In this document: positions 1 to 24,456 of the stretch, piece by piece | Numbering within the stretch: the stretch's first letter is position 1 | How the letters are laid out: every line of letters begins with the position of its first letter | Assembly: GCA_035760845.1 (NCBI GenBank) | Contig: DASTSD010000036.1 | Location: forward strand, 1-24,456 | Origin: Candidatus Saccharimonadales bacterium | Lineage (GTDB): Bacteria > Patescibacteriota > Saccharimonadia > Saccharimonadales > Saccharimonadaceae | Direction of reading: 5' to 3' | Length of the DNA: 24,456 nucleotides | Translations under genes and position numbers: made by a program | The notes under the pieces: generated by a model | The model's database searches: none | Told to the model about the DNA's origin: nothing | The model's input: the letters and a program-made list of their open reading frames with translations, nothing else

Positions 1-1
1 C

Positions 2-352
2 TACGTAAAGGTCGGCCAGACTATCGAAGCCAAGATCATCTCGATCGACAAGGACCGTCTGAGCCTCAGTATCAAGCAGCTCACCAAGGACCCATGGCTT
101 GACGAAGTCGAGCAGTTCAAATCTGGCGACAAGGTCGAAGGTACGGTCACCCGTATCACTCCGTTCGGCGCGTTCGTACAGATCAGCCCAGCCGTTGAAG
201 CCCTCGTTCACATCAGCGAGCTTGGCGATGGCAACGACGTTGACCCGGAAAAGGTCTTCACGCTCAACGAGCGCAAGAGCTTCACCGTCCTCGACATCGA
301 CAAGGACAACCGCAAGATCTCTTTGAGCCTTGCCGACAAAAAGAAGAAATAA
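2..352 (+). CDS. rpsA: S1 RNA-binding domain protein (30S ribosomal protein S1-like), C-terminal part; 5' truncated by window
   Basis: Manual frame-2 translation YVKVGQTIEAKIISIDKDRLSLSIKQL...GDKVEGTVTRITPFGAFVQISPAVEALVHISEL...RKISLSL, stop TAA 350-352; tandem S1 domains. Confidence 0.85.
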   Translation, partial: YVKVGQTIEAKIISIDKDRLSLSIKQLTKDPWLDEVEQFKSGDKVEGTVTRITPFGAFVQISPAVEALVHISELGDGNDVDPEKVFTLNERKSFTVLDIDKDNRKISLSLADKKKK

Positions 353-408
353 AACTGGCCTAGCCAGACACGTTCGCCATAGTGGCGGGCAGAAAGGAGC
401 TTAAAAGC

Positions 409-2187
409 ATGAGCCAAGAAAAAGTACTTGTTGTCTCTGACTCGATTACTGTTGGCGAACTGGCCGAAACGCTCAATTTGCCCGTCACTACTTTGATTGG
501 GGAGTTGTTCAAGAACGGTATCGTCGCGACAATTAACCAACGAATTGATTTTGAGACCGCAACAATTATCGTCGAGGAGCTCGGCCTGGATGTCACGCTG
601 GAAAAGCGTGAAGCCAGCGCCCAGGCGCCCGAACGAAAGGTCCATCAGCTCAGCGACAAGGCGGTTGAACGGCCACCGATCGTCGCTGTCATGGGCCACG
701 TCGACCACGGTAAAACCAGCCTGCTCGACGCTATTCTTGATACCAAGACGACCGAGGGCGAGGCCGGCGGTATTACCCAGCACATCAGCGCCTACCAGAC
801 GATCCGGAACGATCGTTCTATAACACTGCTCGATACGCCGGGCCACGAGGCGTTTGCCGCGCTGAGACAGCACGGTGCGACCCTTACCGACGTCGTTATT
901 ATCGTGGTGGCGGCCGACGATGGCGTGAAACCGCAAACGATCGAGGCGATCCGCTTCGCGCGTGACGCCAACGCCAAGATGGTCGTTGCTATCAACAAAA
1001 TGGACAAAGACACGGCAAATCCCGGCCTTGTAAAGGGTCAGCTGGCCGAACAACAGGTTATTTCGGACGACAAGACCTGGGGTGGCGACACGCCAATGGT
1101 CGAGGTAAGCGCCAAGACGGGCCAGGGAATCGACAAACTGCTCGATACCGTACTGCTTGTTGCCGACCTCGAGGAGCTCAAGGCTGATATCGATGTTCCG
1201 GCCGAAGGCCTCGTGATCGAATCGCACATGGAAACTGGCCGCGGTGCCGTGGTTGGGCTGTTGGTCCAGCAGGGCAAGCTAAAACCCGGTCACTTCCTGG
1301 TGGCTGGCACGGCATATGGCAAGGTCCGTACGCTACTCGACTTCAAGGGCAAGGCGCTCAAAGAAGCCGGTCCTTCGACGCCTGTTACCGTTACCGGCTT
1401 CAAGGAATTGCCGCAATTCGGTGATATCTTTACTATCGTCAAAAGCGAAAAAGAAGCCCGCCAGACGACCGAGCGTGCTCGTATCGAACGCGAAAAGAGC
1501 GCTGCGACGACGAACGTCACTGGTGCCGACCTTCTTAAAATGATGAACCAAAAACACGAATCACAAGACGTGAACGTGATCGTAAAAGCCGACGTGCAAG
1601 GTTCGCTTACCTCTGTTATGGACAGCCTCCGCTTGGTAGATACCGGCGGTGAGGTGACGCTCCGTATCATCGGTAGCGGCGTAGGCAACATTTCGGAAAG
1701 CGATATTCGCTTGGCCGAAAGCAGCAACGCTATCATTTACGGCTTTAACGTCGAACTTCCACCTGCCGTCAAGCGTCTCGCGATGCGCGACAAGGTGCAG
1801 GTGCGCAACTTCCGCGTGATTTACGAACTGCTCGATGACGCCCGCCAGTCTATGGAGGCGCTACTTGCTCCAGAGGTAGTCGAAACCGAAATCGGTACAC
1901 TGACTATCAAGGGTGTCTTTAGGACCATGAAAGACCAAGTTATCGCCGGTGGTGAGATTACCAGTGGCAAAGCGATGCCGAACATCCTGGCCCGCGTCAA
2001 ACGCGGCGACGAACAAATCGCCGAAGTCGAAGTCATAAGCGTCCAGCGCCAACAGCAGGAAGCCAAAGAAGTCTTCGAGGGCGAAATGTGTGGCCTCTCA
2101 CTCAAGACCGAAAAGAAGCTCCTTATCGAAGAAGGCGACAAGCTCGAGTTCTTTACCCGTGAGCTCGTCAAGCGCACGCTCTCATAG
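409..2187 (+). CDS. infB: Translation initiation factor IF-2 (short N-terminus)
   Basis: [24 protein letters not shown] GTPase motifs; KADVQGS; ATG 409 preferred over GTG 382 because AAGGAG RBS lies at 394-399. Confidence 0.97.
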
Positions 2188-2198
2188 CCATAAGCATA

Positions 2199-2228
2199 TT
2201 GACAAAACCGCCCTTTTGGTGTAATAAT
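2199..2228 (+). promoter_or_regulatory. Putative sigma70 promoter for kinase gene
   Basis: TTGACA 2199-2204, then TG-T-AATAAT 2220-2228 in an AT-rich intergenic region. Confidence 0.55.
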
Positions 2229-2263
2229 TGTAGTAAATTACAATCAAAAACAAAAAGGGCATC

Positions 2264-3589
2264 ATGCAAAAAGAAACAGAGCAGAAACAAGACCAGCGCG
2301 AACGCGAAAAAAAGTTATTCGATAGTGCTATTGGTGACGCCTTAAGCGGTTACGCAAAGGATGGCGGTGACTGGGAAAAAGCGAAATGGGTCTTTGAAGA
2401 TGCGATCGAAAAAGGCATGCGCGTCGACGGCGCGCTCTATGTTGCCCTTGATGATATCCGCGAAGGCCATGAAGGCACACCTGAAGAGGCTGCCCGGCGT
2501 TTTTGGGAGAAGTTTCCCCTGGATAAAGCTATTGGCAGCGCCCTTACCGGCTATGCTAAAGATGGTGGCAGCTGGGAGCTGGCAAAATGGACGTTTAACA
2601 ATGCCCTGGAGGAGAAGACGGCTTTCTTGGACGTCGCGCTTGATAAGGCACTCGACGCTGCCCATGTAGGCGCTGAAACCACCAAAGAGGTAGCTGCCCG
2701 GAAGTTCTGGCGCGAACTTCACCCGTCATTCGTCGAAGCCGATATGGCAGAAGCCGACTTGGGTGATGGCGTGGAACTAGGTGAGCTGATTCACCGGCCG
2801 GACTGGAAAGGCCAAGCGGCAGGGACATTCGAGGGTGAAAAAGACGGACAGCCACTTATCGTTAAGCAGGGAATCGACGAGGAAGTTGGATACGAGCGCA
2901 GTATTCTGGCCGCCGTTGACTATCCGGGGATTCCAAAAGTACTCAGCTACACGCAAAAAAGCGATGCTCTTGACGGCTTGTCGCGCCTAGCGATGGAAAA
3001 GCTGCCCGGACGCTCACTAAAAGATCGCGTCGAAGTGAATGATCGCTGGGAGAGCAAGCCCATCGCTCCAGAGGCGGCAGTAGCAATTACCGACGGCGTG
3101 GCGGGCTGTTTTGACGCCTTGAACAAGGCGGGATATGTATACCGCGACCTGACGCTCGACCACGTGCTTGTCGATGAAGAAGGCGGCAAATATAAAGTAG
3201 GGCTAATCGACGTCGAAGCGAGCGAGCGCAAGGGTGCCGACGGCGTGGCGGAGATCGCCAACAGCGACCAAAAGCGTGGGACATGGGAGACCATGTCACC
3301 CGAAGAATTCGGTGACAATCCTAAGGTCGACGAACGCAGCAGTGTTTACTCGCTTAGCTGCCTGCTGAACCAACTGGTAGCAGGGGAATCGCCCTTTCAT
3401 GTGCCATATGAGGTCAGTGACGACGTAGGTGCCCGCCTTCGTTTTACGGAGTTCCTGCATAAGCGCGGCCCAAGCGTCCAAACCGAAGGCAAACTCGGCG
3501 AAGTAATCCGCACCGGTCTGCACCCCGACCCCGAGAAGCGCTATCAAACGATCCGCGACTTCAGGGAAGCGTTGGCAGCTGCTCTCTAG
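2264..3589 (+). CDS. Hanks-type Ser/Thr protein kinase-like protein with N-terminal 67-aa tandem repeat; atypical motifs, possible pseudokinase
   Basis: LIVK...YE, MEKLPG, VYRDLTLDHVLV, LIDVE, GTWETMSPE, SSVYSL, GESPF, PEKRYQT match subdomains II-XI in order. Confidence 0.85.
   Translation: MQKETEQKQDQREREKKLFDSAIGDALSGYAKDGGDWEKAKWVFEDAIEKGMRVDGALYVALDDIREGHEGTPEEAARRFWEKFPLDKAIGSALTGYAKDGGSWELAKWTFNNALEEKTAFLDVALDKALDAAHVGAETTKEVAARKFWRELHPSFVEADMAEADLGDGVELGELIHRPDWKGQAAGTFEGEKDGQPLIVKQGIDEEVGYERSILAAVDYPGIPKVLSYTQKSDALDGLSRLAMEKLPGRSLKDRVEVNDRWESKPIAPEAAVAITDGVAGCFDALNKAGYVYRDLTLDHVLVDEEGGKYKVGLIDVEASERKGADGVAEIANSDQKRGTWETMSPEEFGDNPKVDERSSVYSLSCLLNQLVAGESPFHVPYEVSDDVGARLRFTEFLHKRGPSVQTEGKLGEVIRTGLHPDPEKRYQTIRDFREALAAAL
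2327..2722 (+). repeat. Two tandem ~67-aa (201-nt period) repeats in the kinase N-terminus
   Basis: AIGDALSGYAKDGGDWEKAKWVF...EAARRFWEKF vs AIGSALTGYAKDGGSWELAKWTF...VAARKFWREL; GCTATTGG at 2327 and 2528. Confidence 0.95.
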
Positions 3590-3668
3590 GCCGTTTCAGC
3601 GCTATTTTTCGTCCTTTTCTATTGTTGTATTTCTTATGCTTTTTGTAGTATAATTTAAGTGGTACAAG

Positions 3669-3698
3669 TTGACAAAAACATAAAAAATATGGTAAAAT
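3669..3698 (+). promoter_or_regulatory. Near-consensus sigma70 promoter with extended -10 (possible second promoter TTGTAT 3625-3630 / TATAAT 3649-3654 upstream)
   Basis: TTGACA 3669-3674, 18-nt spacer, TGgTAAAAT 3690-3698; AAGGA RBS before ATG 3715. Confidence 0.75.
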
Positions 3699-3714
3699 AG
3701 TTAAAAGGACTCAT

Positions 3715-4044
3715 ATGGCTGGAGACGAGCTGGACCAATTCATAAATGAGATGCTGGACGCTAAAAAGCTATCTGGCGTTACTGAGGATGTCCGGGCGCA
3801 GCTGGTGAGCGATCTCAAGCAGCGCTTGCTGGACCAAATCAACAAGGCGCTCATTGACGCCCTGCCAGATGAGAAAATGGATGAATTCGAGCGCCTGCTC
3901 GATGACGAGTCTCTTACGGACGAACAAGTCCAGCAGTTTATTGTGAACTCAGGAGTTGACGTCAAGAAAGTAACGACCGTAACCATGCTTCGTTTTTATG
4001 ATTTATACGTAACACCGCCCGTTGCCGGAGGTGAGGGGGCCTAA
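3715..4044 (+). CDS. Small acidic helical protein, DUF5663-like
   Basis: 109 aa; LKQRLLDQINKALIDALPDEKMDEFERLLD resembles the LELRVGVRLSDGLSDEQLKEFESFVD core of 8588-9031; family assigned from recollection. Confidence 0.6.
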   Translation: MAGDELDQFINEMLDAKKLSGVTEDVRAQLVSDLKQRLLDQINKALIDALPDEKMDEFERLLDDESLTDEQVQQFIVNSGVDVKKVTTVTMLRFYDLYVTPPVAGGEGA

Positions 4045-4045
4045 C

Positions 4046-7000
4046 GTGGCCGAAACCCTTACTCGCACCCCCGACACAGCCGCCGAGCCGACGCGGCTTC
4101 ATTTGGTTTCTGTCGATCAGTCGTATGACGCACACCAGGCCGCACGCGATGCCGCCAATGAGCGGCTGACCGAGGAGCTTAATGAAGGCGGTCGTTTCAA
4201 GCGCATGCTCAAAAGCGTTTGGAAGGGTGGCGCGCTGCGTGAATACTACCAGCACAAATACACGCGCGAAGCCCAGGCGAATATTGAAGCAACAGGCAAC
4301 GTGCTACTCTACCAGGCGAGCACCGAGCAGTCGCAACGCGCACGCTGGGCGACGATCGACCGGTTCTTGAACGAAAACGACGAGGTCATTCACACCTCGG
4401 CGGGCGAGTCGCGTGAAGAAATTGCCTCTGATGCAGAGCTCAATCAGGAGGTTAAAGAACTTATTCGCCGCAATGTCGAAGGCGATCTCAGCGACGAGGC
4501 TATGGTCGAGGAAAAGGCCCGGCTGCTCGCCGCGTATCACGAAGCTCGCGGCGACCAGGCATTCGGCCGCGGTGTCGTGCAAGTAGACAACATGGTAGAA
4601 ATCGCGGCTGCCGTTAAGGGTGCCGTCGACCACGGCGAAAGCCTCGATGCCGTACTTGCCAACATGAAAATCAGCATGGGTGAAGCCCGTTCTGGCGTTC
4701 GCACCGAGGCTCGCTACAACAAGGTCGAGAAAATTGCCGACAAGCTCAGCCGTTCTCGCCTTGGCTCGCTGGTTGGCCCGGAGACCGTCGCGACAGCCAC
4801 GACGCTTGCTGCCAGCCTTTTGCGCTTCGGTAGCCACTCGGTCGTCGGCGCCGCTACCAAGACGATCGCACCTGGTATAGCTGCCGGTGCATGGGCGGGA
4901 CTGCGCGAAAACAAGCGTATGAAAGACGAGCGTGCGCAACATCTGCGCGAACGCGCCCAGGGCAAGGAAATCCAGGCCGGCTCGCGCCGTCGCGAACAGC
5001 TGGAAGAGACGCGCTATGAAACGGCGGCAGCCACCGATTTGACAGACATGCTCCGCCAGCACTTTGGCGAAGAAGCCGATTTTACCGCGTCAAAAGATGC
5101 TTACGAAGCGGCGATGGCCGCGCTGAGTGCCGTCGAGACGCGAATCTCGCTTTCGGACGAACGTAAGCTGGACCTTATCTCGTTTTCTGATGCCGGCATG
5201 GTCGAAGAGGAGCGGTTTGCTCTCGACCTTGCCCGGGCAGAGGCAAAAGTCGCCGCCCGCAACCGCTTGACCGACGACGTTCGCCGGGCGCTAGGCGTCG
5301 ACGCCGACCAAAGCCTTGAGGACATGATTAGCGAACGCTCCGAAGCGTTCCTTGAGTCCGTCGAAACCGATTTGTCGCAAAAAGACAAGGTATTCAAGCG
5401 CCTGAAGCGCCGCGAAGTAGCCAAGGCCGCCGCGAAAGGTGCGGTTATCGGGCTGGCCTTCGGGGCGATCACGCAGGAGGGTATTGCCGCACTATCCGAT
5501 ACTCGCCAAGGACTTATCGAGCAGGCGTGGGGTGCTACCGACCAGCCGTACGAGGGGACGATGCACCAGACGCTGCTGCATGGCCTGGTGCATGGTTCGG
5601 ACGGTGGTAACTTTACCGAGCTTCATCACGAACCTTCTGGTGACTATACGTCGCATGCTATCGGCGAGCACGGGACGATCTCGGTTTCGAGCGACCAGTC
5701 ACTCACCGAGAACGCCGACGGAACGCTCCTCCTCCGTGACCACAATGGCAATACCATCGCCGATAATCTGACAACCAATCGGGACGGTAGCCTGACAGCT
5801 GAGTCACTACAGCGCCTTAACGACAGCGGCTCGCATGTCGAGAATCTTTCGCACACGGTCGATCTTCCGCCGAAAGTCGAGACCCACCAGGGTTCGCTGA
5901 GCGAATACATGGATGCTCACAAGTCAGAAACGACCCATGTTTCGCGCGATTATTGGTACGATAACAACACCGAAAAGTTCGACAAGAACGAGCTAGGTCT
6001 TTGGTGGGGAGGTGAGAATAACAACGGCCTGACCGGGGATGGCGGATATCAATTTGATATCTCGCATATGACGCAGGGCGGCTCTTCGCACGACGGCCAA
6101 AACTTGGCATGGCAAGAAGCTGCGCGCCGGGGTGAACTCAAGCTGGCGATATCTGCCTCTGGCAATACGCAGACGCAAGTCTTTATGATTGATATCAACC
6201 CTGACGGTACGGCGACGATTCCGAAAGACAGCCCGGCTGCACAGTTCTTTAGTGAGCGCGGCGGCCAGGCGTCGTTTGATGGCAAGTATGCCGAGGTAGT
6301 CCAGACGACCAAGCCCGACGCTGACGGCGTAACGCACATCCGCCCGCTCGCGACGGAGGTCGGTAACGATACCGCGCGCACCGGTGATTTCCCGATTACC
6401 AAAGAAGTACCGGTTAAAGAATTCCGCCCTGAATACAAAATTACCAGTAATGGTTACGATACTCAGGAAGGTCAACCGACGTTCACCGAAATGGCGCCGG
6501 TTATTCCGCTTGTTCCGCGTAGGGCGCTGGAAGTTGTCCAGCGGGTTGAGCGCCCTGGCTACTATTACGGCTACGATTCCAGCCCTGAGCGCCTGCGTCG
6601 TTTCCGCAAAGAAGAGTGTTCGCCGCGCCTTAACCGCGATCCTAAAGCGCGTCTTAATCCCCGCGAAGAACTTGATTGGCACCGTGGTGAAATCCGCCGC
6701 AGGGCTGGTGCTGACTACGCCGATGGCGTCGACAGGGCGATCGATGATTCGCCAGAGCTTAGGAGCCTTCCTGCTGACACGAAGGCTATCGTGACGATTC
6801 CGATTGCCGCTGCCTCTGAGAGCGACAACATTTATCGCACGCTGGCATCATACGCGGGCCAGGACGCTGAGCTTGATCGTACGACGATCCTGCTTCACGT
6901 CAACTGGTTCGATAGTGCCGAGGGCGATCCCGCAAAAGCAGCGAGCATCCAAAAGACTTGGGACGAGATTGAGCGCGCCCGACGCGATTTCCCTCAGCTA

Positions 7001-8119
7001 AGGATCGCCACGATGAAGTCGGTCTGGGAAGAGGCAAAGAAGCGAAGCGGCGAATACGGTGACGGTATTGCCGGTCACATGGCTCGAAAGATGTACGACA
7101 CGGCGCTCATGAGCGTCCAGCGCGCCATGGCTGAAGGCCGGATGGACGACGACCACGAGGTGTTACTGATCCGCAACGACTCCGACGCGCAGGGTATCCG
7201 CCGTACGTACCTGCAGAATATGATCAAGAGCTTTGAGCAGCACCCGGAAAACGACGTGTTTACGGGCGCGATACGCTGGGGAACCGAGCGTCACACCGAT
7301 CTGCCGGGCTTTGCATTCGTTTCTAACTTCCGTGAGGTGATGCACATCGCGACCAAGCGGCGCGGCGTCAATGTTTGGCCGCCAACGGTGGGTATTAACA
7401 CGGCTGTCCGCATGTCGACGTTCGCTGCCGTCAACGGTATCGGCTACGATCCTAAGCGAACGGGCATCGGCACCGACGATTACAACATCGGCGGCCGCAT
7501 AAAAGACGCCCGTCAGATTGACGTATGGCGTGCCCGTGCGATGCGTCACTTCTGGAACCTTCGCTCTAATTCGGGCCGTACGCCTAACACTTATGGCTAT
7601 GGCTACCCAGCGGAAATGACACATGAGGACTACTCGTATCACCGCCATGTCGGCGGCGCTGATATCGATACGGCGCCTGACCGCCTTGAAAAAGCTTACT
7701 TGGCAGGAATTCCGATTACCCGTGCATGGGACAACTGGGGCAACCAGCTTCGTGACGAAGGCCTTGTCCGTGGTGCGACGGAGAATCTTCGCAGCAACCC
7801 AGGCGAAGTCATTTCACGCGTCGAAGCTGATATGAGCGCGTCGTTCACCGAGCGCTTCCACGACCGCGCGCATGTACGCGCCGGGCTGGCCGCCGTCTTA
7901 CCAACAAGTATTGGTGGTCGTCCTGCATACACTATTACTCGTACGAGCGGGGGAATGGTGTTCAGGTTTACGCCTGAAGGCCGGGCTTGGTTCGTGAACC
8001 GGCTACAACGCGACTCAAAGGGCCGGTATGATCCTATTGGCCGGCGCGTAAGGCGCAAGCTGTACCACGAGACGAATGGTGGCCGCGCACCGCGCACGAG
8101 CCAGCCATTGATGGTCTAG
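4046..8119 (+). CDS. Giant (~1,357 aa) multidomain protein: helical N-terminus, two Gly/Ala-rich hydrophobic segments, beta-rich middle region, C-terminal GT-A/GT2-like glycosyltransferase domain
   Basis: Long ORF; GTG 4046 lies 1 nt after upstream TAA with GGAGGTGAGG RBS; IVTIPIAAASESDNIYRTL, LLIRNDSD (DxD 7178-7186), VFTG, GINTAVR, GTDDYNIGGRI fit GT-A motif order. Confidence 0.75.
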   Translation: MAETLTRTPDTAAEPTRLHLVSVDQSYDAHQAARDAANERLTEELNEGGRFKRMLKSVWKGGALREYYQHKYTREAQANIEATGNVLLYQASTEQSQRARWATIDRFLNENDEVIHTSAGESREEIASDAELNQEVKELIRRNVEGDLSDEAMVEEKARLLAAYHEARGDQAFGRGVVQVDNMVEIAAAVKGAVDHGESLDAVLANMKISMGEARSGVRTEARYNKVEKIADKLSRSRLGSLVGPETVATATTLAASLLRFGSHSVVGAATKTIAPGIAAGAWAGLRENKRMKDERAQHLRERAQGKEIQAGSRRREQLEETRYETAAATDLTDMLRQHFGEEADFTASKDAYEAAMAALSAVETRISLSDERKLDLISFSDAGMVEEERFALDLARAEAKVAARNRLTDDVRRALGVDADQSLEDMISERSEAFLESVETDLSQKDKVFKRLKRREVAKAAAKGAVIGLAFGAITQEGIAALSDTRQGLIEQAWGATDQPYEGTMHQTLLHGLVHGSDGGNFTELHHEPSGDYTSHAIGEHGTISVSSDQSLTENADGTLLLRDHNGNTIADNLTTNRDGSLTAESLQRLNDSGSHVENLSHTVDLPPKVETHQGSLSEYMDAHKSETTHVSRDYWYDNNTEKFDKNELGLWWGGENNNGLTGDGGYQFDISHMTQGGSSHDGQNLAWQEAARRGELKLAISASGNTQTQVFMIDINPDGTATIPKDSPAAQFFSERGGQASFDGKYAEVVQTTKPDADGVTHIRPLATEVGNDTARTGDFPITKEVPVKEFRPEYKITSNGYDTQEGQPTFTEMAPVIPLVPRRALEVVQRVERPGYYYGYDSSPERLRRFRKEECSPRLNRDPKARLNPREELDWHRGEIRRRAGADYADGVDRAIDDSPELRSLPADTKAIVTIPIAAASESDNIYRTLASYAGQDAELDRTTILLHVNWFDSAEGDPAKAASIQKTWDEIERARRDFPQLRIATMKSVWEEAKKRSGEYGDGIAGHMARKMYDTALMSVQRAMAEGRMDDDHEVLLIRNDSDAQGIRRTYLQNMIKSFEQHPENDVFTGAIRWGTERHTDLPGFAFVSNFREVMHIATKRRGVNVWPPTVGINTAVRMSTFAAVNGIGYDPKRTGIGTDDYNIGGRIKDARQIDVWRARAMRHFWNLRSNSGRTPNTYGYGYPAEMTHEDYSYHRHVGGADIDTAPDRLEKAYLAGIPITRAWDNWGNQLRDEGLVRGATENLRSNPGEVISRVEADMSASFTERFHDRAHVRAGLAAVLPTSIGGRPAYTITRTSGGMVFRFTPEGRAWFVNRLQRDSKGRYDPIGRRVRRKLYHETNGGRAPRTSQPLMV

Positions 8120-8189
8120 TGAATGTTGTAAAATCGCAGCGTAGTGTATAATAAGCCATAAGCGTAAGTAATATAAAGAGGTGGGAACG

Positions 8190-8534
8190 GTGCAACAGCA
8201 AGATATCGACAAGTTAACGACACTTCGTCAGACAATCCTAGATAACCTAGTGCCGCTCATGGACAGCAATTCGCTGGAGCCTATGGACAGGTTCAGGCTG
8301 CTTTCGCGCCTGGCGCAGGCACAGGGCAAGCCGGAATTCTACGAGAAGGCATTTGAGGCGGCAAGCCGCCTTGAGGGTGACGACAAGCTGCAGTCATATA
8401 TGAGCCTCCTTGATGACGTTGACTACGAAATCGATACGGCCGTCAGCAGCACGGAAGGGGCGCCGCAAACGCAGCCTACCCCCCAACCACAACCAGCTCC
8501 GCAGCCTGCCCAGCAGGACAACTTCCAGCAGTAA
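8190..8534 (+). CDS. Small helical-repeat hypothetical protein with Pro/Gln-rich tail
   Basis: ORF 8181-8534; GAGGTG RBS at 8178-8183 favours GTG 8190; TATAAT at 8147-8152; tail PQTQPTPQPQPAPQPAQQ. Confidence 0.75.
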   Translation: MQQQDIDKLTTLRQTILDNLVPLMDSNSLEPMDRFRLLSRLAQAQGKPEFYEKAFEAASRLEGDDKLQSYMSLLDDVDYEIDTAVSSTEGAPQTQPTPQPQPAPQPAQQDNFQQ

Positions 8535-8587
8535 GTGGAAACTCCTCTTCTCGTGTAGTAAACTGGAGAGAGTAGAGGAGATAAATA

Positions 8588-9031
8588 ATGTTTCAATTAG
8601 ATGAACAGTTTCTCAAGGACCTGGGGTTGGATCAACTGCCGCAGGACCAAAAGCAGGCGTTTCTTGACCATATTTATAGCGAATTGGAGCTTCGAGTAGG
8701 AGTGCGACTTTCGGACGGGCTGAGCGATGAGCAGCTTAAGGAGTTCGAATCTTTCGTAGATCGTGACGACCAAAAGGTACAGGCGTGGATTGCCGCGCAT
8801 ACGCCCGACTACCGGAACGATCAAAGTTACCAGCAGCTCAAGCAAAATGCACCGCAAGGCGCAGACGAGCGGGCGCTGCTTGCAGAGTATGCATCGTTAA
8901 AGTGGCTGGGGCTTAACCGCCCTAACTACCGTGAAGTTGTCTCGCAGGTGCTTGAAGACCTCAAGCGAGAGATCATGAGCAATCGCGACACGCTCCTTAG
9001 CGACGACACCAATCAAGCGACGGCGGTATAG
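8588..9031 (+). CDS. DUF5663-family protein (CPR-associated)
   Basis: MFQLDEQFLKDLGLDQLPQDQKQAFLDHIYSELELRVGVRLSDGLSDEQLKEF is typical of the family as recalled; AGAGGAG RBS 8574-8580. Confidence 0.8.
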   Translation: MFQLDEQFLKDLGLDQLPQDQKQAFLDHIYSELELRVGVRLSDGLSDEQLKEFESFVDRDDQKVQAWIAAHTPDYRNDQSYQQLKQNAPQGADERALLAEYASLKWLGLNRPNYREVVSQVLEDLKREIMSNRDTLLSDDTNQATAV

Positions 9032-9906
9032 CCGCGCAAGAACGCAGCGGCATCCATGTGGCGGCCGCTTGGGGCGATCAGCTCGTCAACCGACAAATAG
9101 GCACCGTCTTGGCACAAAAGGTCGAGCGGTGTTTTTTGTTCGTGCGAGACGTGTGCTTTGGTGACGACGATAGGGTACTCGCCAATGACCACCTTGCTTT
9201 TAGGAAAACCGAGGTGGGCCCGGACGATGCGCTCGGCTTCAGTGGCGTTGAGGCTATCGAGCTGGAGGTCGGCATCGCTTTTTTGCAGGAGCTTGGAATA
9301 CGTCGCTTTGCTGTCGTCCTGCGGGGCAGGCAAGAGGGTGCCGTTCATGATTTCGGGCAGCGTCTCCAGTAGAAGATCGGTGCCAAGGATTGCGAGGTCT
9401 CGGTAAAGGTCGGCGCGGGTTTCGTTACCGTTAAGTGCGAACTCTTTGGCGGCAAAAACCGGGCCGGTGTCCATGCCGGCATCGATCTGCATGATTGATA
9501 CTCCGGTATGTGTGTCACCGTTCTTAATAGCGGACTCGATAGGGGTCGGGCCGCGGTACTTTGGCAGGAGCGACGGGTGGACGTTGATGATACCCGGCGT
9601 GAAAAGATCGATGGTACTCTGCGGAATAATCTTGCCGTAGCTCACCAGCACGCCGGTAACGGGGCCGAGCTTTTTGATGCCTTCGTTGATGTCGGCGACT
9701 TTCGTGGGCTGCCAAACGGTAATGTCGTGCTTCATGGCGAGCACTTTGACGCTTGGCATGACTAGCTGCTGGCCGCGGCCTTTTTTGCTGTCGGGTTTGG
9801 TAACGACGGCCGCGACGGCGTGGCCGGCCTCTATAAGGCCTTCAAGGACGGTGAGGCTAAAATCCTCAGTCCCAAAGAATACGATTGTTTCGGATGTGTT
9901 CGTCAT
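9013..9906 (-). CDS. fmt: Methionyl-tRNA formyltransferase
   Basis: IVFFGT, VVTKPD..GRG, VSYGKII, INVHPSLLPKYRGPTPIE, MDTG; real start is Met71 of track ORF (9906). Confidence 0.95.
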   Translation of the reverse strand: MTNTSETIVFFGTEDFSLTVLEGLIEAGHAVAAVVTKPDSKKGRGQQLVMPSVKVLAMKHDITVWQPTKVADINEGIKKLGPVTGVLVSYGKIIPQSTIDLFTPGIINVHPSLLPKYRGPTPIESAIKNGDTHTGVSIMQIDAGMDTGPVFAAKEFALNGNETRADLYRDLAILGTDLLLETLPEIMNGTLLPAPQDDSKATYSKLLQKSDADLQLDSLNATEAERIVRAHLGFPKSKVVIGEYPIVVTKAHVSHEQKTPLDLLCQDGAYLSVDELIAPSGRHMDAAAFLRGYTAVA

Positions 9907-10441
9907 AGTCGAGTGGTTGGAGCTCGCCTTTCTCGTCGAGCGTGTAAAAAGCTTTCGTCTCGTCTTTGATGTGATCGATAAAAACGATGCCGTTAGTGTG
10001 GTCGATTTCGTGCTGGATGACGCGGGCGAGGAAACCTTCGGCCTTGAAGCGGACCTCGTTGCCTTCGACGTCGAGGGCGCGGACGCGGATTTTTGAGTGG
10101 CGCGGAACGAGGCCATAGATGTTATTTACACTGAGGCAGCCTTCGTAGTCGCTGATGATCTCGCCTTCGTATTTGACGATTTCCGGGTTGATAAGCGCGG
10201 TGAAGTCGCGGGTTGCCTTGTCTTCGAAGTCGCTGCGAACGATAACGACGCGTTCGAGCTTGTCGATCTGGACGGCGGCAAGCGCGGCACTGATTTCGTG
10301 CGGGCGCGAATCCTCCCAGTCGAGCGATGCGCTGGTCATGTCGGCGATAAGCTGGTTGATGTCACTGGTGATATCACGGACCTTCGCTGATTTGTCACGA
10401 AGGTGAGGGTTGGGCAAAGTAATGATGTTTTCTTTTTTCAT
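9866..10441 (-). CDS. def: Peptide deformylase
   Basis: LAAVQI, EGCLS, QHEIDHTNG metal-binding motifs; adjacent to fmt. Confidence 0.95.
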   Translation of the reverse strand: MKKENIITLPNPHLRDKSAKVRDITSDINQLIADMTSASLDWEDSRPHEISAALAAVQIDKLERVVIVRSDFEDKATRDFTALINPEIVKYEGEIISDYEGCLSVNNIYGLVPRHSKIRVRALDVEGNEVRFKAEGFLARVIQHEIDHTNGIVFIDHIKDETKAFYTLDEKGELQPLDYDEHIRNNRILWD

Positions 10442-10449
10442 TACGGTCT

Positions 10450-10458
10450 ATTATAACA
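10450..10458 (-). promoter_or_regulatory. Extended -10 (TGtTATAAT) 8 nt upstream of def ATG; leaderless-type
   Basis: Reverse complement reads TGTTATAAT-agaccgta-ATG, with no SD. Confidence 0.65.
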
Positions 10459-10471
10459 GATTGAAAACGAT

Positions 10472-12409
10472 CTAGAGCAGGCTGATCGGGTCGAGTTCGA
10501 ATTGCCAATTCGCGGGTGGCAGGTGTCCAAGCGCTGCGCTTAGGCGAGCACGTTTTGGAGATTTGAGGACGAGTTGCCAGCGGTAGGTGTCGTGCTGGCG
10601 CTCGTAAAATGCCGGCGTAGGGCCAAGGAGCTGTACGTCGGGCAGTTCACGGCGCAGGACGGCGGCGAGTTTTTGGGCGTTCCGTATGGCTGCGGCCTCG
10701 GTTTTATACACGCAGGTGAGCTTGAGGAGGTACGAAAAGGGAGGGAAGCCGCCGCGTTTTCGCTCAAGGAGGGCGGTCTGGTAAAACCCGGCGTAATCCT
10801 GCGCCAGGCCGCTTACGACGGCAGGGTGGGTGGGCTGGTAGCTCTGCACGATGACACTCGTTTCGTGGTGGGAGCGCCCTACGCGCCCGACCACCTGCGC
10901 GAGCAGCTGGAAGGTCCGTTCGCTCGAGCCGTAATCGGGGAGGCTAAGCCCGGCATCCGCCTGAATAACCCCAACGCTGCGGAGCTTGGGAAGGTCGAGG
11001 CCTTTTGCGATTACCTGCGTACCAACAATAAGGTCGATCGTACCTTCGTAGAGTTCTTTGTAGCGTTCCTCGACCGACTCGCCTGTCTCGTTGTCGCCGT
11101 CAAAGCGGGCGATGTTTTTATTCGGAAAGAGCTTGCGGAGTTCCGACTCGATCAGTTTGGTGCCGATACCTTTATGGATGATTTCGGCCGAACCGCATTC
11201 AGGACAGCTGGTCGGCACTTTTTCGCTGGTGCCGCAAATGTGGCATTCCAGCCGGTGCTTGTCGGCATGCAGGGTAAACGGTACGAAGCAGCGCGGGCAA
11301 ATGGCCGACCAGCCACAGTTCTCGCAGAGCGTGGTGCTGGCGCTGCCGCGGCGGTTATGGAAAATCAGCGCCTGGTTGCCACTGGCAAATGTTTGCTCCA
11401 GCTGGGCAAGCAGCTGGTCCGAGAGAAAGCGGTGCCGCTTGAAGTGCGTTCGCTTGGTCATGTCCACGAGTGTGATATTGGGCGGCGTCGTATCGCTGCG
11501 GGCACGTCGGTTCATGGCAATGATCGGCCGGTTGGACTGCTCGAACAAATAATAGTCGGCAATCGATGGCGTGGCGCTGCCGAGGACGACTTTCGCTTCG
11601 TGCCCTGAGGCAAGGATGCTCGCAGCGCGCAGGGCAGAGTAGCGCGGCGACTGTTCCTGTTTGAAGCTCGGCTCGTGCGCCTCGTCGATGACGATCAGCC
11701 CTACGGAACCCAGGGGCGTAAAGAGCGCAGAGCGCGGGCCAATGACAAGGCGCGGCTGGGTGCTTGCCAGGGCGTCTTGCCAGGCCTTGTGGCGCTGGGC
11801 TTCGGTCTGGCGCGAGTGAACAAGAATGATGTCCTCGAAATGTTCCGAGAATTCGTCGACCACCTGCGAGGTAAGGGCGATCTCGGGAACGAGGATAATG
11901 GCCGACTTGCCGCTGTCCAACGTTTGCTTGGCGAGCTCCATGTAGACGGCGGTTTTGCCCGAGCCGGTAATACCGTGGAGGAGGGCGGAGCCAGGCGACA
12001 TTTGCTGGACCACCGCTACGGCACGAAGCTGGTCTTTGTTGAGCACATTTTTTGTTCGATCGCGGAGCTTTTCTCGGGTAGGCGGCACGCTGGCGCGACG
12101 TTTTTTTTGCAGGCCGCGCGGCAAGATGGTTTGCAGAACGGTGGCTAGGTGCGTGGCGTAGTACATGCCCATCCATAGTGCGAGACGAACGAGCGGCTCG
12201 GGGAGCGGCGGCTCGTCAATGAGGCTTGTGATAGGTTTAGTGGCGTACTCGGGCTGCTTGACGTTTTTTGTCACGATGCCTACGAGGATCTTTTTGCCGA
12301 CCTCAACCATCACCAGCTGGCCGACGTGGAGCGGCTCTTCGGACGAATACGTAAACACGCCGCTGTTGGCGCGAATAATCTGCGTCGGAGCCACCTCATA
12401 ATAGTGCAT
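10472..12409 (-). CDS. priA: Primosomal protein N' (replication restart helicase)
   Basis: GITGSGKT, LVPEIALT, IDEAHE, SATPS, CxxC..CxxC..CHIC..CPEC Zn motifs, GTQVIAKGLD, QVVGRVGR. Confidence 0.97.
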   Translation of the reverse strand: MHYYEVAPTQIIRANSGVFTYSSEEPLHVGQLVMVEVGKKILVGIVTKNVKQPEYATKPITSLIDEPPLPEPLVRLALWMGMYYATHLATVLQTILPRGLQKKRRASVPPTREKLRDRTKNVLNKDQLRAVAVVQQMSPGSALLHGITGSGKTAVYMELAKQTLDSGKSAIILVPEIALTSQVVDEFSEHFEDIILVHSRQTEAQRHKAWQDALASTQPRLVIGPRSALFTPLGSVGLIVIDEAHEPSFKQEQSPRYSALRAASILASGHEAKVVLGSATPSIADYYLFEQSNRPIIAMNRRARSDTTPPNITLVDMTKRTHFKRHRFLSDQLLAQLEQTFASGNQALIFHNRRGSASTTLCENCGWSAICPRCFVPFTLHADKHRLECHICGTSEKVPTSCPECGSAEIIHKGIGTKLIESELRKLFPNKNIARFDGDNETGESVEERYKELYEGTIDLIVGTQVIAKGLDLPKLRSVGVIQADAGLSLPDYGSSERTFQLLAQVVGRVGRSHHETSVIVQSYQPTHPAVVSGLAQDYAGFYQTALLERKRGGFPPFSYLLKLTCVYKTEAAAIRNAQKLAAVLRRELPDVQLLGPTPAFYERQHDTYRWQLVLKSPKRARLSAALGHLPPANWQFELDPISLL

Positions 12410-12438
12410 ATCTTACATTATACTGTTAAAATAAGCAT
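12410..12438. promoter_or_regulatory. Back-to-back divergent leaderless-type promoters (priA / PRTase)
   Basis: Minus strand TATAAT (12417-12422) 7 nt before priA ATG; plus strand TGtTAAAAT (12424-12432) 6 nt before ATG 12439. Confidence 0.7.
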
Positions 12439-13095
12439 ATGTATTTTGAAAGTCGTGCGCAGGCTGGGCAGATTTTGGCTGCCGAGTTGGTGGAGAAGTA
12501 TAGGTATGAGAACTGCGCGGTCGTGGCGCTTAGCGACGGGGCTGTTCAAGTTGGAGAGCAAATCGCCAGTGCGCTCCACTGTATTTTGACCATGCTGCTG
12601 ATCGAGGAGATCCCCGTTCCGGGCGAAAGCATGAGTTTTGGCGGCGTGTCACAAAACGGTGGGTTTACCTACAATGGCATGTTCAGCGCGGGCGAGATCG
12701 AAGAATACACCGGTGAATTCCACGGATATCTGGAGGAACAAAAGCGCGAAGCGTTCCAACGCCTCAACCGGCTGCTTGGTGACGGCGGTATCATCGACAA
12801 CGAGATGCTGCGCGACCATACTGTGATTCTTGTCGCCGACGGGCTGGATAACGGTGCGGCGATTGATGTGGCTATGGACTTCCTTAAGCCTATCCGCATC
12901 AACAAGCTGGTCGTCGCAACGCCGTTTGCGACCGTGCCGATGGTAGACAAGCTGCATATCGTGGCGGACGAGCTGCATATCCTGGACGTGAAGGAGAACT
13001 TCATGGGAACGAACCACTATTACGAACAAAATGACATTCCGTCGCACGAAGAGACGATCGCGAAAATCAACCAAATCGTCCTGAATTGGCATTAA
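12439..13095 (+). CDS. Phosphoribosyltransferase-family protein
   Basis: F..R..AG..LA N-terminus, VILVADGLDNG PRPP-binding-like loop, VVATP. Confidence 0.8.
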   Translation: MYFESRAQAGQILAAELVEKYRYENCAVVALSDGAVQVGEQIASALHCILTMLLIEEIPVPGESMSFGGVSQNGGFTYNGMFSAGEIEEYTGEFHGYLEEQKREAFQRLNRLLGDGGIIDNEMLRDHTVILVADGLDNGAAIDVAMDFLKPIRINKLVVATPFATVPMVDKLHIVADELHILDVKENFMGTNHYYEQNDIPSHEETIAKINQIVLNWH

Positions 13096-13101
13096 CAAAA
13101 C

Positions 13102-13131
13102 TTGCAAAAGCGCCTGCAAAAAGTGTAGAAT
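13102..13131 (+). promoter_or_regulatory. Putative sigma70 promoter for wHTH-recJ
   Basis: TTGCAA 13102-13107, 18 nt, TAGAAT 13126-13131. Confidence 0.55.
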
Positions 13132-13171
13132 AAAAAGCAACGGAAGAGTCAGTCATTAACCAAGGGAAGAT

Positions 13172-13471
13172 ATGTTAGACGTTTTTATTACCTCGAGAGT
13201 GCGCAGAAAGATTGTGGTCGTATACGCCAAGTATCCAGACTTCCACACTCATGTCCGCGGCCTCGCGAAACTCATCAAAGAAGATCCTGGCAACATCCAG
13301 CGCGAACTCAAGCGCCTGGAAAAAGTCGGATTTCTCACCAGCGACAAGCAGGGCAATACCAAGATTTACTCGACGAACAAGCAGTTTCCGATTTTTAAGG
13401 AACTGCAGAGTATCGTGATTAAATCGCAGCAGCAAGCCGCCCGTCCAAAGCGGTCTTCTGCCGATCTCTAA
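13172..13471 (+). CDS. Winged helix-turn-helix DNA-binding protein
   Basis: HVRGLAKLIKEDPGNIQRELKRLEKVGFL helix-turn-helix plus wing GNTKIY; abuts recJ start. Confidence 0.75.
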   Translation: MLDVFITSRVRRKIVVVYAKYPDFHTHVRGLAKLIKEDPGNIQRELKRLEKVGFLTSDKQGNTKIYSTNKQFPIFKELQSIVIKSQQQAARPKRSSADL

Positions 13472-15166
13472 ATGTCATTATTCGAGGATATCCTACGATC
13501 GAGGGGCCTGGACGGAAGCGGCCGCGAGGCGTTTTTGTCGCCCGACTACGAGAAGAAGCACGATCCTTTTTTGCTGCCCGATATGAGGCAAGCGGTTGAC
13601 CGGCTTGTACGGGCACACGACGCCGATGAGCATATCGTTATTTACGGCGACTACGACATCGACGGATTGACGGCGACGACGACGCTGCTAGACGGCTTTG
13701 AGAGTTTTGGCTTCAAGAACGTCGATGCGTTTATTCCGAATAGGTTCGTTGAAGGGTATGGCCTAACCGTAGATGCCGTCGAAAAAATCGCCGCCATGGG
13801 CGCGCAGGTAATCGTGACGGTAGACTGCGGTAGCCTGAGTGAAAAAGAGATTATCCGTGCGAACGAGCTTGGTATCGATGTCATCGTGACCGACCACCAC
13901 AATGTCGCGCCTGTCCAGCCGCCTGCTGTTGCGGTAATCAACCCCAAGCGGCTTTTGATGGACTTTCCGGATGAGTATGAGAATTACATTCTAAAAGCGG
14001 ACTCGCCGGAGCGGGGTAAGATATACCCATTTCTCGATTTGCCCGGCGTTGGCGTGGCATTCAAGCTGATCCAAGCGCTGCAAAAGCGACTGGATGGTCT
14101 TGCTCCAGGTCAAGAGAAATGGCTCCTTGATCTTGTTGCTCTCGGGACGGTGTGTGATGTCGTAACGCTGGTGGACGAAAACCGCACACACGTCTACTGG
14201 GGTTTGAAGGTACTGGCCAGGACCCGCCGGCCGGGTCTTAAAGCGCTGATGGCGGTGGCGGGCGTGGAGCCAGATAAGGTCAACGCGCGTCATCTCGGCT
14301 TTGGGCTTGGTCCGCGAATGAACGCTGCCGGACGGCTCGAGACGGCACAGTACGCGCTGGATATGCTAAGGGCCCGCGAAGGTATGCTGGCGCTCGAGAA
14401 GGCGCGCCAGCTGGATACACTGAATATTGCCCGGCGCAGCGACCAGGACAAGATTTTTAAGGCCGCTATCGAGCAGGCGCAGGAGTATCTTTCCGACCCG
14501 GTGCTTGTCGTTAGCCATGCCGATTGGAACCACGGCATCATAGGCATCGTCGCTGCCAAGTTACTGGAAAAGTATAAAAAACCTACGTACGTGCTACAGG
14601 AGATGGGCGAGGAGAGCAAAGGCTCCGCCCGAAGCTATGGTGATTTTAGCGCTGCCGATGCCATACGTGCCGCCGATGACATTATTACGAAGGGCGGGGG
14701 ACACAAGCTTGCGGCCGGCGTCACCTTGCCAACAAAAAACATCCCGCTTTTTAGGCAGCGGGTGAACGAATTCTACCGAACAAAAAATTTATTCAACCAA
14801 GAAGCGTTGCTTTTGCCCCGAGAGGACGTTGTCGTCGCACTCTTTGCTGACGTACACGAAGGGCTCTTGGCGGAGCTTGCACGGCTTGAGCCGTTTGGCA
14901 ATGGCAACCCCGAACCCGTGCTTAAAGCCCAAGGCGTGCTCGTAATGAACGTGCGCCGGATGGGCGCGGACGCACAGCACGTCAAGCTGGAGCTTCGCGA
15001 CGAAGTTGGTAATGCGCTGCAGTTTTTGGCGTTCAACGCGCCCGAGCACTTTTTTGTCGAGCCGGGCGAGTATGTGACGGTGTGGTTCCAGCCGACGCTC
15101 AATGAATGGCAGGGTCGCCGGAGCGTCGAAGGCCGGCTGTTGCATCTTGAAATACATGAAAAATAA
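13472..15166 (+). CDS. recJ: Single-stranded-DNA exonuclease RecJ
   Basis: YGDYDIDG, PNRFVEGYG, TVDCG, TDHH, GTVCDVV, PRMNAAGR, GSARS, GGH..AAG, EPFGNGNPEP. Confidence 0.97.
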   Translation: MSLFEDILRSRGLDGSGREAFLSPDYEKKHDPFLLPDMRQAVDRLVRAHDADEHIVIYGDYDIDGLTATTTLLDGFESFGFKNVDAFIPNRFVEGYGLTVDAVEKIAAMGAQVIVTVDCGSLSEKEIIRANELGIDVIVTDHHNVAPVQPPAVAVINPKRLLMDFPDEYENYILKADSPERGKIYPFLDLPGVGVAFKLIQALQKRLDGLAPGQEKWLLDLVALGTVCDVVTLVDENRTHVYWGLKVLARTRRPGLKALMAVAGVEPDKVNARHLGFGLGPRMNAAGRLETAQYALDMLRAREGMLALEKARQLDTLNIARRSDQDKIFKAAIEQAQEYLSDPVLVVSHADWNHGIIGIVAAKLLEKYKKPTYVLQEMGEESKGSARSYGDFSAADAIRAADDIITKGGGHKLAAGVTLPTKNIPLFRQRVNEFYRTKNLFNQEALLLPREDVVVALFADVHEGLLAELARLEPFGNGNPEPVLKAQGVLVMNVRRMGADAQHVKLELRDEVGNALQFLAFNAPEHFFVEPGEYVTVWFQPTLNEWQGRRSVEGRLLHLEIHEK

Positions 15167-15180
15167 ATTCTAGGACATCT

Positions 15181-15212
15181 GCTCCGGCGGCGAATCGATT
15201 CGCCGCCGGAGC
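15181..15212. terminator. Perfect 32-bp GC-rich palindrome between convergent recJ and PH-domain gene; no U-tract
   Basis: GCTCCGGCGGCGAATC|GATTCGCCGCCGGAGC. Confidence 0.75.
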
Positions 15213-15235
15213 CGTCCGTCCCCCTCGTGGCGAGG

Positions 15236-16021
15236 TCAGAGAACCATGCTCATGATGAGCCGGTTCACCTTGTGGCCTTCCGGCACGTAGAGCACCTCAC
15301 GAAGCGCCTGGTCCTGGCCGGCCGACTCCACGGTGAGCGTGGCGTACTGGGTCCGGATGATACGGAGCCAGGCCAGGATGTTGCTGATCGGCGGAAAGCC
15401 GGCCGTCTGGTCCGTCAGCTTGCTGAGCGGCATCGTCTTGTACCGGATGTCGATGATGCCGGTCACGACGAGCAGGCGCTTGTCGGTCACGCAGATCCGG
15501 TGCAGGTGCCACGCGAGCAACCGGCAACCGAACACGACCATGCCGGCGAGCAGCAGTACGAGCGCCGCCTTGAGGCTCATCGCGGCCACGAAAACCACTG
15601 CGGCCAAAAGGGCGGCGCCCCCGATGAACCACGGCCAAAGGCTGATGGGGTGCTCTCGCGACTCCCAGAGCAGCACCTCGCCGGAGAAGTTCTCCTGGGC
15701 GCCCTTGACTCCCTTGCGGCTCTTGGCGAGCGCCTTCTTCACGCGCTCGCTCGGCACGAGGGCCTCGTCCTCCTCTTCACGGTTGTTGTACGAGTGCAGC
15801 GAACCTCGGATGACCCGAAGGGTCACGAGGATGCCGACGATCGTGACGAGCACAGTGATCAGTAGGAGTACGTTGTCGTGCGGCGAAAAGCCGACCAGTG
15901 CCCAGCAGGCGATGATGCCGAGGGCGATGGCCCCGATGATCCACGATTTTCCGTGGTCCTGAAGGGTGTCCAGGCGCCGGTCGATCTCGGCCATGGATGG
16001 CAGGAACTTCGGTCGTTTCAT
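15236..16021 (-). CDS. Membrane protein with bacterial PH (bPH_2-like) domain; GC-rich
   Basis: Two hydrophobic hairpins; GEVLLWESREHP; ICVTDKRLLVVTGII...TMPLSKLTD...LTVESAGQD; AAGGAGG RBS. Confidence 0.8.
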   Translation of the reverse strand: MKRPKFLPSMAEIDRRLDTLQDHGKSWIIGAIALGIIACWALVGFSPHDNVLLLITVLVTIVGILVTLRVIRGSLHSYNNREEEDEALVPSERVKKALAKSRKGVKGAQENFSGEVLLWESREHPISLWPWFIGGAALLAAVVFVAAMSLKAALVLLLAGMVVFGCRLLAWHLHRICVTDKRLLVVTGIIDIRYKTMPLSKLTDQTAGFPPISNILAWLRIIRTQYATLTVESAGQDQALREVLYVPEGHKVNRLIMSMVL

Positions 16022-16131
16022 AACCCCTCCTTAGGGACGGTACGATCTTGGCAGTGTTACCTGTAAGACAGAATTAAATTATACAATAAAAACTAAAATC
16101 CAGCAATAATTCCACGGCAGGTAATCGCGTA

Positions 16132-16160
16132 TTGCACTCTATAGAGTTCTCTGTTACAAT
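16132..16160 (+). promoter_or_regulatory. sigma70 promoter for rpsU operon
   Basis: TTGCAC 16132-16137, 17 nt, TACAAT 16155-16160 preceded by TGt; ATG follows 10 nt later. Confidence 0.75.
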
Positions 16161-16170
16161 AGTGAACGAT

Positions 16171-16386
16171 ATGGTACAAGTAACACGTAAAGACGAACGC
16201 GAAGCGAACGATAACATTATTCGTCGTTTCAACCGCAAAGTATTGCAGAGCGGCGTGCTGGCAGAAGCTAAGGCAGCTATGCGCATGAGCCGTCCACTTA
16301 GCAAGACCGAGCGCCGCAAGAAAGCGATTATTCGCAAAGAGCGCAAAGCGGACAAGCTAGCTAAAGCCCGATTGGGGATCCGCTAG
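16171..16386 (+). CDS. rpsU: 30S ribosomal protein S21
   Basis: MVQVTRKDEREANDNIIRRFNRKVLQSGVL...SKTERRKKA; basic 71 aa; upstream of yqeY as is common. Confidence 0.8.
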   Translation: MVQVTRKDEREANDNIIRRFNRKVLQSGVLAEAKAAMRMSRPLSKTERRKKAIIRKERKADKLAKARLGIR

Positions 16387-16389
16387 TTC

Positions 16390-16842
16390 ATGGCGCTGAA
16401 GCAGCGCATCGAAAGCGATATGAAAGCCGCTCTTTTGGGCGGCGATCGTTTTGTCGGGGAAACGCTCCGCGGCTTGAAAGCGGCTATTCTTAACGAAGAA
16501 GTTGCCCAAAACAAGCGCGACACCGGCCTCGACGACGCGACGATCGAGCAGATTATCGCCAAAGAGGTGAAAAAACGCAACGAATCGGCTGCGATTTACG
16601 AGCAGAACATGCGCGAGGACGCCGCCGAGAATGAACGCCGCGAGGCGGAAATCCTTGGCCGCTACTTGCCGGAGCAGCTTAGCGAGGCGGAGCTCAAAAC
16701 CGTCGTCGATGCTAAAATTGCCGAGCTCGGTGCGACCGATGTAAAAATGATGGGCCAAGTCATGGGCGCCGTCAAAAAAGAAGTGGGTAACGCCGCCGAT
16801 GGCGCGACGCTCGCAAAGCTAGTCAAAGAAGCGCTTAGTTAA
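16390..16842 (+). CDS. GatB/YqeY domain protein
   Basis: LKQRIESDMKAAL, KEVKKRNESA..Y, E..IL..YLPEQLSE, MGQVMGAVK...ADG. Confidence 0.92.
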   Translation: MALKQRIESDMKAALLGGDRFVGETLRGLKAAILNEEVAQNKRDTGLDDATIEQIIAKEVKKRNESAAIYEQNMREDAAENERREAEILGRYLPEQLSEAELKTVVDAKIAELGATDVKMMGQVMGAVKKEVGNAADGATLAKLVKEALS

Positions 16843-16860
16843 ACAAAAAGAGGAGAGAAG

Positions 16861-17406
16861 ATGATCGTATTTTTTGGTCCCGCTGGTGCAGGCAAGAGCG
16901 TGCAGGGGCAACTATTAGCCGCGCGTAACAACTGGCGCTGGCTGAGTTCAGGCCAGCTGCTCCGCGATACGCACGATATCGAGCTGATCAAGGAAATGCA
17001 GACCGGCCATTTAGTAACGCCTGAAAAGGTAAACGAGCTGATGGGCGATGCGCTGAGGCGCGCTAAAAACGTCGACCGCGTTATCCTGGACGGGTACCCA
17101 CGCCAGCTTTCGCAGGCAAAGTGGCTGATCCAGTCGCAGCCCGAGCACGAACGTTCTATCCAGCTGGTGATCGTTCTTGAGGTGCCACGCAGCGAACTGC
17201 TCAAGCGCATTGAGGTTCGCGGCCGTATCGATGATACGCCGGATGCTGTCGACGAACGCCTGCGTATTTACCGTACCGAAATCTACCCGATTCTTACTTA
17301 CCTTACCGAACAGGGCGTGAACGTCGCGCACATCGACGGGACCGGTTCGGTCGGCCAGGTCCACGACCGTATCATGGACGAAATGATAGCTCACAAATTG
17401 GCGTAA
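16861..17406 (+). CDS. adk: Adenylate kinase (short, no LID)
   Basis: GPAGAGKSVQ P-loop, LSSGQLLR, ILDGYPR, RGRIDDT, RL..Y. Confidence 0.9.
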   Translation: MIVFFGPAGAGKSVQGQLLAARNNWRWLSSGQLLRDTHDIELIKEMQTGHLVTPEKVNELMGDALRRAKNVDRVILDGYPRQLSQAKWLIQSQPEHERSIQLVIVLEVPRSELLKRIEVRGRIDDTPDAVDERLRIYRTEIYPILTYLTEQGVNVAHIDGTGSVGQVHDRIMDEMIAHKLA

Positions 17407-17407
17407 T

Positions 17408-18163
17408 ATGTCTCAGCCCAAGAAAACCCCAGCACAAATCGATGCGATGCGCGAAGGCGGCAAGCTCCTCGCGACTATTTTTGACGGTCTTAAAAAGATT
17501 GTTCACGCCGGTGTGAGCGAACTGGAGGTTGACGCCTGGGTCGAGGCCGAAATCAAGCGCCTTGGCGCGGTAGCTACGTACAAAACCAGCGAAGTGAACT
17601 TTCCAGGCGTTATTTGTATTAGTACGAATGACGAGATCGTTCACGGTATACCGACCGACTATGTTTTTGAAACGGGCGACGTGGCGAGTTTTGACCTCGT
17701 TATTACGTATAAGGGAATGAAAACCGACGCGGCGTTTACGATGGTAGTCGACGAAAAGCCAACCGGGGTGAAAAAGCATCTTATTAATACTACCGAGCGC
17801 AGCCTGTACGCGGGCATCGACGCCATAAAAGGCCCTGTTTATACTGGCGACATCAGCGCTGCGATCGAAAAGGTGCTTGATAGCGCCAAGCTTGGTATCG
17901 TGCGTGAGCTGGTTGGCCACGGGGTGGGGCAGGAGATGCACATGCCACCCGAGATCCCAAACTACGGATCAAAAGGCTCCGGCGTGCTGCTAAAACCGGG
18001 TGATACCATCGCGATCGAACCGATGGCAATGCTCGGCAAAGAGCGTATCACCACCGACGCCGACGGCTGGACAATCCGTACTCGTGACGGCAGCCTTGCG
18101 GCTCACTTTGAACACACCGTACTCGTAACCGAAGACGGTGCCGAAATCCTGACGCAACAGTAG
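17408..18163 (+). CDS. map: Methionine aminopeptidase type I
   Basis: CISTNDEIVHGIP, D..TD, GHGVG..MH, AIEPM, AHFEHTV. Confidence 0.96.
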   Translation: MSQPKKTPAQIDAMREGGKLLATIFDGLKKIVHAGVSELEVDAWVEAEIKRLGAVATYKTSEVNFPGVICISTNDEIVHGIPTDYVFETGDVASFDLVITYKGMKTDAAFTMVVDEKPTGVKKHLINTTERSLYAGIDAIKGPVYTGDISAAIEKVLDSAKLGIVRELVGHGVGQEMHMPPEIPNYGSKGSGVLLKPGDTIAIEPMAMLGKERITTDADGWTIRTRDGSLAAHFEHTVLVTEDGAEILTQQ

Positions 18164-18169
18164 TAGAGC

Positions 18170-18198
18170 TTGACATTTTATTTAACTTATGCTAAATT
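18170..18198 (+). promoter_or_regulatory. sigma70 promoter for orphan gene
   Basis: TTGACA 18170-18175, 17 nt, TAAATT 18193-18198 preceded by TGc. Confidence 0.7.
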
Positions 18199-18249
18199 AT
18201 TTTTATCTACTTATAGATAAAACAAACAAAAAGCAAAGGTACATATAAA

Positions 18250-18606
18250 ATGAGCGAAGTCATTCGAAACAATCAAAATCAAATCCTGGACACTGACGGC
18301 CACCCACTTGAGCAGGTAGCGGCGTACAACAGTGCTGAGCGAAGAAATGCTGCTGCGACCGTTGAAGAGAAAAGGGAATTAGCTAACGCTGCTTTACGAC
18401 TTAGTGGGTCATCCCGCGAAAGTTACGATGCGGTTGGCGCACAGCGTGAGGCTGAAACCCAGGAGGCTGCCGCAAACTGGAAAGGCTTTGAGCACTATAA
18501 CCGGAATGCAGGCGCCTATCAGGAAGCCGCATATGAAGAAGATGCACGTCGCAGTGCTCCTGAAGAAAGTACTGAAGAAGCGCCTGCTCCTGAAGTAAAA
18601 CAGTAA
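18250..18606 (+). CDS. Acidic Ala/Glu-rich hypothetical protein
   Basis: 118-aa ORF with own promoter, AAAGG upstream, and downstream terminator. Confidence 0.7.
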   Translation: MSEVIRNNQNQILDTDGHPLEQVAAYNSAERRNAAATVEEKRELANAALRLSGSSRESYDAVGAQREAETQEAAANWKGFEHYNRNAGAYQEAAYEEDARRSAPEESTEEAPAPEVKQ

Positions 18607-18623
18607 TAGTAACAACTTAGCTA

Positions 18624-18658
18624 AAAATAAATACGCCTTCTCGTGGCGTATTTATTTT
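18624..18658. terminator. Intrinsic terminator, likely bidirectional
   Basis: AAAATAAATACGCC-ttctcgt-GGCGTATTTATTTT, perfect 14-bp arms. Confidence 0.9.
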
Positions 18659-18722
18659 GGCACATTGAGACATGTCCTAAGGGTCCTAGCCAAAACCCCG
18701 CATAAGCGGTATACTTTTACGT

Positions 18723-19961
18723 ATGCAAGAAACATCTCGATACGCTGTCGGTATTGATATCGGAACGACAACTGTTCGTTGCGTTGTAGGCCATATCGAC
18801 GCCACCACAGGAACTCCGACGATCGTAGGGGTAGGACAAGCACCAAACAGCGGCATGCGCAAAGGGGTCGTCGCCAATCTGACAGGTCCGGCCCGTGCGA
18901 TAGACGAGGCGCTCGGCGAGGCTGAGCGCATGAGCGGCTACCAAGTGAACGCCGCGTCTATTAGTATTAATGGCGCACATATTCTTAGTACCAAAGCCGA
19001 TGGCATGATCGCTGTCGGGGCCATGGATCACGAAATTACTCACGAGGACCTCTCGCGGATCGAAGAAGTCGCGACGCTTGGCAAGGTTCCAGCCAACCGC
19101 GAAATCCTCGAGGTAGTACCACACAGCTACCGTCTGGATGGCCAAGATAACATCAAGGATCCTATCGGCATGACGGGTACGCGCCTCGAAATCAACGCTA
19201 ATGTCGTCTCGGCGTTGGCGCCACACCTTGCGAACCTCCAAAAGACCTCCGAGATGGCCAAGGTTGACCCTCGCTCTATTACGCCTGCGGTCTTGGCCGC
19301 TGCACGCGCGGTTCTGAGCGAACAGCAAATCGAGAACGGCGTTGCCGTAGTGGACCTCGGTGGTGCGACGACGAGCGTCGCCGTGTTTGAAGAAGGCGAC
19401 CTGCAGTACGTCGCGGTCATTCCGGTTGGTGGCGTGAACATCACTAACGACCTGGCTATCGGCCTCAAGACCGACCCCGAAATCGCCGAAAAGGTAAAGG
19501 TGGGCCACGCGACGGCCGTCGCCCGCAAGAACGACGAGCGTATTTCGATCAAGCAAGAGAAAGAAACGTTCAACTTTGACTCGAGCGACGTCGACGAAAT
19601 CGTCGAGGCCCGCCTTGAAGAAATTTTTGATGCAATCCACAAAGAACTCAAAAAAGCCGGTCGTGCCGGACAGCTGCCAAGCGGCGTCGTGCTGACGGGT
19701 GGTTCTGCCAAGATAAAAGGCATTGCCGAGTTCGCCAAGGAAAAGCTTGGCCTTGCGGCGCGGGTTGGCAAGTCGACGGGCTACGGCGGTGTCGCCGAAA
19801 ACATCGAAGAGCCGCAATATGCTGCGGTCGTAGGGCTGATGCTCCTGGATTCACAGGGGTCAAGCCAGCCTGCGGGCAGCCACAAAACAGGTGGCGGCGG
19901 CAAGGCACTCAAAAACGCCGGCGGCTTCGTATCGAAGTTTTTAGACAGGTTTAAGGCGTAA
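18723..19961 (+). CDS. ftsA: Cell division protein FtsA
   Basis: GIDIGTT, GMRKGVV, VDLGGATT, GG.NIT.DLA, VLTGG; TATACT 7 nt before ATG. Confidence 0.97.
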   Translation: MQETSRYAVGIDIGTTTVRCVVGHIDATTGTPTIVGVGQAPNSGMRKGVVANLTGPARAIDEALGEAERMSGYQVNAASISINGAHILSTKADGMIAVGAMDHEITHEDLSRIEEVATLGKVPANREILEVVPHSYRLDGQDNIKDPIGMTGTRLEINANVVSALAPHLANLQKTSEMAKVDPRSITPAVLAAARAVLSEQQIENGVAVVDLGGATTSVAVFEEGDLQYVAVIPVGGVNITNDLAIGLKTDPEIAEKVKVGHATAVARKNDERISIKQEKETFNFDSSDVDEIVEARLEEIFDAIHKELKKAGRAGQLPSGVVLTGGSAKIKGIAEFAKEKLGLAARVGKSTGYGGVAENIEEPQYAAVVGLMLLDSQGSSQPAGSHKTGGGGKALKNAGGFVSKFLDRFKA

Positions 19962-20026
19962 ATTTGTTTTTGAACAATAAATGTTATACTAAAGAATGAA
20001 TAGAAATCGGGGGAGACTATAATTCC

Positions 20027-21253
20027 ATGCCTGAAGTGAAACCAAGCGAAATACAAACATTTGCCAGCATTAAAGTTGTTGGTGTTGGTGGCGCTGGCGG
20101 CTCTGCGGTCAACCGCATGAAAGACGCCGGTCTGAACGGCGTACAGTTCATTGCCATGAACACCGACGCCCAAGCGCTGCATAACTCAAAGGCCGACGTA
20201 AAGATCCACCTGGGCCACAATACGACTGGCGGCCTCGGTGCCGGTGCCGACCCAACGCAGGGCCAGGCCGCAGCCGAAGAATCACGCGAAGAAATCAAAG
20301 AAGCGCTCGAAGGTGCCGACATGGTATTCGTTACCATTGGTGCCGGTGGTGGTACTGGTAGCGGTGCTGGCCATGTCGTGGCTGAAATCGCCCGCGAACT
20401 AGGGATCCTGGTTGTCGGTGTTGCTACCAAGCCGTTTAGTTTTGAAGGCGAAAAGCGCCGCCAGAACGCCGACTGGGCCATCGCTCAGCTTGGCCGCCAG
20501 GTGGACACGCTTATCACTATCCCGAACGACCGTTTGCTCCAAACGATCGACCGCCGCACGCCGCTGCTTGAGACCTTCAAGATCGCCGACGACGTGCTGC
20601 GCCAGGGTGTGCAGGGCATTTCCGAGCTTATTACCGAGCACGGCCTGATTAACCTCGACTTTGCCGACGTCAAGGCTATCATGAGCAACGCCGGTTCGGC
20701 CCTCATGGGTATCGGCCGCGCCAGTGGCGACGACCGCGCCGCACAAGCTGCGCAGCAGGCAATCGAATCGCCGCTTATCGAGGTATCGATCGACGGCGCC
20801 AAGGGCGTACTGTTCAACGTGACTGGTGGCTACGACATGAGCATGAGCGAAATCCAGGAAGCCGCCGAAATCATTACCAGCGCCGTTTCGCCGGACGCCA
20901 ACATTATCTTCGGTGCGACGCTCAAGCCTGAACTCGAGGACGAGCTGATTATCACGGTTATCGCGACCGGTTTTGACAGTGCCTACTTCCACGAGCAGGC
21001 CGCCCAGCTGGAAACTCCGACCGTCGGTAACGTTAACCCGGCTCCAGCCGTAGCAAGTGACAGCGAGCCGGCAACGGCCGATGAAGCTGTCGAAGGTATT
21101 AGCATGGACCTCGACCAAAAAGACGCCGCAGCAGCCTTCGCCGAAGAAACTACCCACGACATCTGGAGTAATCCTCCTGAAGAAGACGACGAATCCGACA
21201 CGCCAGCGTTCCTGCGCCGCCGCAAGAAGAACAAAAACACGGACGAATCATAA
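20027..21253 (+). CDS. ftsZ: Cell division protein FtsZ
   Basis: [17 protein letters not shown] signature, NLDFADVK, C-terminal DTPAFLRR. Confidence 0.99.
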
Positions 21254-21267
21254 AAGGAGCTGACGGA

Positions 21268-21717
21268 GTGAGCGCAAAATACAAGATCGGTGACAGTCGG
21301 GTTATCGAATCACGAGAGGCCGCCGATGGTATGACGATTCGCCGCCGCCGCGAATCGCTCGACGGTAAAACCCGTTTTACCACATACGAACGGATCGAAC
21401 GCCCTAACCTGGCGGTTATCAAAAAAGATAGCTCACGCGAACTGTTCGACCGCGATAAGCTGGCAACTGCCGTCAAACGCTCGGTCGGCAAGTTCTTTAC
21501 CTCGGAACTAGAGGTGGAAGAAATCATCAACAATGTCGAAGACAAGCTCTACGACCTTGGCGAGTCAGAAGTGACTTCGCGTCAGATCGGCGACCTCGTC
21601 CTTGACGAGCTAGCGGTCCGAAATGAAGTCGCGTACGTGCGTTTTGCCAGTGTCTACCACGAGTTCAAGACCCTCGACGAGTTCGAAGAAATCCTCAAAC
21701 AACGGCGCAAAGGGTAG
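21268..21717 (+). CDS. nrdR: Transcriptional repressor NrdR (lacks Zn-ribbon cysteines)
   Basis: VIESR, IRRRRE, RFTTYER, ATP-cone VIKKD...FDRDKL, VAYVRFASVY. Confidence 0.93.
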   Translation: MSAKYKIGDSRVIESREAADGMTIRRRRESLDGKTRFTTYERIERPNLAVIKKDSSRELFDRDKLATAVKRSVGKFFTSELEVEEIINNVEDKLYDLGESEVTSRQIGDLVLDELAVRNEVAYVRFASVYHEFKTLDEFEEILKQRRKG

Positions 21718-21719
21718 CG

Positions 21720-21977
21720 ATGAAAACCGTGGTCGTATACGAGGACAATAGCGAATACTCACGGCAGGTGAGTGACTATCTGCGCGACTTTAACCGGCAA
21801 ACCGGCCACGAGCTGGAAACGCTCGACCCCACGACAAGGGACGGCGCAGACTTTTGTCGGGCGTATGACATCGTAGAGTATCCAAGCATCGTCGCACTGA
21901 GCGACGACGGCACCATGCAAAGCCTCTGGCGAGGATTGCCGCTGCCGACTATCAGTGAAGTGAGCTACTATGTATAA
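21720..21977 (+). CDS. Small protein, possibly thioredoxin-like fold without CxxC
   Basis: 85 aa; beta-alpha-beta pattern, YDIVEYPSIVAL cis-Pro-like loop; overlaps VKOR start. Confidence 0.65.
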   Translation: MKTVVVYEDNSEYSRQVSDYLRDFNRQTGHELETLDPTTRDGADFCRAYDIVEYPSIVALSDDGTMQSLWRGLPLPTISEVSYYV

Positions 21978-22584
21978 AATTTTCCAACACGCAAAAGAGC
22001 GGTCCAATGTTTGGATTTTTGCCACGATGCTTATATCGGCAATTCTTAGCTTGATTGCGGCGTTCGTGCTGTCTGTCGATGCTATTGAGATTGCCAAAAA
22101 CCCCGATGCCGCGCTGAGTTGCAGCATCAACACGGTCATTAACTGCGCCAGCGTCATGAAGCACCCAAGCTCCGAGCTCTTCGGCTTTCCAAATAGTTTT
22201 CTGGGGCTGATTGCCGAACCGATCGTCATCACGGTAGCGATTGCCGGTCTGGCTGGCGTTAGGTTTCCGCGGCCGTTCATGGCGGCGGCACAGGTAGGCT
22301 ACGCGGCCGGGTTCGTGTTTGCGTACTATCTGTTTTTCGAGAGTTTTTTGGTTATCGGCGCGCTCTGCCCATGGTGCCTGCTCGTGACGCTTTCGACCAC
22401 GCTCGTATTCATGTCGCTGCTCCACTACAATATTCGCGAGGACAACCTGTACCTTAGTGAAAAGCACAGCAAACTGCTGAAAAAATGGATCAAACAGGGG
22501 TATGACCGCTTGTTTACGGCAAGCCTGCTGGCTGCGCTCGTCTTTATGATTCTGTTCAAGTACCACGAGGGCCTGTTCGGCTAA
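21970..22584 (+). CDS. Vitamin K epoxide reductase (VKOR) family disulfide-formation protein
   Basis: CSINTVINC loop cysteines, FGFPNS..G, LCPWC active site, multiple TM helices. Confidence 0.93.
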   Translation: MYKIFQHAKERSNVWIFATMLISAILSLIAAFVLSVDAIEIAKNPDAALSCSINTVINCASVMKHPSSELFGFPNSFLGLIAEPIVITVAIAGLAGVRFPRPFMAAAQVGYAAGFVFAYYLFFESFLVIGALCPWCLLVTLSTTLVFMSLLHYNIREDNLYLSEKHSKLLKKWIKQGYDRLFTASLLAALVFMILFKYHEGLFG

Positions 22585-22866
22585 ATGACCGAGCGAGAAT
22601 CCTCACGTCGCCACGATAGCGAACCAACGGTAGAAAAGGGCATCGACAGGGAAGTGCTATTCGCAAAACTCGTCAGCCCGGAACTGGTGGAAAAGTTTGA
22701 TTTTGAAGTAAGCGAGGAGGACCTAGCGTGGGCCGCCGAGGAGCTTCTTACCGACGATAACGTCGAGCTTATGGAATGGCTGGCGTCACTCGCTATAGCA
22801 AACGGCGCCGACCACGACGAGTTTTTTGCGTGGCTGGGTATTGAAACCGAGCCCGAAACAGAGTAA
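22585..22866 (+). CDS. Acidic hypothetical protein
   Basis: 93-aa ORF starting directly after VKOR stop. Confidence 0.6.
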   Translation: MTERESSRRHDSEPTVEKGIDREVLFAKLVSPELVEKFDFEVSEEDLAWAAEELLTDDNVELMEWLASLAIANGADHDEFFAWLGIETEPETE

Positions 22867-22894
22867 AATACACACCAGAAACACTCCTCGCGTG

Positions 22895-23070
22895 AGGAAT
22901 AGCGGCCATCACCCGCGAACGTTCCAGGAAGAAAGGGAAATCCCGAGTAGAACCTGGCGCACCACGGCGTTACAGTGACAAACAAGTGCTAAGAAGAACC
23001 TCTTTTTAGAAGCTGGATGGTACCGTCCGCGTATGCGGATTCCAGCATCTAACAAGAGGTTTTTGTGTTT
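22895..23070 (+). ncRNA. T-box riboswitch, Ile (AUC specifier), ultrashort Stem I type
   Basis: Stem I GCGG-ccAUCac-CCGC (22902-22916); Stem II CCAGG-AAGAA...GAGUAGAA-CCUGG (22924-22957); IIA/B CGC..GCGUUA..GUG; antiterminator GCUGGA-UGGUACC-GUCCGC.GCGGAU-UCCAGC (23012-23046); upstream of the ileS operon. Confidence 0.88.
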
Positions 23071-23085
23071 TAAGAAAGGACCGCC

Positions 23086-23610
23086 ATGCAAGATATTATT
23101 ATTCGCGATACGACCGCCGACGACCTATTAGCGCTGCGGACGACGCATGGTCAGTCATGGCGCGACACCTACCCGAACGAGGCCGAGGGCGTCTCGCGCG
23201 AATGGGTTGAAGCGCGGACGGCGGGGTGGATCACACCCGAAGGGATCGAAAATTCCAAAGAACACGTAAAGGATATTTACGGTCATCCAAACCATCTTCA
23301 CAAAATAGCGGTTGAAGGCGACAAGGTTGTCGGTGTGGTCCATGTAGCAAAAACCCCCGAAAAACAGCACCTTCATGCGCTATACATCGCAAAAGAATAT
23401 TACGGCAGCGGCCTCGCCCAGCGACTTATGGAGATAGGACTGGCGTGGGCTGACCCGCATCGGCCGATTGACCTGCAGGTCGCTACCTACAACGAACGGG
23501 CCAAGGCTTTCTACCGCAAATACGGATTCGAAGAAGTACCGGGCACCGAAGAAAAATTCGCCGAAACCATACCAGTCGTCACCATGGAAAGAAAAGGAGA
23601 GTCAGCATGA
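23086..23610 (+). CDS. GNAT family N-acetyltransferase
   Basis: LHALYIAKEYYGSGLAQRL (AcCoA-binding motif A), LQVATYNERAKAFYRKYGF; AAAGGA RBS. Confidence 0.92.
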   Translation: MQDIIIRDTTADDLLALRTTHGQSWRDTYPNEAEGVSREWVEARTAGWITPEGIENSKEHVKDIYGHPNHLHKIAVEGDKVVGVVHVAKTPEKQHLHALYIAKEYYGSGLAQRLMEIGLAWADPHRPIDLQVATYNERAKAFYRKYGFEEVPGTEEKFAETIPVVTMERKGESA

Positions 23611-24455
23611 AATTCAAAGGAAACACCCGCCGCCGCGCACTCGAGTACGAAAAAGACCTCGTCGTCCAGTGGAAAAAGAACAAGACATTTGAAAAATCCG
23701 TCGAGCAGCGACCAAAAGAGGACAGCTACGTTTTTTACGACGGCCCTCCATTCATCACCGGCGTACCGCACCACGGAACGCTCCTTAGCTCGATCGTAAA
23801 AGACGCCATTCCGCGCTACCAGACGATGCACGGCAAGCGTGTCGAGCGCGTGTGGGGTTGGGACTGCCACGGCCTGCCTGCCGAGGTATTTACCGAAAAG
23901 AAACTCGGCATCAAAGACCGCCGCGACATCGGTACCAAAATCAGCCTTGAAGAATACATCCTGACCTGCCGCGACAACATGGTGCAAACCGGCAACCTAT
24001 GGGAAGACACCATCGACCGCATCGGCCGTTGGGTCGACTTTAAGGGCGCCTACAAAACCATGGACAAAGACTACATGGAAAGTGTCTGGTGGGCGTTCAA
24101 AACCCTGTACGAAAAGGGGAAGATCTACGAAGGCGAGCGCGTGCTCATGTATTGTACCCGCGACGCGACGCCGCTTTCGAAGGCCGAGGTCACGATGGAT
24201 GCCGGCGCCTACCAAGACGTCACCGATCCGAGCGTGTTCGTGAAATTCAAGCTGACTGATAGCGACGCGTTCCTTTTGGCTTGGACGACCACGCCGTGGA
24301 CGCTGCCAGCAAACACCGCTGTCGCCGTGAACAAAAACTTTGACTATGTCGAAGTGGAACAGGCCGGCCAAAAGCTGATCTTGGCAAAAGATTTGCTCGA
24401 GAAGGTGATGCAAGACGAAAAGCACCAGCCGCTTGAATACAAAGTTGTCCGCGAA
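23607..24455 (+). CDS. ileS: Isoleucyl-tRNA synthetase, type 2; 3' truncated by window
   Basis: Manual translation from ATG 23607 (AAGGAG RBS 23594-23599): FYDGPPFITGVPHHGT, GWDCHGLPAE, RIGRWVDF, YMESVWW, AWTTTPWTLPAN. Confidence 0.96.
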   Translation, partial: MKFKGNTRRRALEYEKDLVVQWKKNKTFEKSVEQRPKEDSYVFYDGPPFITGVPHHGTLLSSIVKDAIPRYQTMHGKRVERVWGWDCHGLPAEVFTEKKLGIKDRRDIGTKISLEEYILTCRDNMVQTGNLWEDTIDRIGRWVDFKGAYKTMDKDYMESVWWAFKTLYEKGKIYEGERVLMYCTRDATPLSKAEVTMDAGAYQDVTDPSVFVKFKLTDSDAFLLAWTTTPWTLPANTAVAVNKNFDYVEVEQAGQKLILAKDLLEKVMQDEKHQPLEYKVVRE

Positions 24456-24456
24456 C

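Follow-up and report, generated by a model that had tools for sequence, protein, structure and literature searches.

Polymorphic toxins (CdiA-CT/CdiI, Rhs, LXG/T7SS) are built from a conserved long N-terminal region that gives way sharply to one of several unrelated C-terminal domains, and their toxin domains typically have a variety of folds. Glycosyltransferase toxins, such as the large clostridial toxins, Legionella Lgt/SetA and NleB/SseK, join a GT-A enzyme to a hydrophobic-helix region and act in the cytoplasm of another cell. The GT2 family of GT-A enzymes includes SpsA, TarS/TarP, PcManGT and the catalytic domains of hyaluronan, chitin and cellulose synthases. Saccharibacteria are tiny, host-dependent bacteria; we know of no effector that has been identified in them, and to our knowledge almost nothing of the envelope biology of Patescibacteria has been characterised. 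Here we compare these systems with a locus downstream of infB in a member of the Saccharimonadales, lying in a stretch of 24,456 nt (the window).

The features of the locus are collected in Table 1. The initial annotation had placed its five genes correctly, and likewise the two near-consensus promoters and the single nucleotide that separates the small gene from the giant one. The predicted promoter of the kinase gene combines TTGACA, an 18-nt spacer and AATAAT, and that of the pair TTGACA, an 18-nt spacer and TAAAAT; each has 11 of 12 consensus matches and a TG upstream.

Table 1. Features of the infB-fmt interval in the window.
Feature	Position	Strand	Basis
infB	382-2187	+	5' of kinase-like gene
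Kinase-carrying present/absent segment, with kinase promoter	2187..3645	+	blastn against L052
Predicted sigma-70-like promoter, 5' of kinase gene	2199..2228	+	consensus match only
Atypical Hanks-type kinase, 441 aa	2264..3589	+	Pkinase model match
Kinase N-terminal repeats, 2 x 67 aa	about 2318-2722	+	repeat comparison
Kinase domain	about 2876-3547	+	Pkinase
Predicted sigma-70-like promoter, 5' of small-gene/giant pair	3669..3698	+	consensus match
Small acidic DUF5663-like protein, 109 aa	3715..4044	+	weak DUF5663 match; stop TAA 4042-4044
Giant gene, 1357 aa	GTG 4046 to 8119	+	ORF, start GTG
Giant N module, residues 1-480, helical	4046..5485	+	AF2 model
Giant, three hydrophobic helices	4781-4837, 4865-4903, 5432-5494	+	family hydropathy profile
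Giant M module, residues 481-850, beta-rich	5486..6595	+	AF2 model
Giant junction motif APVIPLVPRRALE, end of M module	6494-6532	+	conservation, P0042/P0090 breakpoint
Giant head, residues 851-1357, predicted GT2-like GT-A glycosyltransferase	6596..8119	+	AF2, Foldseek, VIA
Head DxD	7172-7189	+	motif
Head presumed catalytic-base motif GTDDYN	7469-7486	+	motif position
117-aa helical protein, Pro/Gln-rich tail, head-associated partner	8181..8534	+	locus comparison
Second DUF5663 protein, 147 aa	8588..9031	+	PF18908
fmt	3' of second DUF5663 gene	-	gene order

Together, the small gene and the giant gene represent a two-gene module that occurs Patescibacteria-wide, with 1,455 protein clusters; in it a DUF5663-type protein accompanies a giant protein that joins a constant body of ~850 residues to an exchangeable enzyme head. 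As far as searched, the giant family is confined to Patescibacteria, and a literature search found no paper describing it. The family is present in 38 of 301 Saccharimonadia genomes, that of the window counted, and a phylum-wide sample of 401 genomes added 18 from other classes. Its distribution is patchy, and the other 263 Saccharimonadia genomes lack it; tandem paralogues occur in locus L033, and in the window's genome the giant gene is single-copy and lies among housekeeping genes. A comparison of synteny placed the pair in the infB-fmt interval of many Saccharimonadia families.

The initial annotation had read the kinase, the small gene and the giant gene as one block inserted after infB. 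This block has to be given up, as the pair is ancestral at the site and phylum-wide and the kinase optional; insertion describes the kinase gene only. By blastn, the window is 78% identical to the related locus L052 up to position 2186 and the match resumes from 3646, the intervening 1.46 kb being represented by only 70 bp in L052. An indel of the same kind separates loci L054 and L080. The kinase is a discrete present/absent add-on, lineage-specific and upstream of the pair: a separate kinase gene occupies the same site in two clades, only 6 orthologue clusters of the stand-alone kinase were found, and there was none in the 20 species-representative loci searched.

In the body of the giant protein, a helical module contributes a hydrophobic hairpin and one more hydrophobic helix, and a beta-rich module comes after it. 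Its N module (~480 aa; AF2 pLDDT 79) has no significant match in the PDB (Foldseek best E 0.16; VIA best Z 6.5, to short helices), an ESM Atlas feature search of this module was uninformative (scores ≤0.76), and an AlphaFold DB cluster search with the body returned one uncharacterised protein only. The M module (~370 aa) holds an Ig/FN3-like sandwich at about residues 630-775, whose similarity to FN3 domains is weak (Z about 5.5). Near the junction, R825 is invariant and E829 nearly invariant among 36 diverse members. The protein, searched whole and in three parts, gave no significant Pfam, NCBIfam or PDB-sequence match; it has no signal peptide, Pfam and a structure search of the body found no known secretion or trafficking domain, and the N-terminal extensions of long family members contained no informative domain. 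The earlier description of the protein as membrane-inserting rests on the three conserved helices, which are only moderately hydrophobic (family mean Kyte-Doolittle 1.2-1.6, 236 members) and borderline as predicted membrane spans. In the window protein, strongly basic residues precede the third helix and acidic residues follow it. These charges fit an N-in/C-out orientation, suggesting that the head would lie outside the cell.

The model of the head is a confident one (AF2 pLDDT 86, pTM 0.88); it shows a GT2-like GT-A glycosyltransferase in which the catalytic motifs are all present. The initial annotation had called the giant protein glycosyltransferase-like, and structure rather than Pfam bears this out: Foldseek E values to chitin and hyaluronan synthases, SpsA, TarS and TarP run from 1e-7 to 1e-4, reaching down to 3e-7 in one search, and VIA gives Z 16.3-15.2 to chitin synthase, SpsA, HAS, K4CP, TarP and TarS. 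Further close folds are RmlT, PcManGT, GtrB, ArnC and polysaccharide synthases, all envelope GT2 enzymes. The predicted head resembles these enzymes in its GT-A fold (Z 15-16), in a DxD at the end of a beta-strand and in a G-x-N...R followed by an acidic 'ED/DD' where GT2 enzymes have the catalytic base, an assignment made from motif position and not from superposition. D1045, D1047, G1116, N1118 and R1156 do not vary across 36 diverse members, and conservation of D1145, in GTDDYN, reaches at least 90%; a divergent head class retains EDAD and GED. Unlike GT2 enzymes, the head follows an 850-residue body with no recognised fold in one fused protein, has some 150 residues of additional alpha/beta extension and falls below the cut-off of every Pfam GT2 model. 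The window's giant protein gave no Pfam or NCBIfam hit; against cut-offs of 27 and 23.3 bits, its relatives score only 24.0 and 19.8 bits.

Glycosyltransferase toxins share with the giant protein the joining of a GT-A enzyme to a region of hydrophobic helices that could insert into a membrane and, as an idea, may share a nucleotide-sugar-dependent enzyme acting in another cell's cytoplasm. However, the best 50 structural neighbours of the head include none of their folds, the giant protein has the opposite domain order, its enzyme being C-terminal, and the target would here be a bacterium.

About 87% of heads in the family are GT-A heads with the same catalytic motifs, and the commonest class includes that of the window. 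Other members have GT9 heads, and further members carry appended kinase, calpain-like (protease), HopA1-like, YkuD or DUF362 domains or a weak DnaJ-like match. Headless members end in alternative tails of helical repeats or low complexity that match no Pfam family. Moreover, stand-alone head-like enzymes of about 490 aa adjoin NUDIX genes.

The initial annotation had proposed to test whether the N-terminus is conserved while the C-terminal domain swaps. At the family level this is so, with sharp breakpoints; within the clade of the window the head does not change, and matches cover 97-100% of the giant query. Some relatives have bodies that are 87-94% identical and heads that are only 16-18% identical. 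P0042 and P0090 share 93% identity over 890 residues and then no similarity, the identity stopping right after APVIPLVPRRALE. At least two head classes occur in 7 of the 29 body clusters. Between L054 and L080 the DNA flanks are 87-90% identical, with a non-homologous head and downstream gene, and the second DUF5663 gene stays in the homologous flank (L054 from 8956 onward corresponds to L080 from 11680 onward). The replaced downstream gene is that of the 117-aa family and changes together with the head. A member of this family was detected in only 14 of 44 loci, at 3-86 bp past the giant gene; the 117-aa protein belongs to no Pfam or NCBIfam family. Three loci of head class 3 share a homologous convergent small gene after the giant gene, and hhalign relates the 117-aa protein to these genes (probability 97.5%, E 6.5e-12). 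Across head classes the partner family is homologous and only about 20% identical. Judged by these alignments, head and partner are exchanged between close relatives as one cassette at the conserved junction motif.

The giant family thus resembles polymorphic toxins in its conserved long N-terminal region, in the sharp switch past a conserved junction motif to an unrelated C-terminal domain, in the adjacent small gene exchanged with the head and in its patchy distribution, a likeness in which toxin and immunity roles are putative. The small helical protein encoded upstream of the giant also recalls LXG/T7SS toxins with their small helical targeting partners. In contrast to polymorphic toxins, the family shows neither a known secretion or trafficking domain nor a recurrent association with a secretion system, most of its heads are glycosyltransferases that share one fold and conserved catalytic motifs rather than forming a mixed toxin repertoire, and its body has no detectable PDB homologue. 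In a single locus (L061) the gene immediately upstream of the pair encodes a VirD4-like coupling protein. A recurrent type IV secretion link was considered and rejected: in the 38 family genomes the best coupling-protein matches are elsewhere, on other contigs or, if on the same contig, tens of kilobases from the giant gene. No recurrent secretion-system neighbour of the family was found.

The 109-aa small protein matches DUF5663 (PF18908) below the cut-off (E 1.1e-3, 20.0 bits, cut-off 23.7), and its orthologues, including those of L051 and L052, are recorded as PF18908. The gene lies upstream of the giant gene in 20/20 and 11/12 related loci, nearly always directly, and a C-terminal F...Y(L/V) motif is conserved in its product. 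The second DUF5663 protein, of 147 aa, is a clear match (E 1.1e-19, 71.2 bits). The predicted complex of the small protein with the body scored 0.31 against a mark of 0.32, which we take neither for nor against binding. A literature search found no paper naming DUF5663.

The product of the kinase gene matches Pfam Pkinase (E 3.6e-12, 46.7 bits, cut-off 31.7) and is the only such match in the window's genome. It had been described as a degenerate Ser/Thr kinase, and the deviations are real: canonical HRDLKxxN and DFG were not found in the gene at 2264-3589, which has YRDLTLDH (3140-3163, with the catalytic Asp D295) and DVE (3203-3223, with D316) in their place. These deviations are kept in 6 orthologues with identity down to 45%. 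Like Hanks-type Ser/Thr kinases of the PknB/Stk1 family, it has a recognisable Pkinase fold and keeps the beta3 Lys (K201), the catalytic Asp, the metal-binding Asp and the PE motif. Unlike them, it has Thr for the catalytic-loop Lys, His for Asn and DVE for DFG, lacks both a transmembrane helix and a PASTA domain, and bears an N-terminal repeat (two 67-aa copies, 55% identical, E 2e-21) found only in its own small family. No export signal was found on it. Kinases are tied to the giant family, as the initial annotation implied, by C-terminal fusion in at least 7 members and L074 and by the separate gene in two clades, and both the orthologues and the fused kinases retain K201 and D295. A shared origin of stand-alone and fused kinases is unsupported because reciprocal profiles score neither above generic kinases.

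We tentatively favour, at slightly less than an even chance, a membrane body that presents or delivers a swappable head at the cell-cell interface, together with an adaptor, a partner and an optional kinase. The body would lie in the membrane of the epibiont, served in the cytoplasm by the DUF5663 protein as adaptor or chaperone, and would present or deliver the nucleotide-dependent head at the interface between cells. There the head might glycosylate a target on which diversifying selection acts, a molecule of the host cell being the most plausible one. The small partner could be a head-specific inhibitor, an immunity protein or a chaperone, and the kinase a second, optional enzyme of the giant-protein system, of the sort fused behind the head in other members. 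Counted for this reading were the family range, the constant pairing, the invariant DxD, the head swaps, the partner that follows the head, the other heads, the charges and the patchiness. Counted against it were the missing export signal, trafficking domain and recurrent secretion-system neighbour, the predominance of one head fold, the borderline helices, a partner detected in 14/44 loci, the fixed head in the window's own clade and a kinase no closer to the fused than to generic kinases. The giant family behaves genetically like conflict systems, with exchangeable enzyme heads that each have a cognate small partner, and head, partner, adaptor and kinase are concrete effector candidates with clear catalytic residues.

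Most heads are glycosyltransferases, GT-A or GT9, and therefore a self-directed role in surface glycans is a serious rival, albeit a somewhat unlikely one. Here the body would anchor a GT2 head on the cytoplasmic face of the epibiont's own membrane, where the head would decorate a wall polymer, lipid carrier or surface protein; phages or host recognition would drive the swaps as a serotype-like diversification of glycans, and the small partner would be a specificity subunit, chaperone or acceptor. The closest folds of the head (TarS, TarP, RmlT, PcManGT, GtrB and ArnC) are those of envelope enzymes, nucleotide-sugar donors are found only in a cytoplasm, the single-copy giant gene lies among housekeeping genes, and the stand-alone enzymes beside NUDIX genes point the same way. 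However, kinase, calpain-like and HopA1-like additions are odd on a glycan-decorating enzyme, 850 residues far exceed the needs of an anchor, and the charges at the third helix suggest a head outside. Moreover, the family is absent from 263/301 Saccharimonadia genomes and is therefore not core envelope machinery. If true, this explanation would reveal a new way to build and diversify envelope glycosyltransferases in Patescibacteria.

An unrecognised effector system of episymbiotic Patescibacteria appears unlikely. With help from the DUF5663 adaptor, the body would insert into the host envelope or pass through it and place exchangeable glycosyltransferase, kinase or protease heads in the host cell, with the downstream protein as head-specific immunity factor and the window's separate kinase as a second payload interfering with host Ser/Thr-kinase signalling.

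It is quite improbable that the module is an intracellular regulator or scaffold, which would glycosylate, and in some lineages phosphorylate, the epibiont's own proteins, with the helices as a buried core or peripheral anchor. The lack of an export signal, the acidic, cytoplasmic-looking small partners and the weak DnaJ-like and DUF362 additions agree with it, but cassette exchange of head and partner and a patchy distribution are hard to square with a housekeeping regulator, and the YkuD head belongs to a domain that is normally extracytoplasmic.

The literal form of the initial annotation, a three-gene cassette recently inserted after infB whose kinase and glycosyltransferase payloads subvert actinobacterial PknA/PknB-type signalling, we consider very improbable: host Actinobacteria do sense epibionts by Ser/Thr kinase signalling (PMC13622651), two clades have the kinase at the same site and L080, with a head class unlike that of L054, has no kinase, but the pair is ancestral at the site with only the kinase an indel, the kinase is missing from most loci of the same head class and it has no export signal.

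Lastly, the region contains 7 near-consensus sigma-70-like sites of the kind found ahead of the kinase gene and the pair, against 3.6 ± 1.6 in shuffled sequence.

The giant protein returned no matches in Pfam, NCBIfam or PDB sequence searches. A search of 5.8 billion proteins recovered 133 relatives at E ≤ 0.001; among the 120 matches listed, most were full-length (30-87% identical, many at 97-100% query coverage) and all named relatives were Saccharibacteria. Alignment of 36 diverse members showed conservation across the whole protein, with D1045 and D1047 invariant. The protein is built of three modules, N and M forming a body and C a head. The body model was moderate (pLDDT 79) and fold searches found no significant structural relative of it, whilst residues ~630-775 of M form a weakly FN3-like beta sandwich (Z ~5.5). 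Three hydrophobic helices (residues 241-259, 266-284 and 458-476) are kept across 236 members, with a mean hydropathy of just 1.2-1.6. In the window protein, basic stretches lie before helix 1 and after helix 2, and helix 3 is preceded by a strongly basic stretch and followed by an acidic one. Read by the positive-inside rule, this charge pattern suggests a helix hairpin and then a span oriented N-in/C-out; M and the head would then lie outside. Membrane anchoring, orientation and glycosylation target are features that we infer.

The head model was of high confidence (pLDDT 86, pTM 0.88) and has a GT-A glycosyltransferase fold (Foldseek E 3e-7 to 1e-4, VIA Z 15-16), in keeping with the 'glycosyltransferase-like' label of the initial annotation. 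Its structural neighbours are chitin and hyaluronan synthases, SpsA, K4CP, TarS and TarP; no toxin-type glycosyltransferase was among its best 50 structural matches. The catalytic motifs RNDSDA (DxD), GINTAVR and GTDDYN are intact, the last being an acidic motif where the GT2 base usually sits. Judged by model and motifs, the head is GT2-like and active-looking. Head-only homologues of 483-495 aa occur in other Saccharimonadia (L083:4708-6159(-), L084:5127-6578(-) and L085:322-1809(+)). In 2/3 of these loci a NUDIX hydrolase gene directly adjoins the homologue, which suggests a link to a nucleotide-sugar or nucleotide-diphosphate substrate.

Heads are exchanged within the family. Of 241 members above 700 residues in length, 208 show the N+M+C arrangement and 28 have N+M without a GT-A head. 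Among the variants, five bear a GT9 head, which is of GT-B type, and others end in a helical or low-complexity stretch. In certain N+M+C proteins there is an additional calpain-like protease, YkuD, DUF362, weak DnaJ or HopA1-like domain (the last at 24.3 bits, cut-off 22.7). Identity in the body is a loose guide to identity in the head (r = 0.53), and in some protein pairs the body is 87-94% identical and the head just 16-18%. Heads fall into 4-7 deep classes, of which the window's is the commonest (132/207), and at least two classes occur within 7/29 body clusters (≥ 60% identity). A constant N-terminus with a swapping C-terminal domain, which the initial annotation had proposed looking for, is thus found among family members. 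The clearest example is P0042 and P0090, encoded at the near-isogenic loci L054 and L080: they share 93% identity across residues 1-890 and zero similarity beyond, the break lying just past a conserved junction motif (APVIP..SRR..E). The alternative head, although just 13% identical, is likewise a GT-A domain and has the same catalytic motifs (hhalign probability 100%). The DNA of the two loci is 87-90% identical over infB, over the small gene and body, and over the DUF5663-fmt-def-priA flank. Two segments are dissimilar: the kinase gene, which L054 has and L080 lacks, and the head with the next small gene.

Head and downstream partner are therefore exchanged as a cassette, whereas the DUF5663 genes remain with the unchanging regions. 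A member of the 117-aa partner family lies 3-86 bp 3′ of the giant gene in 14/44 loci. In three head-class-3 loci the small gene is instead convergent; the three are mutually homologous, and hhalign links them to the 117-aa family (probability 97.5%, E 6.5e-12, ~20% identity). As partners are related across head classes at this distance, head and small neighbour diverge and move together. The window's partner has a Pro/Gln-rich, low-complexity C-terminal tail (PQTQPTPQPQPAPQPAQQ, window 8440-8534); the alignment of three class-3 partners showed none.

In its genetics the family is akin to polymorphic toxin/immunity systems, and the domains added to some members recall an effector repertoire. 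An interface or effector-like role is possible, and we favour it tentatively. However, an export signal and a secretion link were sought and not found, and a coupling-protein gene adjoins the pair of DUF5663-like and giant genes in one locus only. A complex prediction of the small DUF5663-like protein with the body scored 0.31 against a mark of 0.32 and bears on binding in neither direction. Moreover, the dominance of GT heads would be equally expected if the epibiont were diversifying its own surface in a serotype-like way; such self-directed envelope glycosylation seems somewhat less likely but is a serious alternative. That the protein is an intracellular regulatory enzyme is improbable. 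The type IV secretion system of Saccharibacteria is essential, and the paper on it names no substrates (PMC10633639); hosts of Saccharibacteria sense them via Ser/Thr-kinase signalling (PMC13622651). Both facts serve solely as context. In the library searched, neither DUF5663 nor the giant family is mentioned by any paper. The coupling-protein gene (L061:2858-5602(+), 914 aa, VirD4/TraG-like) is directly upstream of a kinase-fused pair on one metagenomic contig. As a query it gave 1-4 matches per genome, mostly two, in 38 genomes searched, and none of the best matches lay beside the pair.

Features of the window and modules of the giant protein
Feature	Position	Strand	Basis
infB	382-2187	+	gene call
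Promoter-like site, near-consensus, 5′ of kinase gene	2199-2228		
Kinase-like gene, 441 aa	2264-3589	+	gene call
Promoter-like site, near-consensus, 5′ of small gene	3669-3698		
Acidic gene, 109 aa	3715-4044	+	gene call
Giant gene, 1357 aa, GTG start	4046-8119	+	gene call
Module N	residues 1-480		
Module M	residues 481-850		
Module C	residues 851-1357		
Partner gene, 117 aa	8181-8534	+	gene call
DUF5663 gene, 147 aa	8588-9031	+	gene call
fmt, def, priA	3′ of the DUF5663 gene	-	gene call

An N+M profile matched 1,455 clusters (50% identity, E ≤ 0.001) among 1.84 billion representatives. The family was present in 38/301 Saccharimonadia species sampled, the window's genome included (23/161 genera); within the taxonomic family to which the window belongs, 13/101 other genomes have it. 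When 401 genomes from across the phylum were sampled, 18 from other classes also had it. It is therefore accessory, patchy and phylum-spanning. A DUF5663-like small gene lies upstream of the giant gene, nearly always directly, in 20/20 Saccharimonadia and 11/12 other-class loci, a phylum-wide pairing. In the window the two are coupled as first described, a single base separating the TAA of the small gene from the GTG at 4046, and the strong promoters proposed upstream correspond to two near-consensus sites (Table). The order nusA-infB-[pair]-fmt-def-priA recurs in many families of Saccharimonadia, so the pair is no insertion but long established at this site. In one relative a second, tandem pair lies between the first and fmt (L033:4828-8709(-)), comprising a DUF5663-like gene and a 1175-aa protein with an N module and no more than a weak M match.

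The kinase gene, in contrast, is a discrete segment and an optional part of the module, so that 'inserted after infB' holds for the kinase and fails for the pair. In L052, a relative with a 75% identical giant protein, just 70 bp lie where the window has positions 2187-3645. A kinase gene occupies the same position in L051, L055 and L054, and kinase-bearing loci are split between two separate clades in a tree of giant proteins. It is missing from the differing-head locus of the single near-isogenic pair examined and from all 20 species-representative loci, and one homologue sits elsewhere. Reading the region as an inserted cassette of two payloads, as originally proposed, is very unlikely.

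The kinase is the sole Pkinase match in the window's genome, and its orthologues form a very small family (6 clusters). 'Degenerate' was apt in that it carries YRDLTLDH and DVE where canonical motifs are expected, though beta3 Lys K201, catalytic Asp D295, metal-binding Asp D316 and the PE motif are retained. Orthologues as distant as 45% identity keep these deviations, an argument for a functional rather than a decaying kinase. Two 67-aa repeats, 55% identical to one another, make up the kinase's N-terminus, and the window's genome has no further copy of them. A kinase domain is fused behind the GT head in at least seven family members, plus L074. Since stand-alone and fused kinases are no more similar to each other than to generic kinases, recruitment looks recurrent rather than inherited. 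The L074 protein, from another CPR class (L074:5094-12419(-), 2442 aa), has body, GT-A head, kinase domain and ~550 further residues.

The window's genome assembly comprises 832 kb in 153 contigs and falls in a class with Saccharibacteria/Saccharimonadia as its named members. The giant gene, its second-longest open frame, is single-copy, no other family gene being detected there. A third DUF5663-type gene lies on another contig (G000:C58:7078-7479 (-), E 1.4e-7). At window 9013-10441 (-), fmt in its longest frame has 367 aa (from 10116) and overlaps the frame of def (9866-10441); as relatives' fmt is ~296 aa, translation of fmt probably starts downstream of the first ATG.

Follow-up and report, generated by a model that had tools for sequence, protein, structure and literature searches.

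A Patescibacteria family of modular giant proteins with a conserved body and an exchangeable GT-A glycosyltransferase head

The GtrA/GtrB/GtrC serotype-converting sets vary glycosyltransferase specificity from strain to strain on a conserved framework, and TarS joins a GT-A domain to beta-rich domains. A common GT-A fold is found in the GT2 enzymes, e.g. SpsA (1h7l), TarS (5tze), TarP (6h1j), PcManGT (6yv7), K4CP (2z86) and the hyaluronan and chitin synthases. The large clostridial toxins (TcdA/TcdB, GT44) are big single chains that combine a GT-A domain with weakly hydrophobic helices; they have their GT44 domain at the N-terminus and also carry a cysteine protease domain, a delivery domain and CROP repeats. 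In polymorphic toxin systems (CdiA-CT/CdiI, Rhs, LXG and MafB; Zhang et al. 2012, PMC3482391) a conserved N-terminal part is followed by a junction motif, the point of recombination, and the C-terminal enzyme is exchanged together with an adjacent small gene. We compare with these systems a giant gene from the window, i.e. the whole analysed stretch of 24,456 nucleotides of contig DASTSD010000036.1 (assembly GCA_035760845.1, Candidatus Saccharimonadales bacterium).

The giant gene (4046..8119, +) is intact, a single open reading frame with a 1357-aa product. The ORF list gives 4022..8119; the likely start, GTG 4046, lies behind GGAGGTGA and one base past the TAA that ends the upstream gene, and yields the 1357 aa. 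The product comprises a conserved body of ~815 residues (an N-terminal module whose three Gly/Ala helices are weakly hydrophobic, then a beta-rich domain, ending in a junction motif) and an exchangeable GT-A head. The succession of hydrophobic Gly/Ala helices, beta-rich part, Pro-rich junction and C-terminal GT-A domain is as an earlier note on this DNA had described it, and the absence of a Sec signal peptide, also claimed there, was borne out by the polar N-terminus. The gene belongs to an unnamed family of modular giant enzymes in Patescibacteria, of which we found no description in the published literature. The family is large and known from the ultra-small Patescibacteria only; it occurs in 20 of 401 sampled genomes, and the head alone has matches in 517 clusters at 50% identity. 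A same-genus genome carries an empty site; thus the gene is accessory.

The head (residues 847-1357; 6584..8119, +) consists of a helical N-extension from 847, a core from 914 whose first strand spans residues 914-921, a disordered insert (1169-1191) and a basic C-terminal tail. The AlphaFold2 model of the GT-A region has a pLDDT of 86 and aligns with GT2 structures over 200-270 residues (VIA Z 16.6 for chitin synthase, 15.8 for SpsA, 15.2 for TarP and 15.0 for TarS). Foldseek matched the head to hyaluronan synthase (E 7.6e-7; probability 1.00), and its structural neighbours in the ESM Atlas and Swiss-Prot are GT2 without exception. Both Asp of the DxD motif (D1045-S-D1047; 7178..7186, +) are invariant in 99 aligned heads, the window's included, as are six further residues. 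A TDD occurs at 1143-1145, where the family consensus is GAGSDD, and the order of the motifs suggests that it is the (E/D)D catalytic-base motif that follows the acceptor loop in GT2 enzymes. The modelled head is in this way confirmed as a GT-A fold of the GT2 type with intact catalytic motifs. The earlier note had proposed a GT-A-like domain from ~6780 (residues ~915-1180), with DSD at 7178-7186 and a TDD motif; all three were recovered, the fold with VIA Z of 15-16.6 to GT2 enzymes, and the lack of a GT-A fold by which the note would have stood refuted does not apply.

The window protein's own sequence matched nothing in Pfam, NCBIfam or PDB sequence profiles. GT2 Pfam models were matched by 14 of 99 relatives at E of 0.1 or lower, with some divergent members passing the gathering scores (30.2 bits against 27 for PF13641; 26.8 against 23.3 for PF00535), so that the window protein is joined to the GT2-like glycosyltransferases by transitive homology. 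The heads of the type-2 cassettes are likewise GT-A (hhalign probability 97.9%, E 3.3e-13), with DAD as the counterpart of DSD and GED aligned to TDD.

Besides the fold, the head has in common with GT2 enzymes the DxD, the downstream acidic (E/D)D and a GGxN-type loop. It differs from them by VNW in place of the usual Asp-rich second strand, by an extra helical N-extension of ~65 residues and a C-terminal extension of ~140 residues, and by its fusion behind an 815-residue body found in no characterised GT2 enzyme. No toxin glycosyltransferase appears among its 50 best structural matches, and Pfam/NCBIfam-type searches of the giant protein found no protease or repeat domain families. Like the large clostridial toxins, the giant protein is a big single chain with a GT-A domain and weakly hydrophobic helices, but the domain order is reversed and its glycosyltransferase is C-terminal and GT2-like. 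The parallel with these toxins drawn in the earlier note is therefore an analogy only and not homology: each of the top fold matches is a GT2 enzyme, and no translocation domain of solved structure resembles the N-terminal module.

The head also has relatives that stand alone, ~500 aa long and with no signal peptide. Some of them have no hydrophobic segment, which would suit a soluble enzyme of ordinary glycan synthesis, or a scaffold without catalysis whose GT-like domain only binds ligands. For the giant protein either is very improbable: ordinary GT2 enzymes have no 815-residue body, partner genes or cassette exchange, and the invariance of DxD and the six further residues in the 99 heads speaks against a loss of catalysis. 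Moreover, no capsule or glycan cluster surrounds the giant gene, which speaks against the ordinary capsule-cluster enzyme that the note had named as a refuting outcome. In one of the stand-alone relatives RKRK follows an N-terminal anchor, an arrangement that would put its glycosyltransferase inside the cell.

The N-terminal module (residues 1-500; 4046..5545, +) is a compact helical/alpha-beta domain that AlphaFold2 folds confidently (pLDDT 84.3, pTM 0.82). No structural relative was found in the PDB (best Foldseek E 0.19, best VIA Z 6.7), one uncharacterised AFDB cluster being matched at E 9.5e-5; as modelled, the module is a novel fold. It contains a hydrophobic pair rich in Gly/Ala/Thr, H1 (241-259) and H2 (266-284), at 4766..4897 (+), with a conserved Pro-Glu within H1 and Pro-Gly within H2, in a region of low model confidence. 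H3 (465-483; 5438..5494, +) is the glycine-zipper-like hydrophobic end of a 60-residue helix. These are the hydrophobic segments that the note had located at ~4760-4910 and ~5415-5495. H1-H3 are conserved in 100 relatives, yet weakly hydrophobic: the medians of their Kyte-Doolittle 19-residue maxima are ~1.4, and no more than 20% of members attain 1.6. A rough insertion-energy sum gives +4 to +7 for H1-H3, whereas the window's VKOR membrane protein has -3 to +4; these Gly/Ala helices are less hydrophobic than ordinary membrane helices of the same genome.

Somewhat short of even confidence, we favour reading the giant protein as a membrane-associated enzyme that acts from the bacterium's own cytoplasm, with a specificity that varies by strain. 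GT-A enzymes require nucleotide sugars, and none are available extracellularly. This need, the absence of a signal peptide, helices too weakly hydrophobic for confident Sec insertion, a net positive H1-H2 loop and the stand-alone heads (no signal peptides, RKRK behind the anchor of one) argue for the cytoplasmic face. So does a relative, P0119, in which a kinase domain, which would depend on ATP, is fused behind the head. The same observations (nucleotide sugars, a kinase without ATP, poor insertion scores, the positive loop) make it quite unlikely that the giant protein is a three-span membrane protein with its beta-rich domain and head facing outward to remodel own or host surface glycans, the alternative that the note had put forward. 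Basic flanks precede H1, follow H2 and, strongly basic, precede H3, and an acidic one follows H3, the mean net charge over 100 members being +4.2 before H3 and -1.3 after it; this asymmetry fits a span with the 870-residue beta domain and head outside. In the AlphaFold2 model long helices rise like stalks from the N-terminal domain and continue into H2 and H3, as an outward-facing protein might have. Cysteine is also nearly absent from the family (a median of 0 per ~1350 residues, where the window's other genes have 0.48%), which is frequent in exported proteins of monoderm bacteria and so favours an outward face, or export, over the cytoplasmic reading.

The beta-rich domain (residues ~523-814; 5612..6487, +) belongs to the conserved body and is folded, with a pLDDT that exceeds 90 at most positions, so that the beta-like spacer of the note proved to be a folded, conserved domain. 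Its fold was left unassigned by search because GT-A matches dominate each search. Trp, Tyr, Asn and Asp positions around 634-650 are highly conserved, and such aromatic and Asn/Asp residues again suit an outward-facing domain. The body ends in the junction motif FTEMAPVIPLVPRRALE (residues 812-829; 6479..6532, +), which is retained in the family consensus and contains, at 817-826, the Pro-rich APVIPLVPRR that the note had seen leading into the GT-A domain.

This motif is the boundary of exchange. Strains with bodies 92-96% identical carry heads just 23-27% identical, and in two strain pairs DNA-level cassette replacement is visible: identity stops at the junction motif, the breakpoints correspond to query residues 822 and 829, and the replaced segment is the head plus the gene of a small downstream partner. 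Head and downstream partner are exchanged jointly between near-identical strains. Head and body trees conflict strongly, the body clade being rejected on the head alignment (p-AU 7e-41). The exchange is the strongest feature of the locus and was absent from the earlier note.

The giant gene forms a three-gene cassette with this partner and a DUF5663 protein upstream, the latter being conserved along with the body. The upstream partner (3715..4044, +; 109 aa) is acidic, helical and without signal peptide. It matches PF18908 with E 0.0011 and 20 bits, under the gathering score of 23.7 bits; its close homologues carry PF18908 in precomputed annotation, and a downstream DUF5663 copy at 8588..9031 scores 71.2 bits, above the same cut-off. 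In every context read, and in several of the sampled genomes, the gene immediately before the giant gene is a DUF5663 gene, and the pair is kept across families; the upstream-partner homologues are 56-92% identical, and giant-gene homologues on contigs of the same lengths are only 42-51% identical. Complex prediction gave the pair a score of 0.46 against 0.00 for the best control (58 of 80 solved complexes attain the calibration mark, as do 2 of 110 mismatched pairs), with an interface at residues 223-259. DUF5663 is thus weakly predicted to clamp H1. A predicted partner at H1 that is soluble and without signal peptide speaks against an outward-facing protein; for the cytoplasmic reading the complex prediction is weak support. 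The idea that the helices are translocon- or pore-like rather than ordinary anchors held in part: they are less hydrophobic than the membrane helices of the genome and a small cytoplasmic-type partner is weakly predicted over H1, but no solved translocation or pore domain matches the N-terminal module.

The downstream partner (8181..8534, +; 117 aa) combines a helical domain of ~85 aa with a tail rich in Gln and Pro. Every context read carries a homologue, which in type-2 cassettes lies in the inverted orientation. A conserved paralogue of its domain is present in 20 of 22 sampled same-order genomes, some of them without the giant gene; the domain therefore looks general-purpose rather than dedicated to immunity. 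An optional neighbour, an atypical Ser/Thr kinase (2264..3589, +; Pkinase E 3.6e-12), heads an accessory island. It is present in L010 and missing from L003 and G109, and L002 has a PP2C gene in the same slot; such adjoining kinase or PP2C genes are in keeping with an enzyme in the cytoplasm. A HopA1-family protein is encoded nearby in the P0119 locus.

A body, a junction, a swappable C-terminal enzyme and a co-swapped gene are the layout of polymorphic toxins, which counts against the cytoplasmic reading. It is possible, although not probable, that the protein is a polymorphic effector delivered by contact, whose GT warhead acts in the cytoplasm of a host bacterium or competitor; the body would serve trafficking and membrane insertion, DUF5663 would be a chaperone shielding H1 before export, and the downstream protein an immunity-like neutraliser. 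The breakpoints at the junction, the conflict of the trees, the patchy, accessory gene with its empty site, the weak hydrophobicity of H1-H3, the small acidic partner weakly predicted over a hydrophobic helix, the scarcity of cysteine and the kinase and HopA1-family protein of P0119 all agree with this. In Saccharibacteria, moreover, a type IV secretion system is essential and has no known substrates (PMC10633639), and 2417 of 3035 Patescibacteria assemblies contain VirB4 (PMC12102498). But Pfam, NCBIfam, PHROG and PADLOC found no secretion or trafficking domain in the body, and in five genomes no VirB4/VirD4-like ATPase is linked to the giant gene. Unlike a varied toxin repertoire, the examined heads are uniformly GT-A; the N-terminal module is compact with a conserved fold, and the small partner's domain has its paralogue also in genomes without the giant gene. 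We know of no glycosyltransferase interbacterial toxin. The protein may, we infer, be delivered into another cell. The fuller proposal, which we consider rather doubtful, is that epibiotic Patescibacteria have an undescribed kind of polymorphic effector system: DUF5663, as a chaperone, would solubilise the membrane-inserting body, the body would carry the exchangeable GT head into or onto a host bacterium or rival, the head would glycosylate an envelope precursor, and the co-swapped protein would protect the producer.

For the enzyme acting from its own cytoplasm, the body would dock from the cytoplasm on the membrane of its own cell via H1-H3, which may be a re-entrant or peripheral anchor rather than classical spans, and the DUF5663 protein would bind around H1, either to assist assembly or as a chaperone. 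The head would take a cytoplasmic nucleotide sugar, held through the DxD motif, and transfer the sugar, inverting its configuration, to an envelope acceptor close to the membrane. Regulation of the enzyme would fall to the adjacent kinase or phosphatase genes. A swap of the head with its cognate small partner would alter donor or acceptor specificity and hence the surface glycan of the strain, in parallel with serotype-converting glycosyltransferase variation. Variable specificity on a constant framework, with GT-A joined to beta-rich domains, recalls GtrA/GtrB/GtrC and TarS; here, by contrast, the constant and variable parts are in one polypeptide, and the partners are small soluble helical proteins, not accompanied by lipid-carrier or flippase genes. 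The lack of flippase, polymerase and sugar-nucleotide genes nearby weighs against this reading as well.

Much of bacterial diversity belongs to the Patescibacteria, which live attached to other bacterial cells, and the molecules of this interface are almost wholly uncharacterised. The modular diversification of the giant-gene family is of the kind typical of recognition or conflict molecules, and the family offers a tractable entry point: its catalytic site is clear, its junction is defined, and it has two partner proteins of its own. Should the head alter the surface glycans of the epibiont, this would bear on phage escape and host range; if it is delivered, it would be, to our knowledge, the first glycosyltransferase-type interbacterial effector and a candidate substrate of an essential secretion machinery.

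We consider it very probable that the giant gene of the window is intact and belongs to a large, so far undescribed family of Patescibacteria genes, in which a head of GT2 type goes with two dedicated partners and is exchanged as a cassette. The list of open reading frames gives the gene as 4022..8119 (+). Its start is likely the GTG at 4046, judging from the surrounding sequence: this codon lies 1 base past the TAA of the upstream 109-aa gene (3715..4044, +), is preceded by a GGAGGTGA ribosome-binding site and gives a protein of 1357 residues. The gene is single-copy in its genome (832 kb, 153 contigs, ~92% complete) and the remaining genes of the window are housekeeping genes (infB, fmt, priA, recJ, adk, map, ftsA, ftsZ, nrdR and the start of isoleucyl-tRNA synthetase).

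The full protein sequence matched nothing in Pfam, NCBIfam or PDB, and PDB profile searches with three alignments gave no match. PADLOC and PHROGs were empty for the giant protein and its three small neighbours, and the ideas of a defence system and of a phage tape-measure protein were rejected on this ground. The named homologues belong to Saccharibacteria / Saccharimonadia. A word-based search returned more than 130 full-length relatives, mostly of 1250–1500 aa and all unnamed. The last 488 residues, used as query in an exhaustive HMMER search, gave 517 clusters at 50% identity, the matched part being the C-terminus of a large protein in almost all cases; region 150–500 found matches almost only in similarly long proteins. 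Among 401 sampled Patescibacteria genomes the head profile matches 20; 4 of the 11 genomes of the window's own family have a match, and the order's seven other families, represented by 11 sampled genomes, have none. Literature searches on DUF5663, on Saccharibacteria glycosyltransferases or effectors and on Patescibacteria polymorphic toxins turned up no account of this family or of DUF5663 itself.

The head (residues 847–1357) is predicted, from sequence and model, to be a GT2-type GT-A enzyme. The C-terminal GT-A domain proposed in the earlier note was borne out by the AlphaFold2 model of residues 484–1357 (mean pLDDT 86.1), with which the structure searches were made. Foldseek against PDB retrieved hyaluronan synthase (E 7.6e-7) and also PcManGT, K4CP and TarS, and VIA-align placed chitin synthase (Z 16.6), SpsA (15.8), TarP (15.2) and TarS (15.0) nearest; the neighbours were all GT2 clusters in the ESM Atlas and all GT2 proteins in AFDB Swiss-Prot. 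At E ≤0.1, GT2 Pfam models are matched by 14 of 99 heads, and the most divergent heads exceed the curated cut-offs over nearly the full profile (PF13641, 30.2 bits vs 27; PF00535, 26.8 bits vs 23.3). The DSD motif is D1045-S-D1047 (nt 7178–7186) and the TDD motif lies at 1143–1145; E925, N953, D1045, D1047, N1118, G1149, R1156 and R1213 are invariant across the 99 aligned heads. No toxin glycosyltransferase is found within the best 50 structure matches of the head, and the large clostridial toxins, invoked earlier for comparison, can be kept as an analogy only. Past the GT head, P0113, a protein of the family, carries a DUF362 domain (residues 1351–1553, E 5e-17) and P0103, another, a weak AceK-kinase-like stretch (1601–1657, E 0.003). 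No informative Pfam family was obtained for six short tails that lack a GT match.

Bodies (residues ~1–815) and heads were compared pairwise in 100 proteins. Those of P0095/97/99/100/101 and P0108/P0110 have bodies 92–96% identical and heads 23–26% identical; for P0040 and P0088 the values are 94% and 27%. By sliding identity, the closest body relatives of the window protein (55–70% identical) have heads merely 35–48% identical to its own, and more distant bodies (35–57%) carry heads 55–72% identical to it. In two related loci, L012 and L011, the DNA is 96% identical as far as giant-gene codon 833; no similarity is detectable through the head and the small gene that follows, and 100% identity resumes directly after. 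Loci L010 and L003 display the same replacement pattern, and both 5' breakpoints correspond to residues 822–829 of the window protein, within the conserved FTEMAPVIPLVPRRALE. The body tree groups the window protein in a clade with support 100/100, and this clade is rejected on the head alignment (log-likelihood difference 863.5, p-AU 7e-41).

A second, divergent head type (type 2) is ~20% identical to the first. With hhalign the two types align at a probability of 97.9% (E 3.3e-13), the DxD, GGxN and (E/D)D motifs in register. The type-2 head is thus still a GT-A domain, so that, in the members examined, exchange would alter the glycosyltransferase specificity and leave the enzyme class unchanged. 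One apparent orphan head cassette was rejected: P0135, which begins exactly at the Met of the conserved junction motif, is the final segment of a giant gene that is split into three overlapping ORF calls (L015, 2–3758). The split in L015 may reflect frameshifts or a pseudogene, programmed expression of the head only, or an assembly error.

In all contexts read, a DUF5663-type gene (~105 aa) ends a few bases 5' of the giant gene, and this adjacency is independent of the conservation of the wider neighbourhood. DUF5663 is more widely spread than the head (79 of the 401 genomes); comparison of coordinates shows that at least 9 genomes with a large head match have a copy a short way upstream, on the same strand. 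Between homologues paired by the length of their contigs the upstream partner is 56–92% identical vs 42–51% for the giant protein. Downstream of the giant gene, the Saccharimonadales contexts read have a small helical protein of ~100–145 aa (117 aa in the window, 8181..8534, +). These proteins form one family, the copies of type-2 cassettes being inverted and more divergent. Of 22 sampled genomes of the same order, 20 have a longer paralogue with the domain of this downstream partner, among them some without the giant gene; the small-partner matches in giant-less genomes are this conserved paralogue, and their candidacy as orphan immunity genes was rejected. One protein of 170 aa (L013 3157–3669, contig 5 of genome G109) joins a disordered Pro/Thr-rich N-terminus to a C-terminal downstream-partner domain; it sits between what we take, from ORF translations read by eye, to be sugar-isomerase-like and FemAB-like genes.

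The 147-aa DUF5663 gene at 8588..9031, by its placement in related genomes, is a resident gene outside the cassette. In G131 (locus L008), a genome of the same genus that lacks the island, infB is followed by 45 nt and then by the resident DUF5663 gene; in G109, also of the same genus, the three cassette genes (DUF5663, giant, small) lie between infB and the resident copy. These arrangements delimit the window island to ~2188 to 8587. The resident gene (8588–9031) and fmt (9013–10116) are convergent and overlap by 19 nt at their 3' ends. The G+C of the island (window 4001–8000) is 0.57–0.60, slightly higher than that of its flanks (0.52–0.55).

The window island additionally contains, at its head, a gene for an atypical Ser/Thr kinase (2264–3589). 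Both the window and L010 have this gene, L003 and G109 lack it, and in locus L002 a PP2C phosphatase gene fills its slot; from this distribution it is an independent insertion or deletion. The kinase matches the PADLOC PD-T4-6 kinase models (best E 5e-27), which is probably generic kinase similarity. In the family protein P0119 a kinase domain is fused C-terminal to the GT head; its similarity to the window kinase is weak (24% identity, E 3e-10). The P0119 locus (L006) also encodes a protein of 1066 aa that contains a domain of the HopA1 effector family (1550–4750, E 1.2e-11) and, at 15881–19252, has a second DUF5663 gene 5' of the gene for a large surface protein made with repeats of the CarboxypepD_reg type.

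The features of the giant protein listed in the earlier note were all found where it had placed them, and its claim that a Sec signal peptide is absent agrees with the polar N-terminus. Small-residue-rich hydrophobic segments number three: H1 (241–259), H2 (266–284) and H3 (465–483). They are kept in 100 full-length relatives and their hydrophobicity is weak: Kyte-Doolittle 19-residue maxima have medians of ~1.4, and at most one fifth of the members reach 1.6. Their insertion-energy sums are +4 to +7 vs −3 to +4 for the VKOR membrane protein of the window, these sums being rough. Conserved polar residues lie within the helices (Pro-Glu in H1, Pro-Gly in H2, Gln-Glu in H3). The model of residues 1–500 (pLDDT 84.3, pTM 0.82) is a compact helical/alpha-beta domain, in which a 38-residue helix begins with H2 and a 60-residue helix ends with H3; H1-H2 juts out of the domain with low model confidence. 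Searches with this N-terminal module gave no structural relative in PDB by Foldseek (best E 0.19), a best VIA Z of 6.7, within the tool's stated noise range, and a single match in AFDB clusters, an uncharacterised 1117-aa protein (E 9.5e-5). The region following it, described earlier as a beta-like spacer, is indeed beta-rich but is modelled as a folded domain (residues ~523–814, pLDDT mostly >90) in which Trp, Tyr, Asn and Asp are near-invariant at many positions. No fold could be assigned to this domain, GT-A matches dominating all searches with the two-domain model, and the protein-language atlas gave no usable lead for it or for the N-terminal module. The APVIPLVPRR junction occupies residues 817–826.

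The DUF5663 partner likely binds the giant protein, which we base on a predicted complex and on the conservation and tight spacing of the gene pair. Residues 1–500 with the upstream protein scored 0.46 vs 0.00 for the best control (tool verdict "weak support"), the confident contacts involving residues 223–259, that is H1 and the preceding helix. In the calibration of the tool, 58 of 80 solved complexes came up to the mark, as did 2 of 110 mismatched pairs; 7 of the 80 solved complexes and both of these mismatched pairs did so in the range up to 0.60. The counts are only roughly valid here because the alignments were user-supplied.

An outward-facing or exported head is suggested by the strong charge asymmetry of H3 (+4.2 before, −1.3 after) and by the absence of glycan-pathway neighbours. 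The family is also nearly cysteine-free (median 0 vs 0.48% in neighbouring genes), an argument weakened by several cytoplasmic proteins here that likewise have none. An outward-facing enzyme with three membrane spans seems improbable to us. The likeness of the architecture to polymorphic toxin systems, and the HopA1-family protein in one related locus, also speak for export; we regard a delivered polymorphic effector as rather unlikely. VirB4 is found in ~80% of Patescibacteria (PMC12102498), and type IV secretion systems are common in the phylum and essential in one cultivated Saccharibacterium, without known substrates (PMC12102498, PMC10633639). The window genome has weak VirB4/VirD4-like matches only, and in five genomes the giant gene showed no linkage to AAA_10 / type IV secretion ATPases.

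Other observations speak for a head that works in the cytoplasm of the producer. GT-A enzymes require nucleotide sugars. The giant protein has no signal peptide, nor do the stand-alone relatives of the head, in one of which RKRK follows an N-terminal anchor; H1–H3 are poor candidates for Sec insertion, the H1-H2 loop has a net positive charge, and the kinase fusion of P0119 points the same way. We give very little credence to an ordinary soluble enzyme or a non-catalytic scaffold. The reading to which we lean, still tentatively, is that the giant protein would be a membrane-associated enzyme acting from its own cytoplasm, with a specificity that varies from strain to strain.

Follow-up and report, generated by a model that had tools for sequence, protein, structure and literature searches.

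T-boxes are a model for how one RNA senses another RNA and the aminoacylation of the RNA that it senses, and to our knowledge their switch has always been drawn as an antiterminator set against a terminator. The locus described here raises the question of whether such a sensor can be wired in another way. It lies in a stretch of 24,456 nucleotides from a Candidatus Saccharimonadales bacterium (assembly GCA_035760845.1, contig DASTSD010000036.1), hereafter the window, in which the leader, the elements just upstream of it and the genes behind it are on the forward (+) strand. An initial annotation had placed at 22895-23070 an Ile-specific T-box with an ultrashort Stem I, an architecture known from actinobacterial ileS leaders, and had called its expression platform unusual, leaving open whether control is transcriptional or translational; as for its origin, it had suggested either transfer with a type-2 ileS from Actinobacteria or a wider distribution than recognized. 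Hence, we ask what this leader reads, how it could switch the genes behind it, and whether it was acquired from elsewhere.

The locus and its operon

The source genome belongs to the Saccharibacteria, within the candidate phyla radiation (CPR), and among the 80 loci whose IleS is most similar, nearly all bear the label Candidatus Saccharibacteria or Saccharimonadia. The leader occupies the gap between a 93-aa open reading frame, which ends at 22866, and the gene of a 174-aa GNAT acetyltransferase, which starts at 23086. The T-box elements initially assigned to it all lie within 22896-23073, in or adjoining the span first given (22895-23070), but that span omits two features further upstream. 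One is a promoter-like site, TTGAAA-17 nt-TAAAAT (22841-22869), predicted by a consensus scan with 10 of 12 matches and implying a transcript start at about 22876; a -10-like box occurs at a similar distance in most relatives. The other is a predicted 5′-terminal hairpin, UCCUC-GCGU-GAGGA (22885-22898), seen in the fold and ending 2-3 nt before the flank of Stem I. A hairpin of different sequence stands at the equivalent place in about two-thirds of 59 relatives, while in the remaining third the -10 box lies just 11-14 nt upstream and the hairpin is absent. This hairpin may cap and stabilize the mRNA, or it may stack on the very small Stem I.

Downstream of the leader, a Shine-Dalgarno sequence, AAGAAAGGA (23072-23080), precedes the ATG of the first gene at 23086. 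This gene (23086-23610) encodes the GNAT acetyltransferase (Pfam Acetyltransf_10, _1 and _7, E 1e-12 to 1e-14), and its stop codon overlaps the start of ileS at 23607. IleS is represented in the window by its N-terminal 283 aa (23607-24455; PF00133, E 3e-55), truncated at the contig end, and the rest of the gene is found on contig C60, where the latter half of the catalytic domain is encoded together with DUF5915. The IleS fragment is 75-83% identical to the IleS at the 80 loci. No specific GNAT subfamily matched in solved structures, NCBIfam or PADLOC, and the idea of a tRNA-acetylating toxin or defence protein was dropped on the same searches. NCBIfam does contain a family of IleS proteins in which an acetyltransferase domain is fused to the N-terminus (NF040702, ileS_w_GNAT); the GNAT of the window does not match it, and the existence of the family means that the GNAT-IleS association recurs elsewhere.

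The slot between leader and ileS appears as a variable cargo site across relatives. Of 62 relatives, 46 have a leader-ileS gap shorter than 100 nt and 16 a gap longer than 130 nt, and inside 15 of these 16 long gaps there is an open reading frame of 78-197 aa, whose product is a GNAT like that of the window (3 loci), a GDSL lipase, a NUDIX hydrolase, a cupin, or a protein of no family (L047, L076, L017, L033, L036, L039 and L042 are among the relatives with such cargo). All of these cargo genes would come under tRNA-Ile control. Particular to this window are the GNAT gene placed first under the leader and the 5′ hairpin. The window sequence occurs in soil, rhizosphere and compost metagenomes; four matching RNA or possibly-RNA runs that were aligned are contigs of relatives, from which transcript ends cannot be read, so that they bear on termination in neither direction. 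An NrdR homologue with an ATP-cone and an NrdR-type N-terminal ribbon (Pfam) is encoded further upstream, at 21268-21717.

Detection and conservation of the leader

The Rfam T-box model, RF00230, bears out the assignment in part. In a whole-genome search it matches 22877-23047 at E 3e-5, but with 29.7 bits, under the gathering score of 93 bits, at which no RF00230 match was found in the window. On a 221-nt slice the match has 21.6 bits (E 0.004) and aligns Stem II, IIA/B, Stem III and the antiterminator with their counterparts in the model. When 501 nt were scanned by E-value the element was not detected, and given the matches in the slice and in the genome search this is a filter effect and not absence. 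The low score is to be expected, since the long Stem I of the model has no counterpart in the leader, and an element that scores under the Rfam threshold is thus missed by standard annotation. A second weak RF00230 match in the genome (contig C129) falls inside a 606-aa reading frame and was rejected as chance.

Among the 80 related ileS loci, nhmmer found the leader at 62, and a covariance model based on 46 of the 62 leaders placed it before ileS in 75 of the 80 related Saccharibacteria species or loci; at least two of the five missed loci have almost no DNA upstream of ileS. In a 76-sequence alignment fitted to the covariance model, 95.7% of cells hold standard pairs compared to 72.0% in shuffles, two-sided changes occur in 33 of 37 pairs, and the covariation score is 0.704 against 0.261 for shuffled alignments, with none of 500 shuffles as high and slid controls at 0.05-0.15. 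An unfitted MAFFT alignment analyzed with RNAalifold recovers the same helices, 32 of the 37 pairs being compensated. In one complete genome (CP064992.1, locus L025, 2501-5390), the reading frame of ileS breaks off after 465 aa and the remainder follows in a different frame; the break is a frameshift or an assembly error, and the T-box leader is retained 781 nt upstream.

Decoding module

The 5′ part of the leader contains each of the elements that the initial annotation had read from the letters, with coordinates and pairings that proved correct throughout. Stem I (22902-22916) is an ultrashort helix of 4 bp, GCGG (22902-22905) with CCGC (22913-22916), closed by a 7-nt apical loop CCAUCAC; the long Stem I and elbow platform of a canonical T-box are missing. 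The loop holds the specifier AUC (22908-22910) followed by a conserved purine, A, and AUCA is unchanged across the 46 leaders. All four pairs of Stem I covary in the 76-sequence alignment (e.g., CG:46, UA:30). Stem II (22924-22957) is formed by CCAGG (22924-22928) and CCUGG (22953-22957) and encloses the conserved purine elements AAGAAA (22929-22934) and GAGUAGAA (22945-22952), the AAGAA/AGUA elements of the initial reading. All 8 of its helix pairs covary, the A, U and G positions of the AGUAGA element are invariant or near-invariant in the 46 leaders, and the stem aligns with Stem II of RF00230.

Directly 3′ of Stem II lie helix IIA, CGC (22958-22960) with GCG (22967-22969), and the proposed pseudoknot IIB, CAC (22963-22965) with GUG (22975-22977). 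For helices of this kind we used a cognate test, in which the pairing of each sequence with its own partner strand is compared with its pairing to the partners of other sequences. The cognate loop and partner of IIB pair at -3.92 kcal/mol, compared to -1.97 kcal/mol for mixed pairs, and none of 5000 permutations reached the observed value. Indeed, the partners vary together among relatives, as CCAC/GUGG, CCAG/CUGG and CGCU/AGCG.

The leader matches tRNA-Ile at both sites that a T-box would contact. The genome encodes one tRNA-Ile(GAU), with a 3′ end of ...GCCC-A-CCA (A73-CCA), and both predicted contacts are complementary, AUC to the GAU anticodon and the bulge UGGU, described below, to the ACCA end. 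AUC and its following purine thus stand in the loop of a Stem I that has ileS downstream, and the parts of the leader together with the agreement of AUC and ileS support its identification as an Ile-specific T-box of the ultrashort-Stem-I architecture in a CPR genome.

Discriminator

The 3′ half of the sensor follows the RRRxG-Stem III-AA motif of T-box discriminators, here AAGUG-hairpin-AA (22984-23011), with flanks that are invariant or nearly so. The purine string AAGUG (22984-22988) forms the 5′ flank of Stem III, a hairpin at 22989-23009 that folds in all 46 leaders, and the AA linker (23010-23011) follows. In each of the 46 leaders Stem III ends exactly two A's before A1, and its pairs show compensated changes from the base upward.

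Helix A1 pairs 23012-23017 with 23041-23046 and helix A2 pairs 23025-23030 with 23035-23040; both covary. Between them, directly 3′ of the 5′ strand of A1, lies the bulge UGGUACC (23018-23024), which had been recognized from the start and is invariant in relatives. The string GAUGG.A.C is likewise unchanged in the 46 leaders. The closing pair of A2, G23025-U23040, is a G-U in only 36 of 76 relatives, as in the window. A 7-nt bulge between A1 and A2 with UGGN at its 5′ edge is what T-boxes in general possess.

A probable terminator nested around A1/A2

The expression platform is indeed unusual: the putative terminator encloses an intact A1/A2 and takes over a strand of Stem III. Its extension, also listed in the initial annotation along with the U-rich run, pairs AACCUCUU (22997-23004) with AAGAGGUU (23054-23061) and UUAGA (23006-23010) with UCUAA (23048-23052). 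The 5′ strand as a whole (22997-23010) consists of the loop of Stem III, its 3′ strand and the first A of the linker, and in the minimum-energy fold it pairs with the 3′ strand UCUAA-C-AAGAGGUU (23048-23061). A1/A2 with an open 7-nt bulge is retained, and A1 is extended downwards, in the minimum-energy fold, in the centroid and in the consensus of the 46 leaders. The run UUUGUGUUUU (23062-23071) lies directly 3′ of this extended hairpin, a long structure that a mismatch and a 1x1 loop interrupt in addition to the 7-nt bulge. For the leader of the window, the terminator state is the more stable one by about 13 kcal/mol (-38.1 vs. -25.0).

Stem III and the extension are mutually exclusive, both using 22997-23010, and each is kept by compensatory change. 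Of the 14 pairs of the extension, 12 show two-sided changes, and a 7-pair core is paired in 97% of the 76-sequence alignment. In the cognate test, the shared strand pairs with its own terminator 3′ strand at -14.79 kcal/mol against -7.82 for mixed pairs, and with its own Stem III 5′ strand at -7.16 against -4.55 kcal/mol, none of 2000 permutations reaching the observed value in either case; when the Stem III 5′ strand was paired with the terminator 3′ strand as a control, the test gave no significant result. Selection thus acts on two helices that exclude each other, a pattern that marks a switch.

The long helix might instead be a structural clamp or an element of processing or stability, such as a site for a double-strand RNase, that forms in both states while sensing proceeds without competition from Stem III. 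This would agree with the extended hairpin being the thermodynamic ground state with A1/A2 intact inside it, and with the fact that some related leaders without Stem III still keep the nested helix. We consider it unlikely, since the extension and Stem III, sharing 22997-23010, cannot coexist and compensatory change in both is expected only if both folds are used; moreover, the U-run fits an intrinsic terminator. At least five U's within 8 nt follow the covarying stem in 45 of the 46 leaders (mean 6.4).

The same U-run bears on whether the leader acts on translation, as in Actinobacteria, where an alternative fold would hide the Shine-Dalgarno sequence and the U-run would be incidental. The ultrashort-Stem-I ileS T-boxes studied to date do act on translation (PMC7583486), and two guanines of the Shine-Dalgarno sequence pair with the 5′ strand of Stem I in the minimum-energy fold of the window. 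However, this sequence lies beyond the hairpin and U-run and has an unpaired probability of 0.9-1.0 at 7 of 9 positions, its region varies in sequence and spacing among relatives, and no conserved helix takes it in, so that the sequestrator helix of the actinobacterial leaders has no equivalent here. With the U-run placed right after a covarying stem in nearly every leader, we regard translational control as very unlikely.

A third arrangement would be the conventional one, in which the 3′ strands of A1/A2 re-pair downstream into a terminator. Although this is the wiring of all characterized transcriptional T-boxes, where the A1/A2 3′ strands turn into the 5′ strand of the terminator (PMC7583486), no downstream complement to these strands (GCGGAUUCCAGC) was found, the 3′ part taken by itself has a weak fold (-9.4 kcal/mol) that does not adjoin the U-run, and the 46-leader consensus fold holds A1/A2 within the terminator. 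The terminator 5′ strand is thus not drawn from the A1/A2 3′ strands, and a conventional switch is extremely improbable here. The question that the initial annotation left undecided can accordingly be narrowed: the comparative evidence favours transcription termination, and control is most likely transcriptional, through a predicted terminator that would compete with Stem III rather than with the antiterminator.

Agreement of specifier and gene across Patescibacteria

In a sample of 151 genomes drawn across the phylum Patescibacteria, the covariance model matches 51, some with 2-4 copies. Ten downstream genes were checked: GUC precedes valS in seven cases and AUC precedes ileS in two, and the tenth leader carries AAC before aspS. 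The 20 Patescibacteria leaders that were viewed lie before ileS, valS or aspS, and their loop triplets agree with the gene that follows. As the loop triplet tracks the downstream synthetase in this check, which is independent of the lineage of the window, the apical triplet behaves as a specifier, and the wider distribution that had been offered as an alternative to transfer is the favoured explanation. In the AAC leader (L107, G027:C12) a compact T-box with the Asn codon in its apical loop lies upstream of aspS, which would fit a non-discriminating AspRS serving tRNA-Asn.

These other compact T-boxes resemble the leader in the decoding module, in a bulge that reads UGGUACC or UGGUAAC, and in having a U-run and a helix that encloses A1/A2; in a few, a separate hairpin lies downstream. 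Several ileS and valS leaders from other Patescibacteria families (L096, L097, L098, L099, L111, L113 and L122) seemingly lack Stem III and retain the decoding module and the bulged A1/A2, and in such leaders the nested terminator forms between the unpaired linker on the 5′ side of A1 and the strand that precedes the U-run. Since they keep the nested terminator, the captured element may in general be the linker strand and not the Stem III helix, and the general principle may be the capture of whatever the tRNA-bound discriminator needs.

Such conservation also weighs on the idea that the element is inverted or decayed, that is, that tRNA stabilizes the apex of the terminator and lowers expression, or that the leader is a non-functional relic. 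It draws on the fact that the tRNA-binding helix belongs to the terminator hairpin. Yet making less IleS when tRNA-Ile is uncharged would be physiologically senseless, the functional motifs are invariant or covarying over 76 sequences, and specifier and gene agree phylum-wide; we give this idea hardly any weight.

Type of IleS and origin of the leader

The IleS under this leader is of type 2. The full-length IleS of a relative has the PF19302 (DUF5915) C-terminus, lacks PF06827 (the IleRS zinc finger), and scores highly against models of mupirocin-resistant IleRS; in the source genome itself, PF19302 is found on C60 and PF06827 has no match. DUF5915 is present in IleS-sized frames of 143 of the 151 sampled Patescibacteria, whereas the type-1 marker PF06827 was found in no IleS-sized frame across this sample, its matches there lying nearly all in frames of about 265-357 aa, with two shorter. 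The type-2 and type-1 controls (Thermus, Deinococcus, Bacteroides, Corynebacterium and four archaea) behave as expected.

The suggestion of transfer with a type-2 ileS from Actinobacteria is not supported by this distribution. Type-2 IleS and compact T-boxes are phylum-wide, which argues against a recent pick-up by Saccharibacteria from actinobacterial hosts, and the leader is near-universal in Saccharibacteria, so that we see no sign of a transfer that was recent or came from a host. The leaders and IleS relatives compared here come from Patescibacteria, and an ancient transfer or link with Actinobacteria is possible. The matches listed in a protein search with a Saccharibacteria IleS were all Saccharibacteria-like, at 77% identity or more. 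One of them, an IleS labelled Streptomyces caniscabiei (P0063), is 79% identical to the Saccharibacteria query and lies on a contig of 957,675 nt, which is probably the whole genome of a Saccharibacteria epibiont filed inside a Streptomyces assembly.

Proposed mechanism

We consider it probable that this is a tRNA-Ile-sensing T-box leader controlling the GNAT-ileS operon by transcription attenuation, with a nested terminator competing with Stem III, a reading built on sequence comparison and folding. From conserved, covarying parts, from two helices that exclude each other, and from a U-run with an unpaired Shine-Dalgarno sequence beyond it, we infer tRNA binding, an order of folding and termination itself as follows. 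The apical AUC, backed by Stem II and the IIA/B pseudoknot, would read the GAU anticodon, and the UGGU of the bulge would pair with the ACCA 3′ end of tRNA-Ile. Stem III and A1/A2 would be the first folds to form co-transcriptionally. The bulged A1/A2 helix would be retained in both states, its downward extension of A1 making the terminator. When uncharged tRNA-Ile docks its 3′ end, Stem III would be held on the stack of A1/A2 and tRNA and would resist invasion by the late 3′ strand (23048-23061) until the polymerase has cleared the U-run, allowing read-through into the operon. If the tRNA is charged or absent, Stem III would not be held, the more stable extended hairpin would displace it, and transcription would stop.

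[quoted passage not shown] The wiring of the window fits a switch that reads this docking of Stem III. Furthermore, an antiterminator without Stem III showed no appreciable tRNA binding (reviewed in PMC7583486). Several points speak against the proposal. In the view of the review, terminator-type T-boxes as a rule depend on a long Stem I, whose elbow platform captures tRNA fast (PMC7583486), and this leader has neither. The Rfam score is far under the gathering score, the predicted terminator is long and interrupted, the G-U that closes A2 is shared by only 36 of 76 relatives, and some leaders of other Patescibacteria combine a nested terminator with the lack of Stem III. With somewhat less confidence than in the attenuation itself, we favour the view that Patescibacteria hold a distinct "nested terminator" class of T-boxes, in which charging is read through docking of Stem III or the linker and not through the stability of A1, and for which a 4-bp Stem I suffices co-transcriptionally.

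Comparison with known T-boxes

The terminator-type wiring proposed here, a terminator that wraps an intact tRNA-end-binding helix and takes over Stem III, was not described in the T-box literature searched. No paper on T-boxes in Saccharibacteria, Patescibacteria or the candidate phyla radiation came up in full-text searches, and the short-Stem-I model of TBDB has been searched in Actinobacteria reference genomes only (PMC7778990). Since these leaders fall under the Rfam threshold, tRNA-dependent regulation in ultra-small, host-dependent bacteria has been missed by annotation, and the leader appears to be among the few recognizable regulatory RNAs in the reduced genomes of Patescibacteria.

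The canonical transcriptional T-box (Bacillus subtilis tyrS and glyQS, RF00230) resembles the leader in reading tRNA at the anticodon and the NCCA end, in a bulge at the 5′ edge by A1, in an off state that is a more stable terminator with a U-run, and in regulating an aminoacyl-tRNA synthetase. It differs in its long Stem I, its arm leading from the K-turn to the platform, and its elbow contact, all of which the leader lacks. The leader moreover builds the 5′ strand of its terminator from Stem III where the canonical switch uses the 3′ strands of A1/A2, and for this reason its terminator encloses the antiterminator. The other compact T-boxes of Patescibacteria differ from this leader in that several lack Stem III and in their GUC and AAC specifiers.

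The nearest relative in build is the actinobacterial ileS T-box (M. tuberculosis and M. smegmatis, "class II" of TBDB), a likeness of architecture as published. Both carry AUC in the apical loop of a very short, platform-less Stem I, followed by Stem II with S-turn purines, the IIA/B pseudoknot, and a discriminator of RRRxG-Stem III-AA, A1, UGGN bulge and A2, and both regulate a type-2 ileS; in the actinobacterial leader, Stem III docking reports the charging state (PMC12647780). They differ in that the platform of the Saccharibacteria leader is predicted to be an intrinsic terminator and not a Shine-Dalgarno sequestrator, that its predicted off state unfolds Stem III and not A1/A2, that its host is a member of the Patescibacteria, and that the first gene it regulates is a GNAT. 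If our reading is true, a kinetic switch of transcription can work with an ultrashort Stem I, which would contradict the working rule that terminator-type T-boxes require a long Stem I, and this conserved natural variant would give a direct genetic readout of Stem III docking, the very step that depends on charging in the single-molecule work on M. tuberculosis.

Follow-up and report, generated by a model that had tools for sequence, protein, structure and literature searches.

A PaiA-like GNAT acetyltransferase gene, probably accessory cargo, between a divergent isoleucine T-box leader and ileS in Saccharibacteria

Why does a gene for a GNAT N-acetyltransferase lie between an isoleucine T-box leader and the isoleucyl-tRNA synthetase gene ileS, and does this position tell us what the enzyme does? 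The locus belongs to a genome of the Saccharibacteria (CPR) of 832 kb in 153 contigs, and the stretch that we analyzed, called the window here, comprises 24,456 nucleotides. An initial annotation had placed a GNAT between the Ile T-box and ileS, at 22895-23610. The arrangement itself was borne out, but 22895 marks the start of the RNA leader, and the gene starts only at 23086. We consider it rather likely that the gene encodes an intact, acetyl-CoA-dependent small-amine GNAT of the PaiA-like subclass, and that it represents accessory cargo in a slot between the Ile T-box and ileS, where it is co-expressed with ileS. Its gene is probably a passenger, and the enzyme is probably not specific for isoleucine. 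The features on which the following argument is based are collected in Table 1.

Table 1. Positions of the leader, gene and signal features in the window
Feature	Position	Strand	Basis or remark
Small acidic ORF, 93 aa, in a second variable slot between VKOR and the leader promoter	22585..22866	+	
Putative promoter-like site TTGAAA-17-TAAAAT, 5' of the leader	22841..22869	+	consensus scan, 10/12 matches
Ile T-box leader	22899..23071	+	alignments, RNAalifold covariation, covariance model, RF00230
Specifier hairpin	22902-22916	+	4 bp; AUC 22908-22910 in a 7-nt loop
Stem II with AGUAGAA (S-turn sequence)	22924-22957	+	
Pseudoknot region (IIA/B-like)	about 22958-22981	+	
Purine motif AAGUG	22984-22988	+	
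Stem III	22989-23009	+	
Helices A1/A2	23012-23046	+	T-box bulge UGGUACC 23018-23024
Outer helix	22997-23004 with 23054-23061	+	encloses A1/A2
U-run	23060-23071	+	
Shine-Dalgarno-like AAAGGA of the GNAT gene, 5 nt 5' of ATG	23075..23080	+	read from the sequence
GNAT N-acetyltransferase gene, PaiA-like subclass	23086..23610	+	ORF list, Pfam, homologues, motifs, AF2 model, fold neighbours
Shine-Dalgarno AAGGAG of ileS, inside the last GNAT codons (R-K-G-E)	23594..23599	+	sequence; relatives
5' part of ileS, leaving the window	23607..24455	+	ORF list, Pfam, relatives' ileS; start overlaps GNAT stop

Judged from sequence comparison, the leader is a genuine Ile T-box, though a divergent one. Rfam cmscan reported no T-box in the window, either at the gathering threshold or at E <= 10, and a search of the whole genome with RF00230 returned a single, sub-threshold match exactly at the leader (22877-23047; 29.7 bits, with the gathering score at 93). 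The leader therefore had to be established by comparison with its relatives. The leaders of 17 genomes gave a good alignment, in which RNAalifold found compensatory changes in 20 of the 29 predicted pairs, and our own covariance model scored the window leader at 160.9 bits. Throughout these 17 leaders, AUC is invariant in its 7-nt loop, UGGNACC is invariant except for the N, and both the A1 and A2 helices covary. The succession of AAGUG, a Stem III hairpin of 7-9 bp and AA is present in 17 of 17, with four registered Stem III pairs in which 100% of the cells are paired, showing UG/UA/GC/AU covariation. The genome has only one tRNA-Ile, with the anticodon GAU and the 3' end ACCA, and the AUC and UGGU elements of the leader therefore match it.

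The RRRxG-Stem III-AA motif has been described for T-box discriminators (PMC7583486). The actinobacterial ileS T-boxes have an ultrashort Stem I and act on translation via a Shine-Dalgarno (SD) sequestrator (Sherwood et al. 2015, reviewed in PMC7583486). As in those T-boxes, the specifier of the window leader is located in a very short Stem I and the elbow-binding platform is absent, while the Stem II S-turn, the IIA/B region, the RRRxG-Stem III-AA motif, A1, the 7-nt bulge and A2 are shared by both. Unlike the actinobacterial leaders, it scores far below the Rfam gathering threshold, and in place of their SD sequestrator it has a long hairpin, formed by A1/A2 and the outer helix, followed by a U-run. 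Our full-text searches of the literature found no paper on T-boxes in Saccharibacteria.

The combination of hairpin and U-run suggests transcription attenuation by a swap between Stem III and the outer helix. The outer helix and the A1/A2 hairpin have a predicted energy of -38 kcal/mol in the window and of -22 to -39 in the relatives, and are followed by UUUUUGUGUUUU (the U-run). The 5' strand of the outer helix is common to Stem III. In the likely OFF state, an intrinsic terminator would thus enclose the tRNA-binding hairpin; the ON state would require Stem III. Transcription would begin at the leader promoter. When uncharged tRNA-Ile is lacking, transcription would end at the outer helix, the A1/A2 hairpin and the U-run, 18 nt short of the GNAT start. 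By pairing with AUC and UGGU, uncharged tRNA-Ile(GAU) would stabilise Stem III, which would compete with the outer helix and lead to read-through. GNAT and ileS would then be expressed from a single mRNA, on which the translation of ileS would use the SD within the last GNAT codons plus the ATGA overlap. We also considered an SD-sequestrator reading, in which UCCAG on the 3' strand of A1 pairs with the SD sequence GGAG. Both structures are predicted. The sequestrator agrees with the sequence of some relatives, but relatives that have UCUGAC in A1 speak against it, and the terminator was therefore preferred.

The surroundings of the GNAT gene agree with such a common control. TATAAT-like boxes occur at the position equivalent to that of the putative promoter in the leaders of the relatives, the leader lies directly 5' of the first ORF in all 17 aligned relatives, and the GNAT ATG follows the U-run at a distance of only 18 nt. 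A consensus scan of the window found no promoter-like site able to serve the whole GNAT gene or ileS. The site at 23070-23099, which overlaps the GNAT start, is unable to serve the full gene because its -10 element lies past the ATG. Between GNAT and ileS, the window scan found neither a promoter-like nor a terminator-like site. From this anatomy, the two genes appear to form one operon behind the T-box with the GNAT gene in first place, in agreement with the initial annotation. As the first gene behind the T-box, in one operon with ileS, GNAT should rise with uncharged tRNA-Ile, and anatomy and comparison give good support to the predicted co-induction of both genes by uncharged tRNA-Ile.

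The GNAT gene is intact and ordinary-looking. It corresponds to a single ORF of 174 aa in the ORF list of the window, and its ATG is the earliest start past an in-frame stop. The relatives carry GGAGAA at the position equivalent to its SD, 5-20 nt past the U-run. Three Pfam families match the product above their gathering thresholds: PF13673 with 53.4 bits (gathering 23.6), PF00583 with 49.5 (20.7) and PF13508 with 47.1 (27). The ORF on its 3' side encodes the N-terminus of a class I aminoacyl-tRNA synthetase (PF00133, E 3e-55), which shares 62-82% identity with the ileS starts of 19 relatives. The overlap of the GNAT stop with the ileS start, already recognized in the initial annotation, was confirmed: in the ATGA at 23607-23610, the TGA of GNAT occupies 23608-23610 and the ATG of ileS 23607-23609. 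Most relatives in which GNAT abuts ileS likewise carry AAAGGAG in the 3' end of the GNAT gene.

The product is a member of the GNAT superfamily, with a mixed alpha/beta fold, a V-shaped CoA site at beta4/beta5 and a G-x-G pyrophosphate loop. In its AF2 model (pLDDT 95.7), the elements follow the order expected for a GNAT, with a strand at residues 162-169 after beta6, and all 999 of 999 aligned PDB chains were GNAT-type, with Z up to 19.7. Conserved in the family are an N-terminal S-W-x-D-T-Y-x-N-x-x-x-G-V motif, G107-x-G109, N136 and Y143. G107 is invariant and G109 at least 90% conserved within Y-Y-G107-S-G109, and Y143 is invariant in an ...AFYRKYGF... motif. Family names are less informative. 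No NCBIfam equivalog was found for the GNAT; rimI is the best match, and RimI (TIGR01575) reaches 39.6 bits (39.7 in the genome search), below its cut-off of 86.4. All 134 homologues at E <= 1e-10 bear generic names.

The fold allows a closer assignment. PaiA, 4e2a, TaPaiA and Ard1 constitute a polyamine-type GNAT subclass, which has no beta0 and an extra C-terminal beta7 (LcGNAT paper, PMC10416765). LcGNAT itself is associated with a guanidine riboswitch and acetylates the arginine analogue canavanine, thereby preventing its misincorporation (PMC10416765). According to the AF2 model, the window GNAT is a member of this PaiA-like subclass, as it has the C-terminal beta7 and its nearest structures are PaiA, LcGNAT and Ta0374. 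The comparison included Bacillus subtilis PaiA (1tiq), Thermoplasma acidophilum Ta0374/PaiA (3f0a/3k9u), Lactobacillus curiae LcGNAT (8osp), Streptococcus mutans 4e2a and Listeria innocua 3fnc, with Z scores of 17.9-19.7 and rmsd values of 2.3-2.8 A over 155-161 residues. The model matched Ta0374/TaPaiA with a Z of 19.7, LcGNAT with 18.8, L. innocua 3fnc with 18.3 and B. subtilis PaiA with 17.9, above a generic GNAT background at Z ~16 formed by RimI, Naa50/60 and the phosphinothricin and tabtoxin acetyltransferases. The top five VIA matches all belong to the PaiA-like group; Foldseek was used in addition. Like these proteins, the window GNAT is a single domain with the topology beta1-alpha1-alpha2-beta2-4-alpha3-beta5-alpha4-beta6-beta7, and its Y143 would lie approximately where LcGNAT has the catalytic Tyr142. 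Unlike them, it has its own N-terminal SW-DTY-N--GV motif, and it shares only 17-23% identity with them. It is also riboswitch-associated, as is LcGNAT, although the controlling RNA is a T-box here and a guanidine riboswitch there. The protein is acidic, with a pI of 5.71 and a net charge of -7 (21 K+R vs 28 D+E, counted over the whole protein). Considering this acidity (pI 5.7) and the PaiA-like fold, the acceptor would most likely be found among the small cationic amines, which include polyamines and basic amino-acid analogues; the proposal is made from a fold shared at 17-23% identity.

The leader and ileS were surveyed in 151 genomes evenly drawn from the class. Our covariance model found the leader in 118 of them, in one copy and nearly always just 5' of ileS, and ileS itself was found in 138. 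The leader-ileS spacings were counted by hand in about 112 informative genomes, that is, those with leader and ileS on the same contig. The spacing is 0-40 nt in about 87 of them, 56-109 nt in five, and 197-3400 nt, with cargo, in about 20, of which 15 belong to the family of the window. The GNAT studied here occupies the slot in 4 of the 151 genomes. All 4 belong to the family of the window, in which 22 genomes bear the leader; of the others, 7 have an empty slot and 11 hold other cargo. Occupancy differs even within genera.

The other cargo is diverse. It includes a CAP-domain protein with a GDSL lipase; inositol-monophosphatase-family (IMPase) proteins, in three genomes; an AAA_33/zeta-like P-loop kinase; ASCH-OmdA, and OmdA; a pyrophosphatase (PPase)-like protein; a run of a nucleoside deoxyribosyltransferase (NDT)-like protein, TfoX, NUDIX, a different GNAT and NUDIX; YunG-UDG; a cupin; several small ORFs without a family; and, in genome G050, a restriction/defence island of T5orf172, an EcoRI-type methylase and GmrSD-HNH. 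Many of these genes likewise overlap the ileS start by 4 nt. A tblastn search of the small slot ORFs in G026, G110, G116 and G122 found no GNAT remnants. The passenger interpretation, which the initial annotation had offered as its alternative, fits best, because the slot holds many unrelated genes in the relatives and is empty in most of them.

Integration hot spots between conserved core genes are a general concept. The slot resembles them in that the leader and the 5' end of ileS are conserved as flanks while the accessory content varies and includes a restriction/defence island, as well as in its patchy presence within genera and in conflicting gene trees. Unlike the usual hot spots, it is situated inside a riboswitch-controlled essential operon, and its cargo inherits tRNA-charge-dependent control. 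Cargo in such a place must therefore keep ileS expressed, as reflected by the ATGA overlaps and the SDs in the cargo 3' ends. A survey of T-box regulons reported that 8% of T-boxes precede genes whose function is unknown or unrelated to amino acids (Wels et al. 2008, PMC2494555). The window locus resembles these cases in that a gene without an evident amino-acid function lies behind a T-box. It differs from them in that the gene separates the leader from its cognate synthetase gene, with ATGA coupling to the latter, and in that the position recurs as a variable cargo slot throughout a bacterial class.

A back-translated search of species genomes yielded 24 Saccharibacteria-type loci with this GNAT, and the family has so far been seen only in Saccharibacteria-type contigs. 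The order leader-GNAT-ileS is found in 18 of the 24 loci. The window makes 19, and the arrangement, for which the initial annotation had called for a synteny survey, is thus not unique to this genome. Counting the window, the GNAT stop lies -11 to +35 nt from the ileS start in 13 of the 19. Orthologues with 42-47% identity are located elsewhere, without the leader, in L005, L006, L013 and L020; one of these leader-free copies lies behind a TauE gene and a gene for a serine recombinase. More remote homologues either are fused to NadD or lie behind UppP. The slot GNAT of L024 is a pseudogene, which has suffered a frameshift and has lost its CoA-binding core to an internal deletion; that of L021 has undergone duplication and fusion. 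In comparison with L001, the window gene shows purifying selection (dN 0.16, dS saturated), and slot GNATs have been kept in place while diverging to ~35% identity. This retention and the purifying selection argue that the GNAT is a functional, long-lived occupant.

The GNAT tree conflicts with the tree of the adjacent IleRS N-terminus. The IleRS data reject a grouping of the window (WIN) with L001 (p-AU 3e-6) and the GNAT clade of WIN and L001-L004 (AU p 1e-82), and the GNAT data reject WIN+L017 (p 0.014), all for groups that were named after seeing the trees. Pairwise GNAT and IleRS distances are weakly correlated (Spearman 0.24). L001 is the closest relative of the window by leader, GNAT and a VKOR fragment, but not by IleRS, indicating that cargo or flank was exchanged by recombination. 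The conflicting trees, the unrelated nature of the cargo, its patchy occurrence, the decay in L024 and the orthologues without a leader together favor an accessory gene in a permissive site. The co-induction of GNAT with ileS would then be a result of the insertion site, and not of a role in isoleucine metabolism. Several observations, the weak correlation of the GNAT and IleRS distances among them, count against the passenger interpretation. A pure passenger might be lost faster than is suggested by the purifying selection and by the 13 of 19 loci in which the gene stays near ileS, and a riboswitch-controlled detoxifying GNAT, LcGNAT, is among the nearest structural relatives.

A direct link to isoleucine would exist if the GNAT acetylated an isoleucine antimetabolite or an IleRS inhibitor, so that the compound, by raising uncharged tRNA-Ile, induced its own removal. 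The operon anatomy that puts the GNAT under an Ile T-box, its long retention in the slot under purifying selection, and the occurrence of the window DNA mainly in sequencing runs from soil, rhizosphere and compost are all consistent with this idea, which we nonetheless regard as unlikely. It can be phrased as detoxification by tRNA-charge sensing: an antimetabolite of soil or rhizosphere would block the charging of tRNA-Ile, open the T-box and induce the inactivating GNAT, a scenario that we likewise hold to be improbable, together with its broader form, in which the slot would be a selected expression site that places accessory genes under starvation control. The detoxification scenario parallels LcGNAT, the canavanine-acetylating enzyme associated with a guanidine riboswitch among the nearest solved relatives, and it keeps a modest probability because LcGNAT is riboswitch-controlled, belongs to the same structural group and protects translation from an antimetabolite. 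However, the slot cargo is functionally unrelated and includes a restriction/defence island, most genomes have an empty slot, orthologues exist without a nearby T-box or ileS, and one slot copy, that of L024, is a pseudogene. Neither residues nor family give evidence for branched-chain substrates, and the acidic enzyme with its PaiA-like fold suggests cationic ones. The initial annotation had suggested an Ile-specific quality-control enzyme or resistance to IleRS inhibitors; this suggestion is not borne out, as sequence, fold and distribution show no tie to Ile, and orthologues occur away from ileS and the leader. No T-box-induced detoxification enzyme is known to us so far; the GNAT would become the first if an isoleucine antimetabolite proved to be its substrate. 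Co-expression with IleRS could also be explained by a protein acetyltransferase of the RimI/YjaB/Naa type that modifies a ribosomal protein, IleRS or another translation factor. This too seems doubtful. The best NCBIfam matches are indeed rimI (39.6 bits), PRK10562 and PRK10514, all sub-threshold, the JGI labels homologues 'RimI-like', fold comparison matched Naa60, RimI, YjaB and HP0935, and none of the 4 GNATs of the window genome passes the RimI cut-off. On the other side, the rimI score of 39.6 stands against a cut-off of 86.4, such folds reach a Z of ~16, below the 18-20 of the PaiA-like proteins, and the GNAT is absent from most relatives with the same ileS operon, which would be a misfit for a core role in translation.

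It is quite improbable that the GNAT escapes T-box control altogether, with the leader acting elsewhere or with GNAT and ileS having transcription starts of their own. The Rfam T-box model stays under its threshold, the nested terminator differs from the textbook switch, and a promoter-like site (23070-23099) does overlap the GNAT start. Yet the -10 of that site lies past the ATG and cannot serve the full gene, only 18 nt lie between the U-run and the ATG, the leader directly precedes the first ORF in 17 of 17 aligned relatives, and cargo-free genomes have the same leader abutting ileS. Moreover, the T-box hallmarks that were tested are all present, covary and match the tRNA-Ile of the genome. 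ItaT, one of the aminoacyl-tRNA-acetylating toxins of the TacT/AtaT/ItaT/KacT type, acetylates Ile-tRNA, and this precedent and the adjacency to ileS are what would speak for a toxin acting on Ile-tRNA here. We judge such a function to be highly improbable. An antitoxin-like ORF is absent at the flanks, where the upstream 220 nt are the RNA leader and the downstream gene is ileS; the nearest small ORF, of 93 aa (22585-22866), precedes the promoter and has no family. A single-sequence PDB search found no such toxin at E <= 1, the family profile gives KacT only 24 bits, over residues 93-158 with the shared CoA motif, and the protein is acidic, with a negative whole-protein charge, as opposed to a basic tRNA-binding surface. 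None of the tRNA-acetylating toxins is among the 50 Foldseek and 50 VIA matches listed, an absence that does not exclude them. The initial annotation had rated a toxin role as less likely for want of an adjacent antitoxin, and the weak KacT profile score and the negative net charge point the same way.

The interpretation as accessory cargo has consequences beyond this gene. To the known T-box regulons, the window locus adds a cargo slot that recurs between a T-box leader and its synthetase gene: in very small, promoter-poor genomes, the junction of the T-box leader and an essential synthetase gene repeatedly takes in foreign genes. Their construction leaves the translation of ileS possible, and they come under the control of tRNA-Ile charging. 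The slot provides a natural set of T-box-driven cargo genes, with which the ways in which accessory genes come to be expressed in CPR bacteria can be studied. It also calls for caution, as riboswitch context alone is a poor guide to function.

Variability is not limited to the 3' side of the leader. At the loci selected for the GNAT, the upstream nrdR-orf85-VKOR junctions are all tight, and both the VKOR-leader and the leader-ileS intervals are variable. In the window, the second variable slot holds the small acidic ORF, for which no Pfam family was found, and PADLOC gave no defence-family match for it or for the GNAT. Within the relatives' loci, a homologue of this ORF occurs only in L001, and the distance from VKOR to the leader ranges from ~60 to 1900 nt.

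In the window leader, a divergent Ile T-box RNA, an outer helix wraps around A1 and A2, the helices flanking the UGGUACC bulge. On the predicted pairings, this outer helix and Stem III are competing folds, and the outer helix would not replace the antiterminator. The leader combines this nested terminator with an ultrashort Stem I. Such a Stem I has been linked to translational rather than transcriptional T-boxes (PMC7583486); the window leader shares it with those T-boxes, but differs from them in carrying the nested terminator.

The site between the leader and ileS accepts variable cargo. The window GNAT acetyltransferase occupies it here; one relative has a fused GNAT there, another a decayed one and, at locus L034, there is an island encoding T5orf172, an EcoRI-type adenine methylase, an unknown ORF and GmrSD-HNH, the last gene of which adjoins the ileS start. 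In the window and L002-L023, the conserved C-terminus of the GNAT, R-K-G-(D/E), has the coding sequence AGAAAAGGAGA, which also serves as the ileS Shine-Dalgarno. The GNAT 3' end looks like a segment under dual constraint, as coding sequence and as translation signal.

A second variable slot, from the VKOR gene to the leader promoter, is occupied in the window by a 93-aa ORF with no family match in Pfam or PADLOC, and in relatives by other content of 60-1900 nt. Among the relatives, a homologue of this ORF is found only at L001 (DATJIC010000048.1), whose leader and GNAT are also the closest to those of the window. The L001 contig belongs to a MAG labelled Verrucomicrobiia. Its gene content (VKOR, leader, GNAT and ileS) has a saccharibacterial look, and the contig may therefore be mis-binned.

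Features of the window and of related loci
Feature	Location	Strand or context
Nested T-box terminator, predicted	window 22984-23071	
GNAT 3' ends with ileS Shine-Dalgarno	window 23590-23610; L002-L023	
Acidic 93-aa ORF	window 22585-22866	between VKOR gene and leader promoter
Restriction/defence island	L034 (G050:C1:17000-21000)	between Ile T-box leader and ileS
Tandem GNAT-GNAT fusion, 367 aa	L021:2977-4080	in slot
GNAT pseudogene, internal deletion and frameshift	L024:2929-3299	in slot
aaRS-methyltransferase-GNAT operon	L054 (G003:C8) 2488-5281	minus
GNAT homologue fused to C-terminus of NadD-like nucleotidyltransferase	L055 (G005:C12) 2447-3514	minus

Homologues of the window GNAT also occur in other gene contexts. 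In the L054 operon, whose genes overlap by 4 nt, the C-terminal part of a class I aaRS is joined by a SAM methyltransferase and by a more distant GNAT homologue; here, too, a synthetase gene has had accessory genes added to it. The fusion at L055 is a 355-aa NadD-like nucleotidyltransferase-GNAT protein, the NadD-like assignment having been made by eye from an N-terminal motif.

In the class-wide ileS search, the IleRS N-termini fell into two bands of identity to that of the window, 62-81% and 43-51%, which suggests that two IleRS types exist in Saccharimonadia.
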